From the NCBI GenBank assembly GCA_000182565.2, contig KQ257475.1: a stretch of DNA of 64,000 nucleotides; one strand, given 5' to 3'. Position numbers and translations under genes: made by a program. Numbering within the stretch: the stretch's first letter is position 1; each line of letters opens with the position of its first letter. This stretch comes from Spizellomyces punctatus DAOM BR117. Taxonomy: Eukaryota. The notes under the pieces were generated by a model that did no database searches, had not been told where the DNA came from, and saw nothing but the letters and a program-made list of their open reading frames with translations. Shown one piece after another: positions 1 through 64,000 of this stretch.

Positions 1-121
1 CAGCACGGTAAGCAGTTGCATCACGGATTTGGAAACGCACTCTTTGCTGTGGCTAATAGCGGGCAAAGCCAGATGAAGAGCTCAGATAGCGAAAGCCATA
101 TGCCAGTAGTACAGACAGCAG

Positions 122-345
122 CCTAACCCTAACCCTAACCCTAACCCTAACCCTAACCCTAACCCTAACCCTAACCCTAACCCTAACCCTAACCCTAACC
201 CTAACCCTAACCCTAACCCTAACCCTAACCCTAACCCTAACCCTAACCCTAACCCTAACCCTAACTAAACCCTAACCCTAACCCTAACCCTAACCCTAAC
301 CCTAACCCTAACCCTAACCCTAACCCTAACCCTAACCCTAACCCT
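122..345 (+). repeat. Telomeric (CCCTAA)n array, about 37 units, one variant unit (CTAAA at 265-269)
   Basis: Direct reading; C-rich strand on +, as expected for a left chromosome end; 121 bp of non-telomeric sequence precedes it. Confidence 0.97.
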
Positions 346-982
346 TTCTTCTCTTGCGCCCAAAGGCAGAGTCATAGGGCGGTGATGGCGGAGCTCCAGC
401 TGGCGCGACCTGATCCTCAATCTTTGTGTGGACAAACAAAGCCTGAGACAGCAATGACGCTGCTGCTGTCGTGTACGGGAGCGACTGAGCTGCACGCTGC
501 GATGCTGTGCACGATACAGCTGCAGGTAAAATGTTGCTGGGCAGCGCGGCTGCAGTCGTTGCTGCTACTGTGGCGTTGGCGGGTAAACTAGTTGTAGGTA
601 TATTGGCAGCGGCGGCTGCGGCGACAGCAGCAGCAAGAAAGTCGTTGAAGGGCATAGGTGTCAAGTGTGTAGCCGGCAGTAGCTTTGCATAACCGTTCAG
701 TGCCAGTGTGTTGGGTGTGATGGTTGCCATTGTCTTTGGTTCTTGTTGGACCTTGACGGACGCGGTCACGGTCGCGGTCCGGGCGGGGTCGGCAGGCTGA
801 GGCGGCGGAGTTGGCGGTTGTTGATGACGGCGAGCTGTAGCCATCAACAAGAAGGCATCGAGTTGCGCCTTGAACAAGGCCTGGGCGGCAACCGTCTCAT
901 CCTGATTGAGAAGCTTTGTTTCCATCTCCATTCCCTTTGACAGAATAGGATCCGTTTGACAGGTTGCAAGCGTCATCGTCAT
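338..982 (-). CDS. Ala/Pro/Gln-rich hypothetical protein, apparently 3'-truncated at the telomere array
   Basis: Open frame from ATG 982 (MTMTLATCQ...) to ...FGRKRRKG; the stop TAG is supplied by the telomere repeat; TATA-like tract near 1170-1178. Confidence 0.5.
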   Translation of the reverse strand: MTMTLATCQTDPILSKGMEMETKLLNQDETVAAQALFKAQLDAFLLMATARRHQQPPTPPPQPADPARTATVTASVKVQQEPKTMATITPNTLALNGYAKLLPATHLTPMPFNDFLAAAVAAAAAANIPTTSLPANATVAATTAAALPSNILPAAVSCTASQRAAQSLPYTTAAASLLSQALFVHTKIEDQVAPAGAPPSPPYDSAFGRKRRKG

Positions 983-2437
983 TAAATGTGCGTGGATATG
1001 CGTATGTAAAAGACGAATCTTTGACTTGTTTGAATGGTATTTGCTGCTGTTTTTGTGATTCAACACAAAAGCACACTTGCAAAGTAAGAAAACGACAACG
1101 ATGAACGACGATGAACGAAACGAAATGCGGAAAGCGCAGGAGGCCAGGGGGAGGGAGGGGGAGGGTTCATTATAATATCAATGATAATGTGATCAAAGCA
1201 TTAATTTATACATTTATGGATATATTGAACACCATGCCACTTGAGAATGACTGTCCAATGACCCGCACAGATACAAACACGTCGCGTATCTTTTTGTCAA
1301 AGCACATGACTTTTGGACTCACCGCACGTGGACTCCATTTGATTGGTGCATCATTCGTAAGGCATGACGTCGTTCGACAGCGGCATGGCTTATCTTTCTA
1401 CTTTGGGAAGATGACATGCCGTCCCACGATCTGACCATCGGACAAGTTCTTACGGTTGTTTCCGGACAGGCCTTCTCCCGGACTCTTTTGCTTGAAAACA
1501 ACGGAGACGGCTGGGGATGTTGGGGGAGAGTGACAGGTGTGATTGCTGCAATTCACCAAGCAGAAGACATACACTGCCTTCGCCATCTGCAGCAAGTGCA
1601 ATGGATATCCATCTTCATCAGGGCGTATATAGACTTTTTACGTTATGGAACGCTGTGCCACGGACTGTCAGCGGGGGAGGGCGTTTGGTGACAAGTTCAG
1701 TTTTGCTCAGCGGCAGGCAAGGCTCAGGCGCAAATGGGGTGTCAAAGGATGCGCGCAATAATGGTCTATTTTTGCGGATTTATCACCCGACCACGTCGTC
1801 GCTCAAACGCCGGGAGGCCTTGCTTGCCCGTCACATCTCCATACTACCGCTCCTTTTAGTTCTCCCACCGCACTAACAATTGATCAATGTGCTGACTGAC
1901 ATCTGCCTTAAAGTAAAGTGCAATGCTAGTAGTTCAAGTCCGTCATGGTAAACGCGGTTGACAGTCCCGTGATGAAAGCTTACTTAACCGGAAGGACCTG
2001 CAACTCCTTCTGCTGGCGAAAGATGGACAGCCCTTACCCTCCTGCCACCTCCTGCCAATTTCAAAAGTGTCGGATGACGACGATGATCAGGTACATTTGT
2101 CGCCCATTCACCGGTACACTCCCAGACGGTTAATGTAACAAAGTATGCAATGATCTCAATACCAAAGACTGTTAAAGACTACCCTGCATCAACAGACCCC
2201 CACAATAACACCTCATCACACTAGCCACAAGTGTTGTTCTAGACACCTGCATGTAATAGATCACCGCCCCTTCATTGACACCAAAACAAAATGAACCTTG
2301 CATTTATTAAGGAAAACCCCCATCCGTCGTCCAATAAAGCATCCCAAAGCCAGGATTCTTCCCAATAGAAAGGCTCGCAAACAAGTAAACAAAAACAAAG
2401 TCAAACCAAAAGCGTTCCGACTGAATCAACACTAGCA

Positions 2438-2534
2438 CACGTGACTGGCACAGTCATGTAACTCTTGTTTTTCTTTCGAATTTCGACCTCGCGACCTTTT
2501 TCACACTTCTTGTCCTTCCTCCTGGGTTTATAAA
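2438..2534 (+). promoter_or_regulatory. SPE2 promoter: CACGTGAC E-box, GGCACAGTCAT motif, TATA box
   Basis: CACGTGAC 2438-2445, GGCACAGTCAT 2447-2457, TATAAA 2529-2534 followed by a pyrimidine-rich leader. Confidence 0.5.
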
Positions 2535-2700
2535 GGTTCATCCTTTTCTATTCCCCTGCAGCGTTTTCCTTCCAAAGGCATTGCCCTTTGAAGCCTCCGT
2601 ACTCGATATCACTCAGCAATCTCTCGGTTTTCTTGCTTTCGATCGTCGCTTCATTTCCCCAAACGATCGTGCCGTCATCTGCTCCCGTTCAGGAAAAGCC

Positions 2701-2727
2701 ATGTTGAGCGTCTTGTCCTGCATATAG
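2701..2727 (+). promoter_or_regulatory. Short AUG uORF (MLSVLSCI*) in the SPE2 leader
   Basis: gccATGTTGAGCGTCTTGTCCTGCATATAG; first AUG after the TATA box. Confidence 0.55.
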
Positions 2728-2808
2728 CATTTCTTTCTAGTCGTGTTTGGGTCTCGCCCTATATCTCTTGGTTTCCCCCTCTTTATTGTATTCGATATTC
2801 TTCCAAAC

Positions 2809-3226
2809 ACGGAAGCCACCAGCGCCGCGACGATTCCGCTCAGCCCCTGCTATGCTCCGCTCGCCTACCACTGCTATCACTTCCTCCTTCCCATCTTGCG
2901 AATCGGTTTCCTTCTCAACTTTCAGGTGAGTTTCCGGTCCAGTGTCTCCTCCAATAAGGAGAGAAAATCTTCTGTAGCTTGTAGTTTTTGTTTGCACCTG
3001 GGATGTCCGAGCTATAGCCATACATACAGAAGATAACGACGCATTCCGCAATATTGAACGCTTGTCCAAACATTTACAAGACTCCAGTCCTCATCTTAGT
3101 TTCCTCCATGTTGACTGATAGGTACCACGCGGAAAAGCTTCCCAGATAGGCAGCCTTCCAATCGATATTGTTTCTGTCTGCCCTAAACTCTTGACGGTCA
3201 AACGCGCTCCAAAAGAACCACCCTAA
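2809..3226 (+). promoter_or_regulatory. Putative spliced non-AUG (ACG) uORF, 73 aa, ending KRAPKEPP*
   Basis: aacACGg at 2809; intron 2926-3121 (CAG|GTGAGT...TTGACTGATAG); frame stays open across the junction to TAA 3224-3226. Confidence 0.45.
2852..3149 (+). promoter_or_regulatory. Spliced AUG uORF nested out of frame (MLRSPTTAITSSFPSCESVSFSTFRYHAEKLPR*)
   Basis: gctATGc at 2852; same intron 2926-3121; TAG 3147-3149. Confidence 0.4.
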
Positions 3227-3291
3227 CAGCCCCTAGCCCCTTTGCAACCTTTTACGTTTAATATTTGTCTTGAGATCTCGTGTGTTTGGGA

Positions 3292-4815
3292 ATGATCATC
3301 AAGGAATCGCTCGTTCAAGGCTTGAACAGCCACCTTTATAGCTCGACATACCCTAAACCTTTGCCTTCCGAATCTGCCGAGCAGCATACGCTGTGCGGCT
3401 TTGAAGGACCCGAAAAAGTTCTTGAAATTTGGTTTCGTCCTGTTAACGGGAAAGAATCCCCTATTCTCATCGATGCGCACCGTGCGGTAGCGCGTGAGGT
3501 AGAGTCTTTGAGTGAAGACGATGTATCTGTTGGCGATATTGATGAGATTGTCGACTGTGCGCGTCCAAAGCACGATTATCCGGTTGATGTCTTTCAGGAC
3601 AACCATGGAAGATGGCAGTATCGCCGGTCGGGTTTGAGGTTGGTGGACCGTGCAGTTTGGGAAGAAATGCTGCGGATTGTCAAGTGCCAGGTGCTGAACG
3701 TTGTCAACAATGAGTGCGTAGATGCATACTTGCTGAGGTAATTTTCAATCTGTGTCGCATTGCTTGAAACGGACAGATGTTGACGGCCTGCTTTCATTAG
3801 TGAATCATCCATGTTCGTTTACCCTCATCGTTTGATTTTGAAAACATGCGGTACTACGACGCTTCTTCACGCCGTCCCAAAGATTTTGGATATTGCGAGA
3901 GAGTATTGTGGTTTTCACGATGTCAATGCTGTCTTTTATTCTCGCAAGGCATTCTTGTTTCCTGAGAAACAAGTCTGGCCTCATGGTCGGTGGGGCGATG
4001 AGGTTTCGTACCTGGACAAGCTCTTTTGCAAGGACGAGTTTGAAACAGCAGGCTACGTTTTGGGCAAGATTAACGGTGACCACTGGTGCCTATACATGTG
4101 CACGCCGCACCGTCTTAGCTTGGACCTCGACGGTGTCGAACTAGCCGAATCGTCATCCTCACACGACAGCGACGCTGGGTCCTCTATTAACGAAGAGGAG
4201 GAGGAAGAGGATGATGTTACTCTGGAGATTCTGATGACCCAATTGGATCCGGCTGCCATGAAGGCGTTTTGGCGTACAGCAGAAGAGCTTCGTGCTGCCA
4301 AGGACGGCAAAGACATCTCTCAAGAGGGTGCTCAACGTGTTTACCACGCAACCGGGATTGCGGACATCTACCCAAAGGCCACCGTCGATGACTATCTGTT
4401 CGATCCATGCGGATACTCTCTCAACGGACTCTTGGGCCCGTACTACTTCACCATCCACGTGACGCCGGAAGATGTGTGCTCCTACGCTTCCTTTGAGACA
4501 ACTGTCCCGGTGAAGCGTTTTTACTCCCACATCCGTGCCGGATCGGAAAGTGAATACGACACATTCGAAGACGTGATTCAACGCGTCGTGTCCGTTTTTC
4601 GCCCTGGAACCTTTTCTACGACTTTGATATCGCGCAAGAGCGTTGGACACAAGCATGGCAAGACGGATGGGCTGTTGGAAGGCCATATTGGTGGATTCCG
4701 GCGCCGTGACCGGATTGTGCAGTGTTTGGGCAAGTGGGATCTGGTGTTTTGCCATTATGATCGACATGTGGATGGTACGATGATGAGAAAGGGGACCAAA
4801 ACCGCTCTTCGATGA
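3292..4815 (+). CDS. SPE2: S-adenosylmethionine decarboxylase proenzyme
   Basis: GFEGPEKVLEIWF, LKTCGTTT, FDPCGYSLN, TIHVTPE..SYASFET; intron 3738-3800 restores the LSESSMFV self-cleavage site. Confidence 0.97.
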
Positions 4816-6709
4816 CTGATAACTTTTGGGGTTTTTGACACTGGGATTTTTATGGATGATGCGGGGGGATCTTTTGACCTTTTCATGTTTTGATACGGGC
4901 CCGTCTTTCTGATATGCAGAAATGTTGTGGCTACTTGGTTATTCGACACTATCAATATACAATTGACCTGAAAGCAGTTTTCATGTAGTTTTTCTGGTTT
5001 TGGCGTCCCAGTTTGACATGCCATCCATACCGGAATGCCCGTTCAGACTAAATCTGGAGTAAACAGCAACACAGTTTACCGTTGGAACAAACTCAACGTC
5101 TCTTCTTGTCACTTGAGGTCCATGTTTGTTCACATTGTCATTCTGTTTTCTTCAAAGACACAATGCACAGAATCAATTGAAACCTACATGTTCAAACCCA
5201 AAAGTTGACAAATGAGGATTATAGCTCACTGACGGCAACACATTCCCGCGGGTGACGGTCGTATACCCAACCAATCACGTTAGGCAAGATGCTTTCATTA
5301 ACCGATCATCTAAGGCTTCAGCTCGTTCATCACGCCAGACGTTGAGGGTGTAGTCCAGTCTGGTGGAGGAATCGGCGGGTTAGGTGCAATGTCGTCGATG
5401 CAATAGAGATGATGGATGTGCGTAGGATGAATTAGTACAATCCTATACTATGGAGATCTCGTCGACAGAGCCATCGATCGATATGTCAAATGAGGAGATG
5501 AATTCGTCAATGGAATGGTTTCGAGGATCGTGGTGTGGGCTTCTTATGATTTTTGCCAGGATAGAGGGAGCCGAAGCGAGAATGAACCATTGACGTTTTT
5601 CGGTTTTTAAGCAACGCCTGCTTGGTTTCTTTTATGATTTTAGACTCTGTAAAGTTGCCACGATGGGTCATTGGAAGAGCATAGTGATCTCTTTACTTCC
5701 GGCTAGAGCCAAATCACCTTGAGGCTCCATTCTAAAAATGTACATTGTACATTGTATTAGCTAGCATCCATAACGAGCCCGAGTTTTTTTTTATCAAATT
5801 TGCGACTGTCCATCCCAGGACGATGAAGATGGAAATTTGGATGAATGAGCTCACAAGGAAGCGCATCTTAGAACGTAGGAAAAAGCCAGTATCTATCTTT
5901 CCTCAGACAGTTTTTGGTAGAGCGATTCACTATATATAATGTGCATTTCAGTGGCAACTTTGCAGACAATGTACTGTACATGCCCCGCAATGTGATTCAG
6001 GCCATAGTGTTATGTTTCTCGAAGAGCTTACCAGACTGCCTAACTACCGATTGCCAACGGCTCTCTATTTGAAAGGTAAACATTTCCTCGACAATGTACA
6101 TCCACACATTTAGCCTGTCAACCTTCTCCACAATACAGGCCAGGGCCAAGATATTCTGCTTGACAACGCATTGGCCGCCCTGTACTCCCCCTCCATTATT
6201 AAACAAATGAAAGACCCATAGAAAAAAAAGTAAACGCTGTTTACGGAAAAATAAACACAAGTGATGCGCACTGCGAGTCAAATAACCAAACTGTTGCGCT
6301 GTGATGGAGTTGCCAATGATCTGGGGATGATGTAGCTCTGGACTATAGTTGAACAAGAAACCACACATGGCTTTCAGGTTACCATGCCTTTTGAGACTTG
6401 ACCATACAATGGACAACTTTTGCAGAAATCAGTGTTCCTTGCAATCCATCCAGCCTGGAAAGAAAAGTGCTTTTTGCTTTCAGAACTGCGATTTGGGCTG
6501 TAGTGGGTACTGGGCAATGCGCAAGTTGAGTAAGCAACCAGCCCGCAGTTAACCTTCAGATTCGAGCCATCCATTCCATCCGCTAGAATACTGTGCCACA
6601 CATTAGAACCTTCCAACTGCCCCATACATTTTCTTCACGAGTCAGTGCAGGCTCAACACTCTTTCACCGTCGTCGACCTTACATTTTTGCACCTCCTACG
6701 AGCATTACC

Positions 6710-8295
6710 ATGGCCGACCAGGGGGCGGATAAGAATGTTGAATTATGGAAGATCAAGCGGCTCATCAAGAGTTTGGAAGCGGCGAGAGGAAATGGAACGA
6801 GTATGATTTCGCTTATTATTCCGGTGCGTTTTAGGTTTGGTCCTAAATGAGGAAGTGTGGTCAAATGTGGAATGAGATGGGATAATTGAATGGTGTGGAA
6901 ATGAGGGGTAAAAGGGTTATGGATATGGCTTGTTGGGAAACGAACTCTGATGGACCGATACTGGCGCATATTTTGGAACTGGATAGCGGCATGATAACAA
7001 AACGAACGATTACACACCATTTTAACGATCTTCTTTCCTATAGCCAAAGGATCAAATCTCTCGGGTAGCAAAGATGTTGGCGGATGAATACGGAACTGCC
7101 TCCAACATCAAATCCCGTGTGAACCGTCTCTCTGTCTTGTCAGCCATCACTTCTACCCAACAACGTCTGAAGCTCTACTCCAAAGTCCCACCAAATGGTC
7201 TCGTTGTATACTGTGGAACTGTCGTGACAGACGAAGGAAAGGAAAAGAAGGTCAACATTGACTTTGAGCCGTTTAAACCCATCAACACATCATTATACAT
7301 GTGTGACAACAAGTTCCATACGGAGGCACTGTCAGAGTTGCTTGAGTCGGACCAAAAGTTTGGATTTATTGTCATGGATGGTCACGGAACACTGTTTGGG
7401 ACTCTTGCTGGCAACACTCGTGAAATCATTCACAAGCTGCAAGTGGATCTACCAAAGAAGCACGGACGTGGTGGTCAGTCTGCCCTTCGTTTTGCGCGTC
7501 TACGTGAAGAGAAGCGACACAATTACGTTCGCAAAGTAGCCGAATTGGCAGTCCAGTTCTTTATTACGGCTGATAAAGTGAATGTGGCGGGATTGGTCCT
7601 AGCGGGTTCGGCAGACTTTAAGACCGATTTGTCCCAATCCGATTTACTTGATCAGCGTCTGCAGGCCAAGATTATCAAGGTGGTGGATGTGTCGTATGGT
7701 GGAGAGAACGGGTTCAACCAAGCCATCGAACTTTGCGGAGAAGTTTTACAAAATGTAAAGTTCATCCAAGAAAAGAAATTGATCCAACGATACTTTGACG
7801 AAATCTCGCAAGACACGGGCAAATACTGTTTTGGTATCGATGATACGTTAAAGGCCTTGGATCTGGGTGCGGTGGAGATATTGATTGTGTGGGAGGATTT
7901 GGACGTGACACGATATGTTTTGAAGAACCCCCAGACAGGGGAGGAGATTGTCAAGCATTTGAACAAAGAGCAAGAGAAGAATCAAGACAATTTCCGGGAT
8001 GTGCCTACAGGCACGGATTACGAAACAGTGGACAAGATGCCGTTATTGGAGTGGGTCAGTATTGTATATGACGAAACATCCATGATGAACCGGACAATAG
8101 TCGCTGACAATCCGTTTGACATAGTTTACGGAAAAGTATAAAGACTTTGGTGCAACCCTCGAGTACATAACGAATCGATCACAGGAGGGATCGCAATTCG
8201 TGAAAGGATTTGGTGGTATTGGAGGACTGCTACGATACAAGGTAGACTTCCAGCAACTCACCTACGACTCGGACGATGAGTACCTCAGTGACTAG
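6710..8295 (+). CDS. SUP45: Eukaryotic peptide chain release factor eRF1
   Basis: [31 protein letters not shown]; introns 6824-7043 and 8055-8124. Confidence 0.98.
6838..6957 (+). ncRNA. Candidate intronic box C/D snoRNA in eRF1 intron 1
   Basis: GGTCC..ATGAGGA (6847-6853, C-like box)...CTGA (6947-6950) T GGACC terminal stem in a long 220-nt intron; no target identified. Confidence 0.25.
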
Positions 8296-9210
8296 GCCAT
8301 GTCTCTGCACTGAAAGCTGGGAGCGGAGCAGGGGAGAGATTAAAGGTTTGTATCATGCTATGTCGTTTTGATTGCCTTTGTACTTATGAAGGATGTCAGG
8401 CATATCCGTTTTGAACAAGTTCCCCCTCTATTGATCACTGGACTCGTTGCGGATCATGCCCCACACGACTTTAGATATTCTGACCTGCCGTACTGTTCCT
8501 TTGTTCGTAGAGGGCATTTCAGTTTGTCAGAACATCCCTTCTCCCATTCTGCGATATTTTTTGTGTTCTTCTTTTTTATTTGGTCATGTTGGGCTTTTTC
8601 TTTCATCTTGTAGAATTTGGTGCTTGCGTCTGTGATTTTGGTTTGGGGTTGTTCAATATGATCGGTTTTAATAGCTATAACGTGTCCAATTTGGTATCCT
8701 TGTGGTGTATAAACGTCTATTTGAAATTGCGACGTTGTGTGAACATTCAGCCCGTCCTTACACGGAGGGGAGCGCTTCAGGCAAACATTGAATCAAGGAC
8801 GCAGTTGATATGGTAGCTTTATTCAGCCACAACGCTGGCATGTAACCAACAGATTTGATCGTACTCATATCAAAGTCGGCTGTTCGTCAAAGAACAACAA
8901 CATGAACGACATCAAGTTTACAAAAGCTGTTCAACCATTCCGTTACTACCGCGGTAGCGACTCACGCGTCCCCATCAGCTAATCCATAAACTCCGCGCCA
9001 TCATTTCGGGAATGCGGGCCCGGCTGGGGTAAGTGTGAACACCTGAAGCAAATAGAATATCTATATTATTAATTCACAAGCAGGGCAACTGGTAAGACGG
9101 TCCCGAGTTCATCAACAAGAGTTTTTTTCGGCACCTTGGTTGTGTCGGGTACAGCAAGCCAACTGATTTGGATCAAATACGGGTTACCAGTCAAGATATC
9201 AGATTTCAGT

Positions 9211-12200
9211 ATGGGAAACCAATCATCTGTTGACAAGAATGGGGAAGATGGTTTTGGGGAGGGAATCGAGGGAATAGATTGTCGATTTGGTATACGGTCT
9301 GAGGCGGAAGTGTTCAAGTCGGAGCTAGTCTACCCTGATCCCCCAACTCCCGAGCGTACATCTTCGATACGGCCAAATACTGGGCATCCCCAAAAACCGC
9401 TGTCACTCGGTACGAGTACACCGGGTCTACACTCGCCATCCAGTCCCGATGTCCCCAAATTCGTTGCACCTTTCCAGTTTTCCACCTCTGGCACACCCGC
9501 TTTGCAAACTTTTCCGTCCGCCCCCTTCACGTTTGACCTACCACCTCAAGCACGATGGCTCCAGCCGCCATGTCATCTCGTAAATCATCCACCCGCACTG
9601 TCGCAATCACCCAAAGACCGGTCCCGATCTCCGACAATGCTTCCGTCACATCAACACACTTGTTCGACAATCGAACCCACCACGTTGGCGATTGTAGAAA
9701 AGGATGCGTTGCAAGGAAAACCAAACTTGTTTGCGATGCTCAAAGAACAGCATGCCAAACAGGGGATATTTGATCCCGCGTATAGCTCGTTTCCATGTCG
9801 ATTTATGCATACGGCGAATACCATGGAGGGATCCCATCAGATTAGTCGGTATGTGATATTCAACGGATCGGTAGTACAGGTACAGTTACATGTATTGAAT
9901 GGTGTGCGCGTTTTCTTTCATGATAGGTATGCGCAATCGGATGCTTTTGTTGGGATGGAGCAAGCAAAGGTGATGATGACCTCGTGGACTGAGGTGCCCA
10001 GAACAGAAACATTTACACTTGGAAATGGGATTGTGCTCACGGGAGGGGCTAAATATCAGCGCATACAGGTAGAACAGGCTCGTCTTTTTGGAAATTGTGA
10101 TGACGGTTCTGAGCAAGTAGTTTCTGTTTGGATAGGGCGCATTCGGTACAGCTGTCAAAGTCGAAGGAATTATCCTGGCTGGTCTTGTTCCCCGTGTGCA
10201 AAATGCAACACCTTGGGATTGGGCAGAATCCAACAGTCCAGTGACGGACCTCTCACCCGCCGCAGAAGACGTTAGCAATAAATGGACCCAAGCTGCTCCA
10301 TCGTGCTTTACAAACGGGTCCGCACTGGATGCACCCAAATGCTACGTTGGATTTGTTGCAGTTAATGTTCTGCCTTCGACCGCCGATAAACCGTTCGTGT
10401 TGCATCATTTTGAGAATGGGACGAGGATTGGGCATCATTTGCAGTTGCTTGAGGGGGCGCATTTGGACAGCCAGATGGTCATTCATGGGCCTTTTATGTG
10501 AGCGTCGTTTAATTTGATTTTACCTTCAGGAACACAATGATTGATCTATTATTTGTTTGATAGTTTTAAGGGAATCAGACTAGGTGCCAATGCCATCATT
10601 CACGCCGACGGAGTGTTTGCAAAACTACATCATGCAAAACCTGGGACGGCTGTCACAGAGACGACTGGCAAGTTTGACCCGACACGAGCAGAAATCTTTT
10701 ACAAGCATTTGGAGGCCATCAAAGCAGCCCAAGCACGAAAAGAAAGCGGCGATTCCACTAAAGAAAAGAAGGAATCCAAAAAAGAGGAAAAGGAAGAAGA
10801 TGCTAAAACACCCGCACCACAACGAAAGCAGATATACGTTGAAATCTGTATTGACAGAATGCTCAATCCCAAACTCTTTCGTTCCTCCGAACCGTTTAAA
10901 CACCCTGCTCTCCTCGACCGTCCCAACACTGTCCGTACAGCCGCAAACACCGTCATGAGTTTCTCACAGGCACCGGGTAACCACGCACCAAATATTCCAA
11001 CCATTGACTGCTACGGCTTTCATGAAACAATCCTTCCCGCCCATCTCCACACCACACTTCGTCGTCCAGCGGCATTATGCCACCCAAATGCCATTGCAGC
11101 GACCGAGATTGCGTTTGGCCACCTCGAGCGGCGGTGTGCGTTTTGCGGTGTCACCCGCACAAGAGAGAAAATGGCATTATGTGGACAGTGCAAGTGTGTT
11201 CGGTATTGTTCAAAAGAATGTCAAAAGAACCATTGGAAGAGTGATCATCGACGGTGGTGTGCAGAAGCTGCTGTGTTGGGTGATGGAAATAAGGTGGAAA
11301 GCAGTGTGGCTTCAAATACGCAGGCTGTGCCAAAGCAGGACGCTCAGACGGCTGAAGATGCAGCTCTGGATGAGATTGCGAGGTTGCTTGATGCGGATTT
11401 GGACTTGCCAGAGAGACCGTTTGAGGGGGCCGATCTTGGAGGCATTGACATGCAGCCGGGACTTCCTCCAAGTGCGTTCGACTCTTCCACCCCTGTTCCA
11501 CCTCCCGCTGTCGTTCACGCACCTCTTGCTCAACCTTCACCGCAATCTGCACCGCAAACAGCACCGCAAACAGCACCGCAAACAGCATCGCAAACAGCAT
11601 CGCAAACAGCACCACAAACAGCCCCGCAACCCACACCTCCACCGTCAAACCACCGTCCAACACCGTCCAACCGTCCCACCAACCTCCTACCTGGCGTTCC
11701 CCTCTTCATTCCCAAAGACCCAGCAAACCCCAACGCTTTCGTCACCCTAGACCAAATCCGCGAGCATTTCAATAGACAGTACGCTGATCATGTCTCGATT
11801 GATAATATACCTCCAACTACCAAATGGGACGATTTGTGGGATGTCATGTCGCGTGAGGGCGATATCAAGTTTATGAAGTACGAAGAGGGAGAGGTAAAGT
11901 ATCTGTTTCTTTTTTTTTGTTTATTGAGTTATTGTGGGTTTGCAGTTTGGCACTCCTAAACAATGGCATGGCACTCAAACCGATTTACTCCTTCAATTAG
12001 ACATCTGCATCCGTCCAGTACGACGACGAAGCTAGTGCCAAAGCCCTCATCGGCAAACCCCTCAAGCTGGGAAATACCACCATCATTCCTCGGGGTGCAG
12101 GCGACACTAAACTTGAATTCCGCAAATCCCTTCCAAAACCCCTCATATCAGCCAAAGATTTCTTACAGAGTTCCTTTGCGCCGCCTGCTTTGCCTGCTAA

Positions 12201-12285
12201 AAAAGCGGGAGGGATACGGATGCCGGAAAAGAATCGCAAAGCTGCTGCGACCAAGGTGGCTGCAAAGACGACTGTCAAAAAGTGA
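9211..12285 (+). CDS. MYND zinc-finger protein with C-terminal RRM-like domain and N-myristoylation motif
   Basis: MGNQSS start; CAFC...CGQCKCVRYCSKECQKNHWKSDHRRWC; introns 10069-10135, 10498-10563 and 11894-12000 join four frames; VSIDNIP...ASVQYDDEASA is RRM-like. Confidence 0.8.
11549..11629 (+). repeat. Coding 12-bp minisatellite (GCACCGCAAACA; APQT/ASQT repeats)
   Basis: Six full units plus a partial, read directly. Confidence 0.9.
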
Positions 12286-15200
12286 ACGTCGTGCACACTC
12301 TGCTGTGTTGTCAGTAGGACTAGATCAGTATGAGAAAAGAAACAGATAATGATTACACTGTAGAAATCGCTGAGGTCTGTTACAGGTTGAACACGCAGAG
12401 TAATACTGTTTGGGGGCAAAAAAAAACCAATCGTGTCATATGCAACATCAATGGCCATTGTACACCCGTTCCAGGCAAACCTCACTCACCATGGGCATTT
12501 GCGTTCCTAAAGACTCTGACCTCGCACTTGCCAACCACAGTGCATTTCCCTTTCCATGGATTCAAACTCGCTGAGAGGCAAGAGATACGTTACCATTACA
12601 GCCCCCTGAGGCAAAGATCCTTACTGTACTGCTGAGCGGCGTTACGCACAAGACAATGAATGGCATATTGTGTCAGTTTACAGACGCACTGACCAAACTT
12701 CATTTCAGCAGCGTCCTGAATACAGGTTTGTGTGAGCCGCAGACTCTTTTTTTTTTTGCATTCAACCAACAGCGTTTGCTGACAGGCAAAATATCTGTGC
12801 ACTCTACTCCTTTTAATGTAGAACATTTAGACGGCGAAGATGGATCTGCAGTACACAAAGCTCCCTTTGATGATTTTTTATCGTCTTGTCTCTGGCAAAA
12901 AGAGATTTTTGGGCTGTACGAACTCATCTTCCAGTATATTCTAGATGCCACGCACTGGAAATTGACATGTTGCACTGTGTAAGAAAAAGGTGTGAGATTT
13001 GCAAAGTGCCTCCCCAAAGCACAAAAAGGTGAAGATTTCGGTGGTAAGCAGTACGATCCTTCCAACCATGTTGCAATGCGAAAGCACGGAAAACCGCACA
13101 TGTCTTACCAGAGCACCAAACGAGAGATTTCTTTCTCCAGTAAGCACTAGATGGATTTTGAACTGTGTCAAAGGAAAAGCACACAAGACTTACCAAAGCA
13201 CAAAAAGTGAGATTTTGGAAAGTCCTTCTGTAGGCCACGACAAAACAGAATGGTTACTCTTGGAAAATGAACCGTCAAAACGAGAACATTACGGTCACTG
13301 GAGATTCGCATCTGGGGGGATTCTCATCCATCACATCCATCACACTACCGATTCGCTTTGAGTTTTCCGCGGTATTCAACAAGGCGACAAACAGGCTGCT
13401 AATCTCAGCAACCTAAAAAACAACGCTATCATTTGCCAGATTCCGTAAACGATCATGACAAAGATATGCTCAACCAGATAAATAAAAAATCCTATGCCAC
13501 AAGAAAAAAAACAAAAAAGGTCGGGGGAATCTCCATTTTCAATCGTGGCTTTGAGCTCAAATGGCGGAAACCATTTTCACTCTGCAATCCGCATACTTTT
13601 GCCTTTTGGCGGAACTGTTCTCCGCAGCACGCACTTTATCAAGGTTTTTTGCCTTAGCATTTTTTGCACAAGGTTTTTGATTCAAAGGACGAGTCGGGAT
13701 TCCGTTGCCCGAAACATATCAGATGCCATCCTACCGGATGCGACATATCCCGGCAATCAAAAAAAAAAAGAAATTATTACCTCCGATGCTGCCGAACAGC
13801 CCATATTGCTAAAAACCCGAAATAAACAAATAATCATGCAAAAATCCTCCCCAAATTTCCCGTATCGAAAATCCCCAAAATCGGCAAGTCACCGGAACGT
13901 GCTAAGCACTTGAAACCTTGTTTCAGATGCCCCTGATCGCCCATTTGTATCGCTATGCCGGTGGTATGGGAAGAACGTGATATTTGCCTTTTATGGGTAC
14001 ATGAAACGCGGTATAAAAATTGATTGTTGTGGATATAAGGTGTTGTGATTTCGGACAAGTGTTCAAAGCAAAAGTGTTCCAAAATGGGGTGTTCAATGTT
14101 TATGTTGTGGATCGTTGGCACACAGCGTTGAATGGAGTAAAGGTCATGGAAGGGCGGGGATGAACCACATGGACATTATGCTCTCTGTGTTCAAAAAGTG
14201 ATGATGGGTGGAAAAGGGCGGGTTTGAGTGGAGCAAACGGCGTATGAGGATCTACTCGCAAATAGAGATTGTAAACAACAAAGCACCCGCGATACACCAA
14301 GTCAATAGATTCTTTCCATGTCTCACACAATCTTGTCCACAATTATCTTGCGAGATCCATTTTTGTTTTTTTTTGCCATGCGTCGGGTTATAGGCGGAGG
14401 TGTTGACAAAGACGTGACAAGGGCCTTTCATGGTGTGTTGCACCGGGATAGGTTTTTAGTGATCGCAACACAATGCTGTGGATGATCATTTTCATTTGAT
14501 CAGTGACAACTACCCATTCATTGCCTCCCCCATCCACCCACAGACCTTCTTTCCATACTACAGATAAGATGGGGGGTATCGCATAGACATACACTTGGCG
14601 ATATGCGTGGGTGGAGTGTTCCTAGTTTCGGTAAATGCCCCTCGTTTACGAAAAAAATCCAACACCGAGAAAATGATGGAGAAATGGCAGTCGTGGCTGG
14701 CTGCTACTCCATTCTCTCGACTCCTTGGGCTGAGCGGAAACCTGGCCAAAAAGAGTGAGATCTGACAGTATCTGTGCATAAGGAGCAAATAGCGAAAAAC
14801 AAGAAAAAGCGAAACTGACAACTGATACGCCCATTTTTTTTACTTGTCGTCTGGAGCCTTGTTTTCACCTGTGTGCAATTGGAAATAAGTGCATTTTGGT
14901 AAAGCCAAGTTCGACAGGAAAATTGCGACAAGGCAAGAAAAGCAAAAAAGGCAAAAAGACAAGGAGACAAAAAATAATGTTGGCATTAAAGACTAGTAGG
15001 AAAAAGTTGGTTAGTGTGGCGTTTACACCAAGTAGCGGTTTTCCACCTCGAGTGTAACATACCACTAGAACACATTTGGGGGTATCGTGCACCTTTTGAC
15101 ACTCGGATTTTTTGATCCTGTCGTGTTTCGAGACAAGATACCATTCGTTTTAACGCTTGCGTGCAACGGTAGTGGACAGAAATCTGTCTCAGTTGCCTTT

Positions 15201-15658
15201 CTCGCTCAAATGCCAATTGGAGACTTTTCGCTTACCTGTCCACTGGTCATTAGGGCAATTGAACATTCGTGCTTTGCAGTGCAGAGTGTGACGAGCCTTT
15301 AGACTCCTACCACTTGACATGTTCGCGGGAAATGGGGGAAGCAAAAGGCATCACCGCACGCACTATGTCTTGAAAGGAAAAAAAAAAAAGTCATCCACAC
15401 GTTCCAAACACAGACTTGTAAGCCTCACAGCCTCTGAGCTATTGGAATCCCCCCCTCAGATCAAAGACAATTCAAAAGGAGGAGGCTGCCGCGTGCTCCC
15501 CCCTCCTTCTCGTCGCCCACATCCCGACTCTTCATCCGCCACATTTCCCCCTCAGCATTAGACTTTAGAGTTCCCAACCCTGGGAGACCTTTCACCCTTG
15601 TACCTTTCTGCTTACATACATATTCATACCATCGTCCTTACTTTGCGTACCTCCATCA

Positions 15659-17056
15659 ATGGAAGGATTCGATCTAGAGATCTTTGGTGGCATTGTCCCC
15701 ATGCATGACTTTGACATGCCCTTGTGCAATGAGGATATATCATCCTTCTCTTGCACGGCATCAGATACCACCGAATCTCTGTCAGACAGATCAGCATCAC
15801 CGTCATTGGAGCCTAGCTCTCCAACATCTGCGCCTGTTACCGATGACAAGGCTGAGAAGGAAACCCTCCTTCGTTTCGATACCCTCACAGAGACAATCAA
15901 GGAAGAAGAACCTGCCACTGGCATTTTCGTCGACAATATGATTGAGCTCGGCTACGGCAAGGTCGATACCCAATTATGGGGCATGAGCTACGCCGAACCC
16001 ACTGGCGCCGCGTACTTTGAGCCCTATGGGCTGTTGACACCCGTCCTTGAAAAAACAGTGCCCTTTTTTGCGGACCAGATCCAGCAGTACCAAGTTGTCG
16101 AATACGATTACCTCCCCACTCCCACAGACGAGAGGAGCATGTCTTTCAGCTCGGCTTCCTCTGGTTGTTGCTCAGAACCAGAAATGTCATCGCCGGTTAT
16201 GCAACCACGACAACTTCAGACACCGCCTCCGTCCCCTTCTTCTGGAAAGGCTACCCTTAAGCCAGAAGACGACGAAGAAGTAGCATTGGATGAGAGTGTT
16301 GTTACCACTGAGGCAACAGCAACTGTCGCAGCCCCCAAATCGGCTGGCAAGTCCAAGGGACTTCGTGGTATCCCCTCTGATCAGTTTTTCGTCATGGAAA
16401 ACGCTTTCACACCGTCTCGCCCTCAAAACTTTCGCCAACAACAGCACTTTTCCCACCCAAACGTGACACCTCATTACCACCCTTACCAACCTGCAAGCAA
16501 CGCCCGCGCTGTAGCTTACCGTCCGGCGCCAATTACCATCTCCCCAACCGCTACCTACGCATCAACGGCCGCCCCGGCCCATTCCACCTTGTCACCAAAA
16601 CCATCTTCTCCCACCGACGCTTCCACCCCAACAACTCCCCTTTCCGCTCCTGCCCTCCCCACAACCATCGCCCCTGTGCGCTCCTCCAGCAACCGCTCCA
16701 CAGCTTCTCCCCACCCCAAACCCTTCCACTGCGAAATGTGCCCAGCATCCTTTTCCCGCAAGCATGACCTGAAACGCCACACTAGAATTCATCTTGGGAT
16801 TCGTCCCTTCAAGTGCGATGCCTGCGGCAAGGTATTCTCCCGGCACGACGCCCTAAATAGACATGTCATCAAATGGGGATGCAACAAGAAGCTGGAAGCA
16901 ATGGCAGTTGCCGCTGCAGCTGCAGCCGCCGCCGCCGCAAATGGAGGATCACCCTTTGTCGTCTCGCAAGAGATGGTCAACATGGGATACGGCATGAGCA
17001 TGGGAGTTGTCCCTCACCAAGGGATGGATGCCTATGGTTTGGGATTGTCCTACTAG
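15659..17056 (+). CDS. C2H2 zinc-finger transcription factor (two fingers)
   Basis: FHCEMCPASFSRKHDLKRHTRIH-LGIRP-FKCDACGKVFSRHDALNRH; acidic N-terminus; poly-Ala tract. Confidence 0.93.
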   Translation: MEGFDLEIFGGIVPMHDFDMPLCNEDISSFSCTASDTTESLSDRSASPSLEPSSPTSAPVTDDKAEKETLLRFDTLTETIKEEEPATGIFVDNMIELGYGKVDTQLWGMSYAEPTGAAYFEPYGLLTPVLEKTVPFFADQIQQYQVVEYDYLPTPTDERSMSFSSASSGCCSEPEMSSPVMQPRQLQTPPPSPSSGKATLKPEDDEEVALDESVVTTEATATVAAPKSAGKSKGLRGIPSDQFFVMENAFTPSRPQNFRQQQHFSHPNVTPHYHPYQPASNARAVAYRPAPITISPTATYASTAAPAHSTLSPKPSSPTDASTPTTPLSAPALPTTIAPVRSSSNRSTASPHPKPFHCEMCPASFSRKHDLKRHTRIHLGIRPFKCDACGKVFSRHDALNRHVIKWGCNKKLEAMAVAAAAAAAAAANGGSPFVVSQEMVNMGYGMSMGVVPHQGMDAYGLGLSY

Positions 17057-17899
17057 ACTAGAGAAAGAAAGTAACTTTCTTTTTTATAAATTATGCACAG
17101 AGTTGACAAGTGTACATAGAGTTTTCCTGATGGACGGGGGTTGGCTGGCTTATCCTTTCGTTCCTGCACACTATTTAGATATATAGAGTTATGGGGTTGG
17201 GTCGCAAAATGTGCTGTATCATATAGAGCGAGACTGATTTGTGAGATAGATACTAGATCTGGCCTGCGTTTAGAAAAGAGATTAACATACGAGACTATTG
17301 AACATTGTATTTCCTTGTGCCCTCATCTGTTTTTTATTCTGCTTGTTGTCCAGCTAGCAACTTGGTACAAATAAAGTTTCAACCCCATGGATAAGAACGA
17401 TGCAGGTTGAGCTTTTGGCATGAGATTATCAGCTTATCAGGAATTTTGGGAGGTTTTGAGGATGGCGGGTTAGGAATAGAGCTGGCTTGCAGCTCAGTTC
17501 CGCAAGCATTAGCCAGAAAAAGTCAAGAAGCTCATTCGTGACGTTACGTAATTCGGACATGGAACACATGTCCGAATGAAATCGTTGAGGCTCCCAATAG
17601 CGTGTCCGCCCTCCTCATCCTTCTTCCCCGTGCTTCCCTCTGCATTTTTGGTCTGCACCATGAGTAACACCCTCGAAGCAGAGATCTCTATCAAGGCCGA
17701 TGCTCTATCCTTCCTCAGAAGGCAACGCACTGTGTGCAGAGGTCTTCAGCATTGAGCTTGTCGCCAAAACCAGTCTGAATATAATTGACGATACAAAATC
17801 TGCGAAAACCTTCCGGCTCTGGCGTGCTGGTCTGACTGGATTCACGGCATCATATAAAGAAATCTCATGCAAAAGCACCTTACACAAATCAAAATGACC

Positions 17900-20469
17900 T
17901 TAATCCTGAATCTCCATTCCCTCTACCTCACCACCCGCCTGTCCCTTCCTCTCACCAGCTCCGACAACGGTCACACCAACCCCGCGCTCCCAGTCCTCCG
18001 AAACATCAAAAACAGGCATCGGATAATCCGTCACGCGAACATTTTTTTCAGTTTCATCGCTGACGAGTGTGACGAGGACAGTTCTGTCCACGTCGACGTC
18101 AATGGAGAGTGTGATGTGTTTGTCTTGGGTTGGGATGGGTGTAGAGAGTGTTGCGAGGAGGTGACACGTTTTAGGATCCGTCGTGTCGCCTTCGTAGAGT
18201 TTGATGACTGCGATGGGTGCAGGAGGTGTAGAGGTTGGCGGAGTGGTAGGCGGGATGGGACGGAGTGTCACGGTTGTTTGGGCTGGCAGGGCTGTGTTTC
18301 TTTTTAAGAGAGTTTTGATGGTGTTTGTGGTCGTGTCGAGGATACCGAGTGAGAAGGACAGGGAGTCTATTAGCAGACTTGTGAAAAATGGATGTGATGA
18401 GCGTCCTTACGGAAACGAAAACACGGAAAGTGAACGTACTAGTTTGTAATATTCGGACTCCGCATGCCAGACAGTAAAGCCGATTCAATGCCTGCGCCGT
18501 AACCTACTGCCTGTTACCCAATCATACGACTGTTAATGAACCGTACGGTTGATGAAAGGATAGCGTGCAAGGCGACGTTCACCTTGTGCTTATCAATAAG
18601 TGCGAAATCATAAATATGATTTCCCGGAAAGAGGCTTGAGATGCGATCTCGAAGCTAAACGAAAAACATTGTGTAAATATAAAGAGTTGAGGTTGCGAAA
18701 AATAGGCATAGAGCGTACTTTTGGAAAATGCGATCCACCGCCAGAGAGCACTACTTTGCTTATTTTCGTAATGTCCATTTTGGCTTCCACGAGTACCTAA
18801 CAAAAACGCCCAATACGAAATTATCAGTAACTACTTTATAAGTCCTATAAATGAATGAGATAAAACACACCTGTTGAATGGGGACGAGGCACCGATCAAA
18901 GAAATCTGCGCAAAGTGTCTCTAGGAGCTCGCGTGTCATGGTCATTGCATACCTACAAGAACAAGTCGGTTACCGATGAGAATATGGGATGGGTAACGAG
19001 TATGTACATACGCTCCAGAGGAAAGCTGGATGGTATGCGAAATACTATCAGCGGTAGACAAGGCTGTGTTCAAATGTGTGAGTCTTACAATAGATTGTGG
19101 GGAGAATGGCAGGGCTTTATTACCTTTTTTGATTTTCTCTGCACCAAAGCGGAGAGAGAGCAAGTCCAAACTAGTAAGTTTCCTATTCGATTGCTTTGAA
19201 AGATCCTATACAAATATGTTAAAAGCATTCAACCGAGCAAAGAGTAGTGTAAGAAAAGTACTACCTGCACAAAATGCATCAAAAGCCTCACATCCACATC
19301 TGCGGCACCAAATCCCACATCTCCAGCAGAAGCCAGCACTTCAAACACTTCTTCATCAATCCCGACAACAGCACAATCAATATGAGCGGCACCGAGGTTG
19401 AATGATAAAACATATTCAGTCACAGAAGTGGGATGAGCAGGCCGGTCGAATCCAAATGCAATGGCAGCGGCTGCTGCGTTGCTAATAAGACGGGCATGTT
19501 GGAACCCGGCTTGGCGGGCTGCTTCTTTTGTTGCGTCTCGTTGTAGGAGGGTGTATCCTGCTGGGACGGTAATGACCGAGCCGGTGATGGGGTGGCGGAG
19601 GGCTTGTTCGGCGTTTTGCTACAGTTGTAGGAAAGTTGGATTGGTGATGAGGTGAATTAGAAGGGCTATGGGGAAGGGAACATACCCTTGCATAGGTAAG
19701 AAGGATAGCGGTGAGGTCTTCGGGCCTGTAGTGCTTCTGCCGGCCGTCGTGCTCGATTTCGACGCATACCTATAATATGCAGAGCATAAGCCCGATGCGA
19801 ATTTCTACATTGTCCGACAAGAGAAAGTATGCCGTGTGCCATGTGTGTATACACCATGGCATCGCTGGCTGTGCGAGAACCCAAGAGATGGTGCTACAGA
19901 CCGATAATGACACTAGCTCAATCCTAGTCCGAATCTCATCCAACTTTTACTCTACAAGCCTAACCCAATTCTCTACACCTAACCTACTGCAAACCTATTT
20001 AAAAAAGACTTACCCTCGCGTACTTGTCCTTGACCAACCGATAAGGCGCATACCTCTGATAAAATGCCACCCGCTCATCATCAAACTTGAGTCCCACCAG
20101 CTGAGCCCAAGAAAAGACAGTCGCCTTTGGATACTTGAATAACCACCTCTGAGCCTCCTCACCAACAACAGGATCACAAGCCTTGCGTCCCGATTCAACG
20201 AGTTCAATGTCGTCGGGGAAAGCAACAAAGCAGGGCGTCTTGCGTTTGTCTCGCTCGTTGGGGACAAAGCGGACGGTTTGGAGATCTGGATGGTAGGCAC
20301 ACAGACGGAGGAGAGTTGTTCCCAAGTCTATTCCAATGTAGTGGCTTCCGGGGGGAAGGGATGGAGAGCGGGAGCGAATGGATGGTTCGGGCGATACAGT
20401 CATGGGCTCTCTACCTCGTTCATCTCCACGTTCAGCAGTAGGTGTGGGTGCGGGCATTGCAGTTGGCAT
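17900..20469 (-). CDS. Atypical Hsp70-family protein, multi-exon
   Basis: IGIDLGTT, TPCFVAF, YRPEDLTAILL, VITVPA, VFEVLASAGD, VVLSGGGSHFPKV, IKLYEGD; several GT-AG introns. Confidence 0.85.
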
Positions 20470-21840
20470 ATTGGACGATAGATGTATAAAGTAAAATCAA
20501 GGCAACACTAGAGAGATTGAGCAGAGTTTGCGAGATAGAGCAATTTCACTCTAGACAAAAACTAAACGACTCGAAAAAGTATTTGTATAATTCTTTCGGC
20601 ACAAGATATTCCAAAGGCACTTGCTACAGCAGATACATAAATGAAAAAGGCAAGAAAAAACAACTACATAATATCAACAAGAACCGTGGTAGACCCTCAA
20701 GGCCATGTCCAACGACCAGACCCGTATGTGTCATGCAAATACTTGACTCTGCAAAAAAAAGAAAAACAGAGGGTAGCAGCAGAGGCAAGCCCTGCACAGC
20801 GCCAAAAGAACACTTCGGGAAACGCAACAAGGCAAACGCCCCTTCAGACAGCTGACAGCCGTGACGTGATCTTATCACTTTTAACGTCAACGAAACTTTG
20901 GGTTCTTTCGACCTGCCCTTCTTTTGAATTCCCTTTTCAATGTTTAAACTGAAGGGAAATCATAACTCTTCTCGTAACTTTGTGTGAGCGCATTTTAAAC
21001 AAAACGCAGGTCATCGCAGTTATGTCACAGTCATGTGTCTATTGCTCATGAAGATGATCTTGCGTTGCCGACAAGCTTTTCTCTTTGAGATCTCCTTCAT
21101 TGTAAGGTCCATCAACCTCTCTGTTCATATCTCCTTCAATTGAAGCCACTTAACCTCCTTCACTTCAAGACATTGACCAAACGGCGCTATTGATGATTGC
21201 CTCACTACCGGATACATCACCGAAGTGGGGCTTCTCCACCTCTCCTTGATGTTGCATCTCGAGGTTCACTATCAACCATACTGGTTCTTGCGCCAGGTCG
21301 TAGCCGCTGGAATCATATGTTGACGGACATGGAAGTTCTGTCGTAGTTCTCCTCTCAATCTAATGACACTTGTCCTGTTGCCTCACCACCAGATACACGA
21401 CATTAGAATTCAAAACCAAACAGACATACACTGGTTACACTGGCTAATTGATAGGAATACGAACCTGAGCTCCTCGCCTTTAGTCATAGACCTTTTCATC
21501 CACTACGCTAGATCTCAAAAGCATATTGGCTTCAGGTTTCTGCTGCCGATTGGCGCAAAGACTTACGAGGCAAGTCCAATACATGCGCTCTCATTTTCTT
21601 ATAGTATTCTTATGCATGAACATCCTAACCTCAGAGCTCATATCCCCCATGGCTTGGGTACGTCAGAGATGCCTCATCCATAAGAAAATTTCGGACAAAC
21701 AGAAGCCAAATATCACTGAGTATGTACGCATGTCTTCAAGGTTACAACACATGATGGAATACAAAACTGCCCATCTACACAGCACTTTATACATTCAGTC
21801 TTCGCCCATTAATTACAGAACAATTTATACAATTCACTAG

Positions 21841-22737
21841 TCAAAACAAATCTTGCGCTTTCTTAATAAGGAACCGTCCATGGAAGGCCTGCACACTGAT
21901 ATGCTCGGTATTGATCGGCGATGGGAATATAATCGTCACCGGCGCTCCTTTGGAGACCACGTTCAGCTCGCATGGTTCAGTATGGTTCGGAATCGAGAAG
22001 GGCACAACGGGCGTCGGCGGTCCCAGTGTCTTGTCCCATTGTCGTGTGGGGCGGGCACGAACAGGGCAACGCTCCGCCTCTTGAGAATGTGAGGATGGAT
22101 CCTTGTATCTGGCTGTGGGGAAAGAGGCGGACGCTCCGCCGCTTGATGAGACTCGGGTTTAAATTGTTGCGTCCTTGACAGCGGTTGACGGACGAGATTG
22201 TTGAATGCCCAACGGGCTGACGAAGGGTTCTCTCTGTTTGTGAGGCCCAGGCCAATGCAAAGAAATGACAATAAATAGCAAAAGCATTTACCAAATATTG
22301 AACAGGAGATTTGTCTAACAAACGGAGTTCAAACGCTAAGGGAGCAAGCACCCATGCCATTTGAGCGAGAGCCCATCCTTTGGCGTCGGACAGAGTGGAA
22401 ATTCACACATGTCCTAACCCCCGTGAGCAGAACCCACTGGAGAAATGTGTCCGGATAAACCGAACCCGCCAAGGACTGGACAGACACCACCCAAGATAAC
22501 ACTTGGGAGACGTGCACTCCCTCCCTAGTGCCCATCCTCTAGCGTCGGACAGAGTGAAAATTCACACATGTCCTAACCTCCATGAGCAGAACCCATTGGA
22601 GAGATGTGTCCGGATAAACCGAACGCGCCAAGGACTGGACAGACGTGTACCGTTCGAGAGTTGGCTGAAGCGTGTACCGATGGCGACGCTTCCAAGTGGC
22701 ATGGGTACTTCGGTCTTTGAAACTTACTGCCAGACAT
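21841..22737 (-). pseudogene. Spliced hypothetical gene or pseudogene with duplicated exon and in-frame TAA
   Basis: TATAAAAA 22880-22873; 5'UTR intron 22815-22750; ATG 22737; phase-compatible splice sites at 22577/22418, 22336, 22291 and 22234; TAA 22161-22159 interrupts the last exon. Confidence 0.4.
22371..22644. repeat. Direct repeat, 2 x 115 bp, period 159 bp, 8 mismatches
   Basis: 22371-22485 aligned by eye with 22530-22644. Confidence 0.95.
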
Positions 22738-22872
22738 GTCGGTGGGGAACTAAAAGCATAGACAGCCAGTGAGTAGCGCGAACGCACAAGCATGACGGAA
22801 ACAAAGGCATCTTACCCTCGACCAACAACAGATGGTTCCCACGCCAAGATGATGAGATCGAGATGGGCAGCG

Positions 22873-23179
22873 TTTTTATACACGATAATCAGCGGTGGCG
22901 CAGTACTGTTGCCATAGCATCCATATAGGTCCATCCGGGTAGACGCGTGTCCATATCCCATCCATATCACGTGTCAGCTACTATTCCACGTGACTCTATA
23001 TTTGTCCGATTGGACAGACGCCAAGGGCGAGAAATTTGAGATTCGACGTGACAAATGACTTGTGCCCACAGCCCCAATGACCTGATCTTTTTGGTTAAGT
23101 AATACGGAAGTGGAAAATCTCCGCTTTCCTTCTTGTCCTTCTTTTTTTTGTTTTAGCCGTTCGTTTTGTTTTATAAAAG
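22873..23179. promoter_or_regulatory. Probable bidirectional promoter with two CACGTG E-boxes
   Basis: Minus-strand TATA 22873-22880, TCACGTG 22967-22973, CACGTGAC 22987-22994, ATTGG near 23009, plus-strand TATAAAA near 23172. Confidence 0.5.
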
Positions 23180-23273
23180 GACTGTATCGGTTTTGTCTTT
23201 CAGCATCAACCTACCACGTCAAGCACCTTAACAGCTTCCATTGACACCCCGCGCATACATACACACATTTGAC

Positions 23274-23630
23274 ATGTCCATGTTCTTTACTCGCCGCTCA
23301 CGGTCTCCCGTCCTCCCCCTCTTTTCATCATCATCATCCACATCACACTCGACATCATCATCACAAGAGCAAACCGCAGTGGAAATGGTGGACATGTCGT
23401 TTGTTCACAAATCACACACAGCTGGATACCTCTTGGAAGACGCTTCTCCTACTCCCGACACGGCTTCCGATGACTCGTTCCTCTCAACAACGAGTTCCTA
23501 CATGTCAGATATCCACGTTGACGAAATAGAGGATGGCCTCCCCAACGTCATTCGCGAAAGGTCGCTTCCTTCACCACCTTCGAAACGACGTGTAATACAG
23601 TCCCTCAAGGGTGTCTTTGGCATGATGTAG
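23274..23630 (+). CDS. Small Ser-rich/acidic hypothetical protein, 118 aa
   Basis: Single ORF about 100 bp downstream of TATAAAAG; followed by an AT-rich 3' region. Confidence 0.6.
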   Translation: MSMFFTRRSRSPVLPLFSSSSSTSHSTSSSQEQTAVEMVDMSFVHKSHTAGYLLEDASPTPDTASDDSFLSTTSSYMSDIHVDEIEDGLPNVIRERSLPSPPSKRRVIQSLKGVFGMM

Positions 23631-24193
23631 TTGTTAGTCATCTGGATGACGTTCAAGACATTTTGGGATGGATATGGGACGTGTACATATAATATCGGGT
23701 TTAGTATTAGTGGATTATAAGGCCAAAGTTTCAAAGTTCATTTTAATAGAGTGTATTGTCAAAGTATCAAAATGTCGCTGGCATGAAATATTTGGTTTGC
23801 ATCGTAATCTGCGGAGTTGAACACTGGTTGAACCGCTCCACCCTCCGTCTGTCATCACGTTTCGCCCATCACGGCGATCACGCAGCCCAAAGGTCGCTAA
23901 TTACGTAGCCGCAAGTTAGCTTGCCGTTTAGGCCGCTGTCGGGCCGACGTCCCCAAAAAAAAATAGGTTTCAAAGTTTTTTGGCGTCCAAGTTCCGTTCG
24001 GACCATTTTTATCCAAAGCGCAGCGGAAGTCAGCTGTAGCTCTCATGTGACCTGTGTCTTTCATTCTTCCATTTCTGGACTCAATGAGATCATGTGATCA
24101 GTTATGATTTTTTTTGGATAAGCTCACTTTGTCATTCTGAGTTGTTGATCGCTTGGAGGTTTTGGGCATTTTCACGAGCGGCATTTAACCATC

Positions 24194-26379
24194 ATGGCGG
24201 CAGATTCGGTGCAATACCATCTCGAACGGATGGTGCCCGAGTTGGAGGACCTCCAAGAACGCGGCTTCTTTACTGCTGTATGTCGTTGTTCTACCGTTTG
24301 AGTTTGTGACCAACTTGAATAACACCATGGCCCATTTTACACCAGGCGGAGATAAAGTCCATTGTCAAACAACGCACAGCACACGAGTACCGTATCCACC
24401 GTATCATTCCCCTCAAATCCGATTTTCTCCGCTATATTGCTTTTGAGGAAAATCTGGAGCGCCTGCGACGGAAACGAAAGCGACGAATGGGACAAGAAAA
24501 AGAGGCAGCAGCGCATGGAAAGCCTTCTGATCCCTCTGAGCCACCACAGAGCAGTTTATCTGACTATAGTATCATGCGGAGAATCCATGGGCTGTATGGA
24601 AAGATGCTGAAAAAGTTTAGCGGGGACACCTTACTGTGGGTTCAGTACTTTGATTGGTGCAGAAAAGTCAACAGCTCAAAGGCACTCGGGAAGAACTTTG
24701 CCAAAGCGATTCAGCTACATCCGACAAAAGCCACATTTTGGGTTATGGCTGCTGCATGGGAGTTTGAGCAGAATGCAAATATGACATCTGCACGTGTCTT
24801 ATTGCAACGGGGCCTGAGGATCAATCCGGAGAGCCAGAAACTGTGGTTGGAGTATTTCAAACTGGAATTGTTATGGATTGAAAAGATCAAGGAGAGGAGA
24901 AAGGTTCTCTTCAAGGATGGTGTACCTGGAGGGACGGCAGATGCCGGTCAAGATGACTCCAATGATGAGAGCAGCGAAGGAGTTACAGTTCCACAGCTCC
25001 AGGAAGAAGCACATCTCTCCGCTACATCACTTGAACGCGATCCGACCGTCTCATCATCGACCACCCAGTCCTCCGACACAGCCGCTCTCTTGAAACCCAC
25101 CCTCACTGCAATGCAACAGACCCTCCTTAACGTTCTCATTCCCCGTGCCGTTTACCGCAACGCCATCAAAACCATCCCAAAGGACTTGGACTTTCGTATC
25201 GCTTTTCTGGGCATTTACAAGGACTTTGGTGCCGAGACCCTGGCGGGACAAGAAGAAGTTTACGAGAGTTTACGTGAGGACTTTGGCCATCTCCCTGCAG
25301 CACAGCGTGTGTTGGCGGAGCGGCATGTTGATGGAGTTGATCCCACTGACCCGGCATATCCGGCTGCACTAAAAAAGGCTGTCCAAGCCTTCAATAGTGC
25401 TGTGGAGCAACTGCCATCGTCAGAGATGTGGGAGCGGTATGCAGACTTTTTGGCAACCTCGCTAACACGTGTTCAAGAAGAGAATCTGGTGCGTTTCTTT
25501 TGTAATTCGTTTATGGATGACATACCAAACTCACGTTGTTCTTATAGACAAAATACCTCACCCACCTCCTCCTGAAATCCATCACCCACGCCCACACTCA
25601 CCACTTCGCCACTGAACGCATGTATCTCACCTGGGCAAAACACTCTGCGCCATTACCCGTCCTCCAAGCCGCTCTTGAACGCCTCCCCGGTAGCGCCCAA
25701 TTATGGATATCCATCATTTCGCACAGTAAGGACGAAGCCAAACAAGAACTCTACGAAAAGGCTATTAAAGCCGTCCAAAAAGATGAACAACACGTCATTT
25801 GGACGGCTTACTTGCAGTCGCTGACTCAACACTGGGCTCCTCCCGTCACGGCCGACTCTGACGCTCCCGACTCGTTTTCCTCCATCTCAAACCAATTCAC
25901 AAGAGCCCTCTCTATCCTCTCTTCTACTCCCCACGAAGACACGATTCTATCCCTTTACCTCCATTTCGCACGAACAGCGGGATTAGGACGTCTTCGAAGT
26001 GTTTACGACCGTCTTATCGGCACAAAAACTCGCAGCACGTCATTTTATAGGACCTGCATCGCGATGGAAACGGAGGGTGCTAAACGGCCAGTGTCTGTTG
26101 ATATGGACATGGTGCGGAGGGTGCGGAGGCTATGGGAAGGTGCACTGAGTTCCAATGTGTCCAATATAGGTAAGTCCTTTGCTAATGTCTATGCATGGGA
26201 TAGAGTACTCATGGAATGTGTGCGTATCTACAGATACGTGGCTAGATTACATTCATTTTGAAATGACCGTCCCAAAGGACTTTGATCGTGCGGCTCAGTT
26301 GTATTGGAAAGCTAACAAATGTGTTAGTGATCAGGAAGAGTTTGTGAGACGGTACGAGGAAATGAAGGGCGGTTTGTGA
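24194..26379 (+). CDS. UTP6: U3 snoRNA-associated protein 6 (HAT repeats)
   Basis: MAADSVQYHLERMVPELEDL, EIKSIVKQRTAHEY, AAAWEFE, ARVLLQRGLRINP, LWLEYFKLEL; first intron 24278-24345 plus two later introns. Confidence 0.92.
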
Positions 26380-27392
26380 ATTGCGTCTTTAATATACTTG
26401 AGCGATTGTACCTGCACGTCGTGTTGCGAATTTGGTGCGGATCCGTGCGTCGTCCCAAAGATGCTTTTCTAAAAGTAAGATCCATGCGCTGCTTCATTGC
26501 TACAAGGTGGCACTGACCAACACATTTGATAATGTACAAAAACCATACTACGTTTCCTGACATCTACTTGCGATGCAGTTGTCCTGCGGGTTTTTGGTGT
26601 TTATATTGCGTGAATGACAAAATGATTTTGTCGTATTTGAACATGTCACTACTGCTGTCGTGACTTTTGCCGTGCGCAGGACGGAGGTGGAAACACTTTG
26701 TCCTGTCACGGCTTTAGCACGCTGTCCGTCTTGGAGAGAGATCATTGGCGTGAGGCATTGCGTTCCAAACTGCGCAGTTCTTGTCATTCGTGTCAAACAG
26801 ACTTGGGCAGTTTTCAACAAATGCTCCATTGCTGGCCATTCCAACAACTGTCTTCCCTGCTGCTCTTCCCTGCTGCTCTTCCCAATGCAGTTTGTTGACA
26901 AAGAAATAAAAAAAAGAAACTCGTCGAAACCTCGAGATCTTTTACAAATGCAAGTTGCCAACCAATCAAAATGACAAAAAACGCGCGTCGAACCTTCTGG
27001 CTTGCTTGCAGGACTTGGAGGTTTTTTTTTATTATCCGCATTTCAAACGACGAGATTCTGCGCAATCTTGTAGCGGGTGACGGGTTTACATTTTCGTATT
27101 TGTTATTTGGAGGCTGTTTGCGTTGTCGTTGTCGTTCGTCATTTATTGAGGTGCTTTTACTTGGTGAGTTGCAGGTGAATGGAGAGCGGGCGTTGCTAGG
27201 GCAAAAAGTTGGAGTTTCGCTGGAGTGTCTATTTTTTCCAGCCAATCGCAACTAGATTGACTTGATCTGTTGTGGATACTGATTGTCAATTCTCTTCCTG
27301 GCACCAACAGAGTACGTTTTGGGACACCACATTCCCCACACACAAAACAACCACACGAATCCCCACATCCTACTGCGCAACAACCGTTTGCC

Positions 27393-28733
27393 ATGGTCAA
27401 GGACACAAAATACTACGACCTTTTAGAGGTTGCTCCGGGCGCTTCAGAATCAGAGCTTAAAAAGGCTTACAGAAAGCTCGCTCTGAAATACCACCCAGAC
27501 AAGAACCCGGATGCCGGAGACAAGTTCAAAGACATTTCCCACGCCTACGAGGTTCTCTCCGACCCGCAAAAACGTGAAGTGTACGACCGATACGGTGAAG
27601 AAGGTCTTCAGGGCGAGGGAGCCGGTGGTGGCATGTCACCCGAGGACCTCTTTTCCCACCTCTTTGGCGGCGGTGGATTCTTTGGTGGAGGCGGTGGCAG
27701 GTCTCGTCCTTCCGGTCCTCGCAAGGGAAAAGACATGGCCCACGCACTTAAAGTCTCCCTAGAAGACCTGTACAAGGGCAAGGTGTCGAAATTGGCATTA
27801 CAGAAGCAAGTTATCTGCCAAAAGTGTGATGGAAAGGGCGGAAAGGAAGGAGCGGTCAGGCAGTGTACAACATGTGCTGGACGGGGTGTCAAGATTATTA
27901 TGAGGCAAATTGGACCTATGATTCAGCAAATGCAACAGACGTGTCCAGATTGTCAAGGAGAGGGTGAGGTGATCAACGCAAAAGACCGTTGTAAGGGATG
28001 TAATGGAAAGAAGGTGATTGCAGAGCGCAAGGTATGTTTTGTCGAGAAGAGGCCAACTTTCCAAACATCCATTCACATGCCCCTCTTTAGATCCTCGAAG
28101 TCTACATTGACAAGGGCATGCAAGACGGCCAAAAAATAACTTTTACCGGTGAAGGTGACCAAGCACCTGGCATCATTCCTGGCGACGTGATCATCGTCAT
28201 TGAAGAGAAGGAGCACCCCCGCTTCAAACGCAAGGGAGATGACTTGTACTATGAGGCCAAGATTGATTTGTTGACGGCATTAGCGGGTGGACAGTTTGTG
28301 ATTAACCATTTGGACGACCGGGCCCTTCTCGTGAATATCTTACCTGGTGAAGTCATTAAACCTGGGGACGTGAAGGCTGTTTCTGGAGAGGGTATGCCAG
28401 GGTACGTATCATGTGTTTATGACTTAAACCCTATTTTCTGTAAACTTATTCATACTGTTTAGGTACAAACGTCCCTTTGACAAGGGCAACCTGTACGTCA
28501 AATTCGACATCAACTTCCCACCCCCCAACTGGGCCGACCAGTCCAAGCTCGCTCTCCTGGAAAATGCCCTCCCGACCCGTCAACCCCTTCCCCCCGTCAA
28601 GGGCAAAGAGGTCGAAGAAGTTGTCTTGTCGACCGTGGATCCGATGCAGCAATCGAGGGCGCACATGAATGGTTCTGGAGAGGACGAGGAAGAGGAAGGA
28701 CATGGACCTAGTGTACAGTGTGCTCAGCAATAA
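27393..28733 (+). CDS. YDJ1: Type I Hsp40/DnaJ co-chaperone
   Basis: [10 protein letters not shown]-domain with HPD, G/F region, four CxxCxGxG-type repeats, C-terminal CAQQ prenylation box; two introns. Confidence 0.96.
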
Positions 28734-30116
28734 GAATGTATGATAATGCGTATGTGGATGGGTGGAGTGTATGGGTGTGCTTGGGGCGTTTATTTTTTTG
28801 ATATATGTAGAGCTCTTTTTGCATATGATGCGAGTACATTTGCTCATGTGTTACTGTTGCATGATTTGTGGTACAAGGTTTTATCTGTGCAGTGATGGAT
28901 CCTGCCGTCTGAGTTGGGTGACATCAAGATCTCTTATGAAAGTTGGTTAAATGGGTGGTATGGTTGTTGATGATCGTGCCCTTTGTTGCCTTACGTCGCG
29001 CCATCTATCCGCTCAATAATTCACCAACAGGAACCAAGCTGACACAGACGAGTGCACATGTCAGTGTACATCGACATTCGAGCGAGAGAATATAAACAAA
29101 TGGATTGCCGTGTTGGGACGTGACGTTGGAGTGCGAATGTTGACTGGTTTGGAAATGGTGGGTGGTGTTGGGCATAAGTAAGACTTGTGTAAGAGTCTAT
29201 CAAGGAATTGACTGGATTGTAGCGTTCAATGATCGAAATCTATCTATTGCAATGTACAAATGTTTCTTGCCAATATTGGGAGTTATTGACTCTCACATTT
29301 GATAAATGACTGTTTATTTATTGTCAAACACATCTGCAATCGTCACTACGGTTTAGACCGTCTTATCATCCTCTTTTTCCTGTGGATACTGGGTCCACGG
29401 GAGCATAAGCGGTCCCTGTATTCGCCACGCAAATAGGTAGCTTCTGCAAAACTGTCGTTGGGACACTGGACTGCTATTTTGCGGAACTGTCATGTCCGTC
29501 AGTGAAATGTAACGGAGACCGTAAGCCCCCGGGTACGTCGAGTTCCTTTACTAAAATGAAAAAGTCATACAATCCGCTAGAGTTGGTTCATCTCGTCTCA
29601 TAGAAGCGGTAGAATGGTGGTTATCTAGCATGGGAAAGTCGTTAGATATTCATACGTTTCTTTATTTCATTGTTGGCCTCAGGTTTTCAAAAGATCTATG
29701 ATGTGAATAAAGTTGGGGCAGAAGACCATCTAACTGACAAAGCTGCTGTAAACAATTAGAAATGAATGCAGTCTTTTTAGATGGGCAAGGTTGGTGTCAA
29801 GTTTTCGACTGTCGACTGGCGACGAAGAATTACGAGTTTTATTCTAAATCTTGAGGAGGAATTTGAGATATCCTTCGAGGGCTCCTAAACTCCCCGTTCA
29901 GATTACTGATGGGCGCCAGAAAGGACGTCTCACCGTAAATATCGTCGTCCTGTCCGGTTCGGCTAATAGAAAACCTTTTTGTTTGGAATGATAATACTTC
30001 AAACAAAATTCCTAGTGAGCTGCTGGACACGCCGAACCGTCCCGACAGTCTTGCCAAAATCAGCTCAACACCCAAAACCCCAAACCAAAAGCATCCAGTC
30101 ATTCCACCTCCAAAAT

Positions 30117-30624
30117 CTATGGAAATAATTTACAACACCCCACCAACCTCTTCAACGGAAAACACTTTACAACAAAACATTCCGGCTTTAATGCTTTTTC
30201 ATACACCTCAATCAGTTCCACCACATCCCCAACAGGCCTGGATCCCGAGACGTCCACAAAAATCTTGGTGGGCCGGACACCCAGTTTAAGGATCGCGCGC
30301 ACATCAAAGGCGTCGAGATTGTGGAAATGGAGATTAGGGAGGTGCGCGAAGCGGGTTTTGGAGATTTGGTGTTGAACAGGGGATTTATCTATTCCGTAAA
30401 CCTTTTTGGTAACTTTAGTATGAGTGTTGGCAAGAGTCTTCAAGTATATTTGCCGTACACACCTCGACAGCTTTTTGGGCCAACAAGGATGCCGTGACGC
30501 CTTGGGCTGAGCCGAGTTCGAGGACGGTATCCGTGGGCGTGACATAGACGTCAATAGCCTTTCGGTATTCATCCACGTTCTCTGTTACGATAATGGGAAC
30601 GCCTGTAAGGTCATGTTTGGTCAT
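30117..30624 (-). CDS. Small class I SAM-dependent methyltransferase-like protein
   Basis: VLELGSAQG motif I, VYGIDKS, LDAFD; one intron near 30403-30462. Confidence 0.75.
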
Positions 30625-31038
30625 GCCGCGGCGAACCAAGATGGTTGCTAGATGCTCTTGTTGAGAACGACCGTAGCATTTGCTTGTGTTGGATGACTGT
30701 GCCACTGATCGGTGGTGAAGTTGAGTTTGGTAAGCGATGGTCGCCTTTCACTAGTTCAAGGTCTCTGGTTGGTGTCGACGCAGCCAGATACAGAAAAAAA
30801 GCCATCCGCACGATGGTTTACGATTATGCTCCAGTTCAACAGATAAAAATGATATGATATTCAAATCTACGCAGACAGACAGTATGTGAACTTCAGGTTA
30901 ACAAAAAACTAAACTTTCAAAGTTCTAGACATCGAACAAAATGAAATACATGAAAAACATGAAAAGAAAACTCCTGAAACTAACGGTAAAGCACAGATAT
31001 CACTCCAATAGCACATAGCAATTGTAACATGTCCCATC

Positions 31039-32579
31039 TTATTCTTCATCTTCATCATCGTATGGTTGACCGATTGGTGATGTTTGGTTTGTCCCTGCAC
31101 CAACAGGTCCAAGGGTCTTGATTGTAGCAGCTCCACCAATTGTCGGTGCAAGATTCCTGCATACTCCTGCATCAAAGTCACAGCCAATTTTGCCTTTAAG
31201 TGCATTCTTAAATGTTTCGAGAGGGCAAACCTCACTGGGGCATCCAGGGACAACGACAGGGACTTCATCAGAGAGTACGCGGACATTGTAGCTGTTGTCG
31301 GCGCATTTGTTGAGCTCAAAGATGACATTCCCAGCAAAGGGAGAAAATGTTTTCCCATTGAATGCGCGGGAGAGGATCTGTTCGTCCGTAGCGTTCCCGG
31401 CGAGCCGATCACCCTTGAAGAGACCCAAGGTGGTAATGATGGGTGCAATCGTCTCGGCGTGCGCGAATTTAAAGATACCCTTGGCAGCATCAGCTGCATT
31501 GGAAACGATTTTATCCATGTTGTTGGAGACGGTTGTAACGAGGGAACAAGCCAACTGTTCGTTAATCGGAATTTCGTATCCTTTAACAAAATTGAACCCC
31601 AAGTCTTCAGCAAAATCGGCCATGATGAATTCATCGGGACGGAATAGGGAGCAGAACCCGTCTATTTTGCCCTGGATCGTGTTTTCGAATGCACAGAGTT
31701 TGAAGAGGTTGGTAATATCTTGTTCGTCCAAGCCTTTCAACTGATAGTCGTTCGCCAAGCGTAGAATAATAGCGGGGTATCGAGCTGACTTAAACTGGGT
31801 GTCAGGTTGTTGTAGATATTTTTGGGTATTCTTGGCGTCCACGTAGTTTTTGCAGGCTTCATGCGGACGGAGATCGGCATCAAGTTCTTTAGGGACAATA
31901 GCGTTTTTAAGGGCGGTTATTGCGGTGTCAACATTCGGCTCGTCCACCATTCCCCTGATAAAGGACTGACCACTCGCAATGGAGCGGGAAACATTCGTAG
32001 AGGCCCATTGCAAAGTTTTCGGGTCGGCAAGGATAGCTTGGTAGCGTTGTTTGATGCGCTTGGCAAGGTCAACGTGGTCTTGTACGCCTTGGGTGGTCAA
32101 TAACCCCGCCACGGTGTCGCTCCATGGGAGTTGAAAGTTGCTCAGGAATGCCAGCTTGGGATCAACTGGAACGTAGGATTTGAGCTTATCAAGGGTAGAA
32201 GTGAATTTCTTCAAGTCCCCTATGGGTTTGGCGGCGTTAGAGCAGTCTCAATGATATCTCAATAAACGTAAAAACCCTTACCCTTAGTGGGATTCCTCGT
32301 CCCATGTCGCGCCACGAGTTGAACCTGAACCGTTGTGCAGGTTCCCTCCCCAGCCCTGCGGTACTTTGTTCGCGGCTTTGGCGCGTTCGAATAAGTAGAG
32401 ACGACGCTCCCAACGTCCGGAATATTGTAGGGAGACTTTGTACTAATGGCATGGTCCAGCGATGGCTTTGCCAGAATCGGGAGCGTGTTATCAATGATTG
32501 GGTCAGGGATTGCACCAAAGGAGGTTGCCACCAGGCCCATGGTGAGTCCAACGATGGAGAGATGATTGAGTTGAGGCAT
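31039..32579 (-). CDS. Secreted histidine acid phosphatase (phytase/MINPP1-like)
   Basis: Signal-like N-terminus, RHGTRNP, FAHAET, SPFAGN; intron 32220-32281. Confidence 0.92.
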
Positions 32580-35462
32580 TCTATGAGTTCTATGAGATCT
32601 ATGGGGAGTCTATTGGGGGAGTCTATATATCTAAGTTCTTTGCCTTTCGCTTGACGGCTAGAAAGTGGGAGGAGAACATCCCGGTTATTTATATTCCTGC
32701 AAAACTTGTTCATTGCAATGAAAACTCATAAAGAATATTTGAGTAGACTCCCCGAGTAGGATTTTTTTTTTTAGTTTTTTGGTTAAGTGGACTAGAGCAG
32801 GACGACTCAAAGTTGAGCATCAAAGTTGGAAGCCTACCCTTCAACCACCGACAAGAAGGCTCCTATTCGTTTGGCCGTGTTCCTGAATTGGATGTCCGTA
32901 CCCAAATAGACAATGTTTCAACGATACCCTCCTTGTCCAGATGGAATGCGCAAGTCGAAATTCAGATGAACGTAGCTCTTCATGAAACAAGCACGACTAC
33001 CAGTTAAGCGAATGTTCTCCGGAGCGTTCCCATAAGTCATTTTTTTGTCGCCTACTCTTTTTTGCTGGTGGGTTTGGCATAAGAAAGGTCTGTTTCGGGT
33101 CGCTAGTCACCACGACGTGAGCGATTTCCACGCGAATGTTTCAAGGCCCGGTCTTGGTTTCGTTTTAGCTTGACGTATTGAGACCAAAACCCCAACTCAA
33201 CAACGAGCTGCAGAGAGGGTTCCCCATGAAGCAAGTCTCGAACATCAAGTCTCCTTGGGAATAGAGTAGCTATTGGAAAAGAATTATTCCACAAGCACCA
33301 ACATTCCACAGCAAAAAGTCAGGGTAGTTTGAAAAACGACTAGGTTTCTGGGAAATTAAAGTTATGTACCATGTAATTGGAGTGTAAAAATCAGATCTGC
33401 CCAGAGTCAAAGTTTTTTAAAGTTTGAAAAGTGTCCAGTGCTGACACACATGCACTGGTAGCCAATGATGCTCGATAAAGCTCTTGAATGCACGGCAATG
33501 TTTCCACTCAACTGCATCAAAGTTGGGGTCTCTAGCCGACATATACATTTACAATGCAAACCTCATTCGTCAGGGTGCTCCCAATGCCCCCAGGCAATGA
33601 CTTGCACACAGCTAAAAGAAAAATAGTCTTCCAGACCTTATCCACTCAGAATGCCCACCATCAGTTACACCATGGTGCAGGTTGAGTAATGCTGGGCATG
33701 GTAGTAATATGCAATACGCTTCCCCGTCCCCTTGAGATCTTTTCAAAATTTTAATGGATGAATCGACGTTGTGCTGCTTGTCTGTAAGCTTGGATGAGAG
33801 GTCCCAGCTTCATCAACATTTCCACACCTCATTTTAAGGTTTCAAGCCAACTGTTATGGTTGACATGATATCCTGCGAAGGACATAGATGCTACAATACT
33901 CCAACTCGATCCTACCACCATTTTTTCGCACTCCAAGTCTAGGCCAGTTGCTTTTGACTAGCTGCATTTTGGGTCATGTAATGCTTGCAGAGTACGTAAG
34001 CATCTCACGTGGAATACGATATCCACCCCGCGCCGAACGTTCCATGCCAAGCGTGCTGTGTAAGACCCATCTTGGCACATTTCCACACACAACATTGCCT
34101 TTGTTGACTCTCTCCGATCTACCATCCGAGTACCGTTGTCGCCCACCTACAGCAGTCTATATCGTCTGGGTTTTGCCTTTGTGTTTTTGCTTTTCGGATT
34201 TATCTTTTATCACTGCAACTTGCGAGTGAAACATGTCTCTTGGGTCGGAAATCAAGAGTGGAAAGTTTACAATTTATGCCCAATGGTATGCTATCTTTGA
34301 ACTGAAGGGCTTACGGAGGGATATTTTGGGTGGAGGATATGCCTGCATAAAGGAGTCTGTACGGAAATAGCGGAGCGCTTTGGTCGTCAATACACCAAAA
34401 ATGTTGATTCTGGAGAAATGGATATAATCATTTTACTCACCTGTCGTCTTTTGTTCCTATTCAGGGCCGCTATTTTATCAGTTATCTGTAAGTATCTTTT
34501 GTACATTCGCACTGCGTTCACTGTTGCAACTAGCTCATTTTATTTGCCTCAGTCCTGATCGTATTTAGCATCACAAATTTCATCTCTGTGCTTCCCTTTG
34601 CAATCATCTCATGGTATGCAGGTTTCATTTATATTCTTGTAGCTGAAACTCAGTATCGGTTTGTCGATGGATAGGGTGGAAGCATTCTTCATGATTTGGC
34701 TCGAAATCCCTTTGTTGACGGTTTGTTTGCCAGGCGGTCCAAAGATGTAAGCATGTGTTTTGGTCAAGTGGCCCTTTGATTCTGTTGTTGACAATGCTTT
34801 GAAGTGAGTCTTTTAAACAATTCTTTGCCAACACTCTGTTCCGATCGGCTCTTTACGCGGTGTAAGTACTGGTCTCCCCTCTTAATGTTAAATCTTAATG
34901 AATTTTACAAACGCCCCTTGCCAATTACCAGGTTCGCGGTTCTCATCTGGCTATCGATCCTTATGCAAGCTACCTCGTTACTTACCGCAGCCATTACCCT
35001 AACACTGACATGTGTTTTCTATCGTAAGCTCTCGTGTCTCTCTTCATTACCCTCAGTCATCCCCTTACACCTCTCCTTTCACAGTGATCAGCGTGTTCAA
35101 AAAGGAAGAATTGGAGCGAAGTGGTGTGACAGGTGGTCAAGGTGTTGCTTCGGCAGCAGCCATGGGGCGAGTGTAGAGGCGCATGGACATGCTTTGAAAG
35201 ACGGGATACATGAGAAGAACGTCACGGAATCCAGTGGAAAGTTACGATATCTGCACATGAAGAGTAGATAGTGAATAATGTGCTAGATGAAATCTTACAC
35301 AAGAGTGCTGTGTGTCGTCACCGCAAGGGATGTCTGCCTGGAGAGCTTGTACATTTTGCAAACAACGCATAGGATATATCTGTATTATTAAATACCCATC
35401 TATCCATATCAATTGCTGATCAGTGTAGGTGCCCCGTTTTCGCTCAGCCAGCTTCATCCCAT

Positions 35463-38044
35463 TCAATACCCGACAGCTGGCAACGGCACGACACCACTCC
35501 TCCCTGCTTCATCAATCCTCATCAAAACCGTGCTCAAGTTATTTGGCATGTGATCGGCAGCCATCGAGATGGAAATCTCAATCTCTTGAAACTCTTCAGG
35601 GGATGCCCACACGGGGCGATAGGTATCTCTTCTTCTCCGTGCTTGAGATCGTGGGCGTTTACGAAAGCATTTCGAAAAGAAGCTGCGACGCGTCGTGTAC
35701 TCTGGTTCAGAGTCATTATCAAAATCGTCGGAAGCTGGACGGGAAAGGAGGGCTACGGAATCAGAGCTGGAGGGAAGAGTGGAATAGGAATCTACTGATC
35801 CAGGTATCCGTTCTTTGCAAAAGTAGAGGACGCGTCCAGGTAGATATGTTGTGGGATATTCATCGTTCCAACTTCTCTTTCTCCTCGACCGGTGTTCGCC
35901 AATTTCCACATCCCTCCACGCCCCATCCATTACATTCACCTGCGGCCCATCCAGACCACCATCCTGTCCAGCCCGTCGCTCATACCATGGCGCGCCGAAA
36001 CATTCTCCCAGCAAAAACGATCCCAGTACGCGTACTTTGTGCTCATTGCATGTATCTATCAGATCATTCACTTGTTGTTTGAGCTTTTCTACCGTGTTGC
36101 GATTGAGACGGGGGACAATGTCAGAGCCGAGGACGACAGATGTACAAAACGTGGCAAAGTATGCATTAGCTTCGTGGGTAATCATACATCCAGGAGGTGA
36201 ATATGCAATGGCACGAGCGGTGGGATAGGAAGTCGTCCGAAGAAGGAAAGCCAGTAGGGCAGCAACGCCCTAAATACGTCAGGGATATGAGCTTGTTGGA
36301 TTCCCATATGGCAAGTTTTCCGCATCACAAAAGTTCACTTACCCCTCCCAGCGAGTGGCCACAGCATACTAAGCCATATCCTTTATACCGACTATTCTCC
36401 TCCAACAACAGCCTCCTCAGGGTGCCTGAAGCCTCCAGCTCGTCCTTCAAATTCCTGGCCGTTCGAAACATCCCAGCATGTGTGTAAGCCTTCACATCAC
36501 CAGCAAGCCCAGGAACCGTTATTTCTTCCAAGTCGCAATGCAAATCCACCAATACATCCGCCGTGGACAAGGTACCTCTAACGGCAATGACAATCGTCTG
36601 ACGCGGGTGATCAAAGCATATTGCAAACGGAGTGCGAAAGAGGCCTCCTTGTAGAGATAGGTATATGAGATCGGCATGTGGGAGTTGGTCCGAGAGAGTC
36701 GGAGATGAGGGCAGGCAGGGAATGCAGGATGTTGCAGTAACTGTGCGGATGGCGGCAATGGCGGTGTCTGGTGGTGCGCGGGACCATGGGCAACAAAGAT
36801 GATATACTCCACGTGTAAAGTTGGTAAACATAAATAATGGTAGCCCGTAAATGGACTCTGCATATTGATAAAAGTAGGTAATGTCTTGGATATCTTCATA
36901 TCGGGGAATGTCCAACGCTGTGGGCGCAGGAAGGGTAACAGATATTCTTGGGGACGTGTGTTCCGAGCTTGATCGATTTACCAGCGATTCTTGAACTGCC
37001 AGTGATACCCTTCTCGTCCCCATTGCGTGCTCTTCCGATCCGGAAACGCGGGCTCCCAGTTGCTCACTCGGCCATTTCTTCCCGCTCATCAAAGCTCTAG
37101 CAGCCTGCTGTTTCCGCCTCAAAAGGACAACGCCAACCAAAATATCACTAGGGACTGTTTCCACATCCTCCAAAAACTCTGCAAAAATCCTCGCAACATC
37201 CGATAGCACATCGGGTTCGTCCCCGCCGGACCCACCATCCACGGTGCCCGATCTGGAATGCGAAACAAAGAGAAAACTCAACCGCGTTCGCCAGAGAGCG
37301 GTGCGGTCGATGCTGTCAACATTTAGGGGTGTTGATCGGAGGTACAAAAGAAGAACCGCTATCAGGTAAACTGTCACCGCGGCGGTACTCAGGTATATCA
37401 AAGAATGGATAAGGAAACCAATATGGGAAGCTGGCGTGCATATGAGGGGATCTGAGCCAAGAATGAGGTGGAGACCGTAAACCTGTGTTGCCTGAGAGAA
37501 ACGAGAGGCGTTGTGTATCAGTAGATATCCAAATGTGTTGAGCAACGGGGCGGGAGCTGCGGCTTACCCTAACCTACCAGCTCCAAAAGCATTAACCCAG
37601 AATGACAATATATGGGCTTACTGATTGCTCAAGAGACCACACATCAGAACGCAGGCATAGAGTTCTCAAAGAACAACCGAAAGAAAACGAGGCACTCACT
37701 TGATATGCCTCCTTGGCCTCGGGTCCGCAACGGTTCCCTGTAGCGACAAATACGCAATACACGTTTCTGCCACTAATTCCATAACAAGAGTCACGACGCT
37801 CATGACAAGGTACGTTTCAAGACCATTTGGATTTGTGCATGTTCCTGGTGGGTTGTTACGGGTTTGGTGGTATACCACGGCTGCACCTAGGAGCCTGCCT
37901 TCGAAATGAGAACCGCGATCACTATATAAGGAAGACGCAAGTCACAGACCATATCGAGTGCACAACAAAACCATACAAGGCCGGGAAGAAGAGATCATCA
38001 CTACCGACGTGCCATCGTCGGTTGAAGAGAATCAAGCTTGGCAT
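35463..38044 (-). CDS. Diacylglycerol lipase (DAGL alpha/beta-like, lipase class 3, N-terminal TM helices)
   Basis: MPSLILFNRRWHVGSDD N-terminus, IAVRGTLS, THAGM, GHSLGG, AYSPPG, DIVPRL, DHMP. Confidence 0.9.
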
Positions 38045-38120
38045 TTCAACATTTGTCAGGACGAAAAGTAAAGACTAGGCAAGAGTGTCAAAAAGTCCGC
38101 CTGCTCATGGTCATGCGTGA

Positions 38121-38153
38121 GGCACAGTCATTTCAGAATATAATGACTGTGCC
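38121..38153. promoter_or_regulatory. Perfect 12-bp inverted repeat of GGCACAGTCATT, 9-bp spacer
   Basis: GGCACAGTCATT-tcagaatat-AATGACTGTGCC, 77 bp upstream of the lipase ATG; CACGTG at 38157-38162. Confidence 0.6.
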
Positions 38154-39120
38154 GTACACGTGTCGTTGCTGCTGACGTGATCTGCTTGCGGCTGCATCAA
38201 CGACGACGTCTGCGATGGAGGGGCAACTTCAAACAAAATGGAAATGGGATGGAGAGTGCACAAGTGTTGATTCCACATGCATATGCAGTACTAGCTAGAT
38301 CTTCACTTTCAGTACGATTTGGTGACACTACGTATCGAACGGTTCATACGCCTGGCAAAACGTGAGTGTTTTAAAGCTCCCATGCGATCCACTATCGCAC
38401 ATGGCATCCGATATGACATGCTGATCACTTGCCGTACGTCGCATACTCTTTGGCTGTGCTATTGCTGTGCATAGTTTTGGCTGTCTACTCGCCAGCGTTT
38501 CCAAAATGCTCAAATAGATCCCATTACGCTGCTGACAAGCCCCCCTGTGACCGCGCCACCTGCGTGATATGCCACGTCAACTCCTTTGTCGCTTTCCCAC
38601 CGTTTTTCACCTGCTCTTTTCTATGCTCCACCTTTGCCAATACGTTTGAATTGCCGCTTGCGGACGAGGACGGAGAGAGCAGCAGAAGCAAGGATTGTCA
38701 TAGTGTTAACATTGTATTGTTTTTAAGGTAAGCAATTATGCATAGCGGGCAAGCACAGAGCCGACAGAACTGACAACACAGTTGCGTTCTTTTTGGTTTC
38801 CGAGATGGCAGACGAAATGGAGTTTCACGATTTAGTCCAGGTGAGTTGGATTTACATGTATGGGACAAAACCTGCCAAATTGTCGTATGGAAACATGGCA
38901 GAGCTGGAACTTTAGAGAGCACATCAGAGTACAGTAGAGCTACCATCCCGGCTATCGCCTATTGATTGTCATACTGCCCCCTCTTGACAACCTGCCTCCC
39001 ATATGGTTTGGGTTGCTGACGCTCTTGTCGGTGCTCAAGGTTGACTGGGCTGGTGAAGACGGCGAGCTTATTGTGAAGTCACCGCCTTCTCCTCCTTTGT
39101 CCTTTCATAACGTGGGAGAT

Positions 39121-40622
39121 ATGGACAAGGAAGAGATGCGCGAAAAGGAGATTACTGAACAAGAGGAAGAAAACGTGGAAAACAGTTCCGAGGTGTCGAC
39201 TGACGGCTTCGATGATTTGGGTGTTTCTGAGGAGCCTGTTTGTAGTGCGAAGGAAGAAAAGAAGATCGAAGACGAGCCTGTCATCCTTGTACAGAATCCG
39301 GTGACGGATTTACCTGCACCAGCTACTCCTGCTATGCCAGTTACCATTCTGTTTACGGGCCATCCTCTTCCACCGAGTCATCCAATTATAGCAAGCTTTT
39401 GCCACGTGGCTTCACGGACACGCATGTATACACTCACCACTCTACCGTCAGGCGTAAAACCTACCATTACCTTGCATGTCATTGCGGACTTGAATGCTCT
39501 GTTTATTTCTGCCATGAATGGCACTCTTGTCGAGACGGCAGCTCGGTCTCCGATTTTCCTTCCTATTGTTTGTCATTCGGCCAACACCGACAAGTCAACC
39601 CAAGGAACTATTACTTTGGCGGTACGCAGAGGATTGGCAATCTGTGGCATTGAGTATGTGAAAAATGGCACAGGCGGAGTGTTCACTGAGCGAGAGATTT
39701 GTGGGATGAGTAGGAAGCAGATCATGTCGATTGTGACCAATGGAAAGATCGAGGAGGATGAAAGTCCAGGCTACAAGTTCCGCGAGTCATTGGACATGGC
39801 TTTCAAGCTTGGCGGGCCATGGATTTTAGGCCTCTTGATGAGCTGGCTGTTTGTATTTGCGGTGTTCACTGTGTGCAGCTTCCATCGGGGAAGTGCATTG
39901 GGAGGTGTTCGCAATCCAGGGACGATGATGCCTACCAACGCTCAGCAAGTAGTCGGTATGGTTGACAGGGTAGTGAGCGCGATTGTGGAGGATTCTGAGA
40001 GTACCATTAAAATGGAATGGAGTCCATCTTTGGCTGAAGTTGAAAACGGTGAGCACATCAAACGCGTCGACTTTAAAAGCAATTCTTTGACATCAGCCAT
40101 GCAGATCATCCTTCGCCAGTACCATCTACAATGGAGAGTGAAACTTTAACCCCATCTATCCCAACTGTGGCTAAACAAGCTGAGCAAGTGGATAAGACAG
40201 AATGCAGTGAAGAGGCTACAGAACAAACGGGCAAAGCGCCGGAGGATCAAGTCATCGACCAAAATTTGGAAAAGCATGAAGCTGACGCGGACAATGGACC
40301 CAAGAATTTCCCGCAACAAACTCCTTTTAAACCTCTGATCAGTTCAGTTGCACTCACTCTTCCAGCCGCGGTTGTTCTTCCAACTGCACATGCCCCCCCT
40401 CCACAGCATATATTACCATCGAAAACGGGGAACACCACGCACACCACACCACTCATCACCCTGCCCGCATCGCTGCCGACACTCTTTAACGCCTTGCAGG
40501 CAATTTTCAAGGTAGTCATGGTACGGTGGAAAAGAGGTGTAGCGCGTTTGAAGGAACAGATGCAGGTTGAGGGAAAGATGGTGGTAGAGTGGTTAGACAA
40601 ATGGTGGAATGGCCATATTTGA
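39121..40622 (+). CDS. Hypothetical membrane protein, one predicted TM segment
   Basis: Two ORFs joined in phase by intron 40049-40104; hydrophobic WILGLLMSWLFVFAVFTV; start uncertain. Confidence 0.7.
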
Positions 40623-41489
40623 TGAGGGAGTATGGCGTCTCTTGTGGTGGTGAGAAGTCTTGCGTACGATCGCAGCAGGCCTTGTACAATAATTGCAAAC
40701 TGGTGAGTACGAGAGATTTTGTGTAAAGAGGCGGTGGTTAAAGTTGCGGCGTAATCTCTTGCTCTTTTGTCTTTTGTGAGTTGTGGCTTTTGTATATATG
40801 AAAAACAAAACATATTGTCGCTTTTACGATAGCATTTGGATACGAAACGGATCGTCAAGTGGAGATGCTTGTATTTACTCAAGTCCATCAAGAGCGAGCA
40901 ATGGAACGGAAAGCTCACCCCAAATGTCCTCCTGGCGCACGACAATTAAATTTGGGACACAAGCGCAAGAAACCCCGTGCTCCTCAAAGTGGTCCTCCGA
41001 TGGGCATCATGTGAACAGTTGCGGAGCCCAGTCTGTCAGCCGGATGCACACACACACACACTTTTGTTGTTGAGGCTGTCCAGCGGCAACAATGGAAGTG
41101 CCGTTAGAGATGAAATCTGGTTGTCTTTTGGCCTGGCAAGAAATCTCGTCCGCGTTCATTCCTTTATTTTAGGGCGCTTACCCCCATTGCCATGATGGCA
41201 GTTTGATTGACAATTGTGTGTACAATTCCATTCGTTGTTGGGTGCAGATAAAAAAAAGGCCTATTCTTTTTATATAAAGTCCTTTTTGACGGCCTCATTT
41301 AAAGGGCACGTTGACATGTCTCCCCCCCAAAACGGCAAAGTTGGAAATTGTGGTGTAGAGTCGCATCTTAATTATCCGCCCTTTTTAACAAAGCCTCATG
41401 CATTTCCACTAGTTCATTGTTTTTTTTGGACATTACAAACGTTTGACCAAGTGATTTACTGAAGCAAGTCTCTTCTATTGGGTTGGCAC

Positions 41490-42640
41490 ATGAACGTTGA
41501 AGTATTAGGATCGTCTCAACGTGGTGAAGGCGTCCACGCACTTGGAGGAGCTCCGCCATCTGAGCCAACAACGACAACACAGTCTGCTCCCATTGCTTTG
41601 ACATTAGACAGCCCAGTTGAAAGACAAATACCCATACAGGATTCTGCGCCGAACCAACCAGAGACCGCACCTACGGCAGCTATTGAGGATGAGCCGCCCG
41701 CGGTAGCCGTGCCCATTGTGCCACTATCTGCAACACCGCCGCCCTATGGACAAACCGAAGAGCAGAATCGTAAGCTCTTTGTGACATATCGGAGTCGGTT
41801 ACGGCGGACGTACATGTTTCCTGTGCTGACTTGGGTGCCATCGTTTGGACTTATCTTGGTGGGTACACCTGAAAACTGTACCTTGAGCCTGGTACTTATG
41901 TATCCTCCTAGTACTACGCCATCGTTGCCAACAGTCAAAACCTCTACACCTGGCTCGCAGTCGGACTATGGGTCGTCCTACTGTTTTGCACGTACATTGC
42001 CTATCGTTCAAAGTTTCATCGGCTCAAAGAAGTTTCTCAGCTCGGGCTACTTGCCTCGCTTCCAGAAGAGGAACTCAATGACATTGTCATGAATGGCGCA
42101 AACGTCCGACCTCCACCCCAGTATGATGATATGTTGATGAGATATGATGAACCATTGCCCGCCTATCCGAATTCCTCAACACGAGCGGGGAGTGTGAGGA
42201 GTCTACGGAGCGTCAGAAGCACTAGAAGTATGCTGACGATCAGGAGTATGACGAGATGGTGGGCTGCTCCACGTACGGGGCGGCAGATTGTGGAGATGGA
42301 CGAGATTAGGGTCGATGACATTGTGTCAGAGCGCGAGCGACAAGGCAACCTACCGGGATCGGTGCAGGAAGATAACTCGCCAGCAGCAGCGGGATCCTCG
42401 ATCTCTCCACAATCGCATGATGTCATAAATGACAGTGTGAATCCTACCGTCTGTAGCGTACAGCCCAATGAACACGGATCGTCCAGTCAGATGAATGATA
42501 GAACAGTATGCATCGTTCCCTCAAATAGCCCGTCGCCCGCAGTGCCTTCGTCAATAGGCCGCATAGGACCGCCGCCGTCGCCTGGCACAGCTTTCGAGCG
42601 AACACGTCCTGACCGGGCTGCATGTGCTGCGTTGGTATGA
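41490..42640 (+). CDS. Two-TM membrane protein with PY motifs
   Basis: Intron 41859-41911 gives two hydrophobic helices; PPPY, PPQY and LPAY motifs. Confidence 0.75.
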
Positions 42641-43208
42641 CATCCGATCAAATCTGCTCTATGGTTGTTGGTAATACCTATTTTGTGGCAGCAATTTGTT
42701 GTTCCGTACAGCGCAATTTATATATTTGTTGATAGTATAGTTTTTTTCTGCCACATTCTAATTTCTATGTGTTTGTATTATTGCTTTGCGCTAGTATGTG
42801 AACCTTTGATGAAAAATAAATGTACAGTGTGTTCTTTTTTTTTGCGAGTTCTGTCCAGCCTTATGTCTAGACATGTGGGTTTAATGACATTTGGTAGGGC
42901 TTTCATACATCAACAATACCACTCCAGGAAACATGCCTGTGCGTTTTGATCTGCTCAACACAGCACTAGATTGCCAAGCACTAATGTCAAAGCACCTCCG
43001 CATGCAAATACCGTCGCAAAGAACCGCATCCCGTCGCTGGTGTTTTCGCCTTTCGCCTCGATCCAGCGCTCAACAAGGGTTTCTAAAACGTGACCTGGCT
43101 GATGTAAGCAGTGAAATATTTTGAAGGTTTTGGACATCCTTTGCGCAGGTGCTATCGTTTGCGACATTGCGCACGACAGAGGCCACTGCAAATGCACCAC
43201 TGGACAGG

Positions 43209-45315
43209 ATGGTAAGTGCAAAGGAACAAGCGGAAGGAGGCAACATTAAAAGTTCCAAGGATGCTAAATTCCAAATTTTTTCTTGTACAAATAAGCCAAA
43301 ACTACGACCCTTCAAGGATATTGCTGTAGAGATCAGGTCGAGATGGCCCTACTACGTGTCAGACTGGGTCGACGGTTTCACAGATAAAAAGGTCCTCGCC
43401 GCTGGTGTATTTATTTGTGAGTAAGAGAGGGCCGTAGGTATGAGGCGGATGTAACTTTCAAGGTGGGCATGGACTGATAAGCTCACATGGTTTGCTTCTT
43501 CTTTTCCGGCCAGTTTTCGCAAACGTTGCGCCCGCCATCACGTTTGCATTCTACCTCGACGATGAAACGAAATCTGCCGTTGGCGTGTCCGAAGTCCTTC
43601 TGTCAAGTGCCATTTCCGGTGCTATCTATGCCATACTTAGCGGTCAGCCGCTGGTCATTATTGGCGTGACAGGCCCAACGTCGATCTTCACTGTTACAAT
43701 AAACGCAGTGGCCAGATCGATAGGTGTAAGCTTCCTACCCTTCTATTCGTGGACAATCCTGTGGTCGGCATTTATGCACTTGATTCTGGCGGTTGTGGGT
43801 GCCTGTACACTGGTCCGAATTGTGACAAGGTTTTCTTGCGAGATATTTGGGGCTTTGATTGCTGTGGTGTATTTGTTAAACGGTGGTAGGGAAATCGTAA
43901 GGGAATTTTCAGAAGGCACATTCGAGGTACGCTTGGTATAAGTTTCTTTTTATGAGCATTGTAAAGTAGTTTTAATGATCTTTCTGCATTTCGGTTTAGA
44001 CGGGTCTTTTATCCCTCCTATTTGCGCTGATAACCCTTTGGCTTTCCATGCAACTTGGCGCGGCCCGGCACTGGCACTTTCTTCGAAGCTGGATGCGCGC
44101 CCTCATTGCGGACTATGCCATCCCCATCAGTGTCACCCTTGCAACTGTCGTATCGGTCGTTATTCCACGTGTTAATCACGCTGGTCTTTCCCGGTTGAAT
44201 GTTCCCTCCGATAAGCCTTTCTTGACAACCACAAATGGTCGTTCTTGGATTGTGGAGCTTGACGATATTCCCGTATGGGGAGTCTTTGCGGCGCTCATCC
44301 CTGGATTCATATTGACGATTCTGTTCTATTTTGACCACAACGTTTCCTCCCTGTTGAGTCAGGTACATTTGATGTTTCCGTTCGCATAGGTGTAGTGACC
44401 GTAAAATGCTAACATGGCACTCTTTAGCGCCCAGAGAACAATCTCTTGAAACCGTCCACCTACAATTGGGACTTTTTTGTCATCGGTCTCACCATGATTC
44501 CGTGTGCTATTTTGGGCATCCCTCCCTGCAATGGTCTGATCCCTCAAGCACCTCTGCACGTGCGAGCTCTCGCTAAAATTCGTCAAAAGCCTTCTGTTCA
44601 CCATCCAAATCGCCTTGTCGAGGTGTGGGAGCGCGTCCAAGAACAACGTGTGTCAAATCTTATGCAGGCGCTCTTGACATTTGTAGCGCTGATTCCACCA
44701 GTCTTGGGCATTGTTGGGTTCATTCCCCGTGCAGTCCTTGCCAGCCTTTTCTTGGCTATGGGGTTTGCTTCATTTGTTGGCAATCAATTTGCCCAACGCA
44801 TTGCATTGTTTTTCGCTGATCCTGCGCACGCGCGATTGGTGTTTTCTCACCTTCATGCGGTTCCGTTTTCGGCTTGTGCCAAATTGACTGCCGTGCAATT
44901 GGTCTTTTTGGCTGGAACTCTTGGTGTGACGGAATCAGGAAACGCCGCAGCCCTAAGTTTCCCGTTGTTTATTGCGGCGCTGGTACCTATTAGATATTAC
45001 GTTCTGGGTAAATTCATCCCGGAGCGGTATTTGGAGATTCTTGATGCAGACGATGGACGAGAATTCATTACGGACGCGGAAGGAGCAGGGCGAAGGCGAG
45101 GTCGAAGTGGGAGCCATTCTGTGGAAAGGGAGCTGGGTCCTGGTACGGGAATGGAAGGCATCGGTATGGGTGGTGGTTTTCATCCAAGACCATCCAGTGA
45201 GGATGAAGATGAGATGGTGGAGGAGATTGAGGTAAAGGTGGAGGAGGAACTGGATCCCAATCAATCATCAGAGGGATTTGTCCCAAAGAATGTTGTCCAT
45301 AGAGGACGTAAATAG
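43209..45315 (+). CDS. BOR1: SLC4/BOR1-type borate or bicarbonate transporter
   Basis: RWPYYVSDW, GQPLVIIGVTGP, TRFSCEIFG, LFYFDHNVSS, GLIPQAPLH, VQEQRVSN; three introns; start uncertain. Confidence 0.93.
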
Positions 45316-45679
45316 GTTTTTTATTTATATTATGACATTGAGCATGCGATACTCGACATTAAATATATAGGACTCTTTGTATGTACGCAGATGTATTCCA
45401 TGCAGCTGTTTCTGAGATGGCGAGTGTTGACAAGCAGTGGATGGTCCATATGAAAAGGGGACAGGTGGAAAAGGTTGGCAGATCCAAATCCTACATTTGC
45501 CTGAAAGAAGATGAGCAATTGCCGCACATGCCCGAGTTTGAAAGTCACAGTTGCTGCTTTCATATCCATTAAAAAACTCAAGTGTCTAATTCAAAAGCGT
45601 CTATTTCAATATCCATCTCGGTCAAAATTGCAATAATACAATATGATAACGCATCCATCAAAAATACAAGTAGATCCCG

Positions 45680-46477
45680 TTAATCCACTTCCCACACTGG
45701 TCTTGTTCCCGGTGTCGCTCCAGAGTTTGGACTCAATGGCCTTTCAGAACCTCTAACCGCCTGAATGATCGCCCCAAAAATGGAATCCTCAATCTCCCTC
45801 GCAGCCATCCGGGCGGACATTTCCCGTCCAGCCGCAATCAATGTATTCCCTGCACCCTCGTCCTCGTCCTGCAACTCTTCGTCGCTTCCTGTGCTATTAG
45901 TGTTCAGCCATCGAGAACTTGAAAGGAACCGAGGAACGATTGAGTGTGGCGATGAAGGTATCACCGCTTGTGTGGATGTAGCCACAGACGTCCCAGTCGG
46001 ACGATTACTGTTTAACGTTCCGAATTCTAAGCGCAAGGTCCCACTCCGCCTTTCACTACTTTGCATCGTCCCTGAGCTCGTCGTAACAGGGCCGCCTCGT
46101 AGACTAGCAGGTAATGCCGCCCCCGCAAATCCACATAAAATCTCCTCCTCACTCCAGACCCCACCTTCCCCCTCGGTACCATCCCGTCTCCCCCGTCTAG
46201 GCAATTCAAACCACTCTTTCTCGACCGGACTGAGGCTAGTCCAGACCACCTGTGTCAGGGCTTCTTTGGCAGGTATGCTCATCCGGGCAAGCATGAGGTC
46301 AAAAAAGAGTTTGGTTTCCCGAGGTGTAAAGCAGGAAAAGAGGCGGAGGGCTGCGTCGACTTGAGGAGATGTCGTTGCCCGGTGGTAATAGTGGGAATAC
46401 GGATTTGTGTGTCGAGGACTTTGTGTGGTGTTTGTTGGGGTACGAGGTTCTTGTAGATCGTAGGCGAGTTGACCCAT
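45680..46477 (-). CDS. Hypothetical protein, 265 aa
   Basis: Long ATG-started ORF convergent with BOR1; no recognised domain. Confidence 0.6.
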   Translation of the reverse strand: MGQLAYDLQEPRTPTNTTQSPRHTNPYSHYYHRATTSPQVDAALRLFSCFTPRETKLFFDLMLARMSIPAKEALTQVVWTSLSPVEKEWFELPRRGRRDGTEGEGGVWSEEEILCGFAGAALPASLRGGPVTTSSGTMQSSERRSGTLRLEFGTLNSNRPTGTSVATSTQAVIPSSPHSIVPRFLSSSRWLNTNSTGSDEELQDEDEGAGNTLIAAGREMSARMAAREIEDSIFGAIIQAVRGSERPLSPNSGATPGTRPVWEVD

Positions 46478-46873
46478 GGCTACAATGACGCTGGATAAGT
46501 TGGAGAAAGGAAAAGATGACCGTTTTTAGGTACGAAAGGGAAGGCTCGAAAGAATATATCGTAAACCTAACTCAATGATCTCAGAGTTATCACATATTTT
46601 ATACTGAAGGCTGTGCTGCTATTTATATCTTGATCAAGTATTCACGCATAAAGAGTCCTATACATAGCCCCTTCGACCCTCAGCGAGCTCCCAAAGGAAG
46701 GGGATATTCCGCTATTCCATCCATTGCGCCGCGACATTCTGGGGTAGGTTATGCAAGGTTATGCAAATCCAACAAAATAGATCATCCATCTAATCTAATG
46801 CAGATCTTCAAACTTGACATGGTCTACCCCACCGCTATGAGCTATTCAAAAAAACAAATTACCCCTAGCTATC

Positions 46874-48435
46874 CTATGTACTTCTCCAGATGCTCTGAAA
46901 CCGCCGCTGCCATGTCTTCCACTCTCCAATAGCAGCCTGCCGATATTGCTTATTTAGAGTCATGAAAAGAATAGGATTGCAAAGTGTGTAAGAAATCGCC
47001 GTAACATAGGATAAGTAATCTGCCCAGACGGGAACCGGCCGCCATGTAACAAGATTGTAAAGAATGACCAAGAAAATGGGGGTCATGAGTACGTAGTAGG
47101 TTGATATGATGATAAATGCCTGTTTAGCGAGTGCATAGGCGATTACGTTGCTTTGGTGGGCAAGGCGGTCTTTGTGGGATCGACTTTGGCGTTCGCCGGG
47201 TTTCTGGAACAACCTCGTCTTGACCGTTCCTGCCAATGACAAGTGAGAGCTTGATAGCTTCACATTGGAAAGCCTACTAGGAAATGACATGAGACTTTGT
47301 TGTGATGTAACGGAGGGTAGTTGGTTTGCATTTGAAGATTTGATCAAATTGGGGTCGGACCCATTGCCCGCTGGCCGAGGGATCGGAGGAAGTGCAGAGA
47401 TACTTCGAGTATGATGGTCCGTCGGCGGATGTTCCGGGACCTCTGGTGATGATGGCTGCTTATGTCCTTCTTCATCCGCGTTCGGAAGAGGTGGGACCAT
47501 CATAGATGGCGTATCTCCCTTTTCAAGAAACGATACGGCAGCCATGTTGGTCTGGGCAAAAGTAGATCCACCAGCGAGGGCCGTAGGAATCAAACCGTGA
47601 ACTTCTTTTGACGAGTTGACGAATGTGCTGTAAATGCGCCAATACATCCACAGAGTTCCCACAAGTACTATTCCGACAAAAAATACGCCTTGACTGGCCC
47701 ACACGGCGCCATGCCATGTCCCAGTGGACCCTGGAAGCATTTGTGGTTAGGAGAGACCAAAATCCTGGTTGATGCCTCCTGTAGCAAATATACTTACATG
47801 GCGGATTGCACCAAGTAGCTCCCGGATTAACCCCAGCGGCCCGCCCAAACACAAAGGGAAGCTAAAAGCAATAGAGATTTTAAGTAACTTATCATTTGCT
47901 GTCTTCTGGCAAGCAATTTGGTTCTTACCGTGGCGCAAGACAAGGACAGCACCAAAATAAGTGCAATCACAATCTTTATGTGTCGCATCGTTACCGTCTT
48001 CCTCCACACGATAGTCGCATACCGCTCCAGGGTGAATGCAAACATCACGGACTGAGCACAACAACCCCAGACTCCGTTAGTGAACCCCTGAATCTGGCAC
48101 GTATAGTAACCGCCAATATGATATCCCCAGACCAACGCCGTGAAGTGCCGAAACCAGGTATCTCCATCCGCGATGAGATCAGTCAGGCAGATACTTAGGA
48201 CAATGGCCTTGGCTGGTGCCATGGGCACTTTTCGCATGACCCAGAGGAAAACCAAATTGATGGTACATGATGTGAGCGTTAGGCTGAATCCCACAGTGTT
48301 CCACACTTGCTGCGTCTGGGTAAGGCGATATGGTAGATAAAAGGCGCCGTGGGACATCCCCATGGGGATATCGTCAAGTGTATATAATCCATCTGCATCG
48401 GGAGGCGGGATTCCTGGGTATTGACTTTGAGCCAT
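46874..48435 (-). CDS. Class A (rhodopsin/opsin-like) 7TM G-protein-coupled receptor
   Basis: TM2 LTD, CQIQGF, ERY, EL2 TWCNPPW, TM7 NPILF..NKQYR; introns 47862-47928 and 47731-47797. Confidence 0.9.
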
Positions 48436-49040
48436 TGGCAAAAAAACGCAGGGAAGAGTTGAGAGATGGTCTCTTCAGCCGCTTACAAAAGGGCGAGTGG
48501 ATATTGGACAATCATCCGATATCAAAACAAAACATCGGATGGGTAAGAAAAAGAAAATAAACACTCACTTTTTCAGGATACGGGTGCACTATTTATATCT
48601 TTCCGCCACGATCCCTCTCAAAACGTGATTAACCTTGGTAATGCGTTTAACTGTGCTTCATTTGCCAATAATAGATTTACTCTACCCGCATTTCCCTATT
48701 TTACGCTTACGCGGCGATATGGAACAAAGCGCCTCGGGCAATAGGAGACGGATGTACCAAGTTTCTAGAGGAGCAGAAGCCCTTACTCTAAGCCCTGCTG
48801 CCCGGAGAATGTCTTCCTTGGGCCTAGAAAATATGTTCCTTACCAGGCTGGTATCTAAAAGCAAGTTTCGACAAGAGTCAGCCTTTTCAGACTACATGGA
48901 ATGTAAATGAGAAATCCAGTGTTGGAAAATAGCCAGATTCAGATTTCAGTCGATAACATCAAAATGTGCTACACCACAAATCAAATGCAGCCAAGTCAAC
49001 GAGCACCAGGAATTTTGTGCAGATACATTAAGCTTATAAT

Positions 49041-52000
49041 TTAGCACCACTGTTCACCCTCCATTTCATCAGAAGCTGCAGGTTGTTGATCTGCCTCTTC
49101 CTCATCCATGCAGTCGTCCTTGTCACCCTCCAAGTTTGGCGGCGCTGAGACATCTCCCTCGAGTCCATCGTCAGGATTGTCCAGATGATCGAGCGGTACT
49201 GAATCAACCGCATCCTCCCGCATCTTCTTGTCTTCGTCGTCGGACTCCTCGCCTTGTGTTCTCAACCGCGGCCCCAAACTAATTGACTCAGACAGAGCAA
49301 CGGATAAGTCGGCATTTTGCCCATGGCCACTCAACTGCTCTCTGTCAACATGGAGCCGATTTCCTTGTGAGTTCTCAATGGAGTGCGCTGATTTATTGGT
49401 AGCTGCTGTTCCATCAGACTCAACAGATCTTGAGGTATGCATTGCCTCCTCATGAACCAATTGGTCCTGACAGTCAGCAATGCCAAGACCATGAATTTCA
49501 CGGTTCCCATCCGGATTGGTTAACTGTACCGTAATTTCTTCCTGACGATCAACTACTGCTTCTTGGGATACTAATTGACGAGACCCTTCAGCAAAACTGA
49601 AGCCGCAATTGTATGTTTTCGTGAGTAGCATCGACGGCTCATGGAATGTAAAAACCCTGGGCTCCATTTCCTTGCTCATGTTGACGCCTGCGTCGACGTC
49701 TTCCGCCTCGGGGGAATCTTGTTCTTCATGTCCAATCCCCTCTTCGTCGACAGCAACGTTTGGAAGTTCAGTCGGACTTGATGTGAGTTCTGCGACCTCC
49801 GGGGTACCCAGTCCTTCATATTCAACCATCTGTTCCTCAGCAACAACAGTGTTTGGAATGTCATCTCCTATGATGGGTGACGCGACACTGCCAGCGCAAG
49901 TTGTCTGACTGTCAGCATAGTCACTAACTCGATTAGATGACGCATCGATATCTGAATGGCATTCGGTATCCTCTCCATGTTTGAAGGAAATTCGTTCCCG
50001 TGTTCCCATGTTTTCCTCAGCACCTGACTCTTCGTCTTCCATTTCGACCTTTAAACTAGCGCCCTCTATGGTGACGTGAATGATTCCACATTCTTTCTGA
50101 TTCGACCGGGTATCATCATGAGATATTTTGATCGGTGCGGATGAATCGCTAACTGTGCCGTCTGCGATGTCCATCACGTCGTTGTGATCTCCTTCCGGTG
50201 AGCCTTCCGGGGCCTTCTCAGAGTCCGATTGGTAGGGCTCCGTTACGCACTTGATGTCCTCCTGACGTCGCGTAAGACCATCGTCTCCTGCCAGTTCAGT
50301 ATCGCATATAGATGGCCCAGTGCTATTATTCTCAGGATTAGTAGAGGTTGTAGTCAAATCCGTACGTGGCAGCGCTTCAATCTCTACGTTGCAGGCCCTC
50401 GCTGGGAGAATGGTGTCTCTTTCGCAAGGCCCATCAGCATCCATCATCACTGCGGAATGGGCTTGAGATTGGGAGGAATTCTCAACCACCCCTGCACGGT
50501 GAGCACCATCTAGTGGGATATCATGCATTGCTTCAAATCCCGGCTGGGGCATGACGCTAGATGGTTCAGCACCCGAAGCCACCCGCTTCGCAGGATTCTC
50601 TTCCATAATACACCCTAATGATGGAACTACCACATTAGTTGACGGGCAGCTTTCGCTTCGCTGCTGACAAGTTGTATCCGTCTCGTGCTCAATCTGTGAG
50701 ACATAATCCACATCGGTGACATTGGAGTCAAGCTCTGCTTCATACGGAACAGAGGACACATCGTGCATTGCCCCCTCGCTGATTACAGGTAGCGTTTCAC
50801 ATTTGTCTTCCAAAGGCACATCCACGTCCATTGCCTCGTCACTATCGGCAACCGGTTCCATGCGATCGCGCATGCCAGTATCGTCTTGCCCTTCCTTGTG
50901 GACCTCTTGTTTTGCCGCCGCGATCCCCTTGACTTCCAGCTGGAAATCGTCAGATACCATCTTGCCGTCACAGTGATCTTGCGCATACTGATTTGAGTTA
51001 TCGACTGTGTCATTTCTGATAGGCATTGCCAACCCATCAGTCGTTGGACTCGAAACCAATTCCTGACCATCCTCTCCTTCATTTCTTAGCGCTGCACGTT
51101 CCGAAGGTTGCGAAGCTGCCGAGTTGGAAGTTGGATCTGGTCGCGAAGGGGTTGCTTCGGCATCGACAGTACAATGGTCATGCATCCCAGTCTTGCGTCT
51201 TTTCCTTGGTGATGGTGACTCATACGAGCTAACCTCCACAGATGGTTTGCTAATAGTGTCTGCAATGTCTCCTTCAATCGCTGGGCTGCTACCGGAAACC
51301 CCGTCCGTCTCAAATTCAGGTTGCAAAGTGGGTGCGCTGTCCTGCATTTCAGCTCGGATGTCTCTCGCTCGCTGCAACAGTTCTTGAATCGTAGGCGAAA
51401 AGTTCATATGACCAGTAGTCCCGGGATTTTCGTTATCGCTTTCTCTCCGACGCTTTTTGCCATCATGGTATCGCGTTTGTAAAATTGTTCTGACTGAATC
51501 GAGCATATCTGATTCAGAAAATGCAAGCTTGGCGGTATCACAGAAATCAATCCGGAGCTGATCTCGACTTTCCGAGGCAAAAGCATGACCAGTTTGGCGA
51601 GCGGTGGAAATCTCCGGTAACATGATGACAGAGGAAAGCAGCGGCATTTCAGGTGAAAACAGAAGCGTTCCCGGTGTTATCACATGCTCTTCAGCTCGTA
51701 GTTGCCGTGGTATGACTTGCGCTTCTTGTGGTGCCTCTTGTGGTGTGGTTTCTGCTTCTTCCAACTTTGCTGCAAATTGTTTACGTTCTTCCTGTGTTTC
51801 CCCCAGGTCAAAGAACATAACCGATGCATCTTTCTCAGCTCCAAGCAAGGACGCAAGACTGGTTACTGCCTCGGAGGCCAGTTTTAAAGGGACATGATGA
51901 CCACTGGTTGAGCGAGTTTTTTGATGCTGTATAGCTCCATGCAGCAGCTCTGCAGCTCGATCTCTGACGTTCCCTGTCGCCAGCCCTGAAGGTCGCCCAT

Positions 52001-53340
52001 CCATCGGGCCATTCAAGAGGTTTTCAACGCCGCCAAGAATGGAGCACGTCTTCTCAATGGATACCAAAGTGCTCCCAATCACTGAAGGTGTCATCAAAGA
52101 AGTGCTGAACCGCCAGAAACACGCGTTAGTCACGTCAACAGCGCCGGTGCACTGTGCGCTCTAATAGTCACACTTACACTCCATCAGAGACTAGTCCCAC
52201 AATCACGGAGCCATCTGACGTCTTTTCACAGATCTCCCGGATACAAAATTTATAGACAGACGTACGCTTTAACAATTGGTCTATCATATTAGGGTGGATG
52301 TATTAGGATTCAAGCAGACAGCTAAGGTAAGAAAAATGATCAGATTCGGGAGCTATGACTTACGTTTGTGCCCGAAACTTCCGACGCAGTTTGTTTTGAA
52401 GATAGCTGACAATGATCAGTGCCTCATTATTTAAATCCAGCAATAATAAATATATACCTACCATATGCACTATGCGGACTGCATACAATATATCGTGCAA
52501 TGCCGTTAGGGCCACATGCCCGCCGAATGCAATGTTGCATTCTCTCATGATCGCGTTCTATCAATCCCTCTCTTTCTGTGCTAAGATTCAGGGTATCGGG
52601 ACATGACGTAGGGGCACTAGTATCACCCTCATTACTCCATACTTTTAAAGGCTCTCCATTGCTTTTGTTAAAAAGCATCATGGAACAGTCACCTGGTGAC
52701 GATCAGATATTCAGCGCTGGTGTTTCAGATCTGTGAAGCTTGTTCACTCACCGATATTGCAGAGCCATATATCACCGTCAATGAGAATAGCAAGGGCCAA
52801 GCTGGCACCACAATTCTCCGCCAAAACAGCATCCCTGACTTGTAGCTCATTATCTAGCTCTTGGTGCAGTGTGTCCAACCGCCTTGTAAGTTCAAGAGCA
52901 TAGGTGTCGGACCCACATTCCGAAATTAGACTCCTGATTATCCGCCCCAGTACAGTCACCAGTACATTGCCAAGAAGAGCCAAGAATTGTTGTCCTGGGC
53001 TCCCGCGCCAAGTTTCGAGCGCTTTTTTGGACAGAGGAGGAACAAAGCCAGGTCCATGTGCGTCCATCAACGCAACGCATGTAGCAGAAGTACTCTGTCT
53101 TGTATCATTCTCCTTCACGGGCAGTTCGATAGTAAAGGTTTTGTATCCATCCTCGTTGAGAGATAGAGTTCTATGGCCGCGAGGAAGTTGAATTACTTGG
53201 GACGGACCAGGGATTGAAGCGAAAAATGTGCGTGGACGAGAGCATGGCGCGGCGTGAGGTGCCTGAAGCTGCTTCATAGACAGGCATGAACTGACTAAGG
53301 ACTCCTCATTTTGGACCGCCGGTTGCTCATCGGTCGTCAT
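49041..53340 (-). CDS. PP2C/PPM-like phosphatase domain fused to a very long acidic disordered tail
   Basis: NEDG, DAHG, GASLALAILIDGDIWLCNIGD, GSFGH, VSDGV recovered across short exons; final exon about 1020 codons. Confidence 0.7.
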
Positions 53341-54136
53341 GCTGTGCCAGTGTGCTTGCGATCGCCAGCGTTTGTAGAATGGGAAGGTCGGGCAAGTTGA
53401 CAAGCTCAAGAGTTGATAAACCCATTTTAGGATAAATGAAATAGATGTCACGGGGTTGTTCGGACTTCATCAAACCGGACATGAAGCTTGGATCTGAGCT
53501 TTGGATGGGTAATGTGCCCCAACCACCTGCTAGCCATCACACTAGTCCTTGTGCCAAACTCTTGATGATCCTTGTAGTTAAACCTGTACTTTTGTTGTCA
53601 GGAACAAATTCCAACTCAAAAACCTTTTTCGAATATCAACAAGGCAAAAATAAATGCAATTGGCAGCACGCAGCAGTTTTAGCGGTATTCTCTTGCCGTA
53701 TTGTTGTTTCAATTTGGCGAGATTTGCAATCCAAGGAGTTCGTTGTAGGCACCACATATATGTAAGCGTCCTTTCGTTGATATCATGGAAGAAAGATAGA
53801 CTGAGATGGGGCAGCGAGGGCGTGTGCTTTTTGTAGACTGAGGTACTAATATGAACTTCTTATTCCTGCCGTCATGGTGAAATAAGCGAACCATGATGCT
53901 GCCTTGCCTATTTGCATATAGAGAAAATGCTACAAGTAGTCTATGGTGTGCGGATACCACCGTATGTCACTACCATTGGACTGGCTCTGGTCGACTGAAA
54001 TGTGGACAACATAAAGGGAAGCCAAGTATGGCACTTCTGTGATTAAACATGGATAATATGTTTAAAGGTTATATCTACAATGTGTAAGAACGCGATGCAT
54101 GTAAATGTAGGAGGAGGATTAGCGAAACAAACAGCT

Positions 54137-57100
54137 CTATCGTGGTGTTGAGCTTCGGGGAGTTGTCGACGGGGAGAGCGATAGCGATAGCCGACTCTCG
54201 GACTGTGAACTATGCAGAGACCTGCTCGCATGTGGGGCCTAAATGCAATGATGTTACGCTCAATGTCATCGCACAACGGGAGAAAGATTGTTAAGGCATA
54301 CCGTGCTGGGAATGAAGCTGCTACTAGGCCGGCTAGTAGATGAGCGGGCGAGAGTTAAGGGTGGTGGGGTTATTGCCCGGAGGACTGGCGAAATCAGGTT
54401 ACTAGGTGGACCTTTACACATTCATTACGTGGGGGATAACCTACCACTGGGCACCATGACGTCCATGCCTGATCCTGCGGGTGAAGTTAAGCGATTTGCC
54501 AGTGAAGTGGATTGCCTGGGCGATGAGGCGGATTGCGCTTCAACAAATCTTGATACCGGACGATACCCACGAGCAGACAAACTTGGCCTGTCCCTTTCTC
54601 GTTCCCGATCTACGTCGGTGCCCAGATATAGAGCGGGAGAACTCGCTCTTCCACCATTGAGTTCATGGTCCGATCCCACCCAGCTACTGGGTGGGGGAGG
54701 TGGAGTGGATGTAGATGATCGGCGTCCAGGTTCACCAAAGCCGGTTGGGATTTGTGGAGGTCTTGGGGACACGGTACTCTCGGCTGACGATGGGCGTGAA
54801 CCGAGGTCAACACCATAGATATTTCCTTTTCCACTAGCTCGGTGCTCCACCGTCTCTCTTCTTCGCCCTCCAGGAGGCGCACTCTGAGAAGCCCTCATTC
54901 GAGCTCGTTTCCTTTCCGCTGCGTCCGTGTCGTCGATGCCTTCCTTGAAAACTGTCTCATCCTCCCACATGACACTTTTCCTGACTTGCTTGGTTTCTGA
55001 TTCCTCTACTGTGGTGGCATCATCTGGAATCTGGATACCACACTCAGCGAGCGTGTGTCTTAATGCCTTGTTTTGCATTGCCAGCCAATTTATTTTCTGC
55101 ACCAAGTGGTCATTAATGTCCTTTTCCATCTTGTCTCCGGGCGCAGAAAGGGTTTCCTCCTCTACAGTAGGAGAATCCTTGTAATCGCTATATGGACCGA
55201 GTCCTTTTCGTCGAGAGGCAACCGCCTTTATGACCATTACCGGGCGAGCCAGTCGGGCAGATACAGCTCTACGCCGATGTTCTGCAGACTGGTGCTGCTT
55301 TCCAACCATACCACCTGCCATCCCACCATTTTTGCGACGTTCCTCAATCATCTGCTCCAGTAATCGTGTTTTCTCACTCAGTTCTTGTAAGATGGCATCA
55401 ATACTCAACGATTCGTAGCGCTGAAGCCGTTCTTGAAGCTCATTTATGCGAGCAGATTCTGAATCTCCGTATCGCCGTCCACCTGCGGAGGCGGCTCGAT
55501 CTTTGATTGGGGTGAGCTGCCGCACACGTTGTTGCTAGATAATTACCATGAGAATCATGCTGTACATGAGATGCCTATGAACGTCTTTGCAAACCGCTTA
55601 CCTCCTCTCGCAGCTGCCGTTGAAGGGTTTCATTTTCAGATTCCCTCATACTTAGCATCTGTGAAGCGCGTTGGTGAGCGGATTGAATCGTGGCCGTTCA
55701 TGTTTATGCAACCACCACCTTTTGAGCCTTTGTGAGCTGCTTCCTCAAAATTCGCTCTCTGGCTTCAGCCTCCCTGTAGCTGTCCCAAAGCTTTTCTTCC
55801 GCAGCTTTATTTTCTTCCGTTAGCTTGCGCGTCTAGAATAAGTGTAAAGTAAGAACACCCCGATCCTCGAAATGAAAGTTCACATTATGTACCAACCTTC
55901 TTTTCATACATGGAGCGCAAAGACTGCTCTTTGATCACATACATTGACCGGACTTTTAGCAGCTATTTAATGGTAAGGTGAGGTGAGCGGAAGATACACA
56001 TTGCAACTGTAATTGCCAGCGCGTACCGTCATTTTGAGTTCATGGTTCTCCTGTCGCAAGTCTTGGGCTTCTTCCTCATGTTTAATCATCCACCGCGCGC
56101 TGTCCTTCATATTTTGCGGCATTTCCCTGTTGTCAACCACCACTTGCAATTCTTCCTTTTTTGCTTCACCCATGATATTCATGACCTCTTGGAAGGTGTT
56201 GACCCGGTACTCTGAGAATCGGTTTCTGAGCACGTTGATCTCCATAACGAGCTCCTGGACAAGGTCGTCATATTCGTCAAGAATTCGGTTCCGGATCTTC
56301 CGTTCATCGATTCGGCGATGCTTTCGTAGTTCCGTTAGTTCCACTGAGGTAGTTGCGAAGTCAGCGTGAAGCTCGGAGCATAGATGAAACGCTAGAAGGC
56401 GGACATCTCGTTTGTAGTTCTAAACCAAAGCAAAAGTTAAAGTCAGCCCGGCCTAGTATTAAATGATTTTATCGTTGCGATCTTTAGAGTACCTCCAACA
56501 GCTCTTTCTTCTCCTGAGCCATAAACCTGATCACTTTCTCTCCATTCTTTATCATTTCCAGCATACGACCCATCAAAGTTCCCATAAAGTGGTCTTGCTC
56601 CCCACGTCGCTTTTCCTGCCATTTGGTTAGCTGCAAGGCCAACCTCGTAATCTGCATGATTTGGAATATAAATGAGGAGTCCAACCACTGGTGAAATACT
56701 GTTGACCTACCGTTTGGCTCAGTAGTTCTTTGGTACACGCGAAGACACGGGAATCATCCAACGCCGCCTGTGCCAATGCCGTCGCTCCTGTAGCCTGAGC
56801 GCCCTTCGATTTGGAGCCTTTCTGAAGCTCTTGCACTTCTCTCATCTGATATCATCGTGAGCTTTCGATATACACTGGTAGAGAAATGGAAGAAGTACTC
56901 ACAAAGGTTGCATTGGCCTTCCACAAGTCTCGCACGAATTCATTCACCATTCCCGTTTTTGCAGTATAATCCTCCTCACTCATTCGAAAGGCGAAGCCCT
57001 TCTCCCCTGTCGGAGCAGGCACATCAATACTTTCGTAAACCTTGAACAATCGACCGGTCCGCTCGTCCGCCAATCTGTCGTGGTAGGAACGTGCTTGACG

Positions 57101-60100
57101 GAGGAGCTGGAATGTGTACTCTCGGAGAAGCTCCGTTTGGAGAATGGTTGTTTGGCATTTATCAAAGGACTGCATTGAACCCAGTCAGTACGTTTCCAAA
57201 AAGAAAAGTAATTGATTCCGTCATACCGCTTGCGCGATGCGGTTAAAGTCAAAATCCACAGTTGCAGTGACCATTTCGTCGCGGAGTAATAGAGCTGTTG
57301 TCGGAGACGAACTCAGCTACGTCTTATAATTAGCAGTTTTCTCATCCCGGCAAGAACTTACGAATGCTTGCATTTCCCTTTGCTCCAATTCTGTGATACA
57401 ACCTGACCGCCGGGACGAGGATCCTCATCTTATATGTTCTAAAGAATTCTCCTAGTTGTTCCTCTGTCTGAAGTCAACCTATCAGTAAACTCATTCGGAC
57501 CACGAGAGATAAAGAAGCCCACTACCTTAATACCATCCGGCAATAAAACTCTTAAATAAGTCCGTCGCAGAGCCAAAAGCTTTAAGCCGGTCAGCAGAAA
57601 ATCGCTTTGCATTTTATTCACTTCCTCGGCGTTTTCTCCAAAGTTCAGTAATGTGGCCTGAAAGAATTCGTCCAGGCACTCTTCCAGATCCAATACTTTT
57701 TTGTCGCAGACTCGTTTTGTTTTATCGTCAAGTGTAATAAAAATGTACGGGCTTGGATAGGGCGTGCGACGAAGGGATATATCTACCTGTAAACAAGCCA
57801 GCAATGTGAGCCCTTCGTACTGTTTCTACAAGTACGCTCTGTTATATACCCGCGATATCGCCGCTAGGACTTTAAAAGACGGTTGCTCGACAAGATTGAC
57901 CAGATTCAAAATCCGGTCATGATGAGAAAGTAGGACACCGTGTGCCTCTGGTCGCTAAAATAGATACAGTTTTGTCTTTCAGCAGGTATTTTTCTCTTTT
58001 CAAAAGTACTCAACAAGCTACCCACAAGATTCATTCCAATTGTATACATCGAGCTGGCCAAAGCCAACCGCAATTTCAGAATCCAAAGTTGCCATTTTGA
58101 TAGCAAGTATGTCTCAATCCTCGTAAACTCCGCCTGGGGTCCTTGATAAGACAAGTCCTTTTTGAAAGCATTGATTGCATTTACAACATAATCTGCCTCC
58201 CTAACTTGCCGCACTGTGCGCAAACAATCAGATAAGGGTAGCCGCGAGGAATAGCATACAAGTCGCATGTTTACCTTGCGCTGCATATCGCCGATTATCC
58301 TGCAACAGATGCGCAAAGACACCGACAAAGAGGAAGAGGTCGAAAATGGTAGATTGTATGGAAAGAGCTCGTCGAAAGATTTGTGCGTTGCGATAGACTT
58401 TCTGAGAAAGCTCGATTGTTCCTTTAATGGCCTTTTCTGATTGATTTGGGATCATCTGAAATAGAAATTCATGAAAATGTGTCTGCAGGAGGGCGCTGGC
58501 GGTAAGCTTACAATGATTTCCGTCAAATAAGGTAAATGCCACAGTTTGCAAATCTTCTCCGTCCCCGTCAAGTCTGTATGGACAACGTCCTGAATTTGTA
58601 CGGTTTCCATGCTGAGTTTAGCTGGATCGATCTCTGCTTCTGCTGTCCCCTTCTCCTGGTCTGTTTAGCATGCGCCGTTCAGTTTGCTAGGCATTGGGCT
58701 AAACATTCATTCTCAACGGATGAAGACTCACTTGCAAAGAAATCAAAGTGTCTCTTTACTTTAGATGTACGGAAGAGTAGTTTCCCGTACGTCGTGCTGA
58801 GGACAGTGTTGCGGAATTCATTTATGGACTTTGCGTATTCTGCTCGCTCGCATTCTTCGAGAGCAATTTCAACCATATTGGAGAAGTACCATTCGATCAA
58901 AGAATGCTAAAAGATAACTTGAGTAAAATAGCTTGTATAATGTACACAGGAGGATGTAATATGGTACCTTGGTGTCCACCATTGCTGCTTCGCGTTCTTC
59001 ATCAGAAAAATCGGGGCGCGTGTGTATCTTGTACCTACATAAGGTACCTCAGTTATTGCGATATATATGACATTTTCATGCGTTGATACGTACAATCGTC
59101 CATACTCTGATAGCAGTATCTTGCGCAGGGCTTTCTTCTTTGGCACAACTGTGGTTACCAACAGTCTATAATCGACATCAAAGCCTTGTTGGGCGGCATC
59201 AGCATTGTTGTATCGTTGTGGTGAGCGCCGACCGGACGCAGGGGTCTGTAATTCAGTTTATGATGCGTTCAATTTTCTCATCAATCTCTTCAGTACTAAA
59301 GGCATACCTTTGCTTTTTCAACTTTCACTGCTTCCCCCTCAAATAGGAGTTTGGCATGCAACTCTCCCAAGAGCATGTCATGCATCTCGACCGCACCCAT
59401 ATGCCAATTCTTCTCTACCAATTGAACTTTTAAACTTGTCCGAAGTTGCTTGATGCCATCAGGTTTCATCGCTGTCTGTATCCCCGGCAGGCTCGCCAGG
59501 TCGAAGGCGCCTTTAGCTGTCGTGGTCGTGGTAGCGGTGCCTATCGTGTCGTCGAGTTCAACAATAGCCAAGGGTCCGAAACGAAGTAAAGACATGGAGG
59601 ATTGCCAAGTGGCGTCTCCACGATCGTCTTCGCTGTCCTGCGAGCTTCCTGTCGGCATACTGTGGCCATTATCATGCTTATCAGCATATTCTTCTTCATA
59701 ATCATCCTAGATCATCATTGAAGTCAATCGCGGGTCTCCCCTGACGAACTAAAGTCAAGTATATCACCTCAACAGCTGTATTATCCGCCATATCTGGCGA
59801 ATCAAATCGGAGTGAATTCAGTCTCCCGGTGAACGCAGCTTTATTGACTCCCATCTGAGGAAACTGCAATTCGTAAATCTTCCTCAAATACTCTGTTACG
59901 CAAAGATGAGTCTAAACAGACTCCAGCCAACTGAAACTACTACCATATCTTACCCGTTCCCAGCCAAGCAAAGTATAGCCGCTCTCTCATGACCAATAAT
60001 TTCACGAACCGTTGGCATATCTCCAGCCCCTTATTTTTAAACCCTGTATCCGTAAATGGCGTTAAAGCGGCCGCATAGATACTCAGCCCTTTATCTCGTT

Positions 60101-63100
60101 CGTTGGTTTCGTATGGGGTATAATGGTCCGTGAGTAATATGTCAGGTAAGAGGGGATTCTCCAGCCAAGTTTCTGCGTCGAGTTGCCCTATGAGACGTTT
60201 TCCACGAAGTTGAGGGATTTTGAAAGAATGGTCCGAAAGGCATTGCCAAGTGTGCTGTAAATGATGGTCAAGTCAACAGCCAATTTCATCATTGTACTCT
60301 GATAACTTACATAAAGCGATTTCCAAACAGTGCATTCAACAACCTGCCGGTTGAAAGACTGCGTGATCCTCCCATTGCTTTTATCCAGGCCCATCGTTTT
60401 TCCCTGCACTAAAAGCCCTTCGATAACTCTTCCCATCTCATTGCACGCAGTCTTTGCCGCATCATAGACATCAATTATGATATCCATTGTTGGAATCATT
60501 TCCGTCATGTTAACAATGACGCCGGCGTGATGCATCGTGACAGTTTGCTTTTCATTTTCTAACGCCATTTTAGTATGAATAACGATCTTTCAAAGGAAGC
60601 ACCTTAAACTAACCATCCAGCAAAGGCAATCCAGCCACTACCGGACTCTCTATTGGCCTTTTTATTCCAAATCCCATCGTCTCGGGTATGGCAACATCGT
60701 CCGCACTGTCGCTTGCATCGCTTTCCCGCGCAGCTGTCGGATCAACGCGGGCAAAATATCGTTTGACCCATTCCCGATATCTCTCAACACCGTCTTTTAT
60801 CATCGGGAGAACGGTTTGAGCGTGAATTTGCAGCATTTTTGTCGCAACCGCGTAAAAGCGAGAAAAGTAGGGCGACTAGGTAGATTTGTTTTAAGTCAGA
60901 TGTGAATGAACAATATGTCCTGGATAACACTTACACTGAAATCGAAATTGGGACGAATATGCATCAAGTCTGTAATAATTTGCGCTATACGCTGGATGCG
61001 GCATGGATCACGAGTGTGTTCATATACCTCCATATACGCATTAACGAGCTGTAGATGCGTTCCATTAGCTGATTGTCCACAAGTGGGTACATGAACAAGG
61101 ATCTTTCTCACCTCCATCTTTGCAAATTGAAATTTAACCTCATGGTCATACAGTTCCAATAAAAGTTGAGCACGGTCGAGGTTAGGGCTCCGGAAGGTAT
61201 AGCTGCCTTCCAAAAAGTCCGCTAATCCATAGTGTACGAGTCTTAATGCGCTTGTTGAGACGCTTGAAGGAAGATGTGAACGAACCTTTCCGCTCAGACA
61301 TTTTAAACCGCATCTCATCTTCATATTTTCGATCAGATTCTATGCCACTATCTGTTGGTTCGGGTGTGGACTGCCTGCCCTCATCGACTGGGCCGTAATT
61401 AATGTATAAGGTTGCTGCTTTCAAAAGTGTTGTTTCGAGTGTCTTTAGATCATCCACCGCAACATCTGCCACAAGGCGCTTTGCTTGATCAACGCTGGTC
61501 ACAGCAAACAGTTGAAAGATGACAAACCCAGCTCACCGTAAACAAAAGGAATCCCGCGATGATCCCTTATTATCACCACACCGTCAACAAGTCCCCTAAT
61601 ATCTTCAGTTCCACTTCCATCCTTTTCATTGGGACCACGTCCACTCCCACTGGCAGCACTATTCGGTCGCTCGCTAGATGCATCTGGCATGTCAAACAGC
61701 TCCTGTTGATGCCACATGTGCGTGATCAAAGCTGCTGTGGCCAGTACGTTCGGGCGCTCTTTTTCTCCCTTGGCAGAGTCTGTCACCTCAACCTTAACCC
61801 GAGCCTTGGTCTTTTTCCAATCAAGGTTAATACGTTTCTCAATTGAGCGGAAGAAATTGAGTTGAGAGAGCAATGATGTACGAAGATCCCTGAGGCGAAT
61901 ATGTCGAAGTTGGAGGAAAGAAAATATTTCATGTTCGGAAAAAAGGGTAGATATCGTGGGATCGCCATCTGTTCGTTTGGAGTCCGTCCCAGTGATTTCC
62001 TGTTCGACTTTGCGCATTTCTACATTGGAGCGCAAGATAAGGCCAAACGCATGTTTCTTTCCGTCCAATACCCGGAAATCTTTTGGTAGCTCCATATCTC
62101 TCGGGTCAGGAACCTTCATTCCCAATTCGAATGGCTTTCCTCCTGCTATTGTCCCTCCAGATGCGAGGGCGGGCATAGTCATTCCATCGCCAGCGTGGTT
62201 CTCTTGGAGTTGATCGGACTGTTGTTGTGGCTCATGGGCAGATGAAGGACGGGACAATGTAACTCCAGGAGAGGACTGACTGGTCGATGAAGTTTCGAAA
62301 ACTCGTCGTGCGGCTTCACGTAGCCGACTCACAACAGATTCCAAATCGTTTGAAGCTATCAAATCATGTTCGTACCGTAGCTCAAAGTCCACGTCTCTAC
62401 GCTATAACATGGATTCGACTCATGTCAGCTGGACTGTAGAATGATCTGGGGCATATCAAACCTACCTGGCGCAGAAAATCAAACTGGGATTCTTGCCACC
62501 CTTCAAACTCTGGATAAAACGCCACGTCGCGGATCCAGTCGGCATATCGCAACCGGGGAGCATTTGGGTCTAAAGCAATTCGGAGATGTGATTATCATGT
62601 TTTCCCGGATACAGACGACATAATTTGGTGCATACTTTTGAATCCTGGATGTAAATTCAATCCCGCCAAAGCCGCAAGCGAAGCCTTTGAATCGTGTACA
62701 GACGCAGACCCTTGTTGCGCACTCGGCAATCCAGCGGGTGCTGCACTTCCCACCCTCTGCTCAGATGGAGCAGTTTCACCATCAGAAATGATGCCAATAA
62801 CATCATACGGTGGGAAAGATATCTCGGCTGTTTGCCGCCGAAAGGCTTCAGAAAACTTTGAATCTACTTCGTACGCAAATGGCCGGCCATCTTCGCGCGA
62901 GATGGGGGTTTCGAGGTTCCAGTACGCAACGAGTAGATCGAATTCGGTCAGAAAGTCTTCAATTCGCGGAGTCTTGACGGGCGGGTTTTCAATATAACTA
63001 GTGTCAAATGAAAAGCAAATCAACGAGCCGCTCAGTCAGACCAATCTCCTCTGATCGCAATGCTTAACCCTACTTGTTTATGCCCTCCAAAATATTCAAG

Positions 63101-64000
63101 GTCTCCAAAACTCCCTGTGAAGGCTTGGCTTCGTTCACCAGTCGGTAATCCTTGATAAGTTGAACCCGGTCGCTGTGCACGAGCATCTTTTTGAGCATGA
63201 GCGGGAGATTTGATCGTGCGGGGTTTACGCAACGCGTACTAGTCTTTAGACTTTTGGGTATCCCTTACCTTGGCTCTTTGAATGAACATTTCAACGTGTT
63301 TTCGGGCAGCTATGGTTGAGATTGACCAACGGAGGAAGACTACAAAATCACTGATGTCGAATAAAGGATCGGTGCCGAGCTCATTTGGGCCAAAAGGTGG
63401 CGATGGGGCTTCTGTTGCCGACTTTGTGGATCCCGCTGCTTCTCCACCTTGCTGTTCTCCCCCCGCCATTTTGGTGCTCTGTCTTCCTTGACTGGCGGCC
63501 GTCTTTCCCACCGCTGTTGTCTTTGGACGGGTATTTTGTAAAATACCTCGACGTTCGCGCTCGATTCGTTCCGCCTCAGCTCTCGCCTGGAATTTAAAAT
63601 GTCAATGTTACTCTCTCCTATTCGCTTGGTGCAAGACGCCTTTACCTCCTCCTCCCGCGCACGGCGTTGCTGTCCCTCGTGAGCGTCCGCTAGCCTCTCA
63701 TATCTGCTGACTGCATCTGTGTACTCAGCTTGCAACCACTCTTGATATCTTTGAAAGGTGGTGAAAAACGTTGCAATGTCATAGGACGTACGACCTGGTA
63801 AACCAAACTCATTAGTGACGTGTCTTCCATTGCCCATGATAGGTTGAACGTACAGAATCTGCTCCATCTGGATAACAAAAGCGCGTTCTCTTCTACTAGC
63901 TGCGTTGCCTTTTCCTTGTAAAAAGTCATCAACAGCAGAAATAACTTGTCGGATGTGAGCTCGGCGTCAACATTCCAGTAACTGTCGAGCTATGTCATGT
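54137..64000 (-). CDS. Very large multi-exon coiled-coil protein, tentatively CCDC162/DUF4549-like; 5' end outside the window
   Basis: Chain of minus-strand exons, phase-compatible at the junctions checked; coiled-coil C-terminal part; family guess rests only on recollection of the LLSRWSRFC region. Confidence 0.7.

What the first reader, a model, noticed from the sequence alone, without database searches (positions are those of the whole stretch)
2809..3226. Hidden spliced non-AUG uORF ending KEPP-stop upstream of AdoMet decarboxylase
Seen: the leader (about 750 nt from TATA to ATG) has a strong donor at 2926 and an acceptor at 3121. Splicing joins one open frame: (ACG)EATSAATIPLSPCYAPLAYHCYHFLLPILRIGFLLNFQ|VPRGKASQIGSLPIDIVSVCPKLLTVKRAPKEPP*, stopping 65 nt before the main ATG. 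The ACG has optimal context (A at -3, G at +4). Known: mammalian AdoMetDC uses the MAGDIS uORF, plants use a tiny/small uORF pair ending in PS-stop, and AZIN1 uses a non-AUG uORF whose PPW motif stalls in an eIF5A/polyamine-dependent way and queues ribosomes. YAPLAY loosely recalls the plant APLGY segment. Inference: a polyamine-sensing stall peptide, invisible to unspliced ORF scans.
Basis: partly seen in the sequence, partly recalled or inferred. Interest (0 to 1): 0.85.

Follow-up and report, generated by a model that had tools for sequence, protein, structure and literature searches.

The report
Upstream reading frames before chytrid AdoMetDC
The long leader of the polyamine-synthesis gene AdoMetDC in the chytrid fungus Spizellomyces punctatus probably does carry a regulatory upstream reading frame, but the better candidate is an ordinary AUG-started one ending Pro-Arg-stop, as in other fungi, not the proposed spliced non-AUG frame ending KEPP.

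Summary
The window is Spizellomyces punctatus DAOM BR117, and the gene is AdoMetDC. Nothing supports that frame. It has no AUG. Its second half is only a 34-codon stop-to-stop stretch. All three frames of the CT-rich leader are long and open. A PP-stop ending arises in 6-7% of shuffles. The only RNA run I could lay was 3'-biased and showed no junction. Leaders of close relatives could not be fetched.

A rival emerged. AdoMetDC leaders on ascomycete-like metagenome contigs carry an AUG uORF ending ...KPR-stop. Its invariant codons are CCC AGA TAA/G, and an intron usually splits the uORF. That 9-mer occurs once in the 64-kb window, at 3141-3149. There it closes the AUG uORFs: AUG 3108 if the leader is unspliced, AUG 2852 if 2926-3121 is removed.

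Verdict: the leader most likely holds an AdoMetDC uORF of the known penultimate-proline kind, here in a new phylum. The idea of a hidden spliced uORF is reasonable, but the chosen frame and start are probably wrong.

The parts
2529..2534 (+). TATAAA box; the transcript start is inferred about 30-40 nt downstream
   Evidence: Sequence. Plus-strand RNA depth is 0.36 in bin 2476-2567 and 2.73 in bin 2568-2659.
2701..2727 (+). uORF1: AUG (G at -3), 8 codons, stop TAG. Same genomic frame as ACG 2809 but closed by this stop.
2809..2811 (+). It lies in the 3' arm of a 9-bp inverted repeat (2742-2750 / 2803-2811).
2852..2925 (+). 5' part of uORF2: AUG with G at -3 and C at +4. Unspliced it ends after 25 codons at TGA 2927-2929, which overlaps the donor.
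2926..3121 (+). Candidate leader intron of 196 nt (GTGAGT...GATAG), not verified by RNA. It holds uAUGs 3003 and 3108 and a 10-bp inverted repeat (2967-2976 / 3025-3034).
   Evidence: No joint and high depth inside it.
3108..3149 (+). 13-codon AUG uORF of the unspliced leader (weak context, T at -3) ending ...YHAEKLPR-TAG.
3141..3149 (+). CCC AGA TAG (Pro-Arg-stop). The only copy of CCCAGATAR in the window on either strand, and identical to the terminus of ascomycete-like AdoMetDC uORFs.
3122..3226 (+).
3292..3737 (+). AdoMetDC CDS exon 1. The start codon column is nearly invariant among 30 chytrid-type homologues.
3738..3800 (+). CDS intron of 63 nt (GTAATT...TTAG). The LSESS processing site spans the junction.
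   Evidence: The two exons add up to 486 codons, the length of the database protein that is 100% identical over the exon-2 query, and that protein carries LLSESSMFVYP across the junction.
3801..4815 (+). AdoMetDC CDS exon 2.

Best explanation
The element is the 5' leader of the S. punctatus AdoMetDC (SPE2-type) mRNA. It is about 725 nt long and carries two AUG uORFs and probably one leader intron. The likely regulatory element is the AUG-started uORF that ends ...K-L-P-R-UAG (CCC AGA UAG, 3141-3149), 142 nt before the main AUG.

Inferred mechanism, none of it shown here. Scanning ribosomes translate the 8-codon uORF1 (2701) or leak past it. Many then start at AUG 2852. If the intron 2926-3121 is removed, this frame runs on for 33 codons to Pro-Arg-UAG. 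If the intron is retained, or a more upstream acceptor is used, the 13-codon uORF from AUG 3108 reaches the same terminus. Termination after a penultimate proline is slow, and I infer that it becomes slower at high polyamine. The paused ribosome would block following scanners and lower re-initiation at AUG 3292, so AdoMetDC synthesis would fall when polyamines are plentiful. This is the known penultimate-proline class of AdoMetDC uORFs. Its nearest look-alike is the ascomycete uORF ending ...KPR-stop.
For: (1) In AdoMetDC loci taken from metagenomes, 31 of the 50 loci with at least 400 nt upstream hold CCN-AGR-TAR 188-685 nt before the protein match. 28 of them hold exactly CCCAGATAR. Several loci are near-duplicates.
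(2) Where the frame is contiguous, it is the end of a 16-18-codon AUG uORF...LLRFLSKPAKPR-stop (L009, L049, L036, L037). In at least 15 genomic loci the uORF is split as ...SKPAK AA|GT...YAG|(G/A)CCCAGATAAC.
(3) The same 9-mer occurs once in the 64,000-base window on both strands (0.63 expected), at 3141-3149 on the plus strand. By my arithmetic that gives about 0.004 for a chance hit in a 727-nt leader on one strand.
(4) It is in frame as the last two codons and stop of an AUG uORF in both the unspliced and the spliced leader. An AUG uORF ending PR-stop arises in 3.1% and 2.1% of 5000 shuffles each.
(5) The layout is the same: a short uORF1 50-150 nt ahead of the main uORF in the ascomycete-like loci and here (2701, then 2852).
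(6) According to Ivanov et al. 2010, AdoMetDC uORFs outside vertebrates and sea squirts always have a penultimate proline (PMC2811004, passages).
(7) The family is older than Pezizomycotina. L037 has the uORF, and its enzyme is nearest to Neolecta (52%) and Saitoella (51%).
Against: No leader of a close relative (Powellomyces, Geranomyces, Gaertneriomyces and others) could be fetched, so conservation within chytrids is untested.

Beyond R-(F/Y)...K..P-R the peptide does not resemble the ascomycete core LLRFLSKPAK. That judgement is by inspection. I made no statistical test.

The candidate acceptor lies 19 nt before the 9-mer, not 1 nt as in the ascomycete-like loci.

The one Neocallimastigomycota-like locus with a leader (L003, 447 nt) has no AUG uORF with a penultimate proline, and it has the 9-mer only inside its CDS. 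Common descent would therefore need losses, and convergence is equally possible.

I noticed the PR ending before I defined the 9-mer, and I looked at several uORF families, so the nominal probabilities are somewhat optimistic.

The splice is unverified. If acceptor 3145 were used, the terminus would be destroyed.

Even for N. crassa, polyamine sensing by the uORF has not been shown. The authors list it as an open question (PMC5640933, section 8).
Confidence: 0.5

Rival explanations
1. The intron 2926-3121 is removed, a fraction of ribosomes starts at ACG 2809, translates 73 codons and stalls at ...KEPP-UAA in an eIF5A- and polyamine-dependent way, queuing the ribosomes behind it.
For: The arithmetic is exact, and the ACG has A at -3 and G at +4. 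The frame ends with two prolines, so it also meets the penultimate-proline rule (PMC2811004). AUG uORFs ending ...KEPG-stop (2 loci) and ...KPP-stop (3 loci) stand before AdoMetDC genes of unidentified eukaryotes in the metagenome set. Acceptor 3145 would keep the same frame (coordinates).
Against: There is no AUG anywhere in the frame. AUG 2701 shares its genomic frame but is closed by TAG 2725-2727. AUG 2852, with a purine at -3, lies 43 nt downstream and would capture most scanners. The exon-2 frame is only 34 codons and is bounded by the acceptor's own TAG. PP-stop arises in 5.8-7.2% of shuffles. The ACG lies in the arm of a 9-bp stem. Every AdoMetDC uORF I saw in the 80 loci starts with AUG. 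The frame reads the shared CCCAGATAG in the wrong register. Pfam gave no hit.
Confidence: 0.08
2. There is no peptide-specific sensor. The uAUGs simply lower translation constitutively, as in many long leaders, and both proline endings, including the 9-mer match, are coincidence.
For: A penultimate proline alone is expected in 25-55% of shuffled leaders. The peptide core is not like the ascomycete one. No conservation data exist. The leader downstream of the uORFs is no more structured than shuffles (z = +1.64). Rfam gave nothing.
Against: The single window-wide copy of a 9-mer that is invariant in other fungal AdoMetDC leaders sits in this leader, in frame, at the end of an AUG uORF. AdoMetDC leaders across eukaryotes very often carry sequence-specific uORFs (PMC2811004).
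Confidence: 0.3
3. Control works mainly at the RNA level. Retention of the leader intron, with premature 3' end formation inside it near 3070, yields short non-productive transcripts, and splicing decides how many uAUGs the mRNA carries.
For: In the 3'-biased run, plus-strand depth is 11.2, 21.1 and 9.8 in bins 2844-3119, against 1.1 in 3120-3211. That pattern is what a 3' end near 3070 would give. N. crassa makes two leader isoforms, one with and one without the uORFs (PMC5640933). The intron holds two uAUGs and a 10-bp stem.
Against: The pile is only about 4% of the depth at the gene's true 3' end. No molecule ends were flagged. The reads may be few molecules or internal priming. No regulation was tested.
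Confidence: 0.07

Closest known systems
Ascomycete AdoMetDC leader uORF ending ...LLRFLSKPAKPR-stop. This is the 'Pezizomycotina' AdoMetDC uORF mentioned by Ivanov, Atkins & Michael 2010, and probably uORF 2 of the N. crassa SDC leader of Li & Breaker 2017.
   Same: Same gene and position in the leader. AUG start. A short uORF1 ahead of it. Identical last codons and stop (CCC AGA TAR). An intron within the uORF. A penultimate proline.
   Different: The peptide core is not recognisably similar. The 3' exon contributes 8 codons here against 2 there. The stop is 142 nt from the main AUG here; in the ascomycete-like loci whose main AUG I placed, it is 281-517 nt away. No 11-bp SDC-type hairpin was found. 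The phylum is Chytridiomycota, not Ascomycota.
Plant AdoMetDC tiny/small uORF pair (small uORF of 48-55 codons ending PS-stop).
   Same: AdoMetDC leader. Two uORFs. A sequence-dependent repressor with a penultimate proline.
   Different: No Pfam match of any leader frame at E up to 10. The two uORFs here do not overlap by one nucleotide. The ending is PR or PP, not PS.
uCC of antizyme inhibitor / ODC homologue mRNAs (near-cognate start, adjacent prolines near the C-terminus). The eIF5A and ribosome-queuing mechanism is recalled from memory and was not read here.
   Different: A different gene. No conservation shown. Strong uAUGs flank the ACG. No tryptophan follows the prolines.
Mammalian AdoMetDC MAGDIS uORF.
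   Same: AdoMetDC leader. A termination-linked stall that blocks scanning.
   Different: Six codons placed 14 nt from the cap, with no proline (PMC2811004). Nothing comparable is present here. uORF1 is 8 codons but lies about 135 nt from the inferred start and is unrelated in sequence.

Membership tests
Penultimate-proline uORFs of AdoMetDC mRNAs (class described by Ivanov et al. 2010) | Lies in the 5' leader of an AdoMetDC mRNA | tested here: met
   Pfam SAM_decarbox E = 5.4e-85. 100% identity to S. punctatus AdoMetDC. RNA depth from about 2568 on.
Penultimate-proline uORFs of AdoMetDC mRNAs (class described by Ivanov et al. 2010) | AUG-started uORF whose penultimate residue is proline | tested here: met
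   The AUG 3108 uORF, and the AUG 2852 uORF after removal of 2926-3121, both end ...L-P-R-stop. Taken alone, this is expected in 25-38% of shuffles.
Penultimate-proline uORFs of AdoMetDC mRNAs (class described by Ivanov et al. 2010) | Peptide conserved among related species | not testable with these tools
   No genome is held for the window. The best metagenome locus is 40% identical. Genome contigs gave one 29% bacterial hit. Peptide searches were empty.
Penultimate-proline uORFs of AdoMetDC mRNAs (class described by Ivanov et al. 2010) | Polyamine-dependent repression of the main ORF | not testable with these tools
   Needs reporters or ribosome profiling.
Ascomycete AdoMetDC uORF (...LLRFLSKPAKPR-stop) | Terminus CCC AGA TAA/TAG | tested here: met
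   One copy in the window, at 3141-3149 on the plus strand. Present in 28 loci.
Ascomycete AdoMetDC uORF (...LLRFLSKPAKPR-stop) | Conserved core L-(L/R)-R-F-x-x-K-P-x-K before P-R | tested here: not met
   Here the sequence is ...T-D-R-Y-H-A-E-K-L before P-R. Only R-aromatic and one K can be lined up, and that needs a gap (inspection). I therefore do not file it as a member of this family.
Ascomycete AdoMetDC uORF (...LLRFLSKPAKPR-stop) | Intron that splits the uORF one nucleotide before CCCAGATAA | tested here: inconclusive
   A candidate intron does split uORF2, but its acceptor is 19 nt before the 9-mer and it is unverified.
Ascomycete AdoMetDC uORF (...LLRFLSKPAKPR-stop) | SDC hairpin (about 11 bp) in the leader (Li & Breaker 2017) | tested here: not met
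   Only a 9-bp and a 10-bp inverted repeat were found, both upstream of the uORF stop. The fold of 3122-3300 is weaker than shuffles. I had no model of the SDC motif. Rfam gave no hit in the window, nor in 6 ascomycete-like loci, so Rfam is not a valid test here.
Plant AdoMetDC small uORF (Pfam AdoMetDC_leader) | Match to the family profile | tested here: not met
   0 families for the three leader frames at E up to 10.
uCC of ODC/antizyme-inhibitor mRNAs | Near-cognate start in good context with no in-frame AUG | tested here: met
ACG 2809 with A at -3 and G at +4. It is the only near-cognate of exon 1 in good context.
uCC of ODC/antizyme-inhibitor mRNAs | Stands before an ODC homologue, with a coding region conserved across species | tested here: not met
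   The gene is AdoMetDC. Conservation could not be tested.

The most novel reading that the evidence does not exclude
The leader is a two-register polyamine sensor. Most ribosomes read the AUG uORF to Pro-Arg-UAG. A minority starts at ACG 2809 and, after the same splice, reads an overlapping frame to Pro-Pro-UAA 77 nt further on. There an eIF5A-dependent stall queues scanners back over the upstream starts. This would be the first non-AUG, intron-assembled stall peptide on an AdoMetDC mRNA. It would come in a lineage whose Pro-Arg-stop terminus is shared at the nucleotide level with Ascomycota, which would imply an ancestral fungal element.
Probability: 0.07. Interest if true: 0.8.

Novelty: new member of a known kind. 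Interest (0 to 1): 0.4.

Why it matters
AdoMetDC is a textbook case of translational feedback by small molecules. Among fungi its uORFs have been reported only for Pezizomycotina (PMC2811004, passages), and their function there is still untested (PMC5640933). A chytrid leader that ends an AUG uORF with the very same Pro-Arg-stop codons would point to one of two things. Either the element goes back to early fungi, or Pro-Arg-stop is a repeatedly selected stalling terminus. Either result narrows what the sensor is. S. punctatus can be transformed (recalled, not checked here), so the prediction can be tested directly. For the scan, the case shows that a 'hidden spliced uORF' idea can be right in kind while the wrong frame is picked.

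Tried and rejected
RNA junction. Of the 14 runs listed, I laid 4.
- X12 (raw RNA, 2294 reads laid, about 6% of the run read) is 3'-biased. It gave no joints, not even for the verified CDS intron, so it cannot decide the splice.
- X6 is genomic: one 1779-nt contig crosses the CDS intron unspliced.
- X1 and X2 cover only parts of exon 2.

Relatives' leaders.
- No genome is held for the window.
- The scan's earlier findings held no look-alike by place or by sequence.
- The metagenome scan found nothing above 40% identity.
- Genome contigs gave one 29% bacterial hit.

Peptide searches.
- The 102-aa unspliced frame 2728-3033 gave no scoring candidate.
- The 34-aa exon-2 frame gave 0 hits among 1.84 billion representatives.
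- Such frames are rarely called as genes, so these blanks say nothing.

Family and structure scans.
- Pfam found nothing on the leader frames.
- Rfam found nothing in 2300-3400 and nothing relevant in 6 ascomycete-like loci.
- There is no significant fold downstream of the uORFs.

Intron statistics. The ORF-continuity screen of the window is crude. It even missed the true GTAATT donor. I use it only as a rough guide to intron length and branch distance.

Rejected readings.
- ORF length as evidence, because of CT-rich composition.
- A snoRNA in the intron, because Rfam is empty and the read pile starts upstream of the donor.
- A structure or complex prediction, because nothing here calls for one.

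Full report
What the locus is. The ORFs 3292-3737 and 3801-4815, joined over a 63-nt intron, encode S-adenosylmethionine decarboxylase (Pfam SAM_decarbox, E = 1.1e-13 and 5.4e-85). The exon-2 ORF is 100% identical to the 486-aa proenzyme of Spizellomyces punctatus DAOM BR117. That length equals the sum of the two exons, and the protein carries the LSESS processing site where the exons join. The next relatives are Powellomyces hirtus (83%) and Geranomyces variabilis (79% and 78%). The start methionine column is nearly invariant in an alignment of 30 chytrid-type homologues, so ATG 3292 is the main start.

The observation. ACG 2809 has A at -3 and G at +4. The only strong donor of the leader is CAG|GTGAGT at 2926, and an acceptor lies at 3121. 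Exon parts of 117 and 105 nt join into one frame of 73 codons that ends KEPP-TAA, 65 nt before the main ATG. The frame is open upstream to 2728 and holds no AUG.

RNA. Of 14 runs listed, I laid four on 2200-4950. Only X12 is raw RNA reads. 2294 reads were laid from about 6% of the run, and they are strongly 3'-biased: depth is 535 in bin 4776-4867 but 0-3 over most of the CDS. Plus-strand depth is 0.2-0.4 up to 2567 and about 2.7 from 2568 to 2843. That places the transcript start about 35 nt after the TATAAA at 2529 and upstream of the ACG. No joint was reported anywhere, not even at the verified CDS intron, so the run cannot test the splice. Depth inside the proposed intron is higher than beside it: 11.2, 21.1 and 9.8 in bins 2844-3119 against 1.1 in 3120-3211. 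Some polyadenylated or internally primed RNA therefore retains this stretch and seems to end near 3070. X6 is genomic DNA, since its contig crosses the CDS intron. X1 and X2 hold only pieces of exon 2, identical to the window.

Is the frame more than chance? No. The second half is exactly one 34-codon stop-to-stop stretch, because the TAG of the acceptor is an in-frame stop. The CT-rich leader has open stretches of 57-121 codons in all three frames between 2500 and 2957. In 5000 dinucleotide-preserving shuffles each, a frame of 30 or more codons ending PP-stop arose in 7.2% (unspliced) and 5.8% (spliced) of leaders. A penultimate proline alone arose in 25-55%. The acceptor is not ideal: the only branch-like motif (TTGAC) puts its A 7 nt from the AG, and the intron would be 196 nt long. 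About ten short intron candidates, which I picked by eye from a crude ORF-continuity screen of the window, are 57-73 nt long. In the six with a recognisable branch motif, and in the CDS intron, I counted 11-21 nt from the branch A to the AG. The screen is heuristic and unverified. The ACG lies in the 3' arm of a perfect 9-bp inverted repeat. No leader frame matches any Pfam family at E up to 10. Rfam finds nothing in 2300-3400.

Conservation could not be tested directly.
- No genome is held for the window.
- The scan's earlier findings have no look-alike.
- The best of 80 metagenome loci is 40% identical.
- Genome contigs gave one 29% bacterial hit.
- Searches with the 102-aa unspliced frame and the 34-aa exon-2 frame were empty, which is expected for uncalled ORFs and is no evidence either way.

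What the distant loci show. The 80 metagenome AdoMetDC loci are mostly ascomycete-like. L001-L003 match Neocallimastigomycota-type proteins at 82-99%, and L039 matches a glomeromycete at 74%. The others are no more than about 52% identical to any early-diverging reference. Most of them are 50-75% identical to one another. Their leaders carry several uORF families, all AUG-started. The large family reads M-x-x-x-D-L-L-R-F-L-S-K-P-A-K-P-R-stop where it is contiguous (L009, L049; variants in L030, L036, L037). In at least 15 genomic loci it is split by an intron: the first exon ends ...SKPAK with AA|GT, and the second begins YAG|(G/A)CCCAGATAAC. 31 of the 50 loci with at least 400 nt upstream have CCN-AGR-TAR 188-685 nt before the protein match. 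28 of them have exactly CCCAGATAR, and several loci are near-duplicates. L037, which has the uORF, is nearest to Neolecta (52%) and Saitoella (51%), so the family reaches beyond Pezizomycotina.

This fits the literature. Ivanov et al. [quoted passage not shown] Li & Breaker 2017 found two uORFs, two 5' splice sites, one 3' splice site and two spliced isoforms in the N. crassa leader, together with a repressing 11-bp hairpin. They left the uORF's role open (PMC5640933; passages, section 8 read whole).

The rival in the window. CCCAGATAR occurs once in the 64,000-base window on both strands (0.63 expected; 47 of 100 shuffles have at least one copy), at 3141-3149 on the plus strand, inside this leader. 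Scaled to a 727-nt leader on one strand, a chance hit has a probability of about 0.004 (my arithmetic). It is in frame as Pro-Arg-stop of an AUG uORF whichever way the leader is processed. The 13-codon uORF from AUG 3108 uses it if 2926-3121 is retained or if an acceptor upstream of 3108 is used. The uORF from AUG 2852 (G at -3) uses it if 2926-3121 is removed, reaching 33 codons. An AUG uORF ending PR-stop arises in 3.1% and 2.1% of shuffles. A short uORF1 precedes it (AUG 2701, 8 codons), as in the ascomycete-like loci.

Limits of the rival. The peptide before Pro-Arg is not recognisably like LLRFLSKPAK. The acceptor is 19 nt, not 1 nt, before the 9-mer. No SDC-like hairpin follows. The Neocallimastigomycota-like L003 has a 447-nt leader without such a uORF. 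I saw the PR ending before I fixed the 9-mer, and I had looked at several families. I therefore do not file the element as a member of the ascomycete family. I file it in the broader, functionally defined class of penultimate-proline AdoMetDC uORFs, with descent or convergence left open.

Mechanism (inferred). Ribosomes translate uORF1 or pass it. Most then start at AUG 2852, or at AUG 3108 on intron-retaining RNA, and terminate at Pro-Arg-UAG, 142 nt before the main AUG. Slow termination after proline, which I infer is enhanced by polyamines, would block scanning and re-initiation. The steps shown here are the gene, the leader, the frames, the shared terminus and the transcript start. The steps not shown are the splice, translation of any uORF and any polyamine response.

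Novelty. No paper in the searched library holds both 'Spizellomyces' and 'uORF'. The single paper with 'chytrid', 'upstream open reading frame' and 'polyamine' is about eIF5, judging from its listing. The element is a new member of a known kind, of moderate interest.

Noticed in passing
L061, L066, L073, L074, L075, L076, L080 (leaders): Seven metatranscriptome-like AdoMetDC contigs of unidentified eukaryotes carry an AUG uORF of 19-26 codons ending ...(F/L)-L-x-D-T-G-(I/F)-S-stop, close to the main AUG. It has no penultimate proline, and its ending recalls the vertebrate MAGDIS uORF. It may be a longer relative of that uORF.
   Followed up: partly
L065, L067; L068, L071, L078 (leaders): There are two further AUG uORF families before AdoMetDC genes of unidentified eukaryotes. 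One ends ...LELFILS-x-S-x-KEPG-stop just before the main AUG. The other ends ...KPP-stop and overlaps the main start. L004 has a uORF ending ...KLDPS-stop, as in the plant type.
   Followed up: partly
L006, L013, L014, L020, L028, L033, L044, L045, L050-L052, L055, L062-L064, L070: In ascomycete-like genomic contigs the AdoMetDC uORF is split by an intron just before its last two codons. The 12 bases CCCAGATAACAC after the acceptor are almost invariant, including synonymous positions and three bases past the stop. That suggests a constraint beyond the peptide.
   Followed up: partly
window 2844-3119: Plus-strand RNA depth of 10-21 in a 3'-biased library, with a drop to about 1 from 3120 on. 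This would fit premature 3' end formation near 3070 inside the candidate leader intron, after UA-rich and A-rich elements at 3012-3060. It amounts to about 4% of the depth at the gene's 3' end and may come from few molecules.
   Followed up: no
window 2967-2976 / 3025-3034 and 2742-2750 / 2803-2811: Two perfect inverted repeats of 10 and 9 bp with loops of 48 and 52 nt. The first lies inside the candidate intron and encloses uAUG 3003. The second pairs the ACG 2809 region.
   Followed up: no
window 3910-4063, 4025-4272, 4465-4730: Contigs from a root metatranscriptome run (X1) and from a run of another labelled organism (X2) are identical to the S. punctatus AdoMetDC exon 2. This fungus, or a near-identical strain, is therefore present in those samples.
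   Followed up: no
window 4903-4916: Many X12 reads diverge from the window in the 3' UTR, with loose ends at 4903/4904 and other letters at 4905-4916. This may be a strain difference, a small deletion or adapter sequence.
   Followed up: no
L081 4001-4744: A Bdellovibrionaceae MAG contig encodes a eukaryote-type AdoMetDC relative (29% identity over residues 110-425).
   Followed up: no
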